From: Lutibacter sp.
Lineage (GTDB): Bacteria; Bacteroidota; Bacteroidia; Flavobacteriales; Flavobacteriaceae
Assembly: GCF_013139515.1 (NCBI RefSeq)
Contig: NZ_WTAR01000020.1
Location: 988-64,987, forward strand
Direction of reading: 5' to 3'
DNA length: 64,000 bases
Shown here piece after piece: positions 1 through 64,000 of the stretch. Numbering within the stretch: position 1 is the first letter of the stretch; each line of letters opens with the position of its first letter. Both the position numbers and the translations under genes were made by a program. Under the pieces are notes generated by a model. It worked only from the letters and a program-made list of their open reading frames with translations, searched no databases and had not been told where the DNA came from.

Positions 1-680
1 ACATTATCATACACACATAATCTTGGAAAAAATTGAGCAATAACATAACTATTGTTTCCATCTAAAGGAAAATGTTCAAAACCAGAACGGCCACCTTGAC
101 TTACATGATTGTTTATATTATACCACCATTTAATTTTAAACGAATGTGTTGCGCCTGATACTAAAGGTTCATCTAAATTTAAACGCATCATTGTTTGATT
201 GATTATATACGATGCATCACTATCATCAATATTTTTTACATATTCAATTTTAAAACCACCATCAAAAGGGTCTTCTATAAAAGTTTCTGAAAACTTTGAA
301 GGAGAGTATAATACACTTGCACCACTACCTTGTATATCGTTTGTTTTTGAATCTGAAGCACGCATATTTTGATCTAGTTGTATCCATAAATACTCTAAAT
401 TATCTGTTGAATTATTATGATATGTAATAGTTTCTTCTCCATAAATCCGTTGGTTATCATCATCTAAAATAATATCCATTTTATAATCAACTTGTTGTTG
501 CGTGTATTCATAACCTGGGGCTCCGGAAGCAGTGTGTTGACTGTTGGGAGTAGGTAGTTCTTCGCTAAGTTGTTTAAATTTACTGGTATTATAATGCCCT
601 TTTTGTCTTTCAACTTCTTGAGCAATAGTTATATTAACTAAAAATAACAGAGATATTAAAATGTATATTATTTTTTTCAT
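1..680 (-). CDS. M1 family metallo-aminopeptidase, N-terminal part (runs off the window start)
   Basis: Manual translation from ATG at 680: MKKIIYILISLLFLVNITIAQEVERQKGHYNTSKFKQLSEELPTPNSQHTASGAPGYEYTQQQVDY...; closely paralogous to the N-terminus of 766..3027; signal peptide; not in ORF track. Confidence 0.9.
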   Translation of the reverse strand, partial: MKKIIYILISLLFLVNITIAQEVERQKGHYNTSKFKQLSEELPTPNSQHTASGAPGYEYTQQQVDYKMDIILDDDNQRIYGEETITYHNNSTDNLEYLWIQLDQNMRASDSKTNDIQGSGASVLYSPSKFSETFIEDPFDGGFKIEYVKNIDDSDASYIINQTMMRLNLDEPLVSGATHSFKIKWWYNINNHVSQGGRSGFEHFPLDGNNSYVIAQFFPRLCVYDN

Positions 681-730
681 AAGTGTTTTAATTAATTTTT
701 AAGATTTCTAAAGTAAGTAATATTTTATAA

Positions 731-757
731 AAGAAAAAACCACTCAAAATGAGTGGT
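731..757 (-). terminator. Intrinsic terminator between the two M1 peptidase genes
   Basis: ACCACTCA-aaa-TGAGTGGT stem (739-757) followed by a U-tract on the minus strand. Confidence 0.7.
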
Positions 758-765
758 CATACTTT

Positions 766-3027
766 TTATCCTTTAATTTGGTTTCGTTTAAATTGCTCAA
801 ACTTATTTTCTTTATTTTTTGGCCAGCTGTTGTTTGTTAAATCTACATCAGCAGTTTGTTCATCAGGATCTACAGTAATCTTTGAAATTGCTTTGCTTGA
901 TGGGAAGACTTTTGTTACTTCATTATCATTCAAACTCCAAATTTCAGCCGGATATTGCTTACGTTCTTTGGTGCCATCTTCGTATTCAAATTCAACAATA
1001 ATTGGCATTACTAAATCACCTGGTTTTTCAAAAACTAATTCATAAAAATATTTAGGAGCCTTTAACGTAGCTTTTTCTTCTGAAGTAAAGTTTTGTTCAA
1101 CATAATCGCTTAATAAATTGTAATCCTCAGGTTTTTTCTTTTTCAAATTTTTATTGAATTCTTTGCTGTCTTCAGAAACTAAATATAAAGAAGGTGGTAA
1201 TTGATCCACAGTAATTCCGTAAGCTTTTGCCATGTTTTTAGCACGTTCAGTTGGTTTATCTGTTACATAGAATTTTTTAACTTCTTTTATACCAATATCA
1301 GTATTTCCAGTAGTATAAAACCAACCTCTCCAAAACCAATCTAAATCCATTGCAGAAGCATCTTCCATAGTTCTAAAAAAATCTGCAGGAGTAGGATGTT
1401 TAAAAGCCCAGCGTTTTGAATACGTTTTAAAAGCGTAGTCAAATAGCTCAGGTCCCATAATGGTTTGTCTTAAAATATATAAAGCAGCAGCAGGTTTTGC
1501 ATAAGCATTTGATCCGAAATTTAAAACTGTACCACCTTGAGACATAATTGGGGAAAGTTTACTTTGATCTCCAGACATATATCTAGTAATATCTTTAGCG
1601 GTGCTTTTCATTGGGAATAATTCTGAATCGTATTTGTATTCAGCTAAAATTTCAATAAAAGAATTTAAACCTTCATCCATCCAAGTCCATTGACGTTCAT
1701 CTGAATTTACAATCATAGGAAAAAAGTTATGACCAACTTCATGCGTTACAACACCAATCATACCTTTTTTTGTTCTTTCAGAATATTTTCCATTTGTATT
1801 TGGCCTTCCATAATTCCAGCAAATCATAGGATATTCCATTCCTTGACGTTTTGCATTAACCGATGTTGCATGCGGATATGGATAATCAAATGTATGTTCT
1901 GAATAGATTTTTAAAGTATTAGCTACAACTCTTGTTGAATGTTCTTCCCAAAGCGGATTTCCCTCATTAGGATATAATGAATATGCCATTACAGTTTTAT
2001 CATTTAATTTAACAGCCATAGCGTCCCAAATTAATTTACGCGAACTTGCAAATGCAAAATCACGAACATTTTCAGCATATATTTTCCAAGTTTTTGTTTT
2101 ATTAGATTGCCCTTTTTCTGCTTCAAGTGCTTCTTCAGGAGTTACAATAAATACAGGATTATTATAAGAAGTGTTTGCTTCAACGTACCTTTTATATTGT
2201 TTGTTTGTAAATACATCTTTAGGGTTTTGAATTACACCAGTTCCATTTAAAATATGATCTTTAGGTGTTGTAATTGAAACTTCATAATTTCCAAATTCTA
2301 AAGCAAACTCACTTCGTCCCCAAAACTGCATATTCTGCCATCCTTCAACGTTATTATACACCGCTAAACGAGGGAAAAATTGAGCAATAATGTATAAGTT
2401 ATTTCCATCAGGAAATGGTTCGTAACCAGATCTACCTCTTATTGATGTGTAATCGTTAATATTATACCACCATTTTATATTGAATATAAATTTTTCACCT
2501 GAAGCTAAAGGTATAGTTAAATCAACACGCATCATAGTGTTGTTTATCATATAATGTAAGTCATTACCTGAAGCATCTGTAATATATTCAATATTAAAAC
2601 CTCCTTGAAAAGGTTTTCCCATAAATTGTTTTGTAAATTTTGAAGGAGAATATAAAGCATCTGGGCCACCACCTTTTATTTCGTTAGTTTTTGAATTTGG
2701 AGCACGCATATTTTGATCTAGTTGCACCCATAAATAGTCTAAATTATCTTTAGAATTATTGTGATATGTAATAGTTTCTTCACCAAAAAGTTTATTATTT
2801 TTTTCATCTAAAATAATGTTCATTCTATAATCAACTTGTTGCTGGGTGTATTCATAACCAGGAGCACCAGAAGCAGTGTGCTGTTTGTTTGGTGTTGGCA
2901 ACTTGTCTTTTAGCTGCTTAAATTTACTAGTATTGTAATGTGATTTTTGTCCTGGTTTTACTTCTTGGGCATAAAACGATGTTGATATGCATGCAATTGA
3001 AATTGCTAAAATGAATATTTTTTTCAT
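766..3027 (-). CDS. M1 family metallo-aminopeptidase, secreted
   Basis: GMEYP exopeptidase motif, HEVGH...E zinc motif (HEVGHNFFPMIVNSDERQWTWMDEG), signal peptide. Confidence 0.92.
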   Translation of the reverse strand: MKKIFILAISIACISTSFYAQEVKPGQKSHYNTSKFKQLKDKLPTPNKQHTASGAPGYEYTQQQVDYRMNIILDEKNNKLFGEETITYHNNSKDNLDYLWVQLDQNMRAPNSKTNEIKGGGPDALYSPSKFTKQFMGKPFQGGFNIEYITDASGNDLHYMINNTMMRVDLTIPLASGEKFIFNIKWWYNINDYTSIRGRSGYEPFPDGNNLYIIAQFFPRLAVYNNVEGWQNMQFWGRSEFALEFGNYEVSITTPKDHILNGTGVIQNPKDVFTNKQYKRYVEANTSYNNPVFIVTPEEALEAEKGQSNKTKTWKIYAENVRDFAFASSRKLIWDAMAVKLNDKTVMAYSLYPNEGNPLWEEHSTRVVANTLKIYSEHTFDYPYPHATSVNAKRQGMEYPMICWNYGRPNTNGKYSERTKKGMIGVVTHEVGHNFFPMIVNSDERQWTWMDEGLNSFIEILAEYKYDSELFPMKSTAKDITRYMSGDQSKLSPIMSQGGTVLNFGSNAYAKPAAALYILRQTIMGPELFDYAFKTYSKRWAFKHPTPADFFRTMEDASAMDLDWFWRGWFYTTGNTDIGIKEVKKFYVTDKPTERAKNMAKAYGITVDQLPPSLYLVSEDSKEFNKNLKKKKPEDYNLLSDYVEQNFTSEEKATLKAPKYFYELVFEKPGDLVMPIIVEFEYEDGTKERKQYPAEIWSLNDNEVTKVFPSSKAISKITVDPDEQTADVDLTNNSWPKNKENKFEQFKRNQIKG

Positions 3028-3092
3028 GGGTAGTTAATTTGTGAAAAATGTTTTGAAAATTAATTATTTTAAGTAAGATAAAGTGTAGTTGC

Positions 3093-3590
3093 TTAAAAAT
3101 TTAACAAACCTTTATCATTTTTAGCTGTTAAATAAAATGTTTTATGAATTTTGTTTGCTTTTATTTTAACAATATTTTGTTGATCTTTAAAATCTTTAAA
3201 AAGGAAATTATTAATAATTTCTATAGATTTTATTTTCTCAATATTGGTTATTTCTAAGTAAAAACGAACAATATCATCATCATATTCTTTTCCAATATAT
3301 ATATAAGGTTTTAAGCTATTATTTACTGTAATTTTAAAGTGTTTGTTTAGATATGATTGATAATATTCGTCAATATTTTCAACTTCTTGTTTTGTTGCTA
3401 GGTTAAGTGTTTTTTTATGATTTTTATTAAGTGTAAACTCAAGATCATCAATAAAAAGACCAACTGTTATCTGAAGCGTATTTTGTTCTTCATTATGTTC
3501 AATTTCACATAAACTTATGTAGTATTTGTGCATAGTAAATGCAACTAACGGAATAAAAAAAAGGATATATAAATATTTTCTAAGATTCAT
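3093..3590 (-). CDS. DUF6702-like conserved Bacteroidota protein
   Basis: HKYYISLCEI motif after a signal peptide; typical neighbour of M1 peptidases in flavobacteria. Confidence 0.65.
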   Translation of the reverse strand: MNLRKYLYILFFIPLVAFTMHKYYISLCEIEHNEEQNTLQITVGLFIDDLEFTLNKNHKKTLNLATKQEVENIDEYYQSYLNKHFKITVNNSLKPYIYIGKEYDDDIVRFYLEITNIEKIKSIEIINNFLFKDFKDQQNIVKIKANKIHKTFYLTAKNDKGLLNF

Positions 3591-3654
3591 TCAAATTTAT
3601 TTTATGGCTAATAAACAAAAAGCATTTTAAAGGACACATATTTAATGTAAATTA

Positions 3655-4422
3655 TTATTTCTGAATTAATTTAAACTCTTTAGATTGTTTTATTAAGAAG
3701 TTTTTAATAACAATTTCTTCACTTTTATAGAAATCTAGCAAACCATTTCCTTCACAATAATCTAAAAATAAATAGATATTCTCTACGGAAATATGTAATA
3801 CGTCGCTAAAAAAAGTTGCATCATATTCATTTTTAATTTTAGTAGAAAATTCAGCTCTAAGCTTTTTACTTTTTTCAAGTTCTAGTTTTTGATCTAACTT
3901 TCTTGCTTTTCTTTTTAAACGAGATTTTTTTGTTAGCATCATAAATAAAGCAATTGGGTTTAAGCCACCAGCATTAGCATTTGGGTCGGTTAATTTACGT
4001 GCATTTGGTGGTTTGTTATTTGAAATTTTATCAGTGCGAAGAATTGTACCTTTGGTAACTGCTGCTTTGCTCCAATCTAAAAATATTTTTTTTGCTAACA
4101 TTACTTCTTCTAACTGATAATAATCGGGTTCTAAATAAATTGTTATTTTTTTAGATTTTAAATGCGTTTTTGAAATTATAATATTTCTATTTGTGTATAC
4201 AAGTGATGAAAATAAAATAGAATCACCTTCCATGGCTAAAATGGTAAAACTCCCATTTTTATCACTGGCTCCACCTAAGAGTGTCATTTTATTTGAGATA
4301 TTAATATCAGGTAAATACATGGAATTGTATTTTACAGTTCCTTCAAGTTGTATTCTTTGTTGTTGAGCGTTTGTTTTTAAGAATATAAATACTAAAACAA
4401 AATATAGAATTTTTAATTTCAT
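3655..4422 (-). CDS. Carboxypeptidase-regulatory-like domain protein
   Basis: Signal peptide followed by SDKNGSFTI...GDSILFSSL...LEEV pattern. Confidence 0.6.
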   Translation of the reverse strand: MKLKILYFVLVFIFLKTNAQQQRIQLEGTVKYNSMYLPDINISNKMTLLGGASDKNGSFTILAMEGDSILFSSLVYTNRNIIISKTHLKSKKITIYLEPDYYQLEEVMLAKKIFLDWSKAAVTKGTILRTDKISNNKPPNARKLTDPNANAGGLNPIALFMMLTKKSRLKRKARKLDQKLELEKSKKLRAEFSTKIKNEYDATFFSDVLHISVENIYLFLDYCEGNGLLDFYKSEEIVIKNFLIKQSKEFKLIQK

Positions 4423-4533
4423 AGCAAAAGAAGTAAGTTGGTTAATCTTAAATTCATTAAAACAAATTACGATATTGAAATCTTAAAACTGTATTAATGT
4501 ATTGGTAAACTTATGTTAAAGATTGAAAATTTG

Positions 4534-4541
4534 TATATTTG
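4534..4541 (+). promoter_or_regulatory. Bacteroidota -7 promoter element for pepE
   Basis: TATATTTG matches TAnnTTTG, 16 nt upstream of the ATG at 4558. Confidence 0.6.
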
Positions 4542-4557
4542 ATAAAACTTAATTTTA

Positions 4558-5265
4558 ATGAAAAAACTATTTATAGCAAGCACTTCAACGGTTCATGGAA
4601 AAGGATATTTAGAATATATGTTACCTGAACTATCAGTTTTTTTTAAAGGAATTCAAGAAATTTTATTTATTCCGTACGCAAGACCAAGCGGACTTACACA
4701 TGACGAGTATACAAGCAGAGCACAAAGCGGATTTGAAAAAATTAATATTAAATTAAAAGGCATTCATCAATTTAAAAACCCAATTGAAGCAGTTAATCTT
4801 GCAAAGGCAATTTTTGTTGGTGGTGGTAATACTTTCTTGTTAACAAAACAGCTGTATGCTAATAAACTAATATCAACAATAAAAAATGTTGTTGAAAATG
4901 GTGTGCCATATTTTGGAACAAGTGCAGGGAGTGTTATTACTGGTGTAACTATGCAAAACACGAATGATATGCCTATAATATATCCGCCAAGTTTTGATAC
5001 ATTTAAGTTTTTAAATTTTAATTTGAATTGTCATTATTTAGATCCAGATACAAATTCTACACATATGGGTGAAACAAGAGAAACCCGTATTAATGAATAT
5101 CATACTATAAATAAAACACCCGTTTTAGGCTTAAGAGAAGGAAGTTGGTTGTTGTTTAAAGGAAATAAAATAACTTTAAAAGGAGGTTTTAACGCTCGTT
5201 TATTTCAGCAAAATAAGGCAGCTTTAGAATTGCCGTCTGAAACCGATTTTAGTTTTTTAATGTAA
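4558..5265 (+). CDS. pepE: Dipeptidase E (peptidase S51)
   Basis: FIPYA, GGGNTF, GTSAG nucleophile and NCHY motifs. Confidence 0.92.
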   Translation: MKKLFIASTSTVHGKGYLEYMLPELSVFFKGIQEILFIPYARPSGLTHDEYTSRAQSGFEKINIKLKGIHQFKNPIEAVNLAKAIFVGGGNTFLLTKQLYANKLISTIKNVVENGVPYFGTSAGSVITGVTMQNTNDMPIIYPPSFDTFKFLNFNLNCHYLDPDTNSTHMGETRETRINEYHTINKTPVLGLREGSWLLFKGNKITLKGGFNARLFQQNKAALELPSETDFSFLM

Positions 5266-5976
5266 ATCTAAAAATGAAGCTACTAATTGTGCGTCAGGAG
5301 AATTTTTAACTTCTAATGATAGTGTTTTATACGTTTCTTTAATCTGAAGAGTATCAACAGTTGTTGATTTTAAAAGATCCCTCAATATCATTGCTGATAC
5401 ATATGAGTTTTTGTGTTTAAATATAAAATTATAACTGAATTTAGTAAAATCTGTTTCAATATTTTTTATTTCACTTCCAATTTTCTTCAATTCATTAGCG
5501 TCATTTTCAAGCCTTGCTTTTTGAAATTGAGGAAATAAATAATCTATTTTTTTAAAAATATTTTTAGAAGCTATTTTATATTCGTTTAATTCATTATTAA
5601 GTTGAGAGCCATTTATTAATGGGTCATTTATAGCATCTGAACTTATAAAAACATTAAAAGATGTATTTTCAATAATTAAAATTGATGCGGAAGAATAATT
5701 TTGATAAGTTAAGGCAAATCGTTCTGGAAAATCTACAATTCCTTTAAATAAAAAATTATTATTTTCAATAATACTAGAATCTATTTCATAAAAAGAATCT
5801 CCAATTATTTTGTTTAAATAAACTTTTTCAGGGTAAAAATTCTCTAACGTTCCTTTAATTTCAAAACTATTAAACGTTTTTAAAATTTGGTTATTAGTTT
5901 GTTTAATTTCTGCACTGTTTTTTTTACATGAAACAAGTAAGAAGGCTAAAAAGCTTAGTAAAAAAACCCGTTTCAT
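5257..5976 (-). CDS. DUF4369-domain lipoprotein
   Basis: Lipobox LVSC; IKGTLEN...KVYL...IDSSII..F.FKG pattern. Confidence 0.65.
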   Translation of the reverse strand: MKRVFLLSFLAFLLVSCKKNSAEIKQTNNQILKTFNSFEIKGTLENFYPEKVYLNKIIGDSFYEIDSSIIENNNFLFKGIVDFPERFALTYQNYSSASILIIENTSFNVFISSDAINDPLINGSQLNNELNEYKIASKNIFKKIDYLFPQFQKARLENDANELKKIGSEIKNIETDFTKFSYNFIFKHKNSYVSAMILRDLLKSTTVDTLQIKETYKTLSLEVKNSPDAQLVASFLDLH

Positions 5977-5991
5977 TTTAAAATTTGCTAA

Positions 5992-7134
5992 TTAATAATT
6001 CAAATATTCAACAATTTCAAGTCCGTAACCAGTCATACCAATTCGTTTAGTAACTGATGATGCATTTGACAAAACTTTAATTTTACTAATTTCTAAATCG
6101 TGTAAAATTTGTGCGCCAATACCAAAATCTTTATCATCTGGTTTTATTTGTGGGACTTTATTTTCTGTTTCTTTTTGAGCTTCTTTTAAAAGTGATAAAC
6201 GATTTATTAAGTTAAAAGATTGGTTTTCTTGACTAATAAATACAACTGCACCTTTGCCTTCTTCATCAATCATTTTAAAAATTTTAGAGAAAGTATCATC
6301 AGGTTTATTGGTTAAAAGTCTAATAATATCATTATTAATTAATGATGAGTTTACACGAACCATCACTGATTCATCTTCACTCCAAGAACCTTTTGTTAAG
6401 GCTAAATGAACTTGATTATTTGTGGTTTGTTTATAGGCTCTTAATCTAAATTCACCAAAACGAGTTTGCATGGTAAAATCTTCAACTTTATAAATTAGCG
6501 AATCATATTTCATACGATACGCAACTAAAGCTTCAATTGAAATAATTTTTAAATCAAACTTTTTAGCAACTTCTAATAATTGTGGCAAACGAGCCATTGT
6601 ACCATCTTCATTTAAAATTTCAACCAAAATACCCGATGGTTGAAAACCAGCTAATCGTGCTAAATCTATTGAAGCTTCTGTATGCCCAGTTCTTCTTAAA
6701 ACACCACCTTCTTTTGCTCTTAAAGGAAAAATATGACCAGGTCTTCCAAAATCATCAGGTTTTGTACTTTTTGAAGTTAAAGCTTTTATTGTTTTTGATC
6801 TGTCTTGAGCTGAAATACCAGTAGTACAACCATTACCAATTAAATCTATAGAAACAGTAAATTGTGTATTATGCAATACCGTATTTTTATTTACCATAAG
6901 TGGTAAATCTAATTCTTCACAACGAGTTTCAGTTAAAGGAGCGCAAATTAAACCTCTACCGTGTTTTGCCATGAAATTAATCATTTCAGGTGTAACACAT
7001 TCAGCAGCTGCAATAAAATCGCCTTCGTTTTCTCTATCTTCATCATCAACAACAATAATCATTTTACCATTTTTAATGTCTTCAATGGCTTCTTGAATTG
7101 TATTTAGTTGAATGTTATTTGTATTACTTTTCAT
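5992..7134 (-). CDS. ribB: 3,4-dihydroxy-2-butanone 4-phosphate synthase with degenerate GTP cyclohydrolase II domain
   Basis: [26 protein letters not shown] motifs; C-terminal RibA-like domain lacks the zinc cysteines. Confidence 0.92.
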
Positions 7135-7135
7135 T

Positions 7136-8587
7136 TTATGTGTTGTTGGTTGTTTTGATAAACCTTTTAAAAAATTTTTGAAAATTTGAAAATACGGAAT
7201 CTATGTTAAAAATACCCATTCCTTTTGTTGCTCTTCTTGTTAGTAAAATGCCAAAAGGCAATAAAATTAAGGTTGAGAGCCAACTCCCAAATAAAGCTGA
7301 AATTACACTTTCTTCAGATAAGTTACCACCTAATTTTGATATGAAAAAGTAGATTACAAATACAGAAATGGCTAATATCATTGGTAACCCAAAACCTCCT
7401 TTTCTAACAATTGAACCTAATGGGGCACCAATAAAGAATAGAACTAAACAAGCTAGAGCAAATGAAATTCTGTAACTAATTTCATGGTCATAGAGATTCA
7501 ATAATTTTCTCTTGTCTTTAAATCCCTTTTTCTGACTTCCATTGCGGTCAATAGTTCTTTTTAGGAGCTGTAGAGATTCGTTTAAAACAATAGTTTTATT
7601 TTTAGTATTAAAATTTTGAAGTATATCTGCATCTAATTTATCATCAATTAATGAATCATGATATTTATATAACTTTTTAGCTTCTATAATGTTGTAAAAA
7701 TAACTAGCTCTATTAGCTACATACACATCGTAGTTTTCTTTTGTTTTTCTAGAAGTAGAATCTAGCTGAACAATACTTAACATTCCATGATGGGATTTTA
7801 CTCTTTCATCGTCTAACTTATCGTCATCACTAAAAGAAGAAATATCAATATTTATAGTGTATTTTTTAAAAGTTGCATTAGAAGCTGGCATTTTAGCTCT
7901 TTCATCTGGCTTCATAGATTTGGTTACATGCTCTTCATAGTAATTACCGTTTTCTAAAGTTAAAGTCATGTATTTACTACCTTCACTGGTAGAAATTATT
8001 CCTTTTTCGGCCGTAATTACTTTTATTTTTCCTTTGGCAGCACTTAAATCTGATATTTGAACATTTTTTAGTAAATTTTCTTCTTCACCGTATTTTTCTT
8101 CAAACTTTATACTATACCCAGGTATTTCAGTATTAAAAGCACCTGGAACCAACGCTAAAGCTGGTTTTTTCTTTTTCATATTTAAATATAAATTCTTTTG
8201 CTTTAATGTAGCCCAAGGATATATATTATTTAGAAATACAAAGTTTAATGCGCTTATAAATAATGTTAAAATAATTAATGGTCTTATCACTCTTTTTAAT
8301 GAAATACCAGCCGATTTAATTGCAGCCATTTCATAGTTTTCAGACAAGTTACCCATAGCCATTATTGATGATAATAATATACCTATTGGTAATGCTGTAG
8401 GTGTAAGCATTAGCGCTAAATAGCCTAAAAATTTAAGTATAAAAAATATGTCAATTCCCTTTCCTGCAATTTCATCAAAAGCTAGCCAAAGTGATTGCAT
8501 AACTAAAACAAAAAGCACTACAAAAAATGTAGCCAACAAAGGTTCTATAAAACTTTTTAAAATGTATTTGTCAAATATTTTCAACAC
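7136..8587 (-). CDS. LptF/LptG family LPS export permease
   Basis: Three N-terminal and three C-terminal TM helices; ENYEMAAIKSAGISLKR and GAPLG motifs. Confidence 0.9.
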   Translation of the reverse strand: MLKIFDKYILKSFIEPLLATFFVVLFVLVMQSLWLAFDEIAGKGIDIFFILKFLGYLALMLTPTALPIGILLSSIMAMGNLSENYEMAAIKSAGISLKRVIRPLIILTLFISALNFVFLNNIYPWATLKQKNLYLNMKKKKPALALVPGAFNTEIPGYSIKFEEKYGEEENLLKNVQISDLSAAKGKIKVITAEKGIISTSEGSKYMTLTLENGNYYEEHVTKSMKPDERAKMPASNATFKKYTINIDISSFSDDDKLDDERVKSHHGMLSIVQLDSTSRKTKENYDVYVANRASYFYNIIEAKKLYKYHDSLIDDKLDADILQNFNTKNKTIVLNESLQLLKRTIDRNGSQKKGFKDKRKLLNLYDHEISYRISFALACLVLFFIGAPLGSIVRKGGFGLPMILAISVFVIYFFISKLGGNLSEESVISALFGSWLSTLILLPFGILLTRRATKGMGIFNIDSVFSNFQKFFKRFIKTTNNT

Positions 8588-8589
8588 TA

Positions 8590-9243
8590 TTATTTTGGTT
8601 CAGAAATGGTGTATTTTTTTTGATCTCTGTATTTTGGTGTGTCAAAGATAAAAAGCTTTTCTGATATAGGTTGATTTGTTTTGAAAGTTCTTACTTCAAG
8701 TGTTGTAATAGTACTGTTTGCGCCAGTTTCAATTACATTATAAATATGTTTAGTTTTAATGTCTATTCCAATAAGTACGCTAATAATTTCAGAATTGCTA
8801 TCAATAGGTGTTAGCTTTACATATTGTATTTTAATACCTTTTATATTTTTTAATTCACCCATTTTGTAGGTGTAACCATTTTTATAAAACGAAAACATTT
8901 TTGAAGGTGTTAATGTTTCTTCTTCGTTTTCTGAAGGTTTTTGGATAATAATTTCTTCATCTTCATGAATAATTAAATAAACTTTGTTGCCATCAAAAAG
9001 TTGTTCGGTACCCATATAATTTAGGTGGTACAAATCCCCTTTTAAAGTAACACTACCTCTTGTTTCTTGGTGAATTTCAGCTTCTGAATTATCAAATTTA
9101 TGATTAAATTCAATATATATGTTTTTATAAGTTTCAACTTTATTTGCCACTTCATCTAACAAGCTTTTGGCTTCGTTTGAATTTTGACTATAAGTTGAAA
9201 TACTTAAAAAAAGTACTGTTAAAAATAAGACTAGTTTTTTCAT
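8590..9243 (-). CDS. lolA: Outer-membrane lipoprotein carrier LolA
   Basis: Signal peptide, FDGNKVY motif, directly downstream of ftsK. Confidence 0.8.
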   Translation of the reverse strand: MKKLVLFLTVLFLSISTYSQNSNEAKSLLDEVANKVETYKNIYIEFNHKFDNSEAEIHQETRGSVTLKGDLYHLNYMGTEQLFDGNKVYLIIHEDEEIIIQKPSENEEETLTPSKMFSFYKNGYTYKMGELKNIKGIKIQYVKLTPIDSNSEIISVLIGIDIKTKHIYNVIETGANSTITTLEVRTFKTNQPISEKLFIFDTPKYRDQKKYTISEPK

Positions 9244-9262
9244 TCTATCACGTTCTTTTAAA

Positions 9263-11602
9263 CTATGTTGGTTCGTTATCTAATAATTGATTTAAAGCCA
9301 TTTCATCAGGCACTAATACTTGTCTGGCTTTGCTTCCTTCAAATTGTCCAACAATACCAGCTGCTTCTAATTGGTCAATTAATCTACCGGCTCTATTATA
9401 ACCTAATTTTAATTTTCGTTGTAACAAAGAAGCAGATCCTTGTTGCGCATGAACTATTACAAGTGCAGCATCTCTAAACAATACATCTCTTTCGCTAATA
9501 TTTATATCAAGACTTGTGCCAACTTCTTCACCGCTATATTCAGGTAATAAGTAAGCATCAGGGTAAGCTCTTTGTGAACCAATAAAATCGGTTATTTTTT
9601 CAATTTCAGGTGTATCTACAAAAGCACATTGTAAACGAATTACATCATTTCCTCCTGAAAAAAGCATATCACCTCTACCAATTAATTGGTCAGCACCTTG
9701 ACCATCAAGTATAGTTCTTGAATCTATTTTTGAGGTTACTCTAAAAGCTGCTCTTGCAGGGAAATTTGCTTTAATAATACCTGTAATTACATTTACAGAT
9801 GGACGCTGAGTTGCAACAATTAAATGAATACCAATAGCTCTTGCTAGTTGTGCTAAACGTGCAATTGGAGTTTCAATTTCTTTACCGGCGGTCATTATTA
9901 AATCAGCAAATTCATCAATAACTAATACAATGTATGGTAAAAATTTGTGTCCATCATTTGGATTTAATTTTCGAGCTTTAAATTTTACATTGTACTCTTT
10001 AATATTACGCACCATTGCTAATTTTAACAAATCATAACGTGCATCCATTTCAAGACATAATGAATTTAAAGTATTTACAACTTTTGTAGTATCTGTAATT
10101 ATTGCTTCTTCAGTATCTGGCAATTTTGCTAAATAATGACGTTCAATTTTATTGAATAATGTTAATTCAACCTTTTTAGGATCAACTAATACAAATTTAA
10201 CTTCAGCTGGGTGTTTTTTATATAATAATGAAGTTAATACAGCATTTAAACCAACCGATTTTCCTTGACCTGTTGCACCTGCCATTAATAAATGAGGCAT
10301 TTTTGCTAGGTCTATTACAAAAGTTTCGTTTGAGATTGTTTTACCTAAAGCAATAGGTAATTCCATTTCTGATTTCTGAAATTTGGTTGAAGAAATAACC
10401 GATTTCATTGAAACCATTGTAGGGTTTTTATTTGGAACTTCAATACCAATAGTACCTTTACCCGGAATTGGAGCAATAATTCTAATTCCCATTGCCGACA
10501 GCGATAAGGCAATGTCATCTTCTAAATTTTTAATTTTTGAAATTCTAATACCTGCTTCTGGAACAATTTCATATAATGTAACTGTTGGTCCAACTGTAGC
10601 TTTTATACGGTCAATCCCTATATTATAGTTATTTAAAGTTTCAACAATTCTATTTTTATGTAGTTCTAATTCTTCTTGATCTACAGAAATACTTTCGTTA
10701 TAATCTCTTAATAAATTTAGTGTTGGAAATTTATAATTACTTAACTCTAATGTTGGATCAAATTCACCAAAATCAGCTACTAATTTATCAGATAAATTTT
10801 CGTTCACATGATTTTCATCAATAATTTTATCTACATCAATTGAAACATCAATAATCTCATCTTTATCAGCAGGTATAGTTTTTAATTTAGGTTCATTAAT
10901 TATTTCTTCAGAAGGAAGTTTTGTTTCAAGTGGTAAATCAAAAGTAGCCTTTGTTTCAGTTGATGAACTTTCTTCAACACTATTAATTTCTGAAGTTTTC
11001 TTTTTTTTGAAAGAAGGTAAACTGTTTTTAATTGCTTCAGGTGTAAACTTAAAACGAATAACTAAGTAGGATGCAAATAAAAAGGTGATTGCTAAAATTA
11101 ACCCAGTTTTTCCTAAAAATTGTTGTAAATAAATATTTAATTCAAAACCAATTACTCCTGCTAATAATGAGTTTTTATGTGCAAAAAAACCAAATGTAAT
11201 TGAAAACAAAATAATTCCTAAAATACCCCAAACCCAGTTTTTTCTAACATTTTTTGCACTTCCTTTGAAAGTGATTGAAACACCCGATAAAAATAATAGA
11301 ATAGGTAAGTACAATGCAGCAATTCCAAAGTTTTTATAAATAAAAAAATGACTAATACTTGCACCAATTTTACCTAATAAATTTTTTACTGAAGTGTTTT
11401 TATCAGTAAAATTTGAAAGCTGACTTTGATCTTGTTGCCAATTAAATAAGTATGATATAAATGAGGTAAATAAGAATATAGAAAACAAGGCTATAAACAA
11501 ACCAATTATAGTTTGGGTTTGTCTACTTTCAAAAAAGGAGTTTGTTTTTTTTAAACGCTTTTTTGTTGCTGCTTTTGTAGTTGTTTTACTTTTTTTTGCC
11601 AT
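9263..11602 (-). CDS. ftsK: DNA translocase FtsK
   Basis: N-terminal 4TM, GATGQGKS Walker A, IDEFADL Walker B, gamma domain LQRKLKLGYNRAGRLID. Confidence 0.97.
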   Translation of the reverse strand: MAKKSKTTTKAATKKRLKKTNSFFESRQTQTIIGLFIALFSIFLFTSFISYLFNWQQDQSQLSNFTDKNTSVKNLLGKIGASISHFFIYKNFGIAALYLPILLFLSGVSITFKGSAKNVRKNWVWGILGIILFSITFGFFAHKNSLLAGVIGFELNIYLQQFLGKTGLILAITFLFASYLVIRFKFTPEAIKNSLPSFKKKKTSEINSVEESSSTETKATFDLPLETKLPSEEIINEPKLKTIPADKDEIIDVSIDVDKIIDENHVNENLSDKLVADFGEFDPTLELSNYKFPTLNLLRDYNESISVDQEELELHKNRIVETLNNYNIGIDRIKATVGPTVTLYEIVPEAGIRISKIKNLEDDIALSLSAMGIRIIAPIPGKGTIGIEVPNKNPTMVSMKSVISSTKFQKSEMELPIALGKTISNETFVIDLAKMPHLLMAGATGQGKSVGLNAVLTSLLYKKHPAEVKFVLVDPKKVELTLFNKIERHYLAKLPDTEEAIITDTTKVVNTLNSLCLEMDARYDLLKLAMVRNIKEYNVKFKARKLNPNDGHKFLPYIVLVIDEFADLIMTAGKEIETPIARLAQLARAIGIHLIVATQRPSVNVITGIIKANFPARAAFRVTSKIDSRTILDGQGADQLIGRGDMLFSGGNDVIRLQCAFVDTPEIEKITDFIGSQRAYPDAYLLPEYSGEEVGTSLDINISERDVLFRDAALVIVHAQQGSASLLQRKLKLGYNRAGRLIDQLEAAGIVGQFEGSKARQVLVPDEMALNQLLDNEPT

Positions 11603-11654
11603 TTACTTTAGTGTCTCACAAAAATATAAAATTTATGTGATTGAGATTAAATTC

Positions 11655-12023
11655 CTAGGTAAATTTAGGAATGTAGATAATTAAACCAATAATTACAGCA
11701 AATATTGCAGCAAAAAAGGCAGCGCCAGCAGAAATATCTTTAACTCTACCTATTTGTTTATGATAATCAGGATGAATAAAGTCGGCAAGTTTTTCAATTC
11801 CCGTATTTAATGATTCTGCTACCAAAACTAGTCCAATAGAAAAAATTTGGAACATCCATTCGGTAGCAGAAATATGCATTATAAAGCCAAAAATGGTCAT
11901 AAGAACACCAATAATAACTTGTGCAATAATACTATTTTCAGAAGTAATTAAAATCCAAAACCCTTTAGCTGCATACTTTACAGATTTAATGCGGTTCATT
12001 AAAAAATTACTTTCAGTATTCAT
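11655..12023 (-). CDS. dgkA: Diacylglycerol kinase (DgkA family)
   Basis: ESLNTGIEKLAD and KDISAGA motifs, 3 TM. Confidence 0.9.
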   Translation of the reverse strand: MNTESNFLMNRIKSVKYAAKGFWILITSENSIIAQVIIGVLMTIFGFIMHISATEWMFQIFSIGLVLVAESLNTGIEKLADFIHPDYHKQIGRVKDISAGAAFFAAIFAVIIGLIIYIPKFT

Positions 12024-12026
12024 AAG

Positions 12027-12524
12027 TTAAAGTGCTTTTAAAGCTGCTTCGTAATTAGGTTCATCAACAATTTCAGAAACTTGTTCAGTGTAAGTTACTT
12101 CTCCTTCTTCATTTAAAATTACAATTGCTCTAGAATGCAAGTTAGCTAATGGTCCATCTTTAATTGTTAATCCATAAGATTTTCCAAATTTACCTTTAGA
12201 AAAATCTGATAAAGTAATAACATTTTCTAATCCTTCAGCACCACAAAAACGAGCTTGAGCAAACGGTAAATCTCTTGAAATACACAATACTTTTGTGTTT
12301 TCTAATTTACTTGCTTCTTCATTAAATCTTCTAACTGAAGCTGCACAAGTACCTGTATCTAAACTAGGGAATATATTTAAAATTAATTTAGACCCTTTAA
12401 AATCTTTTAATTTTGCTTTTGATAAATCAGCTTTTATTAATGAGAATTTTGGAGCTTTTTTACCTAGTTTAGGTAAATTACCTACAGTTTTAAATGGATT
12501 TCCTTTTAATGTTATTTTAGCCAT
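12027..12524 (-). CDS. tpx: Thiol peroxidase Tpx
   Basis: PSLDTGTC, SRDLPFAQARFC motifs. Confidence 0.95.
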   Translation of the reverse strand: MAKITLKGNPFKTVGNLPKLGKKAPKFSLIKADLSKAKLKDFKGSKLILNIFPSLDTGTCAASVRRFNEEASKLENTKVLCISRDLPFAQARFCGAEGLENVITLSDFSKGKFGKSYGLTIKDGPLANLHSRAIVILNEEGEVTYTEQVSEIVDEPNYEAALKAL

Positions 12525-12567
12525 AATAAATTTTTATAATTATAAGTTTCAAAGTTAGGTTAAAAAC

Positions 12568-12599
12568 TAAAAACTCTCGAATTAATTCGAGAGTTTTTA
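12568..12599. terminator. Perfect 32-bp palindrome; terminator downstream of the peroxiredoxin gene
   Basis: TAAAAACTCTCGAATTAATTCGAGAGTTTTTA is self-complementary with T-tracts on both strands. Confidence 0.75.
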
Positions 12600-12618
12600 A
12601 AAATATATTTGATTTTTG

Positions 12619-13251
12619 TTAGTGTTTCGATAAATAATCAGCAACACCTTCGTGCGTTGCTTTTAATCCTTCTTTTTCTGAATTCCAGTTTGCAGGACAA
12701 GCTTCACCGTGTTCTTCAGTAAATTGTAATGCATCAACCATTCTTAAAGCTTCATCAACATTTCTGCCAAGTGGTAAGTCATTTACAATTTGGTGACGTA
12801 CAATTCCTTCTTTATCAATTAAAAATAAACCACGGTATGCAATTAATTCTCCGCTAGCTTGTAATTGATCGTTGTCATCATAAAAATAATCTCCAGCTAA
12901 AACATCATAATTTTTAGAAATAGTTTTATTAGTATCTGCAACTAATGGGTAAGTAACTCCTTGAATTCCTCCTTGTGCTTTTGGCATTTGTAACCATCCC
13001 CAGTGAGATTGTTCAGTATCTGTAGATACAGCAACCAATTGAACGTTTCTTTTTTCAAATTCTGCTATTTTTTCTTGAAATGCAAATAATTCAGTTGGGC
13101 AAACAAATGTAAAATCTTTTGGATAAAAGAATAATATAACATATTTATTTCCTTCAAATTGATCTAAAGAGTAGTTTTCAGTAAATTCTATTCCGTTTAC
13201 TACCGCTTGTGCACTAAATTTTGGTGCTTTTTTTCCAACTAATACAGCCAT
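12619..13251 (-). CDS. ahpC: 2-Cys peroxiredoxin (AhpC type)
   Basis: FYPKDFTFVCPTE and GEACPANW motifs. Confidence 0.93.
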   Translation of the reverse strand: MAVLVGKKAPKFSAQAVVNGIEFTENYSLDQFEGNKYVILFFYPKDFTFVCPTELFAFQEKIAEFEKRNVQLVAVSTDTEQSHWGWLQMPKAQGGIQGVTYPLVADTNKTISKNYDVLAGDYFYDDNDQLQASGELIAYRGLFLIDKEGIVRHQIVNDLPLGRNVDEALRMVDALQFTEEHGEACPANWNSEKEGLKATHEGVADYLSKH

Positions 13252-13437
13252 TCTTATAATTTTTTATTTATGATTATTAATTTTAATAGTACAAATGTAC
13301 ATTATTAAATAAAATTTTAAAATAATGTTAATTTTAAAATTTTATTATGAAATAGATTTTATTTATGATAAATAACTAAGGAGAGCTTTTAAACTCTTAT
13401 AATTAGTAAATTGAAGTAATAATTTTAAGGATACTTA

Positions 13438-14124
13438 TTAATAACCTTCAGACATGTTTTTAAGCGCACTTTTATCTAAAATAAGTATTTTCTTATTTAT
13501 TAAGTCAATAACACCATCTTTTTTTAAGTTAGATAATAATCTAATTGCAGATTCTGTAGCAGTACCAATTGTATTTGCAATTTCTTCTCTTGTTAAAACT
13601 ACATCAATACACCCTTCATTGTCAATCCCAAAAATCATTTCTAAAGTGATTAAAGTTTCAGCTAATCTCTCTTTTACTGGTTTTTGAGCCATTTGAGAAA
13701 CTAATGTATTTGCTTGGTTTAACTGATGAGAAATAATTTTCATAATATTTAATGAAAATTGCCCATTATCTTTAATTGTATCTATAATATCTTGTTTAGG
13801 AATAAAACAAACGTGCATATCTTCTAAAGCTGTAGCATTTAAACCAACTGGCTCGTCACTTAGTATAGATCGTTGACCTAAAATATCACCACCTTTAACA
13901 AATTTTATAATTTGTTCTTTGCCATTTGTACTAAGCTTTGTTAATTTGCCTTTTCCATCCCTAATACAATATAAACCATTAATTGCGTTACCTTCAGTCA
14001 TTAAATTTTCGCCTTTTTTAATATGAAGCGTTGTCTTATGATCTGAAAATTTCACCAATTCATCATGTGTCAAACTTTTTAAAGCATTAAAGCGCTTAAT
14101 AATACACTGTTCGCATTTCGACAT
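13438..14124 (-). CDS. Crp/Fnr family transcriptional regulator (Fnr-like)
   Basis: Likely start MSKCEQC at 14124; cNMP-binding fold; HTH TREEIANTIGTATESAIRLLS; divergent from ccoI. Confidence 0.9.
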   Translation of the reverse strand: MSKCEQCIIKRFNALKSLTHDELVKFSDHKTTLHIKKGENLMTEGNAINGLYCIRDGKGKLTKLSTNGKEQIIKFVKGGDILGQRSILSDEPVGLNATALEDMHVCFIPKQDIIDTIKDNGQFSLNIMKIISHQLNQANTLVSQMAQKPVKERLAETLITLEMIFGIDNEGCIDVVLTREEIANTIGTATESAIRLLSNLKKDGVIDLINKKILILDKSALKNMSEGY

Positions 14125-14157
14125 ACATTTAAGTTTAAAAGTAGTAGTAATTGGCAG

Positions 14158-14165
14158 CAAATGTA
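14158..14165 (-). promoter_or_regulatory. -7 promoter element of the Crp/Fnr gene
   Basis: TACATTTG on the minus strand. Confidence 0.6.
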
Positions 14166-14172
14166 CAAAAAT

Positions 14173-14190
14173 AAATGATATTTATCATTT
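14173..14190. promoter_or_regulatory. Fnr-like operator (ATGAT-N4-ATCAT)
   Basis: AAATGATA-TT-TATCATTT inverted repeat with 8-bp arms between divergent fnr and ccoI. Confidence 0.7.
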
Positions 14191-14209
14191 TCATAAAATA
14201 ATAAATGAA

Positions 14210-14217
14210 TAGTTTTG
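14210..14217 (+). promoter_or_regulatory. -7 promoter element of ccoI
   Basis: TAGTTTTG; supports the ATG at 14238 as the real start. Confidence 0.6.
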
Positions 14218-14237
14218 TCCCAAATATTAAAAGTTAT

Positions 14238-16607
14238 ATGAGTATAAAGGATTGTTATCATTGTGGGGCAGATTGTGGTAAAAAACCAATTCACTTTAAT
14301 GAAAAAGATTTTTGTTGTAATGGTTGTAAAACAGTTTTTGAAATTCTAAATACAAATGAATTAAGTTGTTATTACGATTTAGAATCTACTCCAGGAACAA
14401 TTCCAAAAGAAATTGAAGGGAAATATAATTATTTAGAAAATGAAGATATTGTTGCTAAATTATTAGAGTTTAATGATGGAAGTACATCTGTAATAGAATT
14501 TTATATTCCAAGCATACATTGTAGTTCGTGTATTTGGGTGTTAGAAAATTTGAATAAATTAAATGATGGAGTAGCAACTTCAATGGTTAATTTTCCATTA
14601 AAAACAGTTAGAGTTACTTTTAAAAATAATACAACTAATTTAAAGCAATTGGTTGAATTAATAACCTCAATAGGATATGAGCCTTATATAAGTTTAGATG
14701 ATGCTGATGCTAAAAAAAATAAAATAGATAATAAATTATTGTACCAAGTTTCAATTGCCGCTTTTGCTTTTGGAAATATTATGTTGTTATCTTTTCCAGA
14801 ATATTTTGATGTAGATGAGTTTTGGCTGGAAAAATATAAGCCATTGTTTAGATGGTTAATGTTTACAATGGCGCTTCCCGTAGTGTTTTACTCAGCCAAA
14901 GATTATTTTATTTCTGCGTATAAAGGATTGAAACATAAAATATTAAATATTGATGTTCCAATTGCTATTGGAATTTCGGTATTGTTTCTTAGAAGTACTA
15001 TAGAAATATCGTTAGACATTGGTTCAGGCTTTTTTGATAGTTTATCCGGACTTGTTTTCTTTTTATTATTAGGTAAATTTTTTCAAAAAAAGACTTACGA
15101 TTTTTTATCTTTTGAACGTGATTATAAATCGTATTTTCCAATAGCAGTTACAAGAATAGTTGATGGAATTGAAAAAAGTATTGCAGTAAAAGATATTGAA
15201 AAAGGAGACCGATTATTAATTAGAAATGAAGAATTAATACCTGTAGATAGTATTTTAATTAATGGTAATGCAGCAATTGATTATAGTTTTGTTACTGGAG
15301 AATCTGCTCCTGTAGTTAAACAATCTGGAGATAAGTTATTCGCCGGAGGAAAACAAACAGCAGGCGCTATTGAAGTTGAAGTTATTAATACCATTTCTCA
15401 AAGTTATTTAACGCAATTATGGAGTAATGATGTGTTTAATAAGAAGAATGAAGTTACAATTAAAACAATTACAGATTCAATTAGTAAATACTTTACAATA
15501 GCTATTTTATTTATAGCATTTTTTGCGGGTGTTTTTTGGTATTTTTACAATGCATCAATGGCAATTAATGTTGTTACAGCAGTACTTATTATTGCTTGCC
15601 CGTGCGCGTTGGCTTTATCTGCACCTTTTGCAATTGGAAACATGCTTCGAATTTTTGGATATAAAAAATTCTATTTAAAAAACGCTGAAACTATTGAAAA
15701 CATGTCAAAGATAAACACTATTATTTTTGATAAAACAGGTACCATAACATCTAATAGTAAAACTCAATTATTTTATAAAGGTGAAAAGATTTCTGTAGAA
15801 GAGTTATCCATAATAAAAAGTGTTTTAAGAGCATCTAATCACCCTTTAAGCAGGTCTCTTTATAAATTTATTAAAGGTGAAGCTTCTATTGAAAAACCAA
15901 CCTTTTTTGAAGAAATATTAGGGAAAGGAATTAATGCAACAATTAATAATATTGAAATAAAATTAGGATCTTCAAACTTTGTTGAATCAAATTTATTAGA
16001 AACTAATGAAACATCAATTCATATAAAAATTAATAACAATTTAAAAGGATGTTATATTTTTAAGAATAGTTATAGAGAAGGAACAAAAGAAGTTTTTCAA
16101 AGTTTAGCTGAAAAATATAATCTAGTAATCCTATCAGGTGATAATGATGGAGAGAAAGAATATTTAGAACAATTATTACCTAAAAATATTCAGTATAAAT
16201 TTAATCAAAACCCAGAGAGTAAATTAGAGTTTGTAAAAAATATTCAGCAAAAAGGTAATAAAGTAATGATGATTGGTGATGGTTTAAATGACGCAGGTGC
16301 TTTAGCACAAAGTAATGTTGGAATTGCTATTTCAGAAGATGTAAATGTGTTTTCACCAGCTTGTGACGCTATTTTAGATGCAAAACTTTTTAACAATTTA
16401 CCTAAGTTTTTAACATTGGCAACTAAAACAATTTCAATTATTAAAGCAAGTTTTGTGTTATCATTTTTTTACAATGTTATAGGCATGTACTTTGCTTTAA
16501 CAGGGCAGTTAACACCTGTTGTTGCTGCTATTTTAATGCCGTTAAGTTCAATTACAATTGTAGTTTTTGTTACAATATTAACAAACTGGATTTCCAAAAA
16601 GATTTAA
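14238..16607 (+). CDS. ccoI: Cu-type P1B-ATPase for cbb3 oxidase assembly (CcoI/FixI)
   Basis: N-terminal CYHCG/CCNGC, HMA CSSC, TGES, CPC, DKTGT, GDGLND; likely start 14238 (ORF track 14205). Confidence 0.92.
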   Translation: MSIKDCYHCGADCGKKPIHFNEKDFCCNGCKTVFEILNTNELSCYYDLESTPGTIPKEIEGKYNYLENEDIVAKLLEFNDGSTSVIEFYIPSIHCSSCIWVLENLNKLNDGVATSMVNFPLKTVRVTFKNNTTNLKQLVELITSIGYEPYISLDDADAKKNKIDNKLLYQVSIAAFAFGNIMLLSFPEYFDVDEFWLEKYKPLFRWLMFTMALPVVFYSAKDYFISAYKGLKHKILNIDVPIAIGISVLFLRSTIEISLDIGSGFFDSLSGLVFFLLLGKFFQKKTYDFLSFERDYKSYFPIAVTRIVDGIEKSIAVKDIEKGDRLLIRNEELIPVDSILINGNAAIDYSFVTGESAPVVKQSGDKLFAGGKQTAGAIEVEVINTISQSYLTQLWSNDVFNKKNEVTIKTITDSISKYFTIAILFIAFFAGVFWYFYNASMAINVVTAVLIIACPCALALSAPFAIGNMLRIFGYKKFYLKNAETIENMSKINTIIFDKTGTITSNSKTQLFYKGEKISVEELSIIKSVLRASNHPLSRSLYKFIKGEASIEKPTFFEEILGKGINATINNIEIKLGSSNFVESNLLETNETSIHIKINNNLKGCYIFKNSYREGTKEVFQSLAEKYNLVILSGDNDGEKEYLEQLLPKNIQYKFNQNPESKLEFVKNIQQKGNKVMMIGDGLNDAGALAQSNVGIAISEDVNVFSPACDAILDAKLFNNLPKFLTLATKTISIIKASFVLSFFYNVIGMYFALTGQLTPVVAAILMPLSSITIVVFVTILTNWISKKI

Positions 16608-16715
16608 TTTTTTTGCATAAAAGATAAAAAAGTCTAAATTTATGCGATATAATGATTCTTTTTTAATGAAGAAAATATATTTTTGTGCCAAATCAAAAAA
16701 AACTAGTAACTAAAA

Positions 16716-16889
16716 ATGGAGGTAGTTTACATAACAATGGGCGTTAGTATTATTGTAGCCGTTTTATTTTTCATAGCATTTATCAAATCAGTAAAATCTG
16801 GTCAGTATGAAGATACTTATACACCATCGGTTAGAATGTTATTTGATGATGAATTAGTTACAGAGAAAAAAGAAAAATCAACTAAATAA
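16716..16889 (+). CDS. ccoS: cbb3-type cytochrome oxidase assembly protein CcoS
   Basis: Manual translation MEVVYITMGVSIIVAVLFFIAFIKSVKSGQYEDTYTPSVRMLFDD... (57 aa), SGQYED motif; below ORF-track cutoff. Confidence 0.92.
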   Translation: MEVVYITMGVSIIVAVLFFIAFIKSVKSGQYEDTYTPSVRMLFDDELVTEKKEKSTK

Positions 16890-16913
16890 TAATTAATAAT
16901 TAATCAAACAAGT

Positions 16914-19082
16914 ATGGAGAAAGAACAGTTTTATTATGACAATAAAATCGTAAAAATGTTTCTTTGGGCTACAATTCTTTGGGGAGTTGTAGGTATGTTA
17001 GTAGGGCTACTAGTAGCGTTACTTTTTATTTTCCCAGGATTATTAGAATTTGCAGGTGCAGAAAATGCTATTTCATGGTTAAGTTTTGGTCGTTTACGTC
17101 CATTGCATACCAATGCAGTTATTTTTGCTTTTGTTGGAAATGGAATCTTTTTAGGAGTTTATTATTCAACACAAAGATTGCTAAAAGCAAGAATGTTTAA
17201 TGACGTTTTAAGTAGAATTCATTTTTGGGGTTGGCAAGCTATAATTGTAGCCGCTGCAATTACATTGCCATTAGGTTATAATTCTTCTAAAGAATATGCA
17301 GAATTAGAATGGCCAATTGATATTGCCGTAGTTTTAATTTGGGTTGTTTTTGGAATAAACTTAATTGGGACCATTTTAAAAAGAAGACAACGTCATATTT
17401 ATGTAGCAATATGGTTCTATATAGCTACATTAATTACAATTGCAGTTCTTTACATATTTAATAATTTAGAAATGCCAGTAACTGCATTTAAAAGTTATTC
17501 GGTATATTCAGGTGTGCAAGATGCATTAATACAATGGTGGTACGGTCACAATGCAGTAGCATTTTTCTTAACAACACCAGTTTTAGGTTTAATGTATTAT
17601 TTTGTTCCTAAAGTTGCTAATAGACCGGTTTACTCTTATAGATTATCTATCATTCACTTTTGGACATTAATTTTCTTATATATTTGGGCTGGGCCTCACC
17701 ATTTATTATATACAGCTTTACCTGAATGGGCTCAAAATTTAGGTACAGTATTTTCTATAATGTTAATTTTTCCATCTTGGGGTGGTATGATTAACGGTTT
17801 ACTTACTTTACGTGGTGCTTGGGATAAAGTTCGTGAAAACCCAGTTTTAAAGTTCTTTGTTGTGGCTATTACCGGTTATGGTATGGCAACGTTTGAAGGA
17901 CCAATGTTATCATTTAAAAATGTAAATGCAATTGGTCATTATACAGATTGGATTGTTGGTCACGTACATATTGGTGCTTTAGCTTGGAACGGGTTTATGG
18001 TTGCTGGTATTGTTTATTGGTTAGCAGAAAAATTATGGAAAACACCATTATATTCTAAAAAATTAGCCAATACACATTTTTGGTTAGGAACAATTGGTAT
18101 TTTATTTTATGCAATTCCATTATACATTGCTGGGTTTATGCAAGCATTAATGTGGAAAGATTTTAATCCTGATGGTACGTTAGTTTATGGAAACTTCTTA
18201 GAAACAGTAACTCAGGTATTACCAATGTATGCAATGCGTGCAATAGGAGGTACCTTGTATTTAACAGGTTTTATCTTATTAGCAATAAATGTTATTAAAA
18301 CTGCAAAAGCAGGCTCAACTGTTGAAGATGAATTAGCAGAAGCTATGCCGTTGAAAAAAATTAGCGGACAAAGAATTGCAGGTGAAGGATGGCATACTTG
18401 GTTAGAAAGAAGAACAGTTTTATTTACAATATTAACTACAGTTGCAATTTTAATTGGAGGTTTAGTTGAAATAGTACCATTAATATTGGTAGATTCTAAT
18501 GTAACAAAAATTGAAAGTGTAAAACCTTATACTCCATTAGAATTAGAAGGTAGAGATATATATATTCGTGAAGGTTGTAACAACTGTCACTCTCAAATGA
18601 TTCGCCCTTTCCGTTCTGAAGTTGAGCGTTATGGTGAATACTCTAAAGCAGGTGAATTTGTGTATGATTTTCCATTCTTGTGGGGGTCACGTAGAACTGG
18701 GCCAGATGTGCATAGAATTGGTGGGAAATATAACGACAACTGGCATTTTAATCATATGTTAGATCCACGTTCAACATCACCAGGTTCAATTATGCCACGT
18801 TATTCATGGTTAATTAAAGACGATTTAAACGCTTCAAATTTGGAAGATAAAATGGCTGCTTTAGCTAAATTAGGTGTTCCATATACTGATGAAGAAATTA
18901 GTGGTGCTAAAGAAAAATTAGTAGCACAGGCTAAAGAAATTGAAGGTAATTTAAGACAAGACCCTGAGTTTGTTGCAAACTATGGTTCAAGTAATATTCA
19001 AAATAAAGAGATTGTTGCTTTAATTGCTTATTTACAACGTTTAGGGACTGATATTAAAGGAAATAAAACAGCACTAAAATAA
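16914..19082 (+). CDS. ccoN: cbb3-type cytochrome c oxidase subunit I/II fusion (CcoNO)
   Basis: GRLRPLHT, WWYGHNAV, GPHH, GHVH heme/CuB ligands; C-terminal CcoO with CNNCH and RTGPD. Confidence 0.97.
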   Translation: MEKEQFYYDNKIVKMFLWATILWGVVGMLVGLLVALLFIFPGLLEFAGAENAISWLSFGRLRPLHTNAVIFAFVGNGIFLGVYYSTQRLLKARMFNDVLSRIHFWGWQAIIVAAAITLPLGYNSSKEYAELEWPIDIAVVLIWVVFGINLIGTILKRRQRHIYVAIWFYIATLITIAVLYIFNNLEMPVTAFKSYSVYSGVQDALIQWWYGHNAVAFFLTTPVLGLMYYFVPKVANRPVYSYRLSIIHFWTLIFLYIWAGPHHLLYTALPEWAQNLGTVFSIMLIFPSWGGMINGLLTLRGAWDKVRENPVLKFFVVAITGYGMATFEGPMLSFKNVNAIGHYTDWIVGHVHIGALAWNGFMVAGIVYWLAEKLWKTPLYSKKLANTHFWLGTIGILFYAIPLYIAGFMQALMWKDFNPDGTLVYGNFLETVTQVLPMYAMRAIGGTLYLTGFILLAINVIKTAKAGSTVEDELAEAMPLKKISGQRIAGEGWHTWLERRTVLFTILTTVAILIGGLVEIVPLILVDSNVTKIESVKPYTPLELEGRDIYIREGCNNCHSQMIRPFRSEVERYGEYSKAGEFVYDFPFLWGSRRTGPDVHRIGGKYNDNWHFNHMLDPRSTSPGSIMPRYSWLIKDDLNASNLEDKMAALAKLGVPYTDEEISGAKEKLVAQAKEIEGNLRQDPEFVANYGSSNIQNKEIVALIAYLQRLGTDIKGNKTALK

Positions 19083-19088
19083 GTTTGT

Positions 19089-19283
19089 ATGTTAAAATTT
19101 ATTAAACATAATTTATCAGGTATTGACGGGGTTGAAATATATCCAATAATTTCATTACTACTTTTCTTTATAGTTTTTGTAACAATGCTATACTTTGTTA
19201 TAAAGCTGCCAAAAAGTAAAATAGATATAGTAAGCCAACTGCCATTAGATACAGATAATAATAAAGAAATTAATCATGAATAA
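19089..19283 (+). CDS. ccoQ: CcoQ/FixQ small subunit
   Basis: Single TM, position between ccoNO and ccoP, C-terminal LPLD. Confidence 0.85.
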   Translation: MLKFIKHNLSGIDGVEIYPIISLLLFFIVFVTMLYFVIKLPKSKIDIVSQLPLDTDNNKEINHE

Positions 19284-19932
19284 AAAGTCAGAGAACATAT
19301 CGGGTTGGAAAAGATTTATGAAATCTATGACCAAAGCTCACGAATTAGGAACCGAAGAAGATATCATGTTAGACCATGATTATGATGGAATTAAAGAATT
19401 AGACAACGTTTTACCACCTTGGTGGTTGTATGGTTTTTATATTACCATTGCAATGAGCGTATTTTATTATACACAAGTATTTTATAATTCAGAAAAATAT
19501 AGTCAAGCTAAAGAGTATGCAGCTGAAGTAGCTAAGGGTAAAGCAGAAGTAGAGGCCTATAAAGCTGAAAACCCAGATTTATTTAATACAGATAATATTG
19601 TAGCTTTTACTGATGAAGAAAATCTAGCAAAAGGTAAAGAATTGTTTACAACCAAAACCTGTTTTGCTTGTCATTTAAATGATTTAGGAGGAAGTATTGG
19701 ACCAAACTTAACCGATAATGCTTGGATATTAGGAGGTGATGTAAAATCTCTTTTTAATACAATTACTAATGGTGGTAGACCAGGAAAAGGAATGATTGCT
19801 TGGGAAAGTACAATAACTAGAGAAGAAAGAATTCAAATATCTAGTTACATTATTTCAATGCAAGGTACTACACCTGCTAATCCAAAAGCAGCTGAAGGAG
19901 ATATTATTTTTCCAGAAGTAGTAGAAGAATAA
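19276..19932 (+). CDS. ccoP: cbb3 oxidase subunit III (CcoP), single heme
   Basis: HDYDGIKELDN.LPPWW, CFACH, GPNLTD, GMIAW. Confidence 0.92.
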   Translation: MNKKSENISGWKRFMKSMTKAHELGTEEDIMLDHDYDGIKELDNVLPPWWLYGFYITIAMSVFYYTQVFYNSEKYSQAKEYAAEVAKGKAEVEAYKAENPDLFNTDNIVAFTDEENLAKGKELFTTKTCFACHLNDLGGSIGPNLTDNAWILGGDVKSLFNTITNGGRPGKGMIAWESTITREERIQISSYIISMQGTTPANPKAAEGDIIFPEVVEE

Positions 19933-19950
19933 AATAACTATTTAAGTTTA

Positions 19951-19983
19951 AAACATAGCACTTTAGTGAGTGCTATGTTTTTA
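19951..19983 (+). terminator. Intrinsic terminator after ccoP
   Basis: AAACATAGCACT-ttagtg-AGTGCTATGTTT 12-bp stem with T-tract. Confidence 0.8.
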
Positions 19984-20014
19984 TTTTTTTAGATAATAGT
20001 AATTAGGCTCTTTT

Positions 20015-20028
20015 ATGATTTTTGTCAC
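20015..20028. promoter_or_regulatory. Second Fnr-like box upstream of ccoG
   Basis: ATGATTTTTGTCAC (TGA-N6-TCA), upstream of -7 element TAGATTTG at 20060-20067. Confidence 0.55.
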
Positions 20029-20107
20029 TTTTGTGTCTTTTGAGTTAATTAATTAACCATAGATTTGCAAGTGAAAAAAATCAAAAAATAGCCTTTTTAA
20101 ATTCAAT

Positions 20108-21523
20108 ATGAGTACAGATAATAAAGAAGTTTTTAGAGATTCAATAGGGACGATTGATGATAGCGGTAAACGTAATTTTATATACCCAAAAAAACCTAAA
20201 GGTAAATTTTATACGTATAGAACATATGTAAGTTGGTTATTATTAGCCTTTATGCTTGCTTCACCTTTTATAAAAATAAAGGGAAATCAATTTTTGCTAT
20301 TTAATGTTTTAGAACGAAAATTTCACATTTTTGGTTTTCCATTTTGGCCGCAAGACTTCTATTTGTTGGTAATATCATTATTAGTAAGTGTAGTATTTAT
20401 AATTTTATTTACGGTTATTTTTGGAAGAATATTTTGTGGATGGATGTGCCCCCAAACTATTTTTATGGAAATGGTTTTTAGAAAAGTAGAGTACTTAATT
20501 GAAGGTGATAGGTCTAAACAAATTAAGTTAGATAAGCAACAATGGGATACTGAAAAAATTAGAAAACGATTGTTAAAATGGTTTTCTTTTTTCTTAATTT
20601 CATTCATAATATCAAATGTGTTTTTAGCTTATATTATTGGTTCAGATGAGGTTCTAGGATATATAATAGAAGGTCCAGTTAATCATATTGGAACGTTAGT
20701 TAAACTTTTAGTATTTACAGCCGTATTTTATTTCGTATTTGCTTGGTTTAGAGAGCAAGTATGCATTATAGTTTGTCCATACGGTAGGTTGCAAGGTGCG
20801 CTTTTAGATAATAAATCAATTAATGTAGCCTATGATTTTGTTAGAGGAGAAAATGAAAGTGGAAGAAAAAAATTAAGAAAAGACGAAAACAGAGAAGATT
20901 TAGGCCACGGAGATTGTATAGATTGTAAACAATGTGTACAAGTTTGCCCAACAGGGATTGATATTAGAAACGGAACACAGTTAGAATGTATAAATTGCAC
21001 TGCTTGTATTGATGCTTGTGATGATATAATGGATAAATCTGGTTTTGACAAAGGTTTAATTCGTTATGCTTCAGAAGATGATATAGAGAAAAAAGAAAAA
21101 TTTAAATTCAATGCTCGTTTAATTGCATATTCAGCAATATTAACAATTTTAGTAGTGGCGCTTGTAACGTTATTATTTTTAAGAAACGATGTGGAAGCCA
21201 CAGTATTAAGATTACCTGGTCAAACATTTCAAACTAGCGGAGCTGCAATAAAAAATATTTATACCGTTAAATTAATAAATAAAACTACTGAAGATATTGA
21301 GAATGTAGAAATTAAGTTAATATCTCACAAAGGAACAGTAGAAGTGGTTGGTGGGTATCTTAAAGTTAAAAAGCAAGCACTACAATCAGGTACTTTATTT
21401 ATAGAAATTAATAAAAAAGACTTAAGTTCATCAAAAGAAAATTTAAACATAGGGATTTACTCCAACGGAAAATTGATAGAAACAACAACTACTAATTTTA
21501 TGGGACCTTTAAAACATAATTAA
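20108..21523 (+). CDS. ccoG: Cytochrome c oxidase accessory protein CcoG
   Basis: GRIFCGWMCPQ, CIIVCPYGR, CIDCKQCVQVCP, CINCTACIDAC. Confidence 0.95.
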   Translation: MSTDNKEVFRDSIGTIDDSGKRNFIYPKKPKGKFYTYRTYVSWLLLAFMLASPFIKIKGNQFLLFNVLERKFHIFGFPFWPQDFYLLVISLLVSVVFIILFTVIFGRIFCGWMCPQTIFMEMVFRKVEYLIEGDRSKQIKLDKQQWDTEKIRKRLLKWFSFFLISFIISNVFLAYIIGSDEVLGYIIEGPVNHIGTLVKLLVFTAVFYFVFAWFREQVCIIVCPYGRLQGALLDNKSINVAYDFVRGENESGRKKLRKDENREDLGHGDCIDCKQCVQVCPTGIDIRNGTQLECINCTACIDACDDIMDKSGFDKGLIRYASEDDIEKKEKFKFNARLIAYSAILTILVVALVTLLFLRNDVEATVLRLPGQTFQTSGAAIKNIYTVKLINKTTEDIENVEIKLISHKGTVEVVGGYLKVKKQALQSGTLFIEINKKDLSSSKENLNIGIYSNGKLIETTTTNFMGPLKHN

Positions 21524-21976
21524 ATGAAGTTAAAAATTAGTTGGCCAACAGGTATTGTTATTGCAATTACAGCTTTTGTAATATTTATACTATCTTTTGT
21601 TTATAAGGCAACATTTGTGCCTGCATACGATCATCATTTGGTGTCAGAAGATTATTATAAAGATGAGTTAAACTATCAACAAGAAATAGATAAACTAGAT
21701 AATGCTGCAAAATTGGCACAAAATATTACCTATAAAAAAACAGCTTCAGGCTTATTAATTAGTTTTCCTTTAGAATTTACTCCTGCAAAAATTAAAGGAA
21801 CAATAGCATTTCAAAGACTTTCAAACGATAAAATTGATTTTAAAATTCCTATTGAATTAACAACTAATGATTATTTGATTAAAGATGAGAAACTTGTTGA
21901 AGGAAGATGGAATATAAAAATTGAATGGTCAGTTGGTGAGACTAATTATTTATTTAAAAATAAATTAATGTATTAA
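21524..21976 (+). CDS. ccoH: FixH/CcoH family protein
   Basis: SWPTGI N-terminal TM, LVSEDYYKDEL.YQ motif, operon position. Confidence 0.85.
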   Translation: MKLKISWPTGIVIAITAFVIFILSFVYKATFVPAYDHHLVSEDYYKDELNYQQEIDKLDNAAKLAQNITYKKTASGLLISFPLEFTPAKIKGTIAFQRLSNDKIDFKIPIELTTNDYLIKDEKLVEGRWNIKIEWSVGETNYLFKNKLMY

Positions 21977-21977
21977 T

Positions 21978-22700
21978 ATGCTCTGGACAGGACTTCTTTT
22001 AGGGTTGGCAGGTGGTTTTCACTGTGTTGGTATGTGTGGTCCAATTGCATTTATATTACCAGTAAATAGAGACTCTAAATCATCCCTTATATTTCAAACA
22101 TTTTTATATCATTTAGGTAGAATATTAAGTTATTCTATAATTGGAATTATATTCGGTTTTATTGGAAAAGGATTATATTTAGCAGGGTTTCAGCAACGTT
22201 TATCCGTTTTAACAGGCGTTGTTATGATTGTAATAGTGTTTATTCCAATATCAATATTTAATAAGTATAATTTTTCAAAACCTTTATACGCAATTATTGG
22301 AAAAGTAAAGCGTAAGTTAGGCTTTTACTTAACTAAAAAGTCTAACAAAGCATTATTTTTAATAGGATTTTTTAATGGATTTTTACCTTGTGGTTTGGTA
22401 TATATGGCTTTAATTGGTTCAATTTCAACAGGAAATTCTATTGAAGGAGCATTATATATGGCGTTATTTGGGTTAGGAACAACTCCTTTAATGACTTCAG
22501 CAGTTTTATTAGGTAATTTTGTAACTTTATCAGTTCGAAAAAAAATTCAAAAAGTAATACCAGTTTTTGTGGTTATTATAGGATTATTATTTATTTTGCG
22601 AGGATTAGGTTTAGGAATTCCTTATATTTCACCATCAGACGCAAAATTGCAAATATCTAACAATCCAGATACGTGTATAACCATAGAAAATAAAGAATAA
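21978..22700 (+). CDS. Sulfite exporter TauE/SafE / DsbD_2-like membrane protein of cco clusters
   Basis: HCVGMCGP and GFLPCGLVY motifs. Confidence 0.85.
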   Translation: MLWTGLLLGLAGGFHCVGMCGPIAFILPVNRDSKSSLIFQTFLYHLGRILSYSIIGIIFGFIGKGLYLAGFQQRLSVLTGVVMIVIVFIPISIFNKYNFSKPLYAIIGKVKRKLGFYLTKKSNKALFLIGFFNGFLPCGLVYMALIGSISTGNSIEGALYMALFGLGTTPLMTSAVLLGNFVTLSVRKKIQKVIPVFVVIIGLLFILRGLGLGIPYISPSDAKLQISNNPDTCITIENKE

Positions 22701-22703
22701 TTT

Positions 22704-23561
22704 ATGGAAGAAACTTCAAAATTAACTCTTGAAGATTTTAATCAGATAACTTCAAATAATGAACTTTTGCAAACAATTAAGCAAAAGAATATTGATATTG
22801 ATAAAGTACATAAAAAATTATTTTATGAAGAGGAATTACGCCGTTTACAAATTGAATTGGTAAAACTTCAGCATTGGATATCAGAAAACAATAAACGTGT
22901 AGCAATTGTTTTTGAAGGACGTGATGCTGCGGGTAAAGGTGGAAATATTAGACGTTTCACAGAACATTTAAACCCACGTTCTATGAGGTTGGTTGCACTA
23001 AATAAACCTACTGAAGTTGAGCAAGGGCAATGGTATTTTAGACGTTATATTAGAAAATTACCGAATCCAGGAGAAATTGTATTTTTTGATAGAAGTTGGT
23101 ATAATAGAGCAGTAGTTGAGCCTGTAATGGGGTTTTGTACTGAAACTCAGTATGATAAATTTATGGTACAAGTACCAGAATTTGAACACATGTTGTATGA
23201 AGACGGAATGGTTTTAATTAAATTTTGGTTTTCAATTTCAAAAGACGAACAGTTAGAAAGATTTAATGCTCGTTTAGAAACACCGTTAAAACGTTGGAAG
23301 TTTAGTCCGGTTGATAAAAAAGGACAAGAATTGTGGGATAAGTATAGTCATTTTAAAGAGCAAATGTTTAGTAAAACACATACAAGTTATAGCCCTTGGA
23401 TTACAGTTAGAGCAAACGATAAAAAAATTGCTCGTTTAGAGTGTATTAGGTATGTTTTATCTCAATTTGATTATGATGGAAAAGATGAAGCTTTAACAAC
23501 ACTTTTCCCTGATCCAAATATAATTATGAGATATTATCGTTCATCAAACCAAATTGATTAA
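22704..23561 (+). CDS. ppk2: Polyphosphate kinase 2
   Basis: FEGRDAAGKGG Walker A, FDRSWYNR. Confidence 0.95.
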   Translation: MEETSKLTLEDFNQITSNNELLQTIKQKNIDIDKVHKKLFYEEELRRLQIELVKLQHWISENNKRVAIVFEGRDAAGKGGNIRRFTEHLNPRSMRLVALNKPTEVEQGQWYFRRYIRKLPNPGEIVFFDRSWYNRAVVEPVMGFCTETQYDKFMVQVPEFEHMLYEDGMVLIKFWFSISKDEQLERFNARLETPLKRWKFSPVDKKGQELWDKYSHFKEQMFSKTHTSYSPWITVRANDKKIARLECIRYVLSQFDYDGKDEALTTLFPDPNIIMRYYRSSNQID

Positions 23562-23563
23562 GT

Positions 23564-24355
23564 ATGCATGAAGAATACATATTGACGGAAGAAGATACTA
23601 AAATTCTTAATTCTAATAAGGGTTTAACAGCATTACTATCTAAAGATCCTTATAATTTAGAAAAAGCTGTTAGATACGTTAAGTATGAAAAAAAATTAAA
23701 AAAATTGCAGGTTGAATTGATAAGATTACAATCTTGGGCAATTGCTGAGAATGAACGTATAATTGTGATTTTTGAAGGGCGTGATGCTGCAGGAAAAGGT
23801 GGCGCAATTAGACGAATTACTGAAAGAATGAACCCTCGTCATTTACGAATTGTAGCATTGCCAAAGCCAACAGAAGATGAAAAATCACAGTGGTATTTTC
23901 AACGGTATGTAAAGCAATTTCCAAAAGCTGGAGAATTAGTTTTTTTTGATAGAAGTTGGTATAATAGAGCTGTTGTAGAGCCAGTAAATGGTTTTTGTAC
24001 AAATGAAGAGCATGAGGTGTTTATGAATCAAGTGAATGATTTTGAAAGAATGATTACCGAATCGGGTATTCGTTTAGTAAAAATGTACATGTCTATTTCA
24101 AAAAAAGAACAAGCAAAGCGTTTTGATGATATTAAAAGTAATCCTCTAAAACAATGGAAAATGACTGCTGTTGATGGAAGAGCACAAGAATTATGGGATG
24201 TTTATACAGAATATAAAAATAAAATGTTTGCGAAAACAAAAGAAGGTACTGTTGCTTGGAAAATTATAAGAGCAAACCGTAAAACATTTGCTAGGGTCTC
24301 TGCAATTAACACTATTTTAGAGAGCATTCCTTACGATAAAAACAGAGAAGTTTAA
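23564..24355 (+). CDS. ppk2: Polyphosphate kinase 2 (second tandem copy)
   Basis: FEGRDAAGKGG, FDRSWYNR. Confidence 0.95.
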   Translation: MHEEYILTEEDTKILNSNKGLTALLSKDPYNLEKAVRYVKYEKKLKKLQVELIRLQSWAIAENERIIVIFEGRDAAGKGGAIRRITERMNPRHLRIVALPKPTEDEKSQWYFQRYVKQFPKAGELVFFDRSWYNRAVVEPVNGFCTNEEHEVFMNQVNDFERMITESGIRLVKMYMSISKKEQAKRFDDIKSNPLKQWKMTAVDGRAQELWDVYTEYKNKMFAKTKEGTVAWKIIRANRKTFARVSAINTILESIPYDKNREV

Positions 24356-24388
24356 AATAAAAACCTCAGATTTGAGGCTTTTTATTTT
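24354..24388. terminator. Bidirectional terminator between convergent ppk2 and msrB
   Basis: AAAATAAAAA-CCTCA-gatt-TGAGG-C-TTTTTATTTT. Confidence 0.7.
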
Positions 24389-24416
24389 AAATATTTACTA
24401 AGATTAATTTAACTTT

Positions 24417-24893
24417 TTAGTTAACTTCTTTCACAAATTTTATAGAAGTAGTATTTACACAATAACGTTGACCAGTTGTTTCTTTGGGTCCATCATTAAA
24501 TATATGACCTAAATGGCTATCGCACGTAGCGCAAACTATTTCGATTCTAATCATTCCGTGAGATTTATCTTGTACATAGTTAATAGTTCCTTTTATTGAA
24601 TCATCAAATGAAGGCCAGCCGCAATGAGATTCAAATTTACTATTTGATTCAAATAATTGAGTATTACAAGCTGCGCAGTGATAAGTTCCTTTTTCAAAAT
24701 GAGAAGTTAAACCATCTTCACTTGGAGCATCTGTCCCTTTTTGTCTAAGTACATAGTATTGCTGAGGTGTTAACTCATTTTTCCATTCAGCTTCTGTTTT
24801 TATAACTTTTTTATTCATTTTTTTGTTTGTTTTTTCTTGTGAATAACTTAGAAAAGTAGTTGTTAAGAATAGAATTGTAACTAATATTTTCAT
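24417..24893 (-). CDS. msrB: Peptide-methionine (R)-S-oxide reductase MsrB, with signal peptide
   Basis: CAAC and CATC zinc motifs, GWPSF, HLGHIF, RYCVN; likely start MKILVTIL at 24893. Confidence 0.93.
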   Translation of the reverse strand: MKILVTILFLTTTFLSYSQEKTNKKMNKKVIKTEAEWKNELTPQQYYVLRQKGTDAPSEDGLTSHFEKGTYHCAACNTQLFESNSKFESHCGWPSFDDSIKGTINYVQDKSHGMIRIEIVCATCDSHLGHIFNDGPKETTGQRYCVNTTSIKFVKEVN

Positions 24894-24897
24894 TGTG

Positions 24898-25776
24898 TTA
24901 ATTTCTTTGTATAAATTCAATAATTCTACTTATTACTTGGTTATCTTTTAAAATACGTCTGTGGCCTAAACCATTTGTAATTAAAAGTTCACCTTGTTTT
25001 AAGTTTTGTCGAATATTGTATGCGCAACTAACAGGTACATCTATATCTTCAGTATCGTGAATTACTAGTGTAGGAATTTGTACGTTTTTTGCAGAATTAC
25101 TTGCTGAATAATCATCAATATCTTTTCCAAATTTATTGTAAAAATATTTTTTTATTTTACCAACCATTTTAGGCTTTAGTTCTATTTTTTTTACAAAGTC
25201 TGTAATAATATCAGTAATAACATCTCCAGCACCAATAGTAACTACTTTTTTAAGCTGTAAGCCTTTTTTTACACTATTTAAAACAGCCATTCCGCCTAAT
25301 GAATGACCAATAGCAAATTCAAAAGGACCGTATGTAGATTCAATTAATTCTGTTGCTATAACAAATTCATTCATCATAGTCGTTTTTCCAGTTGATTTAC
25401 CGTGAGCTGGGCCATCAAAACTGATAGTCATAAAGCCATTTTCTAATAACTTATCTGCAATTTTAAACAATTGTGTTCCTCTGCCAGCCCAACCATGAAT
25501 TAATAAAACTTTTCTTTTTGAATAACCATAAGAATAAACCATTAACTTTTTATTTAATTCAGGAATATATAGAAGTTCTTTTTTTGCACTTTTAGCCATT
25601 AATTTTTCACGTTCTGGTGTTTTAAACTTTATGGGTGTTTTAAATAACTTAACGGCAAATATTGTAGCTAAACTAGGTGAAATAAATTGTAATATTTTTC
25701 CAACGAGTAGTATTGAAGAAGGAACTTTAGGAATATTATTTTGAGGTAAAAGTTCTTTACCATTCAATTTGTTCAT
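24898..25776 (-). CDS. Alpha/beta fold hydrolase
   Basis: HGWAG, GHSLG nucleophile elbow, HDTED, GLGHR. Confidence 0.88.
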   Translation of the reverse strand: MNKLNGKELLPQNNIPKVPSSILLVGKILQFISPSLATIFAVKLFKTPIKFKTPEREKLMAKSAKKELLYIPELNKKLMVYSYGYSKRKVLLIHGWAGRGTQLFKIADKLLENGFMTISFDGPAHGKSTGKTTMMNEFVIATELIESTYGPFEFAIGHSLGGMAVLNSVKKGLQLKKVVTIGAGDVITDIITDFVKKIELKPKMVGKIKKYFYNKFGKDIDDYSASNSAKNVQIPTLVIHDTEDIDVPVSCAYNIRQNLKQGELLITNGLGHRRILKDNQVISRIIEFIQRN

Positions 25777-25852
25777 ATTATCATATATATTTGCGCATAA
25801 AGATAGAATTTGTAACTTTATAATTAGTGCAACAATTAAAAATAACTAAAAA

Positions 25853-26656
25853 ATGAAAAAAATAATATCATTAGCCATCGTTTTCTTATTTATAGTAAGC
25901 TGTAGTACCGTACCAATTACGGGTCGTAAAAGAATTAATGTAGTTAGCGATGCTCAAATATTACCTGCCAGTTTTGCTCAATATGAAGGGTTTTTAAAAG
26001 AGAATAAGGTTTCTAGAAATATTAAAATGACGAATGAAATTCAGTCTGTAGGTTTAAATATTTCAAAAGCTGTAGATAAATTCATGCGTGCAAATGGTAT
26101 GGTAAGTGAAGCCAATAGTTACCGTTGGGAGTTTAATTTAATTGAAGATTCTAATGTAAATGCTTGGTGTATGCCTGGAGGTAAAGTAGTTTTTTATACA
26201 GGTATTTTACCAATATGTGATAATAGAGATGGTATTGCAGCCGTAATGGGACATGAAGTTGCTCATGCTTTTGCAAAACATGGTCAGGAACGTATGACAA
26301 GTGCTTATGGACAACAATTAGGGGGTATTGCTGTTGCTATAGGAACAAATAATAAAGATCCAAAAACACGTGCTCTTTGGAATACAATTTATGGAGTTGG
26401 TTCAACAGTTGGAATGTTAGCTTATAGCAGAACTCATGAAACTGAAGCGGATAAATTGGGAATGGTTTTTATGATTATGGCTGGTTATAAACCAGAAGAA
26501 GCCATAAATGTTTGGATTAGAATGAGTGAAAGAGCAGGTGGAAATACACCACCTGAATTTTTAAGTACGCATCCATCTAACCAAACAAGAATTCAAAACT
26601 TGAAGAATTATTTACCAACAGCTATAAGTTTAGCTAATAAATATAATACACAATAG
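25853..26656 (+). CDS. M48 family metallopeptidase lipoprotein
   Basis: Lipobox IVSC, NAWCMPGG, HEVAH, ETEAD, FLSTHP. Confidence 0.92.
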   Translation: MKKIISLAIVFLFIVSCSTVPITGRKRINVVSDAQILPASFAQYEGFLKENKVSRNIKMTNEIQSVGLNISKAVDKFMRANGMVSEANSYRWEFNLIEDSNVNAWCMPGGKVVFYTGILPICDNRDGIAAVMGHEVAHAFAKHGQERMTSAYGQQLGGIAVAIGTNNKDPKTRALWNTIYGVGSTVGMLAYSRTHETEADKLGMVFMIMAGYKPEEAINVWIRMSERAGGNTPPEFLSTHPSNQTRIQNLKNYLPTAISLANKYNTQ

Positions 26657-26706
26657 ATTTAAGTCAATCACCGTTTTTTAAATAACAAATAATTATAGTA
26701 TATTGT

Positions 26707-26737
26707 AAACCGTTCTCACGTTTGAGAACGGTTTTTA
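26707..26737 (+). terminator. Intrinsic terminator after the M48 peptidase
   Basis: AAACCGTTCTCA-cgtt-TGAGAACGGTTT stem plus T-tract. Confidence 0.8.
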
Positions 26738-26748
26738 TTTAGAAAATT

Positions 26749-28053
26749 ATGTTAAAAAAAGGCGACAAAAAATTGATTAATGGTTGGGCATTTTACGATT
26801 GGGCAAACTCAGTATACTCATTAGTAATTGGAACAGCAGTTTTTCCAATTTATTATGAATCTGTAACAAGCTCAGAGGGTGGAATAGTTCAGTTTTTAGG
26901 AACAGAATGGCATAATACTACTTTATATTCGTATGCTTTAGGCTTCTCATTTTTAGTAGTTGCATTTTTATCGCCAATACTTTCAGCAATTGCAGATTAT
27001 ACAGGGAACAAAAAGCGCTTTATGCAATTTTTCTGTTTTTTAGGTTCATTTTCAGTAATGTCACTTTACTTTTTTACAGGGAAGGAGAATATTTGGGTAG
27101 GAATTATTTTTACCATCTTGGCTAGCATTGGTTTTTGGGGAAGTATTGTTTTTTACAATGCTTATTTACCTGAAGTTGCTGAACCAAAAGACCATGATAG
27201 AGTTAGTGCAAAAGGATTTATGCTTGGTTATATAGGCTCAATTTTATTGTTAGGATTTAATTTATCTATGGTTATGAAGCCTGAATGGTATGGTATTATA
27301 GATTCAACATTTCCTGCTAGAATTTCATTTCTTACTGTAGGTATTTGGTGGTTAGGTTTTGCTCAAGTTACATTTAGCCGTTTACCTAACAATCCCTTTA
27401 AAAGAAAACCAGAAAGAGATTTTATTTTCAAAGGTTATAGAGAATTAAAAATAGTGCTTAAAGAAATAAAAACTCAGAGTCAATTGAAAATTTTATTAAT
27501 TTCATTTTTCTTATACAGTATAGGGGTTCAGACAGTTATACTGCTGGCTTCAGTGTTTGGAATAAAAGACTTAGGTTTAGAAACAAGTAATTTGATTATT
27601 ACTATTTTACTAATTCAATTAGTTGGTGTTTTAGGAGCATTTGTATTTTCAAGGTTATCTGAAAAAATAGGGAATATTAAGGCTTTGAAAATCACAGTTT
27701 TAATTTGGAGTGTTGCTTGTATGGGCGCATATACATTGCATAGAGAAGACCCAAATGTGTATTTAAAATTTTATGCTTTGGGTGGTTTTATTGGTTTGGT
27801 GTTGGGAGCTATTCAAACATTGTCTCGTTCAACGTATTCAAAATTAATACCTGATACAACTCAAGATCACGCAACTTATTTTAGTTTTTATGATGTGACA
27901 GAGAAAATAGCCATTGTATTTGGAATGACATTAGCCGGTATTGTAACATCGTTTACAAGTTCTTTACGTTTATTTATATTAATTTTAGCTATCTTTTTTA
28001 TTGCAGGATTTATTGTCTTAAGCTTTATGAAAGGTTCAAAATATGTTAAATAA
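26749..28053 (+). CDS. MFS transporter (UMF1/ATG22-like)
   Basis: GWAFYDWANS, YNAYLP, RSTYSKLIP motifs; about 12 TM. Confidence 0.88.
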   Translation: MLKKGDKKLINGWAFYDWANSVYSLVIGTAVFPIYYESVTSSEGGIVQFLGTEWHNTTLYSYALGFSFLVVAFLSPILSAIADYTGNKKRFMQFFCFLGSFSVMSLYFFTGKENIWVGIIFTILASIGFWGSIVFYNAYLPEVAEPKDHDRVSAKGFMLGYIGSILLLGFNLSMVMKPEWYGIIDSTFPARISFLTVGIWWLGFAQVTFSRLPNNPFKRKPERDFIFKGYRELKIVLKEIKTQSQLKILLISFFLYSIGVQTVILLASVFGIKDLGLETSNLIITILLIQLVGVLGAFVFSRLSEKIGNIKALKITVLIWSVACMGAYTLHREDPNVYLKFYALGGFIGLVLGAIQTLSRSTYSKLIPDTTQDHATYFSFYDVTEKIAIVFGMTLAGIVTSFTSSLRLFILILAIFFIAGFIVLSFMKGSKYVK

Positions 28054-29245
28054 AAAATACGATTTTATTGTAGTAGGTGCTGGTATAGTTGGCTTAGCAA
28101 CTGCGTATAAATTACAATTAAAATTCCCTAAAAAATCTATAGCAGTTTTAGAAAAAGAAGATGAAGTTGGTTTGCATCAAACAGGACGGAATTCAGGTGT
28201 AATGCATTCTGGTATTTATTATAAGCCAGGTTCTTTTAAAGCTTTAAACTGTAAAAATGGAAGTGAACAACTTATTAATTTTGCTAAAAAGTTTAATGTA
28301 AATCATGATGTTTGTGGGAAAGTAATTGTTGCAACTACAGAAGATGAACTACCAATTTTAGATGAAATTTTTAAGAAAGGAATTGAAAACCAGACTGATG
28401 GTATTTGTTTTTTGTCTTCGGAAGAAATAAAAGAAAAAGAGCCTTGTATTGAAGGCCTAAAAGCAATTTGGGTACCAACAGCCGGAATTATTGATTATGT
28501 AGCAGTTTCTAAAGAGTTTATCCATCAAATTCATCTAATAAATCCTAAAAGTAATTTAATAGCTTCTTGTAAAGTTTTAAAAGTATTTTCAAATAAAAAT
28601 CACACTATTCTTCAAACTTCAAAAGGTGAATTAACTTCAAAAAAAGTAATATTTTGTACAGGTTTACAGTCAGATAGAATAGCTGAAAAAGACGATTTAA
28701 AATTAGACTTGCATATTGTAGGTTTTAGAGGTGATTATTTTGAATTAAAGCCTGAAGCAGCTCATAAAGTTAAAAACTTAGTATATCCAGTTCCCAATCC
28801 AAAATTTCCTTTTTTAGGAGTTCATTTTACAAGAATGATAGATGGTAGTATAGAATGTGGGCCAAATGCAGTATTTTCTTTTAAGCGTGAGGGCTATAAA
28901 CGTATAAGTTTTAGTTTTAGAGACACTTTTGAAGCATTGACTTTTAAAGGTACTTGGAAATTATTTAGTAAGCATTGGCGTAAAGGAATTGATGAATATA
29001 AACGTGCTTTTTCTAAACGTTTATTTGTAAAAGAACTTCAAAAAATGATGCCAAGTATTACTGAAAACGACGTCCAATCTGCAAGATCTGGTGTGAGAGC
29101 ACAAGCAATTGATTTTAATGGAAATATGGTAGATGATTTTAAAATTATGAACCACAATAATAATATTCATGTACTAAATGCTCCTTCACCAGCTGCAACA
29201 TCGTGCCTGGCAATTGCTGATGAGATTGTTACTTTTGTTTGTTAG
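28043..29245 (+). CDS. lhgO: L-2-hydroxyglutarate oxidase (LhgO family FAD oxidoreductase)
   Basis: GAGIVG, QTGRNSGVMHSGIYY, FPFLGVH, NAPSPAAT. Confidence 0.88.
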   Translation: MLNKKYDFIVVGAGIVGLATAYKLQLKFPKKSIAVLEKEDEVGLHQTGRNSGVMHSGIYYKPGSFKALNCKNGSEQLINFAKKFNVNHDVCGKVIVATTEDELPILDEIFKKGIENQTDGICFLSSEEIKEKEPCIEGLKAIWVPTAGIIDYVAVSKEFIHQIHLINPKSNLIASCKVLKVFSNKNHTILQTSKGELTSKKVIFCTGLQSDRIAEKDDLKLDLHIVGFRGDYFELKPEAAHKVKNLVYPVPNPKFPFLGVHFTRMIDGSIECGPNAVFSFKREGYKRISFSFRDTFEALTFKGTWKLFSKHWRKGIDEYKRAFSKRLFVKELQKMMPSITENDVQSARSGVRAQAIDFNGNMVDDFKIMNHNNNIHVLNAPSPAATSCLAIADEIVTFVC

Positions 29246-29324
29246 AAGTTATATGTTTTTAAAAAGTATGTTGTAAATTTGAAAAGCTTAAATAAACCTA
29301 TAACTAAATATCATTACCCCTTAA

Positions 29325-29696
29325 ATGATTTTAACTGAATTTGATTATAAAACTGCTATTCTTCATACAAAGTTTGAAGGTGAAATTACACTCCTAGAAA
29401 TTGTTGAATATATAAAATCAACCAAAAATAATAAAGAATATCCTAGAATTTTAAAAATTTTGACTGATGCCTCTACTTCTAAGATGAATTTAGAATTTGA
29501 AGATTTAGGAGTTATTGTTTCAGAAAATTATAAATCTATTGAAAAATATGATTGTATAATTGATGCCATAGTTTTAGAAAACCCAAAAGAAACTGCTTTA
29601 TCGTTTTTATATAAAGAACTGGTGAAAACGGGTAAATATAAATTTGAAGTTTTTTCTACACAAGAAGCGGCTATAAGGTGGTTAGATAACTATTAG
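29325..29696 (+). CDS. SpoIIAA/STAS-like hypothetical protein
   Basis: 123 aa, C-terminal FSTQEAAIRWL; own -7 element TAAATTTG at 29274-29281. Confidence 0.6.
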   Translation: MILTEFDYKTAILHTKFEGEITLLEIVEYIKSTKNNKEYPRILKILTDASTSKMNLEFEDLGVIVSENYKSIEKYDCIIDAIVLENPKETALSFLYKELVKTGKYKFEVFSTQEAAIRWLDNY

Positions 29697-29725
29697 TTTT
29701 CACCATGGTTAGTCTCAATAATAAT

Positions 29726-30166
29726 TTAAAGTTTTAAAATATAAGTTAAAGCTTTTTTTAAATTTAATTGAGCTTCATTAGACAACTTTATTTCAATATT
29801 CCAATGATATCCTTGTATTTCAAATGTATATGATTTAGGTTTTTTATTATAAACGGTTTCACATAAATACAAAATTTGATTTGGAGGCACAGCATGTGTT
29901 GAAAAATTCACTTCTTTTGAAGGTGTTAATTCTGAAATAGAAAAACCTTGTTTTAAATTATTTCTCGAGGCATCAATAAAAAAAACTGTATCATAATTTG
30001 AAATTAAATCGGCATCTTCTACCATTAATTGATATTTGTAAATTAAATTATTTGTATTAAACCCTTCTTTCTCTAGTAAATCTAGAAAACACCAGCCAAG
30101 GCCATCGTCTTGGCGAGTGTTGTTTCCAATACCAATAAAAAGTGTATTATTATCTAATTTTTTCAT
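29726..30166 (-). CDS. hoxW: Hydrogenase maturation protease (HoxW type)
   Basis: GIGN..R.DDGLG, FIDAS, STHA motifs; overlaps the 3' end of hoxH. Confidence 0.88.
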   Translation of the reverse strand: MKKLDNNTLFIGIGNNTRQDDGLGWCFLDLLEKEGFNTNNLIYKYQLMVEDADLISNYDTVFFIDASRNNLKQGFSISELTPSKEVNFSTHAVPPNQILYLCETVYNKKPKSYTFEIQGYHWNIEIKLSNEAQLNLKKALTYILKL

Positions 30167-31601
30167 CGAGTAAATTTCCGTTGTTATCTTCTAATTGGCC
30201 AATTAAAGGCATTTGCCCCAAGGCGTGCGTTGCACAACTTAAACAAGGGTCGTAAGCTCTAATAGCCATTTCAATTTGGTTTAACATGGGCTCAGTAATT
30301 TCAGGTTTGTCATTTAGGATGCTTTCTGATACTGTGCGCACACCTTGGTTGATTGCTTCATTATTAAAAGTAGTTGAAACAATTAAATTACATTTTGTAA
30401 TTAAGCCTTTATCATCAATATGGTATTCGTGAATTAGCGTACCTCTAGGAGCTTCAATAATCCCAATTCCTTTGTTTCTTGGAGTTCCTTTTCTAACTAA
30501 ATCATTGCCCATAATATCTTTGTCTAACAAAAGCTCTTTCATATTTTCTGCACAATGTAACAATTCAATTAAGCGAGCCCAATGTGTATGCATTGTCATA
30601 TTGTTGGGTTTATTTTTGGTGTATGCTTTAAATTGTTGGCGTTCAATTTCAGCGAGAGGTGTTGGAATGTGAGAACATGTATTTAAACGTGCTAATGGTC
30701 CAACTCTGTTCCAACCTTTTTCTCTTCCGTATTTGGTCATATATGGAAATTTTAAATACGACCATGCTTCAACACCTTCTTTAAAATGATTTCTATATTC
30801 AATATCTTCAATATTGAGAAGCTCTTTTCCTTTAGAATCAATAGATCGAATATGACCATCATACAGCTCTAAAGCACCAGATACTTTATCTACCAATCCT
30901 AGATGATTTGATGGATAAGCCGCAAAATTATCTACCCATTCGCTGTTTTCAAGATGAAAAGATTTCATAAAATCAATTATTTCTTTAGACCAAGAAATCA
31001 TAGTATCTATATTTGGAATTTGTTTTCCATCTAAGAAATACTCAAGTTGTTTGGGTGTAAAAGCTTTATGAACACCACCTGGAACAGCTAAAGTTCCGTG
31101 AATTTTTTTACCAGATAAAGAGGTAATAATTTCTTGACCAAACTTTCTCATTAAAATTCCTTTTTTTGCAAGCTCTCTATTCTCAGTCGCAACCGCAACA
31201 ATGTTTCTTTTTTCAACAGGAGCATCAATTCCAAATAACAAATCTGGTGAAGCTAAATAGAAAAAATGCAATGCATGAGATTGAAAAACTTGTCCGTAAT
31301 GTAATAATTTTCGAAGTTTAGTTGCCGTAGGAGATAAATTTTCCGGGTCTATCCCAACTAGTTGGTCAATGGCTTTTGCAGCAGCCAAATGATGACTAAC
31401 AGGGCAAATTCCGCATAAACGTTGTACAATAATTGGTACTTCCCAGTACGGATGTCCTTGAATAAATTTTTCAAACCCTCTAAATTCTACAACATGTAAA
31501 TAAGCATCACTTACTTTACCATTCTCATCAATTTTTATGGTTACTTTTCCGTGTCCTTCAACACGAGTAACAGGATCTATGGTGATTTTTTTTGGTTTCA
31601 T
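30150..31601 (-). CDS. hoxH: [NiFe]-hydrogenase large subunit, group 3d (HoxH)
   Basis: TRVEGHG, L1 RLCGICPVSH, EAPRGTL.H, L2 DPCLSCATH followed by a 24-aa cleavable tail. Confidence 0.95.
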   Translation of the reverse strand: MKPKKITIDPVTRVEGHGKVTIKIDENGKVSDAYLHVVEFRGFEKFIQGHPYWEVPIIVQRLCGICPVSHHLAAAKAIDQLVGIDPENLSPTATKLRKLLHYGQVFQSHALHFFYLASPDLLFGIDAPVEKRNIVAVATENRELAKKGILMRKFGQEIITSLSGKKIHGTLAVPGGVHKAFTPKQLEYFLDGKQIPNIDTMISWSKEIIDFMKSFHLENSEWVDNFAAYPSNHLGLVDKVSGALELYDGHIRSIDSKGKELLNIEDIEYRNHFKEGVEAWSYLKFPYMTKYGREKGWNRVGPLARLNTCSHIPTPLAEIERQQFKAYTKNKPNNMTMHTHWARLIELLHCAENMKELLLDKDIMGNDLVRKGTPRNKGIGIIEAPRGTLIHEYHIDDKGLITKCNLIVSTTFNNEAINQGVRTVSESILNDKPEITEPMLNQIEMAIRAYDPCLSCATHALGQMPLIGQLEDNNGNLLDEKIR

Positions 31602-31619
31602 TGTATAGAATTTTAGCAG

Positions 31620-32882
31620 TTAATCATATTTAAATTCTGGATATGCAATCGTTAATTCTTCTTCAAATAAAATATTTTTGACTACGTTCCAAATATGATT
31701 TGAATTTGGTGGACAACCTGGGATATGATAATCTATTTTTACAATTTCATGATTGGAATAAACTTTATCTAAAATTTTTGGAATGTCTTCATGATTGGGA
31801 ATTACCGATTCATTTTCTTCACTTGTTAAGGAATTTAAATAGGCTTCATTTAAACAATCTTCTAATGGTATGGTATTTCTAAGTGCAGGTAAACCTCCCC
31901 AAATTGCGCATTCCCCAACTGAAACTAAAATATCACAATTTTCTCGAAAGGCTCGTAATACTTCAAAATTATGAGTGTTACTAACACCGCCTTCAATAAT
32001 TCCAATATTGCATCGTTTGCTAAATTTCTTAATATCTGTAAGTGGTGTTTTGTTAAATTCTACTACTTCAATAAGATCAACCAAGCCTAAATCTATATCT
32101 AATAATGACATATGGCAACCAAAACAACCAGCCAATGAAGTGGTTGCGACACGTTTTTTTTGACCATTACTATTGTTTTTGTTGATTTTGTTAAAAGGAA
32201 TTGTTTTTCCTTCAATACCTTGGTCAAACATTCTATTTCCAAAAGGTTTACTTACAGATTTTCCTTTAACTAAAATTGAACCAGTAGGGCAAATTTGCAT
32301 GGCATATTCGGCTTGAGATTCGCTTAGTTTGGCTTCCTGTTCATAATCAACTGTAACAACTGTTTTGTTTCCTTTATTTAAAAAATTAAATACTTGGTAT
32401 CTATCATTGGTTTTTATTTCTTCAAAACAGCGTTTACATTTAATACATCTGTTTTGATTTACAACAATTCTTTCAGCCTTGGCATCAATAAATCGTTCTA
32501 CAAATAAATGTGGAAACCTTGTATACCGTATGCCTGTTTCGTAACCTAGTTTTTGCATTTGACAATCACCACTTTTTTCACAAGAAGGGCAAAAGTGATT
32601 TCCTTCTACAAACATCATTTCTAAAATAGCTTTTCTAGTATCTAGTAATTCAGGTGTATTTACCTCAATATCCATTCCTTTGTCAATATTTATAGTGCAT
32701 CCAGCAGTAGCACGTCCATTGAGTTTCACCGTGCAAACTCTGCAACTTCCCAAAGGATTTTGTTGTTTGAAGTGGCACAATGAAGGAATAAATATTCCGT
32801 TTTGTTTTGCAGCCTCAATAAGGTTTTTACCTTTTTCAGCACTACAAGTTCTTCCGTCTATATTAAATGATACATTTTCCAT
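31620..32882 (-). CDS. HoxU-HoxY fusion (diaphorase Fe-S subunit plus hydrogenase small subunit)
   Basis: Likely start MENVSF at 32882; HoxU motifs SLCH..GSCRVC..GC, HFCPSCEKSGDC, CIKCKRC..CPTG; then HoxY motifs LAGCFGCH, IEGG, GECA, PGCPP in one 420-aa frame. Confidence 0.9.
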   Translation of the reverse strand: MENVSFNIDGRTCSAEKGKNLIEAAKQNGIFIPSLCHFKQQNPLGSCRVCTVKLNGRATAGCTINIDKGMDIEVNTPELLDTRKAILEMMFVEGNHFCPSCEKSGDCQMQKLGYETGIRYTRFPHLFVERFIDAKAERIVVNQNRCIKCKRCFEEIKTNDRYQVFNFLNKGNKTVVTVDYEQEAKLSESQAEYAMQICPTGSILVKGKSVSKPFGNRMFDQGIEGKTIPFNKINKNNSNGQKKRVATTSLAGCFGCHMSLLDIDLGLVDLIEVVEFNKTPLTDIKKFSKRCNIGIIEGGVSNTHNFEVLRAFRENCDILVSVGECAIWGGLPALRNTIPLEDCLNEAYLNSLTSEENESVIPNHEDIPKILDKVYSNHEIVKIDYHIPGCPPNSNHIWNVVKNILFEEELTIAYPEFKYD

Positions 32883-32898
32883 TTTAGTTATTTTAGAA

Positions 32899-34623
32899 CT
32901 ACAGTTGTGTTTCTTTAATAATACTATCGTATTCTTGAATAGCACTTTCCATGTCAAATTCAACATGTTGATTTTCATGTAGTGGAGATATTTTCAGCTT
33001 GAAATAATCTTCAAATTTAGCTATAGACGTTACTAGTGAATTTGGAGATGATTTTCCCAATCCACAACGACTGGAAAGTTGTATAATAGTTCCCCATTGT
33101 TTAATTTCATCAATATCATTTTGAGTACATAATCCACGCTCAAATTTTTTAATTTTCTCATATAAAATTTGATTTCCAGCTCTACAAGGTGTGCAAACAC
33201 CACAAGATTCTGTTTTGAAAAATTTCATAAAGTTTTTCTGAATTTGAAGAATACTGCGTGATCTATTAAAAATCATAATAGAACCACCACAAATAAGATC
33301 TTCTTTACAAATTTTTCGATCAAATTCAGAACTGTTGATACAGCTTCCTGAAGGACCGCTAATTTGGATATAATAAGGAGAAAGGCCTTCGCATAATTTC
33401 AATAAATCTCTAATAGTTGTTCCCCATTCAATTTCATAGATTCCAGGTTTTGCAACATCTCCCGAGATGCTTAATAATTTTGTTCCTTTACTTTTTTCTG
33501 TTCCAATAGCAGAAATAAAATTGCTTCCAAGCTCAATTATTCTAGCTGCTTTTGCAAAGGTTTCAACATTATTTACCACTGTTGAATATCCTAAATAACC
33601 AACTTCTGTTGGAAAAGACTTTTGAATACGAGGTTCTCCACGTTTGCCTTCTAAAGATTCAATGAGTGCTTTTTCTTCACCACAAACATAAGAACCTGCA
33701 CCTAATTGTATTTCAATATTAAAATTGAAATTATCAATACCAAGAATAGTTTTACCTAAGAACCCTTTTTTATGAAATTCTTGAAGTGTGCTTTCAAGTT
33801 TTTCTAGCAAATATGCGTACTCAGCTCGTAAGTAAATATAACCTTTTGTAGCACCAGTAATAAATGCGGCAATTATCATTCCTTCTAGAATCAATCCTGG
33901 ATTGTTTTCTAACAGTGCTCTATCTTTAAAAGTACCAGGTTCACCTTCATCTGCATTGCAAATAATGAACTTTTTTGTACTGTTACTTTCTTGGCAATAC
34001 TGCCATTTTTTTGCTGTTGGAAAAAAGGCGCCACCACGTCCAGCTAATTTGGCTTTTGAGATGAGGTTTAAAATTTTGTTAGCACTTGAGTTTTGTAATT
34101 TTTTTATTGAATTTCCTAGTATGTAGTTTCTAAAAAATACGGTTTTATCATCAGTAGGAGTATACTGAATTTTACTTGTAACAGTGCTTGAAATGGTGTT
34201 TAATTGAGTACCATTCTTTAATTGTTTAATAATTTTCACAACCTTCTTGGGTGTTAAATTGGTAAAAGGTTGAAAGTTGATTAAAGCGGCAGGTTCTTGA
34301 TCGCTCAATCCAATACAAGAAGTTTCAAAAAGAGTGAATAACGGATTTTCATTGTATGCACCAAAAGTACAACCTGTTTCTTTTTCAAACGCAGCTTTTA
34401 TTTGCTGAAACCCTTTGAATTCTGAGACAATACTGTTGTTTAAATAAATAATAAATTTACCAGTAGGCTGTTGGTGAAAGAAATGATAAAAAGTGACAAC
34501 TCCTTCAATTTCTGTAGTTGAAACTTTTAATGTTTTGGCTATTTCTTTAATTGCATTTTCTGAAATATAACCGTGCTTATTTTGAAATTCCCAAAGTTTG
34601 TTTAATAGGTCTGTTCTTTCCAT
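32899..34623 (-). CDS. hoxF: NAD(H)-dependent diaphorase flavoprotein subunit HoxF
   Basis: NuoE-like N-domain (TFYHFF, CIGLSDQEPA), GRGGAFFPT, CNADEGEPGTFKDR, GAGSYVCGEE, ESCGVCTPCR..C. Confidence 0.93.
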   Translation of the reverse strand: MERTDLLNKLWEFQNKHGYISENAIKEIAKTLKVSTTEIEGVVTFYHFFHQQPTGKFIIYLNNSIVSEFKGFQQIKAAFEKETGCTFGAYNENPLFTLFETSCIGLSDQEPAALINFQPFTNLTPKKVVKIIKQLKNGTQLNTISSTVTSKIQYTPTDDKTVFFRNYILGNSIKKLQNSSANKILNLISKAKLAGRGGAFFPTAKKWQYCQESNSTKKFIICNADEGEPGTFKDRALLENNPGLILEGMIIAAFITGATKGYIYLRAEYAYLLEKLESTLQEFHKKGFLGKTILGIDNFNFNIEIQLGAGSYVCGEEKALIESLEGKRGEPRIQKSFPTEVGYLGYSTVVNNVETFAKAARIIELGSNFISAIGTEKSKGTKLLSISGDVAKPGIYEIEWGTTIRDLLKLCEGLSPYYIQISGPSGSCINSSEFDRKICKEDLICGGSIMIFNRSRSILQIQKNFMKFFKTESCGVCTPCRAGNQILYEKIKKFERGLCTQNDIDEIKQWGTIIQLSSRCGLGKSSPNSLVTSIAKFEDYFKLKISPLHENQHVEFDMESAIQEYDSIIKETQL

Positions 34624-34648
34624 ATTAAAAAAATTAAGTTTCCTTATC

Positions 34649-34656
34649 TAAAGTTA
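34649..34656 (-). promoter_or_regulatory. Possible variant -7 element of the hox operon
   Basis: TAACTTTA(G) 25 nt upstream of the hoxF ATG; one mismatch to TAnnTTTG. Confidence 0.4.
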
Positions 34657-35130
34657 CAAATAAAACAAATTTGAAATGTTGATTTTCAGGAGTTTATATG
34701 CGATTTATTGTTAAAATATAAATTTTAAGGAACTATTAATTTTTTAATAATAAAATAGATTAAATGGGTGATAGAATTTAGTAAATAAGATTTTTTGTTG
34801 AAGTATTATTTTTACAAAATTCATAAAATATCAACATAAATTATTGAATTTCAAAAATTTGAAAGAAATATAGACTGATTTTTAAATTTGCACTAACAAA
34901 TTAAACATCAAACAATTATGAATATAAAATAAAATGAATAAAAATACCTTGTCTAAAAAAGAAATTATTTTTTGATATTTTTTTTAGTAAATACAGTTTG
35001 TTAAAATTTGCCGACCTAAAAATTACTCTTACTTATATTGATTGTAAATTGTTAGAAATTGAATTATATTAATAAGGTTATTTAGCGTTATTTGAAGTAT
35101 TTTTACCGCTTAATTTTTTAGCTTAAATTC

Positions 35131-35763
35131 ATGAAAAAACTACTTACTTTTTTTACTGTTTTAGTAGCAGTTTCTGTAACATCACAAAATCTTCAATTAC
35201 ATAAAGATTTTGAAAGAAATCATTTAACAACTACTTTTGAATTATTTAAAATAGATAAATATGGTAACACATTTATTTTTATAGATTTTGATTACAATTC
35301 AGCCGTAGGAATAGGTTCTGCCTATTATGAAATAGCACGCGTTTTAAAAACAGAAAAAATGCCAGTTGGTTTGCATATTGAATACAATAGTGGATTAACA
35401 AATGCATTTAGTTACAATGAAGCTTTGATTTTTGGAGCTAATTATTCAAAAGGAAATAAAAAATGTGGGTTTTCAGCGTATGCAGGTTATAAGGCATTTA
35501 CAGGCGCAGGTAAAGGAAATTTTCAAGTAACGGGTACTTGGTATATACATTTAGTTGAAAATAAATTAACTTTTTCAGGTTTTGCAGATTTATGGACAGA
35601 AAATGATTTGTCTGAAAAAACAGTATTTTTATCGGAACCTCAATTATGGTATCATTTAAATAAAACTTTCTCAGTAGGAGGTGAAGTTGAGTTAACAAAT
35701 AATTTCGCCTATGATTTTAACTTTAATGTAAGACCAACATTAGGCGTTAAATGGAATATTTAA
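35131..35763 (+). CDS. DUF5020 family outer-membrane beta-barrel (Tsx-like channel)
   Basis: Signal peptide, QNLQLH.D, T.ELFK.DKYG.T..F.D.DY, SEPQLWY, terminal aromatic residue. Confidence 0.75.
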   Translation: MKKLLTFFTVLVAVSVTSQNLQLHKDFERNHLTTTFELFKIDKYGNTFIFIDFDYNSAVGIGSAYYEIARVLKTEKMPVGLHIEYNSGLTNAFSYNEALIFGANYSKGNKKCGFSAYAGYKAFTGAGKGNFQVTGTWYIHLVENKLTFSGFADLWTENDLSEKTVFLSEPQLWYHLNKTFSVGGEVELTNNFAYDFNFNVRPTLGVKWNI

Positions 35764-35815
35764 AATAGAATGTACTCTGATTTTAGAATGACCTGAGTAC
35801 TTTTAGTTATCAAAA

Positions 35816-35848
35816 AAAAATCTCTGCAATTAATATGCAGAGATTTTT
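35816..35848. terminator. Bidirectional terminator between the DUF5020 gene and the TonB receptor
   Basis: AAAAATCTCTGCA-attaata-TGCAGAGATTTTT. Confidence 0.8.
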
Positions 35849-35879
35849 AGTAAGGATATTTTGAGTGATTCTAAAAACA

Positions 35880-38087
35880 CTAAATTTTAAATTTTAGCCC
35901 TAAAATAATATTTCTTCCAATATTATTAATCTCATCTGCTTTTAAACGAGATAAATGTGAAATGTAACTTTTATCAAATACATTGGTAGCATTTAAATTG
36001 ATATCAAAAGTAGTTTTTCCTATTTTTAGCGTCCCTCCAAAACCAACATTCATTAAAGAATAACCATTAGAAGTAGTTTCAAATCCGCTTACATTATTTT
36101 GATTAAAAGTACTAGATAAATTTATAGAAGCAAAGCCATCAGTTAACCAATTTTGAATGTCAAATTCAGTTCTAATCGTATTGTTCCAATTATTTGCAGG
36201 AATTAAAGGTAAATAATCACCATTTTGTTTTTCTCCAGTAACAGTTTCAAAGCTACTTTCAAAATGCAACCAATCTAAAGGATGTGGATGAAAATGCACA
36301 CCAATTTCACCACCATATAAATTTGCGTTATTTTGAATATAACTATAAACTTCATTATTATCTAGTATTTCACCAGTAGGTGATGTATAAATATAATTGT
36401 TTATATGATTATAAAAACCATTTATAAAAAATTCAAAATGATTTGTGTAGTATTCTAAATTTACATCAGTTTGAACATTTTGTTCGGTTTTTAAATTGTT
36501 GTTTCCAATTTCGTATCTATTGGTTCCTTCATGAACTCCGTTTGAGCTTAACTCTGCCAAATTTGGTGCTCTAAATCCTGACGCAAAATTCATTCGTAAA
36601 ATTATGTCATCAGTTATATTGGTTTTATAACCTAAAGAAGCGTTAAAACTATTGTATGTTTTATCTATAGTTTCAAAAGAACCTTCTTCTCCAGTAACAC
36701 CATATTGTTCTGTTAAAATAGTTCTTTTGTCAAAACGTAAACCTGCTTGAAGTACATTCGTTTTCCATTCATAATTACCAGTACCAAAAATACCAACATC
36801 ATTTGTAATTGCATTTGGAATTAAATATTCTTCACCAAAATTTTTATTAGTTTGATGCATTCCTTGAATTCCAACAATGGATTCAATGTTACCAAATTTT
36901 TGAAAATGATATTTTGCATTGTAATTAAAGGTGTTTAATTTCATATGTAATACCGCAATTTCGCTATCTTCAAATTCACTTCTGTCATTAGCAATATAAC
37001 CAAGATCTATAGCTAGTTTTGAATTTTGAAAAAAGTAAATATTGTTTAAACTCAATAAATTATTGAAAACTGATTGTTTTGGGTAGGTGGTTTTTTTATT
37101 GGTAGTTTGTTCTGCAACTCCTTCTTCAGGAATTCCTAAATCTAATTTATTATAATTATATCTTAAAACACTTGAAATTTTAGAATTTTGATACCCAATT
37201 CCTGTTTTAAAGTCGGTTTCATTATAACGTGTATTTGTTACGCTATTTCCGTTTGAAACCTTATAATCTGAATGTGTATTATAACTTCCTCTACCAATAA
37301 ATTTCCAATTTTCAGAAGAAGTTTTTATGCTTAATGAAGAATTACTTCCCAAGGTATTTGAAAATAATTTTTGTTCAAAATTGGAGGATAAAGTATTGGC
37401 TTCTGCAAATTTTTCTGGATTGAAATATAAAACTCCACCCAAAGCATCTGAGCCATAAAGTAATGAGGCTGGGCCTTTTATAACTTCTACACTTGCTACT
37501 CCAGCATCATTTAAACCTAAACCATGTTCATCTCCAAACTGTTGATTTTCAATACGAACACCTTGTGAATAAACCAAAACACGATTACCGCTTAAACCTC
37601 TAATTACAGGTTTTCCAATAGACGTTCCCGTTGAAACTTGTGAAACGCCAGGAATTGTTGCCAAACCCTCAATTAAAGTTGAAGTTCCTTTTTGTTGTAA
37701 TGATTTGATGCTTTCATAATCAACTTTCATTACGTTTTGCGATTGTAATTTATTGAAGGCGGTTGAAACAATTATTTCATCCATTTTAAAAACAGCTTCT
37801 TCTAAACTAAAGTTTAGTGTTGTTTTTTTATTTTGAAGACTAATAATTTTAGTCTCAGTTGCGTATCCTATAAAAGCTATGGTTATTTTAATAGGTGTAT
37901 TTGGTAAATTTTGTAGTTGGTATAATCCTTCTTCATTTGTTGAAGTTCCTTTATGAAGATCTTCAATGTAAACTTCTACACCAAATAATGGGTTGTTTTT
38001 TAGGTCTGTTATTTTTCCTGATATTATATTTTGAGAATAGGAAATAAAAGAAAAACCAATAAATAATATTGATAGGTATAATTTCAT
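35880..38087 (-). CDS. TonB-dependent receptor, probable metal (Zn/Ni/Co/Cu) uptake
   Basis: Signal peptide, carboxypeptidase-like N-domain, plug IRGL..NRVL, EVIKGPASLLYGSDALGGV, GFRAPNLAEL, His-bearing motifs GDEHG, VHEG, HFHPHP; substrate is inference. Confidence 0.9.
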   Translation of the reverse strand: MKLYLSILFIGFSFISYSQNIISGKITDLKNNPLFGVEVYIEDLHKGTSTNEEGLYQLQNLPNTPIKITIAFIGYATETKIISLQNKKTTLNFSLEEAVFKMDEIIVSTAFNKLQSQNVMKVDYESIKSLQQKGTSTLIEGLATIPGVSQVSTGTSIGKPVIRGLSGNRVLVYSQGVRIENQQFGDEHGLGLNDAGVASVEVIKGPASLLYGSDALGGVLYFNPEKFAEANTLSSNFEQKLFSNTLGSNSSLSIKTSSENWKFIGRGSYNTHSDYKVSNGNSVTNTRYNETDFKTGIGYQNSKISSVLRYNYNKLDLGIPEEGVAEQTTNKKTTYPKQSVFNNLLSLNNIYFFQNSKLAIDLGYIANDRSEFEDSEIAVLHMKLNTFNYNAKYHFQKFGNIESIVGIQGMHQTNKNFGEEYLIPNAITNDVGIFGTGNYEWKTNVLQAGLRFDKRTILTEQYGVTGEEGSFETIDKTYNSFNASLGYKTNITDDIILRMNFASGFRAPNLAELSSNGVHEGTNRYEIGNNNLKTEQNVQTDVNLEYYTNHFEFFINGFYNHINNYIYTSPTGEILDNNEVYSYIQNNANLYGGEIGVHFHPHPLDWLHFESSFETVTGEKQNGDYLPLIPANNWNNTIRTEFDIQNWLTDGFASINLSSTFNQNNVSGFETTSNGYSLMNVGFGGTLKIGKTTFDINLNATNVFDKSYISHLSRLKADEINNIGRNIILGLKFKI

Positions 38088-38126
38088 TTTAATGTGTTTA
38101 TTGTTAATGAGTTTTTGAATAAATAG

Positions 38127-38462
38127 TTATATAAACAATAAAACAGGAGGTGCTCTAGATGATTTAAAATGAAGATTTAAAGAAGTTATTTGATTTTTTG
38201 TAGGATATATTTTTTCTTCAACTATGGTAGTTGAAGCTGATGGAATGCTTGAATAAAAATCAATAGAATTAGTATCTATTTTAAAATGTAAAACAGAACA
38301 GTCAATTTCATGAGTGTCAAAATGAGTTTTATTTTGCTCATGACAAATTGAATGTTCATGCGTTGTAAATGAGTGTACAAATTGTACACCAAAAGGAAGC
38401 AATACAACTGCAATTAAAACAATTGAAATAAATTGACTAATATGTAGCTTAATTTTTGACAT
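38127..38462 (-). CDS. His/Cys-rich small membrane or exported protein with C-terminal RAPP motif (candidate arrest-peptide leader)
   Basis: Hydrophobic aa 9-29; HSFTTHEHSICHEQNKTHFDTHEIDCSVLH; RAPP at aa 103-106 (nt 38145-38156, AGA GCA CCT CCT); ends 39 nt before the receptor ATG. Confidence 0.8.
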   Translation of the reverse strand: MSKIKLHISQFISIVLIAVVLLPFGVQFVHSFTTHEHSICHEQNKTHFDTHEIDCSVLHFKIDTNSIDFYSSIPSASTTIVEEKIYPTKNQITSLNLHFKSSRAPPVLLFI

Positions 38463-38492
38463 ATATTAAGCTGTAAAATTACAAAAATTAAC

Positions 38493-38681
38493 TTAATCTT
38501 TAACACCTAATTTTCCCAAAATAACTTCAAGTAAACACCATTTAGTAATGGATGATTGTAATAAATTTGCTCCTACAAAAGCAGTTACCCATAACCAATT
38601 TAAGTTGTTCAATTTTATAGCTAATAATAAGCTAATTAGTATAAATGTTCCTGCAAATGCTCTAATTATTCGTTGTTTCAT
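38493..38681 (-). CDS. DUF2892 (YgaP-like TM domain) protein
   Basis: RIIRAFAG, FVGANLLQS, WC motif; 2 TM. Confidence 0.85.
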   Translation of the reverse strand: MKQRIIRAFAGTFILISLLLAIKLNNLNWLWVTAFVGANLLQSSITKWCLLEVILGKLGVKD

Positions 38682-38692
38682 ATTCTTAATTT

Positions 38693-38998
38693 TTAATTTG
38701 ATTTTTCAATATTTAGCAGAACAACATGTACCTTTGATGATGTTCTTTGTTTTTCATTAAATTCAGTAACTGCACTAAATAAATTATCTGCATTTTCTTT
38801 TTTAACGAAAGCATAAAATAGAATAGATTGGCTTTCGTTCATTTCACTAGCAAACCAATTGTCGCCAACAGATTCTTCTGTTCTATCTCTATACCCTTTT
38901 ACATTGGTATATGTAAAACATGGTATTGATGATTTTTTTAACAAAAATTTTATATCGTTCTCAAATGCTTCAATAGCTGTAATCATTAGTAATTTCAT
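38693..38998 (-). CDS. PII-like protein
   Basis: 101 aa, MKLLMIT...I..FTYTNVKGY pattern of PII-fold proteins found after Bacteroidota RND genes. Confidence 0.55.
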   Translation of the reverse strand: MKLLMITAIEAFENDIKFLLKKSSIPCFTYTNVKGYRDRTEESVGDNWFASEMNESQSILFYAFVKKENADNLFSAVTEFNEKQRTSSKVHVVLLNIEKSN

Positions 38999-39055
38999 AA
39001 GTTCTTTTTTAAGAAGTTAAAAGGTTGATGATTGAGATTAAACCTGAAATAACAA

Positions 39056-42000
39056 TTATTTTTCCCATTTCTTTTTTTCAGTCATATAATAAATCATTGG
39101 AACTACAATTAAAGTTAATAGTGTTGATACAATTGCACCAGCTACTAATGATATTGCTAACCCTTGAAAAATTGGATCAAAGAGTATAATTGAGGCCCCA
39201 ATAACTACTGCGCCTGTTGTTAATAAAATTGGTGTTGTTCTTACAGCACCAGCATCAATAATGGCTTGTTTTAATGGTATTCCATCATTTAAACGAATTT
39301 CAATAAAGTCAATTAATAAAACAGAATTCCTAACCATTACACCAGCTAAGGCAATCATTCCAATAAAAGAAGTTGCAGTAAAAAACGCATCAAATAACCA
39401 GTGGCCTAATACAATTCCAACTAGTGAAAGTGGTATTGCAAGCATCATTACCATGGGTGTTTTAAAGTTTTGGAACCAACCTACAATTAGCATATAAATA
39501 ATGATAATTACAATTATAAATGCCGCTCCTAAATCTCGAAAGACTTCAAGAGTAATTTGCCATTCTCCATCCCATTTTACAGCAAAATCGCTTTCATCTG
39601 AAGGTTGCTCCATATACAGTTCATTCAATTTATAACCTTTAGGCAATTTAATTTTTTGCAATTTTTCTTTCATACCTAAAATTGCATACACCGGACTTTC
39701 TAGTCCTCCAGCCATATCAGCAGTAATGTAAACTACTTGTTTTTGATCTTTTCTAAAAATAGTTTTTTGTAAAGTATCTTGTTTAATACTCACTAAATCA
39801 CTAATTGGAACCATATTACCTTGATTTCCTTTTATTTTAATATTCTGAATATCTTGTAAACTAGTTTTTTCCGCATCATTTAATGCTAAAACAATATCAA
39901 CTTGATCAAAAGAATTTTCATCGTATAAATAAGAGATTGGGTATTCTTTTAATAAATAGGTTAAATTCCCAACAACTTGTTGAGGTGCAATACCGTTTAG
40001 CATTGCTTTTTCTTTGTCAACTTCTAGTCTATATTCAATTTGAACATCTTCAACCATCCAGTCAATATCAACAACGTCAGTCGTGTTTTCTAATATTTCT
40101 TTAACTTGGTATGCAACTTTAATTTGTTCTTTATAATCTGGGCCATATACTTCAGCAACCAATGTTGATAATACTGGAGGTCCAGGTGGAACTTCAACTA
40201 ATTTTACATTTCCATTGTATTTTTTTGAAATTTTTTGAATTTCTGAACGCACTTTTTTAGCTACATCATGACTTTGTAATTCACGCTCAGCTTTTGGTAG
40301 TAAGTTAACTTGAATATCAGCCATATTACTTCCTCCACGAATATCGTAATGGCGAACCAATCCGTTAAATGTAATTGGAGCAGATGTACCAATATAATTT
40401 TGATAATCTACCACTTCAGGAACTGTAGATAAGTACTGAGCAATTTCTTTAGTAACAGCTGCAGTTCTTTCTAAAGTAGTTCCTTCGGGCATATCAATTA
40501 CCACTTGAAACTCATTTTTATTGTCAAAAGGAAGCATTTTTACTGCTACAGATTTAGTAAAGAACATAAGTACTGAACCAACTAATAAAACTCCTGTAAT
40601 ACTTAACATTACCCATCGGTTTTTTCTACTATCTAAAAGAGGTTGTTCTATTTTTTTGTAGATTTTGTATATCCAGCCAGATTCTAAACCTTCTTCTTCC
40701 TCGTTGTTTTTTTGCTTGTCTTTTTCTTGTAATAAATGATATCCTAAATAAGGTGTAACAGTTAAAGCAACAAATAATGAAAGTATCATAGCTATGGATG
40801 CTCCAATTGGCATTGGACTCATATATGGTCCCATCATTCCAGATACAAAAGCCATAGGTAAAATTGCAGCGATAACAGTAAATGTTGCTAAAATAGTTGG
40901 GTTTCCAACTTCGTTTATTGCGTAAATAGCCGCTTGTTTAAACGGTAAACGTTTCATTTTAAAATGCCTATGCATATTTTCAGCAATAATAATACTGTCA
41001 TCTACTACAATACCAACCACAAAAACTAATGCGAATAATGTAATTCTGTTTAACGTATAACCTAATAAATAATAGCTAAATAATGTCAATGCAAACGTTA
41101 ATGGAACAGAGAAAAACACGACCAATCCACCACGCCAACCCATAGCTAACATCACTAAAATTGTTACGGCTAAAATAGCAACACCTAAATGCAATAATAA
41201 TTCACCAACTTTATGAGATGCAGTTTCACCATAATTCCTAGTAACTTCTACTTTAACATCTGAAGGAATTAAATTTTGCTTTAATTGCTCAACCTTTGTT
41301 AAAATTTTCTCTGAAATTTTCATAGCATCAGCACCTTTTACTTTTGCTACTGAAAGTGTTACAGCTGAATATTCACTTGGGTTTTTTGAAAATTTTTCAT
41401 TATCTTTTCCATAACCAAAAGATACATAACTAGAAGGTGTTGAAGGGCCATCTTGTATTTCAGCAACCTGTTTTAAATATACCGGCATATTTTTATGAAC
41501 GCCTACTACTAAATTGTTTACATCATCAGCCGATGTTAAAAATTTTCCAGTTGTAATTAAATATTCTTGGTCGCCTTTAACAAAACTTCCAGATTGAGAA
41601 CTGCTATTATTGACTTGTATTAGTTGCATAATACCAAGTGCATCTACACCATTTTCAGCCATTTTATCTTTATCTAAAACAATTTTTAGTTGACGGTTTC
41701 TACCACCAATTACTTTAGTAATAGATACATCTTTAACTTTTTCTATTTCAGAAGTAACTTCTTCTGCAATTTGACGAATTTGGAAATCATCATAATTTTC
41801 ACTCCAAAAAGTAAGTCCAAGCATTGGAACGTCATCAATAGAACGTGTTTTTATTAAAGGTTGCGTAACACCTGGAGGAAACATTCCTTGATGTCTCATT
41901 AATTCATCGTATAATTTCACATATGAATCTTCGGTATTTTCACCAACATAAAACTGAACAATCATCATAGATTGACCACTCATAGCAATACTGTGAACGT

Positions 42001-42250
42001 GCTGAACACCTTTAATATTAGAAATAATTTTCTCTAATGGTTTTACAACTCTACTTTCAATTTCTGTTGGACTAGCTCCCGGATAACCAACTAAAACATC
42101 GGCCATTGGAACAATAATTTGTGGTTCTTCTTCTCTTGGAATTAAAAATGAACTATAAATACCAATCGCCATCAATGCAACCATTAATAGAATGGTTAAC
42201 TTAGAATTGATAAAAATATTGGCAACTTTACCTGATATACCTTCTTGCAT
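39056..42250 (-). CDS. RND efflux permease (AcrB/CusA family)
   Basis: 1064 aa, 12 TM, VVDDSIIIAEN, VRTTPILLT, GVMVRNSVLLIDF. Confidence 0.95.
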   Translation of the reverse strand: MQEGISGKVANIFINSKLTILLMVALMAIGIYSSFLIPREEEPQIIVPMADVLVGYPGASPTEIESRVVKPLEKIISNIKGVQHVHSIAMSGQSMMIVQFYVGENTEDSYVKLYDELMRHQGMFPPGVTQPLIKTRSIDDVPMLGLTFWSENYDDFQIRQIAEEVTSEIEKVKDVSITKVIGGRNRQLKIVLDKDKMAENGVDALGIMQLIQVNNSSSQSGSFVKGDQEYLITTGKFLTSADDVNNLVVGVHKNMPVYLKQVAEIQDGPSTPSSYVSFGYGKDNEKFSKNPSEYSAVTLSVAKVKGADAMKISEKILTKVEQLKQNLIPSDVKVEVTRNYGETASHKVGELLLHLGVAILAVTILVMLAMGWRGGLVVFFSVPLTFALTLFSYYLLGYTLNRITLFALVFVVGIVVDDSIIIAENMHRHFKMKRLPFKQAAIYAINEVGNPTILATFTVIAAILPMAFVSGMMGPYMSPMPIGASIAMILSLFVALTVTPYLGYHLLQEKDKQKNNEEEEGLESGWIYKIYKKIEQPLLDSRKNRWVMLSITGVLLVGSVLMFFTKSVAVKMLPFDNKNEFQVVIDMPEGTTLERTAAVTKEIAQYLSTVPEVVDYQNYIGTSAPITFNGLVRHYDIRGGSNMADIQVNLLPKAERELQSHDVAKKVRSEIQKISKKYNGNVKLVEVPPGPPVLSTLVAEVYGPDYKEQIKVAYQVKEILENTTDVVDIDWMVEDVQIEYRLEVDKEKAMLNGIAPQQVVGNLTYLLKEYPISYLYDENSFDQVDIVLALNDAEKTSLQDIQNIKIKGNQGNMVPISDLVSIKQDTLQKTIFRKDQKQVVYITADMAGGLESPVYAILGMKEKLQKIKLPKGYKLNELYMEQPSDESDFAVKWDGEWQITLEVFRDLGAAFIIVIIIIYMLIVGWFQNFKTPMVMMLAIPLSLVGIVLGHWLFDAFFTATSFIGMIALAGVMVRNSVLLIDFIEIRLNDGIPLKQAIIDAGAVRTTPILLTTGAVVIGASIILFDPIFQGLAISLVAGAIVSTLLTLIVVPMIYYMTEKKKWEK

Positions 42251-42277
42251 ACTATTAGTTTTTAAGGGTGCTAAAAA

Positions 42278-43357
42278 TTAGTGTTGAATACTAATTTTTG
42301 CTCCGTTATACAATTTTCCGTCAGCTGAAACAATGTATTGTTCGTTAGCTGATAAACCAGATAAAACTTCTACTTGATTATCAAAAGTTTTTCCAACTCT
42401 TAGCCATCTTAAAATGGCAACATTTTCATTTCCAATAGTGTAAACTCCAGTTAACTGCCCTTGTGTAATTAAAGCACTTTGAGGTACTAAAACCACATTT
42501 GATTTAGCTTTAATATCTTTTTCAATAGGAAATTGAACTGAAGTAAACATTCCTGAAAGTAATTTAACATCCGTTTTATTTAATACTACTTTTACTAAAT
42601 ATTGACCGCCAGTATTTTTAGCTGAAGAACTAACTTCAGTCACTTTACCTGTAACTAATTGATTGGTTGATTTCACAGTTACACTTACATTAGTACCTTT
42701 TTTTATGGAAGTAATTTCAGATTCAGGAATCATTGATATAATTTGATATTTACCAGGAGTTTCTATACTAATTAAAGGCATTCCTGGATTAGCCATATCG
42801 CCTTTATTTACAAACTTACCAGTAATAACACCACTAAATGGTGCTTTAATATTTGAATAAGATAATTGTGCATTAACTTGATTTTTCATTTGATTAGCAG
42901 CTTCTAAGCGAGCTTTAGACATTTCATAATTTGCTGAAATATCATCCATTTCTTTTTGGGATGCGCTATTTTCTTTAAACAAAGCAGTAAAACGATTGTA
43001 ATCTTTTTCTGCGTTTTTAAATGCAGCAGTTGCTTCAGTAATTGAAGCTTCAACTTGTGCTTTTTGTGCTGAGATATCTGTACTATTAATACTTAACAAT
43101 AATTGTCCTTTAGAAACTTTATCACCAACATTTACGTGAATGTTGTTTACAAACCCCATCATACGAGTACTTATGTTTGCGCTTTGTACAGCTTCTATTT
43201 TTCCACTTGCTGAAATAAAAGAGTTACTCTCAGATGAAGGCGTATTAACTTTTACATTTACTGTAGTTCTAGTATCAGTTACCTTAGTTTTTTCTTTTCC
43301 GCAACTTGTTGTAAAAATTAGAGTTGCAATTGCTATAATTGTTAGTATATTTTTCAT
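42278..43357 (-). CDS. RND periplasmic adaptor (MFP) lipoprotein
   Basis: Lipobox TTSC, lipoyl/barrel-sandwich VNVGDKVSKGQLL, IKAPFSGVI, coiled hairpin. Confidence 0.92.
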   Translation of the reverse strand: MKNILTIIAIATLIFTTSCGKEKTKVTDTRTTVNVKVNTPSSESNSFISASGKIEAVQSANISTRMMGFVNNIHVNVGDKVSKGQLLLSINSTDISAQKAQVEASITEATAAFKNAEKDYNRFTALFKENSASQKEMDDISANYEMSKARLEAANQMKNQVNAQLSYSNIKAPFSGVITGKFVNKGDMANPGMPLISIETPGKYQIISMIPESEITSIKKGTNVSVTVKSTNQLVTGKVTEVSSSAKNTGGQYLVKVVLNKTDVKLLSGMFTSVQFPIEKDIKAKSNVVLVPQSALITQGQLTGVYTIGNENVAILRWLRVGKTFDNQVEVLSGLSANEQYIVSADGKLYNGAKISIQH

Positions 43358-43411
43358 TTTTTTGGTTATTTAAAACTTATATTTTTATTAGTTAGTGTCT
43401 GCTTTTTGAAT

Positions 43412-44722
43412 TTATTTACTTAAAAATTCTACGTACGCTTTTGTAAAATTGTAGCTAAAAACTGTTTGTAAATTTTCTAATTGTTTTTGTAAATACGTAG
43501 TCTCAGAAATTAATAAATCTGATGTTTTTTCTAAACCTTGCTCAAATCTGTTGGTTCTAATTCTTAAAGCTTCTTTAGATTGTTCCATAGCTAAATTTGT
43601 AAGCTTTAATTTGTTTTCGGCATCTTTTAAGTCTCTTTTAGCTTTGATAAATTCTAACTGACTTTGGTTTTTATATTGATCTAAACTTAATTCTGCTTTA
43701 TCTAATTCTGCTTTACTTTTTTGAGTTTTACCTTCACGTTTAAAACCATCAAACACATTCCAAGATAGTTGCGCACCAACTAAATATCCTTTTGCTTCGG
43801 TTCCAAATAATTTATCATCATATAATTCATAACTTCCAAAAGCATTTAACCTAGGTAAATAACTTAATTTATTGGCTTTATGCATGTTTGTGTAGGCTTC
43901 AGTACTTTTTTCCATAGCTTCAATATCAGCTCTGTTAGTTGAAAGTTGTTCGCTATAAATATCTAAGTTTAAGGTTGCCTCTAATTGTGTTGATGGTTTT
44001 AATGTAGTGTTGGTATTTTTACCCATTAAAAATTGTAAATAATCAGAAGTATTTTTAACATTACTCTTTGTTGTAAGTAATTGATTTTCTACTTCGGTTA
44101 CATGAACTTCAACTGAAAGTAAATCTGCTTTTTGCATATATCCTTGCTTGAAGTTGTTATTAGCAATTTTTTTGTTTTCAAGCGCAGCTTCTTTTGCTTT
44201 TTCTAATACTTCAACAGCTTTGTAAGCAACTTGTAATTGCATATATGCTTTAGTAACTTCTAATTTTATGTAATCTTTTGTTCTTAGTGATTGTAATTCA
44301 ACAGCATTCATTTTAGCTTTTGCAGCTTTTCTCATGTACAAACCATCTGCATTGAAAATAGGTTGTTGGACTTCAATTTTAGTTGCAAAATTTTTAATTT
44401 CATTTGGATCATTTAACAATGCGGGATTAAAATCGGCTGGTGTTAAAATTTCCTGATTTAATTTAGAACCAAAAGCCATTAACGGGTTTGTAGTTGTTAT
44501 TGCTGTATGTGAAACAGAAATATTTGGTAGTAAAACTGCATTTGTTTGATTGTAATCTGCTTTTGCAACAGTAAAATCTTGTTCTGAAATTTTAATTGTA
44601 TGATTGTTTTTTTTAACATTATTTAGCACTTCATCAAAAGAAATAAGTTGTTCTTGTTGAGCGTTGCTAATAAAGATGGTAAAAGTGAAAAGTAACAATA
44701 AAATATTATTCTTAATTCGCAT
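43412..44722 (-). CDS. TolC family outer-membrane efflux protein
   Basis: Signal peptide, LLPNIS/YLPRLNA repeats, RFEQGL, operon with MFP and RND. Confidence 0.9.
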   Translation of the reverse strand: MRIKNNILLLLFTFTIFISNAQQEQLISFDEVLNNVKKNNHTIKISEQDFTVAKADYNQTNAVLLPNISVSHTAITTTNPLMAFGSKLNQEILTPADFNPALLNDPNEIKNFATKIEVQQPIFNADGLYMRKAAKAKMNAVELQSLRTKDYIKLEVTKAYMQLQVAYKAVEVLEKAKEAALENKKIANNNFKQGYMQKADLLSVEVHVTEVENQLLTTKSNVKNTSDYLQFLMGKNTNTTLKPSTQLEATLNLDIYSEQLSTNRADIEAMEKSTEAYTNMHKANKLSYLPRLNAFGSYELYDDKLFGTEAKGYLVGAQLSWNVFDGFKREGKTQKSKAELDKAELSLDQYKNQSQLEFIKAKRDLKDAENKLKLTNLAMEQSKEALRIRTNRFEQGLEKTSDLLISETTYLQKQLENLQTVFSYNFTKAYVEFLSK

Positions 44723-44795
44723 AGTTTTTGTTTTTTAGTACAGGACAAAAGTAATTGAGGTTTTAGTCTTATAGAGTAATAAATAACACATACTT

Positions 44796-44813
44796 GTGTA
44801 ACATTTATAACAC
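44796..44813. promoter_or_regulatory. Possible operator upstream of the tolC-RND operon
   Basis: GTGTAAC-attt-ATAACAC imperfect palindrome; ATAACAC also at 44783-44789; -7 element TACTTTTG at 44746-44753 (minus). Confidence 0.35.
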
Positions 44814-44908
44814 GATGTTCTACATAAAAACTTTTAGAGTTGTTTTTATGTTAAGTTTCAACAATTTTCACCAGCTATATTTGAGGTGGTGTGATGAAAA
44901 TAAGGTTC

Positions 44909-45676
44909 TTATTTTTTTCGAACCTTCATATTTAAAGCTTCTACACCTAGTGAAAAAGCGATAGCAAAATATAAATAACCCTTTGGTATTGCACCTACAT
45001 GTTGATGAAATATCTCAGCATTTGATAAGTGTGCGCCTTCTGTAACTAGCATAAAACCTATTAATATTAAGAAAGATAAAGCTAACATTTGTATGGTTGG
45101 GTGTTCATTTACAAATTTACCTACTGGAGTGGCAAAAATCATCATAATAATCATAGAAACAATTACAGCAGTTATCATAATTATTAAAGCGCCTTCAATA
45201 CCATTAGTCATTCCAACTGCTGTTAAAACAGAATCAAATGAGAACACAATATCAATCATTACAATTTGAAAAATAACCATTCCTAAAGTTGATACAGTTT
45301 TTGATTTTTTAGAAGCTCCATCAGCTGTAATTCCTTCAACTTTGTGGTGAATTTCACTAGTACTTTTATACAATAAAAAGATTCCTCCTAAAATTAAAAT
45401 TACACTTTGCCCAGTTATACCTGCTTTAAACCAAGATAAGTTAATTGTATAAAAAGGGTCTTTCATTGAAATTAAATAAGAAACACCAAATAATAGTATA
45501 ATTCTAAATACCAATGCTAGAAGTAATCCTATTCTTGTTGCTTTTTTTCTCTGATTCTCAGGAAGTTTACCTGCAGTAATTGAAATAAAGATGATATTGT
45601 CAATACCTAAAATAATTTCTAAAAAGGTAAGTGTTAATAATGCCACCCAAGTATCTGCTTGTAAAAATAGTTCCAT
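44909..45676 (-). CDS. TerC family membrane protein
   Basis: LEIILGIDNIIFI, DIVFSFDSVLTAVG, KGYLYFAIAFS. Confidence 0.92.
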   Translation of the reverse strand: MELFLQADTWVALLTLTFLEIILGIDNIIFISITAGKLPENQRKKATRIGLLLALVFRIILLFGVSYLISMKDPFYTINLSWFKAGITGQSVILILGGIFLLYKSTSEIHHKVEGITADGASKKSKTVSTLGMVIFQIVMIDIVFSFDSVLTAVGMTNGIEGALIIMITAVIVSMIIMMIFATPVGKFVNEHPTIQMLALSFLILIGFMLVTEGAHLSNAEIFHQHVGAIPKGYLYFAIAFSLGVEALNMKVRKK

Positions 45677-45684
45677 AGCTTAAT

Positions 45685-46050
45685 TTATTTTTTATAAATA
45701 GTTCCTTTTTGTTTAAAATTTGAATGTCCAATTACAGCTTCAAACTCATAAGAATCTTTTTTAATGTTCGTTATTTTAACATAAATAGGATCTTCATCAA
45801 TTGCTGTTTTTGGATGGAGCATTTTAAGTGTGTAATTAAAATTGTTTTTCCAAGTAATTGAAAGTGAGTCTATTCTATCTTCGTATTTTTCAATTTGAAG
45901 TGAGTCTTGTCTAATAATAATCGTTTTTTCGTATCCTTTTCCTTCTGGTATTTCAAAAGTTCCAATTTTAAATCGGTCTTGGTTTAATTCATCACTTTTA
46001 CATGAGAAAAGGGCTATAAAAACGAATATTATTAGTGCATTTTTCTTCAT
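45685..46050 (-). CDS. Conserved small flavobacterial lipoprotein
   Basis: Lipobox LFSC; RFKIGTF...RQDSLQIE pattern. Confidence 0.7.
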   Translation of the reverse strand: MKKNALIIFVFIALFSCKSDELNQDRFKIGTFEIPEGKGYEKTIIIRQDSLQIEKYEDRIDSLSITWKNNFNYTLKMLHPKTAIDEDPIYVKITNIKKDSYEFEAVIGHSNFKQKGTIYKK

Positions 46051-47393
46051 TAGATTCCGGTATAATTACTTGGTGTTATTGCTTTTAATTCAGCTTTAAT
46101 TTCATTAGAAACTTCTAAACTTTCAATAAAATCGGCCATCGATTTCTGCGTAATTTTTTCGTTAGTTCTTGTCAATCCTTTCAGCGCTTCATACGGATTA
46201 GGGTATGCTTCTCTACGCAATATAGTTTGAATAGCTTCAGCAACAACTGCCCAATTATTTTCTAAATCCTCAGCAAACTTTTCTTTGTTGATTAATAATT
46301 TATTCAATCCTTTTAACGTAGAGCTAAAGGCAATAATTGTGTGTCCAAACGGAACACCAACATTTCTTAGCACTGTTGAATCTGTTAAATCACGTTGTAA
46401 ACGTGAAATAGGAAGTTTAGCAGATAAATGCTCGAAAATTGCATTTGCCATCCCTAAATTCCCTTCAGAATTTTCAAAGTCAATAGGATTTACTTTGTGT
46501 GGCATTGCAGAAGAGCCAACTTCACCAGCTTTAATTTTTTGTTTAAAATAATCCATAGAAACATAGGTCCACATATCTCTATCAAAGTCAATTAAAATAG
46601 TATTGATACGTTTTAACCCATCAAAAATACCGGCAATATGATCGTAATGTTCTATTTGAGTTGTTGGAAAAGAGTGATGTAAACCTAATACTTTTTCAAC
46701 AAAATGTGTTCCAAAGGCTTTCCAATCAATACTAGGGTAAGCAACTTTGTGCGCATTAAAATTTCCTGTTGCACCACCAAATTTTGCTGCGTAGGGAACA
46801 TTTTGTAATTGTTTAATTTGTTGTTCAATACGTTCAATAAAAACCAATATTTCCTTTCCTAATCTAGTTGGAGATGCTGGCTGACCGTGTGTTCTAGCCA
46901 ACATTGGTACATCTGACCAAGCGATTGCTAGTTGTCTTAATTTTTCTAAAAGTGTTGCTAATTCAGGATAATAAACAATATCAAAAGCATCGTTTATAGA
47001 AAGTGGTGTTGCAGTATTATTGATGTCTTGTGAAGTCAATCCAAAGTGGATAAACTCTTTATATTCTTGAAGTTTAAGAATGTCAAATTTTTCTTTAATA
47101 AAATATTCAACAGCTTTTACATCGTGATTTGTAATAGCTTCAATGTCTTTAATTTTTTGTGCATCACTAGAAGAAAAATTTCTGTAAATACTTCTTAATT
47201 CATCAAAAAGCGCGTTGTCAAAATTTGTTAATTGAGGAAGAGGAATTTCGCATAAAGCAATAAAGTATTCAATTTCAACTTTTACTCTATATTTAATTAA
47301 GGCTTCTTCTGAAAAAAATGGTGCTAAACTTTCTACTTTGTTTCTGTATCTACCATCAATTGGAGATATTGCATTTAAAATTGTTAAAGACAT
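46050..47393 (-). CDS. purB: Adenylosuccinate lyase
   Basis: SPIDGRY, TNHDVKAVEY, ARTHGQPA, GSSAMPHKVNPIDFENSEGN signature. Confidence 0.97.
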   Translation of the reverse strand: MSLTILNAISPIDGRYRNKVESLAPFFSEEALIKYRVKVEIEYFIALCEIPLPQLTNFDNALFDELRSIYRNFSSSDAQKIKDIEAITNHDVKAVEYFIKEKFDILKLQEYKEFIHFGLTSQDINNTATPLSINDAFDIVYYPELATLLEKLRQLAIAWSDVPMLARTHGQPASPTRLGKEILVFIERIEQQIKQLQNVPYAAKFGGATGNFNAHKVAYPSIDWKAFGTHFVEKVLGLHHSFPTTQIEHYDHIAGIFDGLKRINTILIDFDRDMWTYVSMDYFKQKIKAGEVGSSAMPHKVNPIDFENSEGNLGMANAIFEHLSAKLPISRLQRDLTDSTVLRNVGVPFGHTIIAFSSTLKGLNKLLINKEKFAEDLENNWAVVAEAIQTILRREAYPNPYEALKGLTRTNEKITQKSMADFIESLEVSNEIKAELKAITPSNYTGI

Positions 47394-47441
47394 TATTTTA
47401 GTTTGAGTTGTTTTGCAAAAATAACTAAATTAACGTGAAAA

Positions 47442-48017
47442 TTAGATTTTTTTCTTGTTTATCCAACTTAAAATTTTCTTTCCACGAGCTTGGTATGCAG
47501 CACTTTCATTTATCATATTTTGCTGAATAATTAATTGCAATTCTTTGTGTACCCATTTTTCTTTTTTACCAAAAAGGAATAGCATTTCCATTGTATAAGC
47601 TTTGACTGCAACTTTTTGTTTGCCTATTAACCAATCAAAACCAGTTTCAATAATTTTTTCAATATGTATTGAATTGATTTCAGATTTAATAATTGAATTA
47701 TTTTTTGAAGTATAATCTTTTGCTAAAAATTCGCAAATTTTTGACATAGGTCGTACAGCACTATCAAATTTCACGTTGCTAATATTCTCAGTAAAATAAT
47801 TTAGATGAGGCGCTAACCAGTTTAATTTTTCAGCACAAACAAACTCTAAAACCCAAGCTGCTTTTATAGATAGTTTGTTATCAAACTCAAAAACAATTTC
47901 AAGTAAATATTTAAAGAGTTCTTTATTTTCTATTACTAAATTAGCGACTCTTAAACGGTTTTCACGCTTTGCATTTTTAATATTTTCAAGCTGTTGTATT
48001 AAAAAGGGTTTATTCAT
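47442..48017 (-). CDS. Conserved helical-repeat (HEAT/ARM-like) protein upstream of purB
   Basis: KAAWVLEF, KVAVKAY..E.L motifs; likely start MNKPFL at 48017. Confidence 0.65.
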   Translation of the reverse strand: MNKPFLIQQLENIKNAKRENRLRVANLVIENKELFKYLLEIVFEFDNKLSIKAAWVLEFVCAEKLNWLAPHLNYFTENISNVKFDSAVRPMSKICEFLAKDYTSKNNSIIKSEINSIHIEKIIETGFDWLIGKQKVAVKAYTMEMLFLFGKKEKWVHKELQLIIQQNMINESAAYQARGKKILSWINKKKI

Positions 48018-48193
48018 CTTTCTGTTTATCCTTTTTTTTTGGTGACAATTTATACAATATATACGCAAAACCTACTATTACATGTAATAGTACAATAGCC
48101 ATAATTGTGTAAAGCCAAAAATTTGAAATCATCATAAATAGTGTTTAATTATATGAAAAGAATAGTATCTTTATTTTTTAAAATTAATAAATA

Positions 48194-49180
48194 ATGAGGA
48201 CATCAATTGTAATACTACTAACTTTAATTCTAAATTTTGAGGGAATTTCTCAACAAGTATATTCTAAAAAGGAACCATTTGCACATACATACTCAATAGT
48301 TGCAAGAGATACCGTAACGGGTGAGATGGGTGTCGCTGTTCAATCTCATTGGTTTTCTGTTGGTAGTTTAGTTGCTTGGGGAAAAGCAGGTGTTGGAGTT
48401 GTTGCAACGCAATCGTTTATAAATCCTTCATTTGGACCAAGAGGGTTAAGTTTATTGGAAAATGGTTTAACACCAAAATTAGCTGTAGAAACGTTACTAG
48501 AATTGGATGAAGGCAGAGATGTTCGTCAATTAGCAATTTTAGATGTACATGGGAATGTAAATGCTTATACAGGTGAAAAATGTATTGAAGCTGCAGGTCA
48601 TCTTATGGGTGATAATTTTTCTGTACAAGCTAATTTAATGGAAAAGAATACGGTTTGGCCTGCAATGGCTAAAGCGTTTAAAACTGCTGAAGGAAGTTTA
48701 GCAGAACGAATGCTTATAGCTATGGAAGCCGCACAAAATGAAGGAGGCGATATGAGAGGTAAACAATCTGTTGCTATTTTAGTAGTTAAAGGGAAAAGTA
48801 CGGGGAATGATTGGGAAGACAAAGTTGTTGATTTACGTGTTGAAGACAGTGAAAATCCTTTAAAGGAAATGCGAAGATTATTAACAATTCATAAAGCGTA
48901 TGAATTTATGAATAAAGGCGATTTAGCTGTTGAACATAACAATTTTAAATTGGCAAAAGAACATTATAAGAATGCTCAAAAAATAAATCCAGATAATTTA
49001 GAAATGAAATACTGGTATGCCGTAACTTTGGCAAATAATGAAGAGCTAGTTGAAGCTAAACAAATTTTTAAAAAAATATTTAAACAAAATAAGAAATGGA
49101 AAGAGTTAACTCCAAGATTAGTGAAAGCAAAGTTATTGATCGTAAATGAGTTTCAATTGCAAGAACTATTAAAATTATAA
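48194..49180 (+). CDS. DUF1028 (Ntn-hydrolase-like) protein with C-terminal TPR
   Basis: HTYSIVARD...GVAVQS, VATQS, GGDMRGKQS, DLRVED; TPR-like tail. Confidence 0.85.
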   Translation: MRTSIVILLTLILNFEGISQQVYSKKEPFAHTYSIVARDTVTGEMGVAVQSHWFSVGSLVAWGKAGVGVVATQSFINPSFGPRGLSLLENGLTPKLAVETLLELDEGRDVRQLAILDVHGNVNAYTGEKCIEAAGHLMGDNFSVQANLMEKNTVWPAMAKAFKTAEGSLAERMLIAMEAAQNEGGDMRGKQSVAILVVKGKSTGNDWEDKVVDLRVEDSENPLKEMRRLLTIHKAYEFMNKGDLAVEHNNFKLAKEHYKNAQKINPDNLEMKYWYAVTLANNEELVEAKQIFKKIFKQNKKWKELTPRLVKAKLLIVNEFQLQELLKL

Positions 49181-49183
49181 GAA

Positions 49184-49621
49184 ATGAAGAAAATACTGTT
49201 AGGGGTTTTAGTTGGACTAATTTTAATACAATTTATTCGCCCAGAAAAAAATAGTTCAAAAGACTTTGCAAATGATATTTCAACGATAATAAATGTTCCT
49301 GAAGAAGTACAACAAATTATTAAAACTTCATGTGCAGATTGTCATTCAAACAATACAAAATACCCTTGGTATAGTGAAATTGCACCGGTATCTTGGTATT
49401 TAGCTCAACATGTAAATGAAGGTAAAGAGCATTTAAATTTTTCTGAATGGGCAGCTTATAATAAAGATCAAAAAAGCCATATTTTAAAAGATTTAGAAGA
49501 AGAAATTGAGGAACATAAAATGCCTTTAAAAAGTTACTTAATACTTCATAAAGAAGCTGAGTTGACAAAAAATCAGTATGAAACAATATTAAATTGGGTA
49601 AAAACAATTCCTTCAGAATAA
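49184..49621 (+). CDS. Heme-binding domain protein (Haem_bd)
   Basis: SCADCHS, PWYSEIAPVSW, HLNFSEW, KMP. Confidence 0.88.
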   Translation: MKKILLGVLVGLILIQFIRPEKNSSKDFANDISTIINVPEEVQQIIKTSCADCHSNNTKYPWYSEIAPVSWYLAQHVNEGKEHLNFSEWAAYNKDQKSHILKDLEEEIEEHKMPLKSYLILHKEAELTKNQYETILNWVKTIPSE

Positions 49622-49731
49622 AGGAATTAGATACCGAAGATAATTTAAAGTAGGAAAATAAGTGAGCGTTTTTTGAAAGCAGAAAACCTACAGATTTCAA
49701 TAAAAATTAAGAATATTAAAAATAGAAGATT

Positions 49732-50358
49732 TTGGACATAAAAAAAATATTTGATAACAACCAAAAATGGATTGTTAAGAAACTTGGAATTAATCAAAAC
49801 TACTTTAAGAATCTTTCAGAAGGTCAAAACCCAGAGATTTTATATATAGGTTGTTCAGATAGTCGTGTTTCTGCTGAAGAACTAATGGGTTTAGAACCTG
49901 GAGAGGTTTTTGTACATAGAAATATTGCAAATATGGTGCCTAATACAGATTTAAATGTAATGTCTGTTATTAATTATGCCGTTACGCATCTTAAAGTAAA
50001 ACATGTGGTTGTTTGTGGACATTATAATTGTGGTGGTGTAAAAGCAGCAATGCAGTCGGAAGATTTAGGACTGTTAAACCCTTGGCTAAGAAATATTAGA
50101 GATGTTTATAGATTGCACAAAAGTGAATTAGATGCTATTAGTTGTGAAGATAATAAATACAATAAATTGGTAGAGTTAAATGTTCAAGAACAATGTGTAA
50201 ATATTTTAAAAACTGCTGCCATTCAAAAGGCGTTTAAAGAACGAGAAATAACGGTTCATGGTTGGGTTTGGGATATTCAAAGCGGTAAATTAATTGATCT
50301 TAAAATTGATTTTGATAAAATTTTAAAAGATATTATGGAAATATACCATCTTTCTTAA
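49732..50358 (+). CDS. can: Beta-class carbonic anhydrase
   Basis: GCSDSRV, HRNIAN, GHYNCGG zinc ligands; TTG start. Confidence 0.93.
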   Translation: MDIKKIFDNNQKWIVKKLGINQNYFKNLSEGQNPEILYIGCSDSRVSAEELMGLEPGEVFVHRNIANMVPNTDLNVMSVINYAVTHLKVKHVVVCGHYNCGGVKAAMQSEDLGLLNPWLRNIRDVYRLHKSELDAISCEDNKYNKLVELNVQEQCVNILKTAAIQKAFKEREITVHGWVWDIQSGKLIDLKIDFDKILKDIMEIYHLS

Positions 50359-50461
50359 CAGTATTTCATTTAGTTATTTAACTCAAATTTTTGAGCTTCT
50401 TTTTAAGTTAAAATAGCTTAAATTTCGTATCTTATAGTCTTAATTAAATTTACCATTAATT

Positions 50462-52000
50462 GTGTTTACAGATAGAAGTTTAATTTTTAGCATTACAGTC
50501 TGTAAAAATACTTGCGTTTTTTACAAGAGACTTTTGTTTATATTTTTGATCTTATTTTTACAATTTCAATCTGTTTATAGCCAAAGTAATAATTCTCAAT
50601 TTATGGGGATTGATGAAGGTGAAGTTGTTGATAGTAGAGTAGATAACGATTATAATAGTTATTTAAATTTATTAGAAAAGCATCAGGTTTTTCAAAAAGA
50701 ATTGAATGATAGTTTAAAGTATTTTAAAAAAATTAAGCATAAGAATTATGTGTTAAATGGAAAAGATATTAAAACACTTAATAAAAGCTTTTCAGATAGA
50801 ATTATAATTTTAAATCAATCAATATTTTTTAATCAAAAACAACTGAAATTAACTGAAAATAAACAGTTTTATAATTTAATTTCTACTCATTTAAAAATTA
50901 AAGCGTTAGAAACCTACTTGGCTCAACAAAAAATTGTTGGGGACAATTCAAAAGTTAACAATTTAATAAATGAAGAAAATAAATTATATAGAAATGATAA
51001 AAAATCTTTAAAAAGATTAAAAAAGACGTTACTTTCTAAAAAGTATAGAAAATCAATTCTTGAAACTTGGAATTCTTCAAAACAAATAACAACTAATACT
51101 TCAAATGAATTTAAAAATAAAGAGATACACAATGCTATTTTGTTAACCCCATATTATCAAAATTATTTATCAAATACCCGTAATATAAAGACCTCAAAAA
51201 AATATTTTAGAAAACTTATTAATAAAAGAAGCATCTTTAATACCGAAGTTAATTTTAATAACTTTTTAAATAATATATTTTCGGGCGTATCAAATGTTGT
51301 CAGTAATTTTATTGGAATTTTTGCTATTAGAAAAGGTAAGTTACTGAATGACAATAGGTTTGTTGTAAATTCTTTACCCATATTACAACCTTTAGATGTG
51401 ATTTTAGAAAAAACACCTTTTAGATTAACTGATAAATTTATACCAGGATATTGGGGACATGCTGCCATTTATATTGGAAATGAAACTCAATTAAAAGAAT
51501 TGGGATTATGGAATCATCCTATTATTGAAGCATATCATGAAATAATTAAAAACAAGCATGTGATTATTGAAGCTTTAAGAAGCAAAGTTGCCTTTAATAC
51601 ATTTAAAGATTTTACAAATATTGACGATTATGCACATTTAAGGTTGAATGTAGAACCTTCAATTGAGAAAAAAAGAGAAATGATTATTAGAGCTTTTGCT
51701 CAAATTGGGAAAAAATATGATTTTGGTTACAATGTAGAATCAAGCAAAAAAATTATTTGTTCAGAACTACATTATATAACATTTGACGAGGTTATTTTTA
51801 ATACATCTAACAATATGGGGATTAACACAATTTCTGTAGATCAAGTTGCTAAACAAGGATTAAAAGGAGGTGCTTTTTACCCAATTAATTTATATTTAGA
51901 TGGAGTGAAAATTGATGATGACGAAATTTTTGAGGTTTTTGATCAACTTCCAACATTAAAAAATAAACAAATAAAAAAGCTAAAAAAGAGTCTTCATTAA
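50462..52000 (+). CDS. YiiX/YebB-like permuted papain (NlpC/P60) enzyme with long N-terminal extension
   Basis: GYWGHAAIYIG, KKYDFGY, IICSEL in permuted order; start codon uncertain. Confidence 0.75.
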   Translation: MFTDRSLIFSITVCKNTCVFYKRLLFIFLILFLQFQSVYSQSNNSQFMGIDEGEVVDSRVDNDYNSYLNLLEKHQVFQKELNDSLKYFKKIKHKNYVLNGKDIKTLNKSFSDRIIILNQSIFFNQKQLKLTENKQFYNLISTHLKIKALETYLAQQKIVGDNSKVNNLINEENKLYRNDKKSLKRLKKTLLSKKYRKSILETWNSSKQITTNTSNEFKNKEIHNAILLTPYYQNYLSNTRNIKTSKKYFRKLINKRSIFNTEVNFNNFLNNIFSGVSNVVSNFIGIFAIRKGKLLNDNRFVVNSLPILQPLDVILEKTPFRLTDKFIPGYWGHAAIYIGNETQLKELGLWNHPIIEAYHEIIKNKHVIIEALRSKVAFNTFKDFTNIDDYAHLRLNVEPSIEKKREMIIRAFAQIGKKYDFGYNVESSKKIICSELHYITFDEVIFNTSNNMGINTISVDQVAKQGLKGGAFYPINLYLDGVKIDDDEIFEVFDQLPTLKNKQIKKLKKSLH

Positions 52001-52097
52001 AAGCAACAACATATTTTAATCAATTGATATATTAATAATTAGGTGATTTGAATTTTAGATATTATCTTTGTTTCATAAATATTTAAAATTTTCAATA

Positions 52098-52289
52098 ATG
52101 AGTAAAGGAACAGTAAAGTTTTTCAATGAAGCCAAAGGATTTGGATTTATTACTGAAGAAGGTTCAAACAAAGAACATTTTGTACACATTTCTGGTTTAA
52201 TCGATGAAGTTCGTGAAGGAGATGAAGTAGAATTCGAATTAACAGAAGGTAAAAAAGGATTAAACGCAGTTAACGTAAAAGTTATTTAA
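52098..52289 (+). CDS. cspA: Cold-shock protein
   Basis: MSKGTVKFFN, RNP1 KGFGFI, RNP2 FVHIS; real start 52098; -7 element TATCTTTG at 52063-52070. Confidence 0.95.
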   Translation: MSKGTVKFFNEAKGFGFITEEGSNKEHFVHISGLIDEVREGDEVEFELTEGKKGLNAVNVKVI

Positions 52290-52315
52290 GATATATAATT
52301 ACTTTTTTAAAATGT

Positions 52316-52348
52316 AAAGCCTATCTTTTTTTGATAGGCTTTTTTTAT
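52316..52348 (+). terminator. Intrinsic terminator after csp
   Basis: AAAGCCTATC-ttttttt-GATAGGCTTT plus T-tract. Confidence 0.8.
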
Positions 52349-52396
52349 GGCTTATTTTAAAATGAATGCGTAACTTTGCAAACTAAAATTTTTTAA

Positions 52397-53584
52397 ATGA
52401 AACGTGTAATTGTAGGCCTTTCTGGCGGAGTTGATAGTAGTGTAGCGGCATACTTATTAAAAGAACAAGGATATGAGGTTATAGGCTTGTTTATGAAAAA
52501 TTGGCATGATGATTCTGTGACAATTTCAAACGAATGTCCTTGGCTAGAAGATAGTAATGATGCTATGATTGTTGCAGATAAATTAGGAATCCCTTTTCAA
52601 GTAGTTGATTTAAGCGAACAATATAAAGAACGTATTGTAGATTATATGTTTAATGAATACGAAAAAGGGCGTACACCAAACCCAGACGTTTTATGTAATC
52701 GTGAAATTAAGTTTGATGTTTTTTTAAAAATTGCAGAAGAATTAGGAGCTGATTATGTGGCTACCGGTCATTATTGTAAAAAAGGAGTTGAAGAAATAGA
52801 AGGAGAAACAGTTTATAAATTATTAGCAGGAGAAGACAATAATAAAGATCAATCATATTTTTTATGTCAGCTCTCTCAAGAGCAGTTGTCAAAAGCGTTA
52901 TTTCCAATAGGTGAATTAACAAAGCCTGAAGTTCGTAAAATAGCTGCAGATCAAGATTTAATTACTGCTGAAAAGAAAGATTCACAAGGTTTATGTTTTA
53001 TTGGTAAAGTTCGTTTACCTGAGTTTTTACAACAAAAACTACAGCCTAAAGAAGGTGTTATTGTTAAAATACCAAAAAATTCAGAATTATTTAATAGAAC
53101 TATTCCCAAATTTGAGGATAAAGAAGCTGAACTAGAGTTTTTCGCAACAAAATATAAGTACACCATTAAAGATGGTAAAATAGTTGGGAAACATCAAGGA
53201 GCTCATTATTTTACAAAAGGGCAACGTAAAGGTTTGGCAGTTGGAGGAATGAAAGAACCTTTATATGTTATTGAAACTGATGTTATTGAAAATGTAATTT
53301 ATGCAGGTGAAGGAAAAGAGCATAGCGGTTTGTATAGAAACGTATTGTTTGTAACAAATGAGGAATTGCATTGGATTAGGAAAGATTTGGCACTTAAAAA
53401 TGGCGAAACCATGGAAGTTAAAAGTCGTATCAGGTATCGCCAAAAGTTAGAAAAAGCAATACTGTACAAAGTTGAAAAGGGTTTGTATGTTCAATTTAAA
53501 AATCCACAATCTGCAATTACTGAAGGTCAATTTGTAGCTTGGTATATCAATAATGAATTATTAGGTTCTGGAGTAATTTCTTAA
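52397..53584 (+). CDS. mnmA: tRNA 2-thiouridine(34) synthase MnmA
   Basis: [41 protein letters not shown]; -7 element TAACTTTG at 52371-52378. Confidence 0.97.
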
Positions 53585-53659
53585 TCTTAATCACTTATAA
53601 AATTCAAAAATTCAATAAAAATAAGTAATTTTGAGAGTGAAACCCCTAAACTAATTATT

Positions 53660-55279
53660 GTGAAAAGAAAACTACTCACATTTATTTTGTTTTTTTCGCT
53701 TGTTACATTATTTGCTCAAAATGAAGATGCTTGGGTATATTTTAATGATAAGCCAAGTGAAACTACATTTACTGCTTCACCATTAACTATGCTCACACAA
53801 AGAGCCTTAGATAGAAGAATACGTTATAGTATTTCATTAGATTTTAAAGATGTTCCGGTTGAAGCTTCTTATGTTTTACAGGTTAACAATTCAATAGGTA
53901 TCACAATAAAAGCAAGGTCAAAATGGTTAAATGCACTTCATGTACAAGGTACAGAAACAGACATCAATAATTTATTAAATTTAAGTTTTGTATCTAAAAT
54001 AGAATTTGCAAATAAATCGTTAAATATTTCAAGTAAAAATCGAATTAAGTCAAAGATAATTCATCAAAATAAAACATTAGATTTTTCTACAGATTTTAAC
54101 TATGGAAATGGAGCAAACCAAATTGAAATGTTAAAAGGAGAAGTATTACATCAAAATAATTTTACAGGTGAAGGCATGCAAATAGCCATTATTGATGCTG
54201 GTTTTCCTAATGTAGATAATTTTTCGGCTTTTCAAAGAATAAGAGATAATAATCAAATTTTAGGAGGTTACGATTTTGTAAATAGAAATGCTAATTTTTA
54301 TACAGGTCATTATCACGGAATGGCTGTTTTATCAACAATTGGAGGTTATTTAGACAATCAATTTATAGGTACAGCACCTGATGCTAAGTTCTATCTATTT
54401 ATTTCTGAAGATGCAGTAAATGAAACACCTTTAGAAGAAAGTTTGTGGGTTGAAGCTGCAGAAAGAGCAGATAGTTTAGGTGTTGATGTTATAAATACAT
54501 CATTAGGATATACAACTTTTGACAATTCAAATTACAATTACGAATATGCAGATATGGATGGACAAACAACATTTATTTCAAGAGGAGCAGAGGTTGCTTT
54601 TTCGCGTGGAATGATTGTGGTAAATTCTGCTGGAAATTCAGGAAATGACGCTTGGCATTATGTAAGTGCTCCTGCTGATGCACCTTTAGTATTAAGTATT
54701 GGTGCGGTAAATGCTTCAGGAACAATTGCCAGTTTTAGCTCTTTTGGACCAACGTTTGATGATAGAATAAAGCCTGATGTTTGCGCGCAAGGAGCAAATG
54801 TATATATTATAAATAGTTCTGGAAATGTTGCAACTTCAAACGGTACATCGTTTTCATCTCCAGTTTTAACAGGTGTAATTACGTGTTTATGGCAAGCATT
54901 TCAGGATAAAAATAATGCTGAAATAGTTCAGTTAATTAAAGAATCATCGCATTTGTATACAAATCCAACAAATCAAGAAGGTTTTGGAATTCCAAATTTT
55001 GAAACGATATATAACCTTTTTGATATTGATGAAGAAGAAGATATTATTGAGTTTTCGTTATTCCCAAATCCGACAAGAGATTTTATAAATTTTAAATTTC
55101 CCACTGACATTTCAGAAATGGAAGTCACAGTTTTTAATATACTTGGAAAAAAAGTAGCATCTAACTTAGTAAATAAAAATACTCCAAGAACTAATATTTC
55201 TTCATTATCAAAAGGATTATATATGGTTCAAGTAACATATAGTGATGTAGTTAAAACCATTAAAGTACTTAAGAATTAA
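53660..55279 (+). CDS. S8 subtilisin-like protease with T9SS C-terminal sorting domain
   Basis: IIDAGF, HGMAVL, GTSFSSP triad; C-terminal FPNP...GLYMV...K. Confidence 0.93.
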   Translation: MKRKLLTFILFFSLVTLFAQNEDAWVYFNDKPSETTFTASPLTMLTQRALDRRIRYSISLDFKDVPVEASYVLQVNNSIGITIKARSKWLNALHVQGTETDINNLLNLSFVSKIEFANKSLNISSKNRIKSKIIHQNKTLDFSTDFNYGNGANQIEMLKGEVLHQNNFTGEGMQIAIIDAGFPNVDNFSAFQRIRDNNQILGGYDFVNRNANFYTGHYHGMAVLSTIGGYLDNQFIGTAPDAKFYLFISEDAVNETPLEESLWVEAAERADSLGVDVINTSLGYTTFDNSNYNYEYADMDGQTTFISRGAEVAFSRGMIVVNSAGNSGNDAWHYVSAPADAPLVLSIGAVNASGTIASFSSFGPTFDDRIKPDVCAQGANVYIINSSGNVATSNGTSFSSPVLTGVITCLWQAFQDKNNAEIVQLIKESSHLYTNPTNQEGFGIPNFETIYNLFDIDEEEDIIEFSLFPNPTRDFINFKFPTDISEMEVTVFNILGKKVASNLVNKNTPRTNISSLSKGLYMVQVTYSDVVKTIKVLKN

Positions 55280-56221
55280 ATGAATAATAAAATTACTAAA
55301 CTTTTTAAAATACAATATCCAATAATACAAGCAGGTATGATTTGGAATAGTGGTTGGAAACTAGCTTCAGCAGTTAGTAATGCTGGTGGTTTAGGTTTAA
55401 TAGGAGCAGGCTCTATGTATCCTGATGTGTTACGAGAACATATTAAAAAATGTAAAAAAGTAACCAATAAACCTTTTGGAGTTAATGTGCCAATGTTATA
55501 TCCTAATATTGAAGAGATACTACAAATAATTGTAGATGAAGGTGTTAAGATAGTTTTTACTTCAGCAGGAAATCCTAAAACTTGGACTCCCTTTTTAAAA
55601 GAACATAATATTACTGTAGTTCATGTAGTGAGTAGTGTAAATTTTGCAGTGAAATCTGAATTGGCAGGTGTTGACGCTGTAGTTGCTGAAGGTTTTGAAG
55701 CAGGAGGCCATAACGGAAGAGAAGAAACTACAACATTTACTTTAATACCTATGGTAAAAGAAAAATTAGCAATTCCGGTAATAGCCGCTGGTGGAATTGC
55801 TACAGGAAGAGGAATGTTGGCAGCGATGGTTTTAGGTGCAGATGGAGTTCAAATAGGAAGTAGATTTGTTGCAAGTGAAGAATCTTCAGCACATATAAAT
55901 TTTAAGGAAGCAGTTGTTAAAACACAAGATGGTGATACACAACTTACTTTGAAAGAATTAGCTCCCGTTAGACTGATTAAAAATCAGTTTTTTAATGAAC
56001 TTCAAGAACTATATCAACAAAAACCTACAGTTGAACAATTAAAAGAAAAATTAGGTAGAGCAAGATCCAAAAAGGGAATGTTTGAAGGTGATTTAGAAAA
56101 TGGAGAATTAGAAATTGGTCAAATTGCTGGATTAATTCATGAAATTAAACCAGCTGCTGAAATTTTAAAAGAAATTATTGAAGAATTTGAAACAGTAAAA
56201 CAAGACCTAACAAGTTTTTAA
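55280..56221 (+). CDS. Nitronate monooxygenase / FabK-like flavoprotein
   Basis: PIIQAGM, EAGGHNG, IAAGGI, GADGVQIGSRF. Confidence 0.88.
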   Translation: MNNKITKLFKIQYPIIQAGMIWNSGWKLASAVSNAGGLGLIGAGSMYPDVLREHIKKCKKVTNKPFGVNVPMLYPNIEEILQIIVDEGVKIVFTSAGNPKTWTPFLKEHNITVVHVVSSVNFAVKSELAGVDAVVAEGFEAGGHNGREETTTFTLIPMVKEKLAIPVIAAGGIATGRGMLAAMVLGADGVQIGSRFVASEESSAHINFKEAVVKTQDGDTQLTLKELAPVRLIKNQFFNELQELYQQKPTVEQLKEKLGRARSKKGMFEGDLENGELEIGQIAGLIHEIKPAAEILKEIIEEFETVKQDLTSF

Positions 56222-56250
56222 ACCTGTTAAGTTTAGATGTGTAGTCTTCT

Positions 56251-56511
56251 TTATTTTTTAGTAGGAAGTTGTTTATCGTCTTTTTTAGGCATTGGTCCGC
56301 GTAAATGTATTACCAATCCATTTAAAAAGTTACGTAAAAATTGATCACCACATTCCATATATTTTGGATGGTCTTCTTTTCTAAATATAGCACCCAATTC
56401 ACTTTTTGAAACTTTAAAGTCAACCAATTTACAGATATCAATAATATCAGTATCTCTAAATTTGTGAGCTACTCTTAACTTTTTAAAAACGTCATTATTT
56501 GTTAATCCCAT
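56251..56511 (-). CDS. DUF1456 family protein
   Basis: TNNDVFKKLRVA, CGDQFLRNFLNGLV. Confidence 0.85.
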   Translation of the reverse strand: MGLTNNDVFKKLRVAHKFRDTDIIDICKLVDFKVSKSELGAIFRKEDHPKYMECGDQFLRNFLNGLVIHLRGPMPKKDDKQLPTKK

Positions 56512-56558
56512 GGTGTAAAGATAATTTTTTATATAGCATAAATCTAAATAAACTAGAT

Positions 56559-57482
56559 TTATACTTTTTCATTTTTAAGCTCTAGTTGCATTTGCTTCAC
56601 AGTTTGTGTACTATTATCATGGCTCCAGCCTGGAGCCCCAAATGTGTACATAAATTTGTGATATAAATTTTTAGATTTTTTAGTGTCATTCCAAATGTCT
56701 TTATACTCGTGAGTAAGAATTACCCAAGGATTGTAAGAGTCTGGGGCGTGTGTAACTCCATATTCAATAGCAACAGTATCATCTAACTCTTTCCAAGTTC
56801 CAAAAACTTTATCAAAGATATTTAGAAAACCACCATGATTTTTATCCATATATTCTAGATTTCTTGCGTGGTGAACTTGGTGCATTGTATGTGTGTTAAA
56901 TATCTTTTCTATGAATCCCATTTTTGGAATATACACTGAATGTAATTGAAATTGCCATAAGGCTTCAATTCCTAAACATACTATGACCATTTCAGGTCTA
57001 AATCCTAAGGCAGGAAGCCACATATAAAATAAAGGTTTATATAAAATTGTAAACCAACCATTTCTTACAGCAGTTCCTAAATTATAATTATCTGAAGAAT
57101 GATGAACTATGTGAGCAGCCCATAATGCTCTAACCATGTGATTTTGCCTATGAAACCAATAATAGGTAAAATCATCTAATAGTTGGCAAGCAATCCAAAT
57201 ATACCATGCATAACCAAATGATTCCCATCCTAAAATGTTTGTTCTAATACCATTTATTTCAGGATTAAAAACCTCAAAAATAAAGGTGAATATTACAATA
57301 GCAGAAATCGTTTTAATTAAAGGAGCAATTATTGCAGAACCAATTCCCATAAATAGGCTAGCTCCTAAATCTTTCCATTCGTACAAGTTTTTTTTGTTAT
57401 GACTTTTGCTATAGGTAAGTTCAAGTAATATTAGTGCTAAGAAGCAAGGTACTCCATATACTAATGGGTTGGTGAAATCCAT
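56559..57482 (-). CDS. Sterol desaturase / fatty acid hydroxylase family protein
   Basis: His boxes HRQNH, HIVHH, HQVHH; TM segments. Confidence 0.9.
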   Translation of the reverse strand: MDFTNPLVYGVPCFLALILLELTYSKSHNKKNLYEWKDLGASLFMGIGSAIIAPLIKTISAIVIFTFIFEVFNPEINGIRTNILGWESFGYAWYIWIACQLLDDFTYYWFHRQNHMVRALWAAHIVHHSSDNYNLGTAVRNGWFTILYKPLFYMWLPALGFRPEMVIVCLGIEALWQFQLHSVYIPKMGFIEKIFNTHTMHQVHHARNLEYMDKNHGGFLNIFDKVFGTWKELDDTVAIEYGVTHAPDSYNPWVILTHEYKDIWNDTKKSKNLYHKFMYTFGAPGWSHDNSTQTVKQMQLELKNEKV

Positions 57483-57546
57483 TTATAAGTTTTAAATTTA
57501 AGGGGAGTAATATAGGGTTAATTTAACAGAATTTTTATGATTAATA

Positions 57547-57930
57547 TTATTTCGTAAAAATTAATTTAATAGCAACAATTAACATCATTACACCAAATAT
57601 TTTTTTTAGGAGTCTTTGATCAATTTGAAGCGCTAATTTTGAACCTAAAAATCCACCAATTATAAAAAGTACAGAAACTATTAAGGCAATTTTCCAATCT
57701 ATATTTCCACCATCACCTGCAGTATGATAATTGTAAACGGCTAAAAAAGTAACAGGCGGAAGCATTACGGCTAAACTTAACCCTTGAGCGTTGTGTTGTG
57801 TTAACCCTAAAAAAATAATAAACACCGGAACCATAATAATTCCACCGCCAACACCTACTAAGCCACTTAATACTCCTGCTAATAATCCAATAATAACTAA
57901 GATAATAATTGTTGTTAATGTCATTTTCAT
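57547..57930 (-). CDS. Half-size TauE/SafE family protein
   Basis: GLVGVGGGIIMVP, AQGLSL; about 4 TM. Confidence 0.85.
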   Translation of the reverse strand: MKMTLTTIIILVIIGLLAGVLSGLVGVGGGIIMVPVFIIFLGLTQHNAQGLSLAVMLPPVTFLAVYNYHTAGDGGNIDWKIALIVSVLFIIGGFLGSKLALQIDQRLLKKIFGVMMLIVAIKLIFTK

Positions 57931-58019
57931 CTGTTTAAATCATATTTTTTTACGGTAACAGCTGCTGTTCGCCTTTAATCATTCCTTTGTGGATAAAAAT
58001 TTGTTATGCTCGTTTCATA

Positions 58020-58946
58020 TTAGTTTTCAGTAGGAATTTTCAGTTGATATAATTTGCGTGATTTATTGTTTAGTTTATTTTCACGTAACCACGGATTGTG
58101 CAATTTTAACACTTTATAATTGATGCCTAAATCTTTTGAAAACTGTGCAATATCAGTAATTATAGTATCAACTTCAATTAATTTTGTTGCTTCTAATTTA
58201 TACAAATCTTCAGTGTCAAATTCAAAACCATATTTTTGTGGATTTGTTAATATTTCTTTCAAAGCAACCATTCTAGGAACATAACGTTGAGTTTCTTCAC
58301 CTAAAAGTAAGTCATAATAATTGCTAACCTTTTGAGATTCAATTTTACGAGCTACACCAGCATTTCCGGCATTATAAGCAGCAGCGGCTAATGTCCAACT
58401 TCCAAATCGTTCTTTAGCTGCAATTAAATAATCACAAGCAACTTGAGTTGCTTTTTCTAAATGGTAGCGTTCATCAATATTGTCATTTATTTCTAATCCA
58501 TTTTCTTTACCTGTAGCTTTCATTATTTGCCAAAAACCTTTGGCACCTGCAGGCGATGTTACATTTTGCAAGCCACTTTCAATAACTGCTAAATATTTAA
58601 AATCGTTTGGAATTTCATTTTTCTTTAAAATTGGTTCAATGATAGGGAAATATTTATGACTTCTTTTAATAAGCAGTAATCCGTTAGATTGCCAATACGT
58701 ATTTACAAGTAGTTCTCTATCAATTCGTTCTTTAATATCTGCTTTTTCAAGAGGAACAAGTTCACCTGCAAATTTAAGATCAGCCGGAATTTTTAGCGCT
58801 TTTATTTGATACGTTTCACTTGTGTTTTTATCGCTTGAAATATTGGTGTTAACGTCTTTTAAATTTGTTGTTTTAGTTGCGAAAATTAATAATGAACTTA
58901 TCATTATTATGGCAATAAGGCCTAAAATTTTAATTGATTTGTTCAT
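58020..58946 (-). CDS. Lytic murein transglycosylase (SLT domain)
   Basis: YLAVIESG, GAKGFWQIM, AAYNAG, ETQRYVPR. Confidence 0.92.
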   Translation of the reverse strand: MNKSIKILGLIAIIMISSLLIFATKTTNLKDVNTNISSDKNTSETYQIKALKIPADLKFAGELVPLEKADIKERIDRELLVNTYWQSNGLLLIKRSHKYFPIIEPILKKNEIPNDFKYLAVIESGLQNVTSPAGAKGFWQIMKATGKENGLEINDNIDERYHLEKATQVACDYLIAAKERFGSWTLAAAAYNAGNAGVARKIESQKVSNYYDLLLGEETQRYVPRMVALKEILTNPQKYGFEFDTEDLYKLEATKLIEVDTIITDIAQFSKDLGINYKVLKLHNPWLRENKLNNKSRKLYQLKIPTEN

Positions 58947-59020
58947 AATATAGTGTGTTTGTTGAATGTTAATTTACAAATTATTTTGAATTTAAAATAG
59001 CATGATTACTTTTTTAACAG

Positions 59021-59680
59021 TTAAAATAATTCAGTAATAATTTTACTAATTGATTTTGCTTTGTTGAGAATCATAATGTGTGTTCCATTTTCTATTGAAA
59101 TACAGTTATCAATATGTTTTATTGGGAATACATGGTCCTCAGTTCCGTGAATATGTGTACAGTTTTCTAGAGGTTTATCTTGTAGCCAATTTAAAACATT
59201 GTAAATAGCCCAAGTTAAATATGTTTCATTTCTAACAGATAAATACTCTTTGTATAATTTTACACGCTTTTCAGCAAAATTGCCAAAAGCATACACTGAA
59301 AACTCTTCAAAATTTGATATTTTTTTGGTAGGGAATAATTTATAAGCTCTTGTTTTTTGAATTAATTTTAATCGTTTTGGAAACTCGTTTGATGTTTTAA
59401 CACTTGAAATGATGATTACTTTTTTAGTTTTTAAAAATTTACTCATTTCCTGAACCATAATTCCTCCAAAAGAAACTCCTACTAAAACAGGATTATTTTC
59501 AGTTACCAAATTTGCCATTCTTTCAGCATAATCTTCAATAGATTCTTTATCGGTTAAGGGAATTAACCATTCCAAATAATGCAGTTCAAATTTATCTTCT
59601 GGAAGTTGTAAATGTTCAAATATTTTTGAACTTGCAGCTAAACCAGGAACAAAATAGATATGAGTTTTAGAGTGTTTCAT
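59021..59680 (-). CDS. Alpha/beta hydrolase
   Basis: PGLAA, GVSFGG, HIHGTEDHVFP, GTHIM. Confidence 0.85.
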   Translation of the reverse strand: MKHSKTHIYFVPGLAASSKIFEHLQLPEDKFELHYLEWLIPLTDKESIEDYAERMANLVTENNPVLVGVSFGGIMVQEMSKFLKTKKVIIISSVKTSNEFPKRLKLIQKTRAYKLFPTKKISNFEEFSVYAFGNFAEKRVKLYKEYLSVRNETYLTWAIYNVLNWLQDKPLENCTHIHGTEDHVFPIKHIDNCISIENGTHIMILNKAKSISKIITELF

Positions 59681-60321
59681 TAACTATTCATAATGTCTAA
59701 AATAATTGGTTTTAAACCACTAAAGAAAAATTCTACAGCTATAACCATTACAATTAACCCCATTAATCGCATCATTACTTTATTACCGGTTTCACCCAGT
59801 TTATCTGTAATTTTACTTGCGCCAACTAATATTAAATAAGTTAAAAATAGCACAAAAGCGATGACCGAAATTAAAACAACTTTTTGAGGTACTTCTTGTG
59901 CATCTTCCATTAAAATAATAGCATTGGTAATTGCTCCAGGTCCACAAATCATAGGAATGGCTAATGGTGTTATGGAAATATCATCAACATATGCATCAAT
60001 TTTATCTTCATCATCAGTATGTTTTATAGTTCCTAATCTAGCTTGCAACATATCCCATCCCATTATAAAAAATATAAAACCACCAACAATTCTAAAACTG
60101 TGCACAGAAATTCCGAAGAAATTAAATAAAACTTGTCCGGAAAATGCAAATGCTAAAATTGTAAAAAAGGCAACCAATGTTGCTTTTTTTGCGGTTTGTT
60201 TACGTCGTTGTTTGCTTAATGAAGCTGTCATTGACATAAATATGGGCATGGTACCCAACGGATTTATCAACGTGAAAAACGAAGTAAAAACTAATATTGC
60301 AGTGGTGTATAATTCAAGCAC
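59680..60321 (-). CDS. MarC family membrane protein
   Basis: INPLG, TPLAIPMICGPGAI, RLMGLI. Confidence 0.92.
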   Translation of the reverse strand: MLELYTTAILVFTSFFTLINPLGTMPIFMSMTASLSKQRRKQTAKKATLVAFFTILAFAFSGQVLFNFFGISVHSFRIVGGFIFFIMGWDMLQARLGTIKHTDDEDKIDAYVDDISITPLAIPMICGPGAITNAIILMEDAQEVPQKVVLISVIAFVLFLTYLILVGASKITDKLGETGNKVMMRLMGLIVMVIAVEFFFSGLKPIILDIMNS

Positions 60322-60339
60322 AGTATTTAAATTATGTTT

Positions 60340-61674
60340 TTAAACAAAAGTAGGAACTTTTACCCAATCAAAGCGTACAATTCCATCTTCATCAATTTCA
60401 GTTAATTTTATTTGCTGAAGCGTGTTTACTAATTCAGGATTCCAAGGTGTTTTTACTTTTACGTAATTTTCAGTAAATCCGTGAATAAAACCTTCTTTGT
60501 TCTCACTTTCAAATAATACGGTTAGCTTATTTCCTAACTGACTTTCATAAAAAGCTCTACGCTTTTTAACAGACAATCCTCTCAACATTTTACTACGTTT
60601 TACACGTACTTTTTGAGGAACAATACCATCCATTTCAACAGCTTCAGTATTTGGTCTTTCAGAATACGTGAAAACGTGTAAATAAGAAATATCTAATTCG
60701 TTTAAATAATTATAAGTTTCTAAAAATAAAGCATCCGTTTCACCTGGAAACCCAATAATTACATCAACACCAATACAAGCGTTTGGCATTGTTTTTTTAA
60801 TTTCAGCAACTCTATTATCATACGTTTCACGCAAATAACGGCGTTTCATTAATTTTAGTAATGCATCACTTCCGCTTTGTAAAGGAATGTGAAAATGTGG
60901 TACAAAACTAGTTGAATTCGAAACAAAATTAATAGTTTCATTGGTTAGCAAATTAGGTTCAATTGATGAAATTCGTAAACGATGAATTCCTTCAACACTA
61001 TCTAACGCCTGTACTAATTCAAAAAATGTATGTTCGTGTTTTTTGTTTCCAAATTCACCTTTTCCGTAATCGCCAATATTTACACCTGTTAATACAATTT
61101 CTTTAATTCCTTTTTCTGAAATTTCTTTCGCATTTTGAAGTACATTTTCTAAGGTATCACTTCTTGAAATACCTCTGGCTAGAGGTATTGTACAATACGT
61201 ACATTTATAATCGCAACCATCTTGTACTTTTAAAAAGGCACGTGTTCTATCACCAATTGAGTAGGAACCAACATAAAAATCGGCTTCTTCAATTTCGCAA
61301 GAGTGCACTTCTCCCATTTCATTTTTTGAAAGATCGTTTATATAATCGGTTACCTTAAATTTTTCGGTAGCACCTAACACCATATCAACACCATCAACGG
61401 CGGCTAATTCCTCAGGTTTTAATTGCGCATAGCAACCTATGGCAATTAAAAAAGCATTTTCATTTTGTTTTAAAGCCGACTTTACAATTGTTTTAAAACG
61501 TTTATCAGCATTATCAGTGACTGAGCACGTGTTAATTACGTATATATCAGCTTTTTCATCAAAATCAACACGGTCAAAACCTTCATTTTGAAAATTTCGA
61601 GCAATAGTTGACGTTTCTGAAAAATTTAGTTTACACCCAAGTGTATAAAATGCGACTTTTTTTTGTGCGCTCAT
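60340..61674 (-). CDS. mtaB: tRNA threonylcarbamoyladenosine methylthiotransferase MtaB
   Basis: TLGCKLN, NTCSVT, GC, radical-SAM CDYKCTYC; real start MSAQKK at 61674; -7 element TACTTTTG at 61695-61702. Confidence 0.95.
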   Translation of the reverse strand: MSAQKKVAFYTLGCKLNFSETSTIARNFQNEGFDRVDFDEKADIYVINTCSVTDNADKRFKTIVKSALKQNENAFLIAIGCYAQLKPEELAAVDGVDMVLGATEKFKVTDYINDLSKNEMGEVHSCEIEEADFYVGSYSIGDRTRAFLKVQDGCDYKCTYCTIPLARGISRSDTLENVLQNAKEISEKGIKEIVLTGVNIGDYGKGEFGNKKHEHTFFELVQALDSVEGIHRLRISSIEPNLLTNETINFVSNSTSFVPHFHIPLQSGSDALLKLMKRRYLRETYDNRVAEIKKTMPNACIGVDVIIGFPGETDALFLETYNYLNELDISYLHVFTYSERPNTEAVEMDGIVPQKVRVKRSKMLRGLSVKKRRAFYESQLGNKLTVLFESENKEGFIHGFTENYVKVKTPWNPELVNTLQQIKLTEIDEDGIVRFDWVKVPTFV

Positions 61675-61750
61675 TCTTGTACATTTATAGGGTGCAAAAG
61701 TACTGAAATTTATTTTTATAATATGATAAGAATCTATAATCAAAACGTGT

Positions 61751-61813
61751 GGACACCTATTTTCACAGGTATGACAGGTCAAATAAGTGTCATTCCTGCG
61801 CAGGCAGGAATCC
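61751..61813. repeat. REP-like inverted doublet (left of the GIY-YIG gene)
   Basis: Unit A 61751-61776 (rc TGTCATACCTGTGAAAATAGGTGTCC) and unit B 61788-61813 (TGTCATTCCTGCGCAGGCAGGAATCC); each 26 nt with a 7-bp internal stem. Confidence 0.85.
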
Positions 61814-61863
61814 ATTGTACGTTATTGAGATTAATTAGGTAGGAACTCACAATAAGTGTATAA

Positions 61864-62177
61864 ATGAAAACTATCCATCAATATTATGTATATATCCTAG
61901 CAAGTAAGATTCGAGGAACTTTATATATTGGAATTACCAACGATTTACAACGAAGAGTATACGAGCATAAGGTTGGGATTAAAAAAGGTTTTACTGAAAA
62001 ATATGGAGTTAGTCTACTCATGTATTTTGAAATTTTTCAAAATGTGAGTGAAGCCATTGATAGAGAAAAGAATTTAAAAAATGGAAACGTGATTGGAAAA
62101 TCAAATTAATAGAAGAGGAAAATAAACCTTGGATTGATCTTGCAAAAGATTGGTATGATGATATTTTGATTGATTAG
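61864..62177 (+). pseudogene. Small GIY-YIG nuclease, frameshifted
   Basis: YYVYILAS...LYIG.TNDL.RRVYEH; after A6 run (62076-62081) the -1 frame continues KWKRDWKIKLIEEENKPWIDLAKDWYDDILID*, giving about 104 aa. Confidence 0.85.
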
Positions 62178-62180
62178 TAT

Positions 62181-62270
62181 GGATACCTGTTTTCACAGGT
62201 ATGACAGCAAAAGAAAAACGTTTGTCATTTCTGCACCCGCCTTCGCGAGCACAGGCTTCGGTAGGAATTT
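62181..62270. repeat. REP-like inverted doublet (right of the GIY-YIG gene), second unit with a loop insertion
   Basis: Unit C 62181-62206 GGATACCTGTTTTCACAGGTATGACA (24/26 identical to A); unit D from 62223 TGTCATTTCTGC[26 nt]GTAGGAATTT. Confidence 0.8.
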
Positions 62271-62307
62271 ATACCAAGTTTGTTACAATTCACAATTTAC
62301 AGCGTTT

Positions 62308-62317
62308 GGATACCTGT
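62308..62317. repeat. Truncated fifth REP-like unit
   Basis: GGATACCTGT equals the first 10 nt of unit C. Confidence 0.45.
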
Positions 62318-62405
62318 AGCCTAACATATAACTGCGAATGCAACCTAAAAATATAAATATGAAACCGATTTTAGGAAGTTCAGTGAAAACCAAAATAAAT
62401 AAAAA

Positions 62406-62729
62406 ATAGTTGAACTACACCAAAACCACCTTATTATGCAGTAATTTTCACTTCAATTAAAACTGAAGATGATAAAGGTTATACTATTATGTCAAATAAA
62501 ATGATTGAATTAGCAAAAGAACAAGAAGGGGTTTTAGGTATTGAATCTGCCAGAAATGAAGTAGGAATTACAGTTAGTTATTGGAATAGTTTGGAAGCAA
62601 TTAAAAAATGGAAATTCAATATAGAACATTCAGAAGCTAGAGAAAAGGGGGAGAAGTACTTGGTATCAAAAATTTAAAGTTAGAATTTGTAAAGTGGAAC
62701 GAGATTATGGGTTTGACATCTTCATTTAA
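62406..62729 (+). pseudogene. Antibiotic-biosynthesis-monooxygenase (ABM) family pseudogene
   Basis: TPKPPYYAVIFTS...GITVSYW.SLEAIKKWK...H..AREKG, then +1 shift at G5 (62647-62651) into RSTWYQKFKVRICKVERDYGF; 5' end also broken by TGA at 62411. Confidence 0.8.
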
Positions 62730-62739
62730 CATAAGTATA

Positions 62740-62826
62740 AAAGAAAAAGACATTTAACTTAATAAATGACGTTTTAAATGTTTTCACAACGGAATAATCC
62801 TTATTGTGAATTGCTTTCAAATTTGT
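62740..62826 (-). ncRNA. tracrRNA of a type II-C CRISPR-Cas9 system
   Basis: Minus strand reads UUUGAAAGCAAUUCACAAU-AAGGAUUAUUCCGUUGUGAAAACAUUU-AAAAC-GUCAUUUAUUAAGUUAAAUGUC-UUUUUCUUUU (anti-repeat, nexus, hairpins, U-tract); divergent from cas9; ends approximate. Confidence 0.85.
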
Positions 62827-62830
62827 ACTT

Positions 62831-62838
62831 CAAATATA
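62831..62838 (-). promoter_or_regulatory. -7 promoter element for the tracrRNA
   Basis: TATATTTG on the minus strand immediately upstream of the anti-repeat. Confidence 0.65.
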
Positions 62839-62924
62839 CTATTTTTTCTAGATAAACTTTATGATAAATATCAACTTTTAAAAGTTTTTATTTTTATAAA
62901 TTTAGTTTCTACAAAAAAAACGTT

Positions 62925-64000
62925 ATGAAAAAAATACTAGGCCTAGATTTAGGGACTAACAGTATCGGTTGGTCATTATTACAAACAGACTTTAATAAAA
63001 AGGAAGGAAATATAATTGGTGTTGGAAGTAGAATTATTCCAATGAGTCAAGATGTTTTAGGGAAATTTGACTCAGGGGTTTCTATTTCACAAACAGCAGA
63101 AAGGACAGGATACAGAGGTGTACGAAGGTTATTACAACGAAATTTATTACGTAGGGAACGTTTACATAGGGTTTTAAATGTGTTAGGTTTTTTACCAAAC
63201 CATTATGCCAATTCAATAGATTTTGAAAAACATTTGGGGCAATTTAAAGATAACACAGAGGTAAAACTTAATTACCGAAAAAATACAAAAGGGAAACACG
63301 AGTTTATTTTTATGGATTCTTTTAATGAAATGGTAAAAGAATTTAAAGCCAATGGACAAGAAATAAAAATCCCTTATGATTGGACGTTGTATTATTTGCG
63401 AAAAAAAGCATTGACCAAAAAAATAACCAAAGAAGAATTGGCTTGGGTTATTCTTAATTTTAATCAAAAAAGAGGGTACTATCAGTTGAGAGGAGAAGAG
63501 GAAGAGATTGTTGATGGTAAAACAAAAGAATATATTGCTTTAAAAGTAAAAGAGCTAATTGATTCGGGAGAAGTAATAAAGAAAACAGGAGATAAATTAT
63601 ATGATGTTGTTTTTGAGAATGATTGGAAGTACGATAAGCAAATTGTTAAAACAGAAAGCTGGAGTGGGAAAACAAAAGAATTTATAGTTACAAGTACTGT
63701 TAAAAAAGATGGAGAAATAAAAAGAACATTTAAAGCAGTAGATTCTGAACAAGATTGGATAGCCATAAAAACTAAAACAGAGCAAGATATTGAGTGTGCT
63801 AACAAAAGTGTAGGTCAGTTTATTTACGATACTCTTTTACAAAATCCTACACAAAAAATTAGAGGAAAATTAGTAAAAACAATTGAACGTAAGTTTTACA
63901 AAAAAGAATTTAAACAACTACTTGAAACTCAAATAAAATATCATTCTGAATTACTAAATAAAGATTTGTATGCTAAATGTGTAAACGAATTATATCCAAG
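62925..64000 (+). CDS. cas9: Type II-C CRISPR endonuclease Cas9, 5' part (runs off the window end)
   Basis: Manual translation MKKILGLDLGTNSIGWSLL (RuvC-I), bridge helix RTGYRGVRRLLQRNLLRRERLHRVL, YYLRKKAL, NFNQKRGYY; open to the window end. Confidence 0.96.
   Translation, partial: MKKILGLDLGTNSIGWSLLQTDFNKKEGNIIGVGSRIIPMSQDVLGKFDSGVSISQTAERTGYRGVRRLLQRNLLRRERLHRVLNVLGFLPNHYANSIDFEKHLGQFKDNTEVKLNYRKNTKGKHEFIFMDSFNEMVKEFKANGQEIKIPYDWTLYYLRKKALTKKITKEELAWVILNFNQKRGYYQLRGEEEEIVDGKTKEYIALKVKELIDSGEVIKKTGDKLYDVVFENDWKYDKQIVKTESWSGKTKEFIVTSTVKKDGEIKRTFKAVDSEQDWIAIKTKTEQDIECANKSVGQFIYDTLLQNPTQKIRGKLVKTIERKFYKKEFKQLLETQIKYHSELLNKDLYAKCVNELYP

Follow-up and report, generated by a model that had tools for sequence, protein, structure and literature searches.

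The stretch of Lutibacter sp. DNA that was analyzed (64,000 nt, hereafter the window) carries a tight operon in the order hoxF-hoxUY-hoxH-hoxW. All four genes are located on the minus strand, with spacers of 16 nt between hoxF and hoxUY and 18 nt between hoxUY and hoxH. The second gene encodes a HoxU-like and a HoxY-like part in one reading frame. The genes and the parts of hoxUY are:

hoxF: 32899..34623, minus strand; 574 aa, diaphorase large subunit, fusion of a NuoE-like and a NuoF-like part
hoxUY: 31620..32882, minus strand; single 420-aa ORF with fused HoxU and HoxY parts, stop codon at 31620-31622
HoxU part: 32223..32882, minus strand; residues 1-220 with the domains Fer2_4, NADH-G_4Fe-4S_3 and Fer4_Nqo3, aligned to residues 12-229 of 5xf9_B
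linker: 32160..32222, minus strand; residues 221-241, QGIEGKTIPFNKINKNNSNGQ, alignment columns about 244-272
HoxY part: 31623..32159, minus strand; residues 242-420 with the domain Oxidored_q6, aligned to residues 12-189 of 5xf9_C (E 2.5e-47)
hoxH: 30150..31601, minus strand; 483 aa, [NiFe] large subunit (Pfam NiFeSe_Hases)
hoxW: 29726..30166, minus strand; 146 aa, maturation endopeptidase, 17-nt overlap with the end of hoxH

Delimitation of hoxUY and operon content

In the ORF listing the frame of hoxUY extends over 31620..32978(-) and encodes 452 aa. The start was set at 32882, the second methionine (MENVSF...), since more than 100 homologues of the same architecture (417-430 aa) begin at this position and since it lies 16 nt past the stop codon of hoxF. 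The longer version starting at 32978 was rejected because of its 80-nt overlap with hoxF and because the second methionine is the start in all homologues. A reading of 31620-32882 on the plus strand was also discarded, its translation being full of stops. The gene delimited in this way agrees exactly with the coordinates of the original prediction (31620-32882), to which the minus strand is added here.

HoxF comprises a NuoE-like [2Fe-2S] thioredoxin-like domain, a NuoF-like FMN- and NAD(H)-binding domain and a [4Fe-4S] domain (Pfam 2Fe-2S_thioredx, 4.5e-34; Complex1_51K, 4.8e-43; NADH_4Fe-4S, 1.5e-22; NCBIfam nuoF_fam, 5.6e-105). HoxH carries the N-terminal motif RLCGICPVSH and the C-terminal motif DPCLSCATH, which fit the patterns RxCGxCxxxH and DPCxxCxxH. 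The latter motif is followed by an extension of 24 residues that is predicted to be cleaved off in proteolytic maturation. HoxW scored 62 bits (5.8e-17) against the NCBIfam model TIGR00072 hydrog_prot and thus lies above the cut-off of 47. Neither a HoxI gene nor a separate HoxE gene is present in the operon.

The genes flanking the operon are unrelated and encode an M48 peptidase, an MFS transporter, an FAD oxidoreductase, a DUF5020 protein and a TonB receptor. No hyp genes were found within the 64-kb window. Elsewhere in the genome, the C-terminus of HypD and a HypE-like gene are located at the end of contig C61, so that maturation functions would be available in trans. A second [NiFe] large subunit is encoded on contig C74.

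Domains, cofactor ligands and linker

Pfam domains were assigned on the numbering of the 452-aa ORF. Fer2_4 covers residues 34-108 (4e-15), NADH-G_4Fe-4S_3 residues 115-153 (4e-13) and Fer4_Nqo3 residues 171-234 (9e-7), followed after a gap by Oxidored_q6 at residues 285-434 (2.6e-25). Conservation was assessed in an alignment of 32 fused sequences with 59-80% identity to the query. The HoxU part resembles the N-terminal region of NuoG and holds 12 invariant presumed ligands, which form binding sets for one [2Fe-2S] cluster (C36, C47, C50, C62), one His-ligated [4Fe-4S] cluster (H96, C98, C101, C107) and one ferredoxin-like [4Fe-4S] cluster (C146, C149, C152, C198). The HoxY part is a short small subunit that aligns end to end with 5xf9_C and contains only the set for the proximal [4Fe-4S] cluster (C253, C256, C325, C390), which is equally invariant. 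The complete Cys/His sets of HoxU and the four cysteines of HoxY that had been claimed for this frame are therefore all present, and all 16 residues are invariant in the 32-sequence alignment. Since no ligand is gained or lost, the fusion is predicted to add or remove no cofactor and to leave the electron wire unchanged.

The HoxU part ends with the conserved motif PFGxRxFD, and the HoxY part begins with the conserved motif KKxVATxSLAGCFGCHMS. The linker between these motifs is the sole hypervariable stretch among the 32 aligned fused sequences; it comprises about 20-30 aa, varies in length and has no conserved position. The linker string quoted in the original prediction, IPFNKINKNNSNGQ, was located within residues 221-241 (32160-32222 of the window). 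Structure prediction of the fusion with AlphaFold2, based on the 32-sequence alignment, resulted in a mean pLDDT of 65 and a pTM of 0.42, which is too poor for conclusions on domain packing. Residues 221-237 of the linker received pLDDT values below 50, a hint that the linker may be flexible.

Assignment to group 3d

The best matches among solved structures were the HoxU, HoxY and HoxH chains of the NAD+-reducing hydrogenase of Hydrogenophilus thermoluteolus (5XF9). Residues 5-221 of the 420-aa protein align to 5xf9_B (HoxU, E 1e-37) and residues 241-420 to 5xf9_C (HoxY). HoxH matched 5xf9_D best (6.6e-150), ahead of 7t2r_D (4e-134) and of MvhA, 5odc_F (1.3e-112). These matches, together with the presence of HoxF, HoxH and HoxW, bear out the earlier assignment of the locus to a group 3d-type hox operon. 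HoxU and HoxY are canonically separate polypeptides, as had been stated and as is also the case in the 5XF9 structure. This composition is absent here, which represents a subunit variant and leaves the catalytic membership unaffected.

Against the NCBIfam HoxU equivalog model of the cyanobacterial type (NF005745), the HoxU part scored 164 bits (E 3.5e-48, model positions 2-216 of 238), below the cut-off of 333. Judged by this score, the HoxU part is to be regarded as a homologue without equivalog-level membership and as no close orthologue of cyanobacterial HoxU. For the HoxY part, the best NCBIfam models were hydrogenase small subunits.

The best NCBIfam names, VhuA for HoxH and VhuG for the HoxY part, belong to group 3c, and all of these hits remain below their cut-offs. 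In addition, 7t2r, the electron-bifurcating NiFe-HydABCSL, is the second-best structural relative. The operon might accordingly encode an enzyme of the 3b or 3c type or one resembling NiFe-HydABCSL, in which case the designation HoxU-HoxY would be a misnomer. This is considered very unlikely, as chains of 5XF9 are the top matches for all three parts, the U part has the truncated length of HoxU (about 220 aa, compared to 692 aa of HydA), and HoxF is a NuoE-NuoF fusion typical of soluble NAD-reducing hydrogenases. Furthermore, neither a heterodisulfide reductase nor an F420-type partner was found in the neighborhood of the operon.

Distribution of the fused gene

When 5.8 billion proteins were searched by word index with the fused protein as query, 1245 matches were returned. 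When the best 120 clusters at 90% identity (60-89% identity to the query) were inspected, both domain sets were present within about 420 aa in 120 of 120. Source names among the fused proteins were Lutibacter, Saprospiraceae, Cyclobacteriaceae and Chitinophagales. In a second approach, one genome per species was scanned with tblastn, which gave 77 loci, and the U and Y halves were located by phmmer in the translated matches. Both halves lie in one ORF at every Flavobacteriaceae locus found (Lutibacter, Winogradskyella, Seonamhaeicola, Gelidibacter). Isolates with the fused frame include Lutibacter flavus DSM 27993, L. oricola DSM 24956, L. maritimus DSM 24450, L. litoralis JCM 13034 and Winogradskyella vincentii.

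Two ORFs were found at every locus from Planctomycetota, Desulfuromonadaceae, Hydrogenedentota, Spirochaetota, Gemmatimonadota and Methylococcales, and likewise at the loci of Chitinivibrionales, Cyclonatronaceae and a Bacteroidales MAG. Apparent fusions in other phyla, suggested by full-length tblastn matches in Planctomycetota, Spirochaetota, Methylococcales and others, turned out to be split genes read across a stop codon or a frame change and were discarded. All retrieved sequences together comprise 180 fused and 28 split cases, a ratio biased towards one clade because the fused set was collected with the window protein as query.

In an even sample of 401 Bacteroidota genomes, the fused gene was detected in 6, i.e., the genome of the window, three further members of its class and two members of other classes. 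Closely related split pairs, with Y halves of 52-58% identity, were present in 5 of the 401. None of the 28 other sampled genomes of the window's own family contained the fused gene. The fused hydrogenase hence has a patchy distribution among Bacteroidota. In Flavobacteriales, Chitinophagales and Cytophagales, this hydrogenase lineage is fused wherever it is present.

The window stems from a metagenome-assembled genome of 157 contigs and 90% completeness, the region is AT-rich and the linker contains runs of A, so that a continuous frame could in principle have arisen from an assembly or sequencing error. This explanation is effectively refuted, because the same uninterrupted frame occurs in 180 homologues from independent assemblies, genomes of isolates and type strains included. 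The claim of an uninterrupted HoxU-HoxY frame is confirmed: neither a stop codon nor a frame change is present in the window or in the 180 fused homologues. The fusion is real; the impression that it is peculiar to this genome has to be given up, since a whole clade of Bacteroidota has it as its conserved state.

Origin of the fusion

A maximum-likelihood tree was calculated from the concatenated U and Y parts of 53 sequences thinned to less than 80% identity (LG+C20+F+G4). A branch with 100/100 support separates all 34 fused sequences from the rest, and their stem is long (0.8 changes per site). The sister group or nearest relatives are split pairs of a Bacteroidales MAG, two other Bacteroidota genomes, Chitinivibrionales (Fibrobacterota) and Cyclonatronaceae (Balneolota). 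One change of state suffices on this tree to account for the fused Bacteroidota clade, which most probably goes back to a single fusion event.

In split relatives, the spacer between hoxU and hoxY ranges from -10 to +60 nt. HoxU of most of them ends with ...R.YD..PIGS(D/E)IE, followed by 0-8 aa, and HoxY begins with M-x-K-P-x-(I/V)-A-T. HoxU tail and HoxY head together have approximately the length of the linker (about 13 plus 11 residues in 5XF9, compared to 21), so that loss of the stop codon would have been a sufficient route to the fusion. Most probably, the fusion arose once in an ancestor belonging to the Bacteroidota lineage, through loss of the hoxU stop codon that may or may not have been accompanied by a small indel. 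The fusion would then have been inherited or exchanged within Bacteroidota, and the conserved PIGS(D/E)IE tail would have been lost later. Split species gave no evidence of stop-codon read-through; the two genes are in frame with each other at 9 of 26 split loci, close to the chance expectation of about one third.

An exhaustive phmmer search for further fusions was performed against 1.84 billion representatives at 50% identity. It retrieved one representative of the window's clade (P0122, 55% identity) and several distant full-length proteins of about 410-455 aa with the same domain order and 28-38% identity. The distant fusions include P0137 (WP_176064234.1 of Anaeromyxobacter diazotrophicus), P0126 (GCA_036824045.1) and P0127, the genes of the latter two lying between hoxF and hoxH, as well as P0128, which shows the same domain order. 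A search for contigs encoding P0137 gave no match. On the tree the distant fusions fall among split sequences and not within the Bacteroidota clade, and at least four changes of state are required by well-supported branches. This placement points to separate fusion events: by the tree, at least three further independent U-Y fusions are counted outside the Bacteroidota clade, and the fusion is recurrent.

Proposed enzyme and electron path

Taken as a whole, the findings are best explained by a soluble and bidirectional group 3d [NiFe]-hydrogenase, linked to NAD(P), in which a single polypeptide would perform the functions of HoxU as well as those of HoxY (probability roughly 85%). The holoenzyme is likely to consist of three structural polypeptides, HoxF, HoxUY and HoxH. 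This composition had been put forward in the original prediction, and the single 420-aa ORF and the content of the operon support it.

The path of the electrons was reconstructed by homology with 5XF9 and with the NuoG/NuoB part of complex I. Hydrogen would be split at the Ni-Fe site of HoxH, and the electrons would be transferred to the proximal [4Fe-4S] cluster in the HoxY part. From there they would pass through the HoxU part via its two [4Fe-4S] clusters, the [2Fe-2S] cluster lying alongside, and on to the [4Fe-4S] cluster and FMN of HoxF, where NAD(P)+ would be reduced. The entire path is presumed to be reversible. The region from the C-terminal tail of HoxU through the stop codon and the short spacer to the first residues of HoxY would be replaced by a flexible linker of about 21 residues. 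The likely effect is a fixed 1:1 stoichiometry and a tether between the diaphorase and hydrogenase modules.

The linker probably stays uncleaved after translation. A hypervariable segment with predicted disorder is typically accessible to proteases, and the operon encodes a dedicated endopeptidase, HoxW; the fusion might thus be translated and subsequently cut within the linker, or an internal start might be used, either of which would yield an ordinary four-subunit HoxFUYH. Such an outcome is judged unlikely. Neither a conserved cleavage motif nor a conserved in-frame ATG, GTG or TTG was found in the linker, whether in the 32 aligned sequences or in the DNA of the window. The frame was kept open through about 40% sequence divergence and was invented again independently in other lineages, which argues for a covalent link that is tolerated or selected. 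Moreover, proteases of the HoxW type cut the C-terminus of the large subunit and not linkers. The uncleaved three-subunit enzyme is the preferred reading.

In a more far-reaching reading, the link between U and Y would be adaptive rather than neutral. It was invented at least four times and replaces a conserved docking tail of HoxU, PIGS(D/E)IE; the result may be a three-subunit enzyme with modules that cannot dissociate and that is perhaps more robust. An adaptive role is considered unlikely. If true, the enzyme might outlast those of the Cupriavidus type on dilution or upon exposure to oxygen or salt, and could serve as a scaffold for H2-driven recycling of NAD(P)H. The greater stability and biotechnological appeal ascribed to HoxUY are speculation.

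Soluble NAD-reducing hydrogenases are used to regenerate cofactors with H2, and the partial loss of subunits during purification has been noted as a possible problem (e.g., PMC12809855). The tethered HoxUY enzyme of culturable, oxygen-exposed marine flavobacteria (Lutibacter, Winogradskyella) offers a ready-made test of whether module linking helps, and a design template in which the junction points are defined and the linker measures about 20-30 residues.

Literature and annotation

No paper describing a natural HoxU-HoxY fusion was found in searches of freely accessible full-text literature. The original prediction had considered that the fusion might already be the described norm of its clade; it is the norm there, but a description was not found. 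For a Cyclobacteriaceae MAG, hoxF, hoxU, hoxY and hoxH were simply listed (PMC12942990). The term 'hoxUY' is used in papers for adjacent cyanobacterial genes.

Databases contain hundreds of fused proteins under generic or half-correct names, such as '2Fe-2S iron-sulfur cluster-binding protein', 'NADH-quinone oxidoreductase subunit B family protein' and 'diaphorase moiety small subunit'. Owing to this inconsistent naming, pipelines that seek a separate hoxY would miss the small subunit and score such genomes as lacking it. In summary, the HoxUY fusion is real, conserved and apparently undescribed, and constitutes an unsurprising variant in the subunit architecture of a well-known kind of enzyme. 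In biological terms it is an ordinary gene fusion, and a change of mechanism is not expected.

Comparison with known hydrogenases

The closest structural relative of the HoxU, HoxY and HoxH parts is HoxFUYH of Hydrogenophilus thermoluteolus (5XF9/5XFA). It shares the cofactor-binding residues, and its HoxF likewise combines NuoE-like and NuoF-like parts. In 5XF9, however, HoxU and HoxY form two distinct chains of 242 aa and 189 aa, respectively, and their identity to HoxUY is moderate. Compared to this enzyme, the covalent linker of 21 residues in HoxUY stands in for about 13 residues at the C-terminus of HoxU and about 11 at the N-terminus of HoxY.

The prototypes of group 3d, HoxFUYHI2 of Cupriavidus necator and the cyanobacterial HoxEFUYH, consist of a diaphorase module (HoxF/HoxU) and a hydrogenase module (HoxY/HoxH) and are accompanied by a HoxW protease (PMC12809855, PMC9414918). 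The Lutibacter operon shares this modular logic and the HoxW protease, whereas HoxI and a separate HoxE are missing from it. Dissociation into HoxFU and HoxYH is predicted to be precluded in the HoxUY enzyme, in which U and Y form one chain.

The split pairs L082, L011, L013, L079 and L081 from Bacteroidales, other Bacteroidota, Cyclonatronaceae and Chitinivibrionales are 45-58% identical per half. They show the same order hoxF-hoxU-hoxY-hoxH-hoxW, but with two genes and a stop codon between them. The HoxU tail PIGS(D/E)I/V is conserved in L011, L079, L081 and most split relatives and was lost in the fused clade; the split loci L013 and L082 have divergent HoxU tails.

In NiFe-HydABCSL of Acetomicrobium mobile (7T2R), the N-terminal domain of HydA is homologous to the U part, HydS to the Y part and HydL to HoxH. 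In that enzyme, HydA comprises 692 aa with extra clusters, and the small subunit, HydB and HydC are separate polypeptides (PMC8880783).

HoxU-HoxY junction in split and fused loci

Most HoxU proteins encoded by split loci, in which hoxU and hoxY are separate genes, end in a tail of the form ...R.YD..PIGS(D/E)IE that is conserved across many phyla. The fused Bacteroidota clade lacks the PIGS(D/E)IE motif, and the variable linker takes its place. The tail may be a docking element that became redundant once HoxU and HoxY were tethered. The two genes share a frame, with only one stop plus 0-12 codons between them, in 9 of the 26 split loci; a single point mutation would be enough to fuse them there. 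Since this share equals the chance expectation, no sign of programmed read-through was seen in the split loci.

Split loci by feature
hoxU C-terminus (PIGS(D/E)IE in most): L011, L012, L014, L068-L086
hoxU and hoxY in the same frame: L068-L073, L076, L009, L010

Fusions of independent origin were detected outside Bacteroidota in four proteins (P0126, P0127, P0128 and P0137), the last being WP_176064234.1 of Anaeromyxobacter diazotrophicus. Split Methylococcales sequences were placed in the tree as sister to P0126, the fused protein of MAG GCA_036824045.1.

L096:5001-6251, P0126, HoxU-HoxY fusion
L097:685-1917, P0127, HoxU-HoxY fusion

hoxF paralogues and other hydrogenase genes

A single hoxF (32899-34623) is present in the window, whereas twelve other Lutibacter loci carry two tandem paralogues 5' of hoxUY. 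The window hoxF is closer to the distal than to the hoxUY-adjacent paralogue (e.g. 936 vs 812 bits for L043). The paired copies might reflect two nucleotide specificities.

Loci with two hoxF copies (about 200-3990 per locus)
L019, L021, L022, L023, L025, L036, L041, L043, L045, L048, L052, L055

A second [NiFe]-hydrogenase, probably of the uptake type, and HypD/HypE-like genes are encoded on other contigs of the same genome (G000), so maturation of the hox enzyme probably relies on shared hyp genes outside the operon.

G000:C74:25781-27340 (L093), large subunit of the second [NiFe]-hydrogenase, full-length match to PF00374 (800 bits)
G000:C61:1815-3380 (L092), HypD C-terminus and HypE-like gene, at contig end

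EGGVSN site and comparison with 5XF9

Most fused-clade members carry EGGCCN, with nearly conserved cysteines, at the site where the window HoxUY has EGGVSN (residues 298-301 of 420 aa). HoxY of the Hydrogenophilus thermoluteolus enzyme (5XF9) has EGGVCN at this site, so the EGGCCN cysteines are not cluster ligands.

Follow-up and report, generated by a model that had tools for sequence, protein, structure and literature searches.

The prototype of the Pfam family DUF2946, CruR (Bp2923) of Bordetella pertussis, is a RAPP-containing leader encoded before a TonB receptor (PMC9426467), and its arrest and toeprint have been reported (PMC12992588). In CruR a CXXC motif lies 45 residues from RAPP and this spacing is functionally required; the stall keeps the operon on, copper relieves the stall, and Rho-dependent termination operates over a gap of 162 nt (PMC9426467). 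A second copper system is that of Rhodobacter capsulatus, where CutF is exported co-translationally and senses periplasmic copper, and where its stall has been shown experimentally to unfold a stem-loop hiding the SD of cutO (PMC9973294). Öztürk et al. 2023 defined CutF-like proteins as those of fewer than 150 aa that carry an export signal at the N-terminus, have PP among their last 15 residues and are encoded before a same-strand gene no more than 1000 nt away, and counted 5,334 of them, 19%-40% from Bacteroidota, with TonB-like genes as frequent neighbours (PMC9973294). Fujiwara et al. 2025 showed that RAPP and RGPP are versatile, EF-P-refractory arrest cores, and found 5450 RAPP and 4450 RGPP small ORFs before genes annotated 'TonB-dependent receptor' (PMC12992588). 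In the portion of that catalogue considered here, GRFL_RS15525 of Gramella flava (RGPP, 33-nt gap; PMC12992588) carries, by eye, the motif pattern of the leader family described below, and no F. johnsoniae entry was found among the table rows examined.

The window analysed here, a stretch of 64,000 nucleotides from Lutibacter sp. (GCF_013139515.1 NZ_WTAR01000020.1:988-64987), contains on its minus strand a small ORF immediately before a TonB-dependent receptor gene. The span first singled out, 38088-38462, consists of this ORF and the 39-nt gap behind it. The features are as follows.

38474-38490, minus: candidate Bacteroidota -7 promoter elements, near-matches to TAnnTTTG read from the sequence
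38127-38462, minus: leader ORF (uORF), 111 aa, ATG start, TAA stop
38364-38444, minus: hydrophobic N-terminal helix, predicted signal anchor, about residues 7-33 (AlphaFold2 helix 3-33)
38286-38375, minus: His/Cys cluster, presumed metal sensor, residues 30-59, recognised by conservation
38157-38285, minus: linker or 'ruler', residues 60-102 (43 aa), sequence free and length fixed
38145-38156, minus: RAPP codons AGA GCA CCT CCT, residues 103-106, predicted arrest site
38127-38144, minus: tail codons VLLFI and stop; the tail is 3-5 residues long in 158/172 relatives
38134-38143, minus: 5' arm of the predicted anti-initiation helix, +8 to +17 from the first base of the P-site Pro codon
38088-38126, minus: intergenic region of 39 nt, helix loop and receptor initiation region, no terminator
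38096-38105, minus: 3' arm of the predicted anti-initiation helix, -18 to -9 of the receptor AUG, covering the A-rich -12 to -15
35880-38087, minus: TonB-dependent receptor, 735 aa, heme/ZnuD-like clade, with CarbopepD_reg_2, Plug and barrel domains
35816-35848, minus: terminator-like hairpin with a T run, end of the leader-receptor unit

The original prediction had described this arrangement correctly in every detail: a TM segment, seven His (H30, H35, H37, H41, H47, H51 and H59), two Cys (C40 and C55, the latter within C55-S-V-L-H59), the 43-aa linker, RAPP followed by five nonpolar residues (VLLFI) and TAA, and a receptor whose ATG at 38087 lies 39 nt past the leader stop. It was also right that no terminator hairpin separates the two genes, as no terminator-like site was found between them, the sole one on this strand being that at 35848-35816, past the receptor. 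An Rfam search of the locus gave nothing relevant, a MicA match at E 0.69 being noise.

Compared with CruR, the leader is likewise a small exported or anchored product heading a TonB-dependent receptor unit. In both, the metal-ligand motif keeps a constant distance to the arrest motif (45 aa in CruR and 47 in the leader, the latter within about 45 aa +/-2), the C-terminal RAPP has 3-5 nonpolar residues between it and the stop, and the protein is poorly structured. They would also be expected to share their logic, the stall turning the receptor on and the metal turning it off. The sensor differs, being His-rich here (HxxxxHxHxxC...HxH....DC) and without CxxC in this ORF, and so does the gap, 162 nt in CruR versus 39 nt here, so that the long structured intergenic region of CruR has no counterpart. 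The helix at the leader predicts translational control, unlike the Rho-dependent control of CruR; the metal is copper in CruR, with zinc the likeliest candidate here; and the host belongs to a phylum without SD. A CxxC at the position of C55 is present in about 30% of the wider family (36/122 with Cys at 58), and in a paralogue from the same genome (CPIC). The DUF2946 (PF11162) HMM did not match the ORF at E<=1 or any of 117 family members at E<=0.1, and it had 0 matches in the leader's own genome and in 61 same-family genomes, whereas control genomes did match. The leader is thus a counterpart of CruR and not a member of its family, which bears out the idea of a His-based Bacteroidota counterpart from which this work started.

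The leader also falls within the CutF-like definition, having 111 aa, a predicted TM helix at 3-33, PP at 105-106 and a 39-nt gap. By computation, it has a start-shielding stem-loop of the CutF type that a stalled ribosome would open, masking in this case an A-rich, SD-less region. Unfolding by a stalled leader ribosome of a stem-loop over the start of the next gene is therefore common to CutF and to our proposal; only CutF controls a multicopper oxidase, has its stall enhanced by copper (metal turning expression on), hides an SD within the stem-loop and uses a CxxxC sensor. As in the described RAPP/RGPP arrest peptides (PMC7897499, PMC10951233, PMC12992588), the core stands close to the C-terminal end of a small membrane protein whose ORF precedes the presumed target gene. 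The Fujiwara catalogue (PMC12992588) covers the same class, but by motif only, and contains no description of the family or of its His/Cys pattern, 47-aa ruler and RNA helix. Arrest near the C-terminus, a masking structure that is melted by the stalled ribosome and release by pulling force are features that the proposed leader has in common with SecM, MifM, VemP, ApdA and ApdP, but these monitor secretion or insertion activity, and their targets are Sec or YidC genes.

Taken together, the sequence makes it probable that the ORF is a cis-acting RAPP/RGPP ribosome-arrest leader of the CruR/CutF kind, controlling translation of the receptor. Read in this way, the locus is the target of CruR joined to the mechanism of CutF, in a different sequence family and in an SD-less phylum. 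Its novelty is modest, and the original prediction rated it too highly, since leaders before TonB receptors, Bacteroidota included, had already been catalogued in bulk (PMC9973294, PMC12992588). What is new is an unnamed leader family, most likely a well-supported member of a class of metal-controlled translational switch known from proteobacteria and not a new principle.

The leader family and its ruler

A word-based search returned 31 close relatives in Lutibacter and other Flavobacteriaceae; the approximately 32 close sequences share H30, H35, H51, C55, H59 and SRAPP without exception and vary in the linker. An exhaustive HMMER search extended the family to 211 cluster representatives, mostly of 105-112 aa. 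The arrest motif of 172 relatives is RAPP in 109, RGPP in 60 and RSPP in 3, with R, P and P invariant and A or G nearly always at position 2, and in about 170 relatives, some as little as 25% identical, R[AG]PP is almost always found 2-9 residues before the end of the protein. Synonymous variation in the codons for Arg, Ala/Gly and Pro indicates that the motif is under selection as peptide. In a broad alignment (A2) of 117-122 distant members, with a mean column identity of 28%, C55, R103, P105 and P106 are invariant, P23 is kept in 121/122, and H30, H35, C40, H47 and a His at position 49 are at least 90% conserved, while no column of linker residues 63-99 rises above about 30% identity. The spacer from C55 to R103 measures 47 aa in 151/172 relatives and 48 aa in 15/172 (44 when counted from position 58 instead of C55). 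With its sequence free and its length fixed, the linker is a ruler and not a domain. The original prediction had proposed this comparison as a check, and its expectation was borne out: the His/Cys residues and RAPP/RGPP are kept at a constant spacing and the linker sequence diverges. The family offers a clean natural experiment on the sensor-to-arrest ruler, 47 residues here versus 45 in CruR.

Bacteroidota proteomes are depleted in RAPP and RGPP, to 0.14 and 0.17 of expectation (PMC12992588). In this genome (2.83 Mb, G+C 29.7%), a search of every open frame of 80 aa or more, 1.03 million residues altogether, found R[AG]PP just twice, and both occurrences are 5 residues before the stop of leaders of about 111 codons located upstream of TonB receptors. 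A chance ORF is excluded by the conservation together with these motif statistics. The second leader, on contig C152 (3499-3834 minus, receptor 1192-3411), has 111 codons, a TTG start, CPIC, RAPP 5 residues from the stop and a gap of 87 nt. No Pfam or NCBIfam model covers the family in HMM searches of the ORF and its members; the weak NCBIfam matches are to LIC10965_fam in 10 members (best E 9e-4) and to the CzcI family in 4 (best E 0.004). The family profile matches 61/401 sampled Bacteroidota genomes and, in the window's own taxonomic family, 25/28 sampled genomes, with up to four copies per genome.

The N-terminus of the leader is basic (MSKIK), MSKIKLHI being kept in close relatives with an ATG start, and the linker is rich in Ser, Thr, Ile and Asn. 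AlphaFold2, run with a close alignment (A1), gives helix 3-33 as the sole confident element, with pLDDT <50 throughout beyond residue 35. The positive-inside rule is the basis for predicting membrane orientation; as lysines precede the TM helix and acidic residues come after it, the anchor is predicted to be N-in/C-out, which would place the His/Cys cluster in the periplasm.

The leader tail and the receptor start

In Flavobacterium, initiation proceeds without SD pairing and is tuned by the secondary structure of the TIR and by adenines at -3, -6, -12 and -13 (PMC6847099). Folding of the locus pairs the codons right after RAPP and the stop codon with the stretch just upstream of, or including, the receptor AUG. 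A further helix, specific to the window, pairs codons 97-100, just before RAPP, with the receptor AUG itself. According to toeprints, the two Pro residues of the motif are decoded in the P and A sites (PMC12992588), and with Pro105 and Pro106 so placed the mRNA channel of a stalled ribosome would enclose almost all of the 5' arm. In 29 loci, parking a ribosome at RAPP in silico lowers the mean opening energy of the receptor start (-12 to +14) from 7.35 to 5.22 kcal/mol, the value for a control ribosome parked 30 nt upstream being 7.12 kcal/mol. In 22/24 loci the start is masked more strongly by the native covered segment than by shuffles of matched composition (mean z 3.7). Duplexes between tail and start average -8.3 kcal/mol for cognate pairs versus -4.5 kcal/mol for non-cognate pairs (permutation p <= 5e-5), and as the latter come from the same family they control for generic U-rich/A-rich complementarity. 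The second module of the genome has the same design, its tail UUAGUUUC pairing with GAAACUAA at the receptor AUG.

Across 33 Lutibacter-group sequences the 10-bp helix is 91% paired, versus 43-63% when slid, and it shows A-U to U-A exchanges with a covariation score above all 500 shuffles, although these statistics and those of conservation given above are overstated because the relatives are not phylogenetically independent. With 8-10 base pairs, most of them A-U, the conserved helix has a weak consensus energy, about -2 kcal/mol, and its effect in vivo could be small; the fold of the window alone gains modestly at most over shuffles, with z -2.5 for 141 nt and -0.2 for 101 nt. An intrinsic terminator or attenuator was rejected, there being no U run after the helix. 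On the evidence of sequence and folding, the covarying helix is a concrete route by which a stall would act on receptor expression.

The switch that we propose would operate as follows. A ribosome translating the leader would arrest with Pro105 and Pro106 occupying the P and A sites, respectively, and would then cover the tail codons that otherwise pair with the A-rich region 9-18 nt before the receptor AUG, so that during a long stall the SD-less initiation region would stay open and the receptor would be made. The His/Cys cluster, held 47 residues from the arrest motif, would be just out of the exit tunnel or, with the anchor inserted, just past the Sec channel in the periplasm. About 50 residues separate C55 from the peptidyl-transferase centre at the predicted arrest, a distance at which it would just have cleared the tunnel or, with an inserted anchor, have reached the periplasmic mouth of SecY. 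Binding of a metal, most likely zinc, would compact the cluster, pull on the chain and end the stall; the ribosome would terminate, the helix would re-form and receptor synthesis would drop. What the sequences show is that motif, ligands, ruler and gene order are conserved and that a covarying helix lies where a stalled ribosome would cover its 5' arm; we infer that Bacteroidota ribosomes arrest here, in which direction the metal acts, which metal it is and in which compartment it is sensed. Release by membrane pulling through TM insertion, also raised by the original prediction, is unlikely as the TM segment ends 76 residues from the stall site. If confirmed, the switch would extend arrest-based metal sensing to a phylum whose ribosomes ignore Shine-Dalgarno sequences, working there by hiding A-rich upstream initiation determinants, and it would provide a post-transcriptional control, with zinc as its probable link, of outer-membrane receptors that marine and gut Bacteroidota have in abundance.

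The same leader and stall could have a transcriptional output, which we consider unlikely: the stalled ribosome would block Rho at a rut site in the leader mRNA and, once the stall was relieved, Rho would terminate before or inside the receptor gene. A contribution of Rho alongside the translational mechanism is nevertheless plausible. CruR works in such a way, and the leader mRNA (38088-38462, minus) resembles the rut region described in cruR in being C-rich and G-poor, with C 16.5% vs G 8.8% overall and C 19% vs G 5-8% in its 3' half; the adjoining genes have the opposite bias, G > C, and Lutibacter leaders average C 17% vs G 11%. This composition may however just reflect the Ser/Thr/Ile/Asn/Lys content of the linker. 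The gap between leader and receptor is 29-60 nt in most loci vs 162 nt in cruR, CruR-type leaders being generally long-gapped, and in a pure Rho model the covarying helix between tail and start would have no role.

A stable product of the ORF, acting as a small inner-membrane metal-binding chaperone or partner, would explain the conserved TM helix and His/Cys ligands, and would make RAPP a structural or interaction element and the helix a means of ordinary coupling. Any ribosome reaching the leader stop melts the helix, and plain translational coupling would use the same structure. We nevertheless regard this reading as very unlikely, given a linker whose sequence is free yet whose length is fixed, the low pLDDT of everything after residue 35, and a motif that is restricted to the known arresters RAPP and RGPP, is always a few residues from the stop and is otherwise absent, as R[AG]PP, from the open frames of at least 80 aa in the genome. 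That the leader monitors membrane insertion or secretion (Sec/YidC/SRP) and not metal, as SecM, MifM and ApdP do, is suggested by the combination of a signal anchor at the N-terminus with RAPP, which the ApdA/ApdP class also has (PMC7897499, PMC10987492), but is highly improbable, since the downstream gene is a receptor (or zigA) and not a Sec/YidC component, the invariant residues are metal ligands, and the TM segment, so far ahead of the stall site, would be inserted long before arrest.

Receptor, neighbouring genes and the sensed metal

The pairing of the two genes counts in favour of our preferred reading, an arrest leader controlling receptor translation. The leader is present in 42/43 named Lutibacter-group loci, with a receptor of 726-765 aa next to it wherever the contig allows. 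Among 30 diverse loci, the next gene is a homologue of the window's receptor in 25, after gaps of 39-279 nt; in three it is an ABC ATPase followed by a receptor-like gene, in one, a distant member (L036), it is zigA after 301 nt in place of the receptor, and in one it encodes an unknown secreted protein. The zigA product, a zinc metallochaperone GTPase, scores 605 bits against an NCBIfam cut-off of 600. In the loci with an ABC-type ATPase (L022, L023, L025) the gaps are of about 130-260 nt. Upstream of the leader, the neighbours vary from a DUF2892 gene behind an RND pump to a Zn/Cd-type P-type ATPase with a Fur-family gene, TerC, DUF6787 or DUF808, which indicates that the conserved unit is the leader plus the receptor; the pairing put forward in the original prediction thus holds while the upstream genes change.

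In the window, the leader is preceded on its own strand by a DUF2892/YgaP-like TM gene at a distance of 30 nt, a P-II-like gene, and an RND pump with its adaptor. The P-II-like/PG0541-type gene (101 aa) and the DUF2892/YgaP-like gene (62 aa) occupy 38493-38998 (minus), and this pair is conserved behind the RND pump and adaptor in Lutibacter-group genomes (L001-L004). On the other side, a gene for a HoxF-like NAD-reducing hydrogenase subunit lies at 32899-34623 (minus), past the terminator of the receptor at a distance of about 1.3 kb; a DUF5020 gene on the opposite strand stands between it and the receptor unit. A functional link to this nearby hox hydrogenase operon was rejected, as the adjacency is not conserved in relatives. 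In the second module of the genome, the receptor is followed by a Tll0287-like/cytochrome c gene.

The best solved relative of the receptor is ZnuD (4rdr, E 1.7e-20), and the receptor has partial matches to ZnuD/heme-clade HMMs. Its HxHxH...H motif, at residues 598-608, is kept in 43/44 orthologues and paralogues, and His188, His272, His519 and His711 are invariant; His519 comes after a FRAP-type box, as in heme/ZnuD-clade receptors. Judged from sequence, zinc is the best guess for the sensed metal, at somewhat short of an even chance, because ZnuD is the closest solved receptor, zigA stands behind one member of the family, a Zn/Cd-class ATPase and a Fur-family gene are beside another, and the set of His/Cys ligands is typical of zinc. 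Against a firm call, the RND pump scores better as a multidrug type than as the CzcA type, for which reason a 'Czc' assignment was rejected, and the receptor clade also holds heme receptors. Copper, nickel/cobalt, manganese (in view of the TerC neighbours) or heme may be sensed instead. The full reading, in which this unnamed family is a zinc-responsive nascent-chain sensor of periplasmic metal, reading it with a membrane-anchored His/Cys cluster, that unmasks SD-less, A-rich starts of ZnuD-like receptors and is itself started at AUU in most Lutibacter, is possible, yet doubtful as a whole. If true, Bacteroidota would gain their first characterised arrest-peptide switch, which would also be the first that responds to zinc.

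Promoters and start codons of the leaders

The candidate -7 elements of the window fall inside the 30-nt gap behind the upstream DUF2892 gene, whose stop codon overlaps the candidate box, and a TAATTTTG box at the equivalent place is conserved across Lutibacter loci. This suggests a promoter belonging to the leader in the 30-nt gap, as a candidate only. A scan for sigma-70 promoters gave matches at chance level, the sigma-70 consensus being uninformative for Bacteroidota. A perfect TAAATTTG -7 box is present 30 nt upstream of the second leader of the genome. In seven other loci (L024, L026, L028, L029 and L034, together with L008 and L016) the TAnnTTTG box ends 4-6 nt 5' of the leader ATG, so that the leader mRNAs there would be leaderless or nearly so; in these same loci, terminator-like hairpins of the preceding gene stand just upstream of the leader. 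In L010-L018 a DUF6787 membrane-protein gene ends at or overlaps the leader start (TAG/TGA over GTG), an overlap that suggests translational coupling into the leader.

Most Lutibacter leaders (L039-L080) have no ATG, GTG or TTG ahead of the TM segment. They have a conserved ATT, sometimes ATA, followed by AAA, about 20 codons before an LLPF motif, with an in-frame stop 1-4 codons 5' of the ATT. This pattern suggests that most Lutibacter leaders start at AUU; the counterpart of the ATT position in the window is the ATG region 38451-38462. Genome annotation misses or truncates such leaders, many of which are called from an internal TTG or have no canonical start. In Lutibacter, gene callers place the start at the internal TTG, giving models of 91-95 aa with a truncated TM helix.
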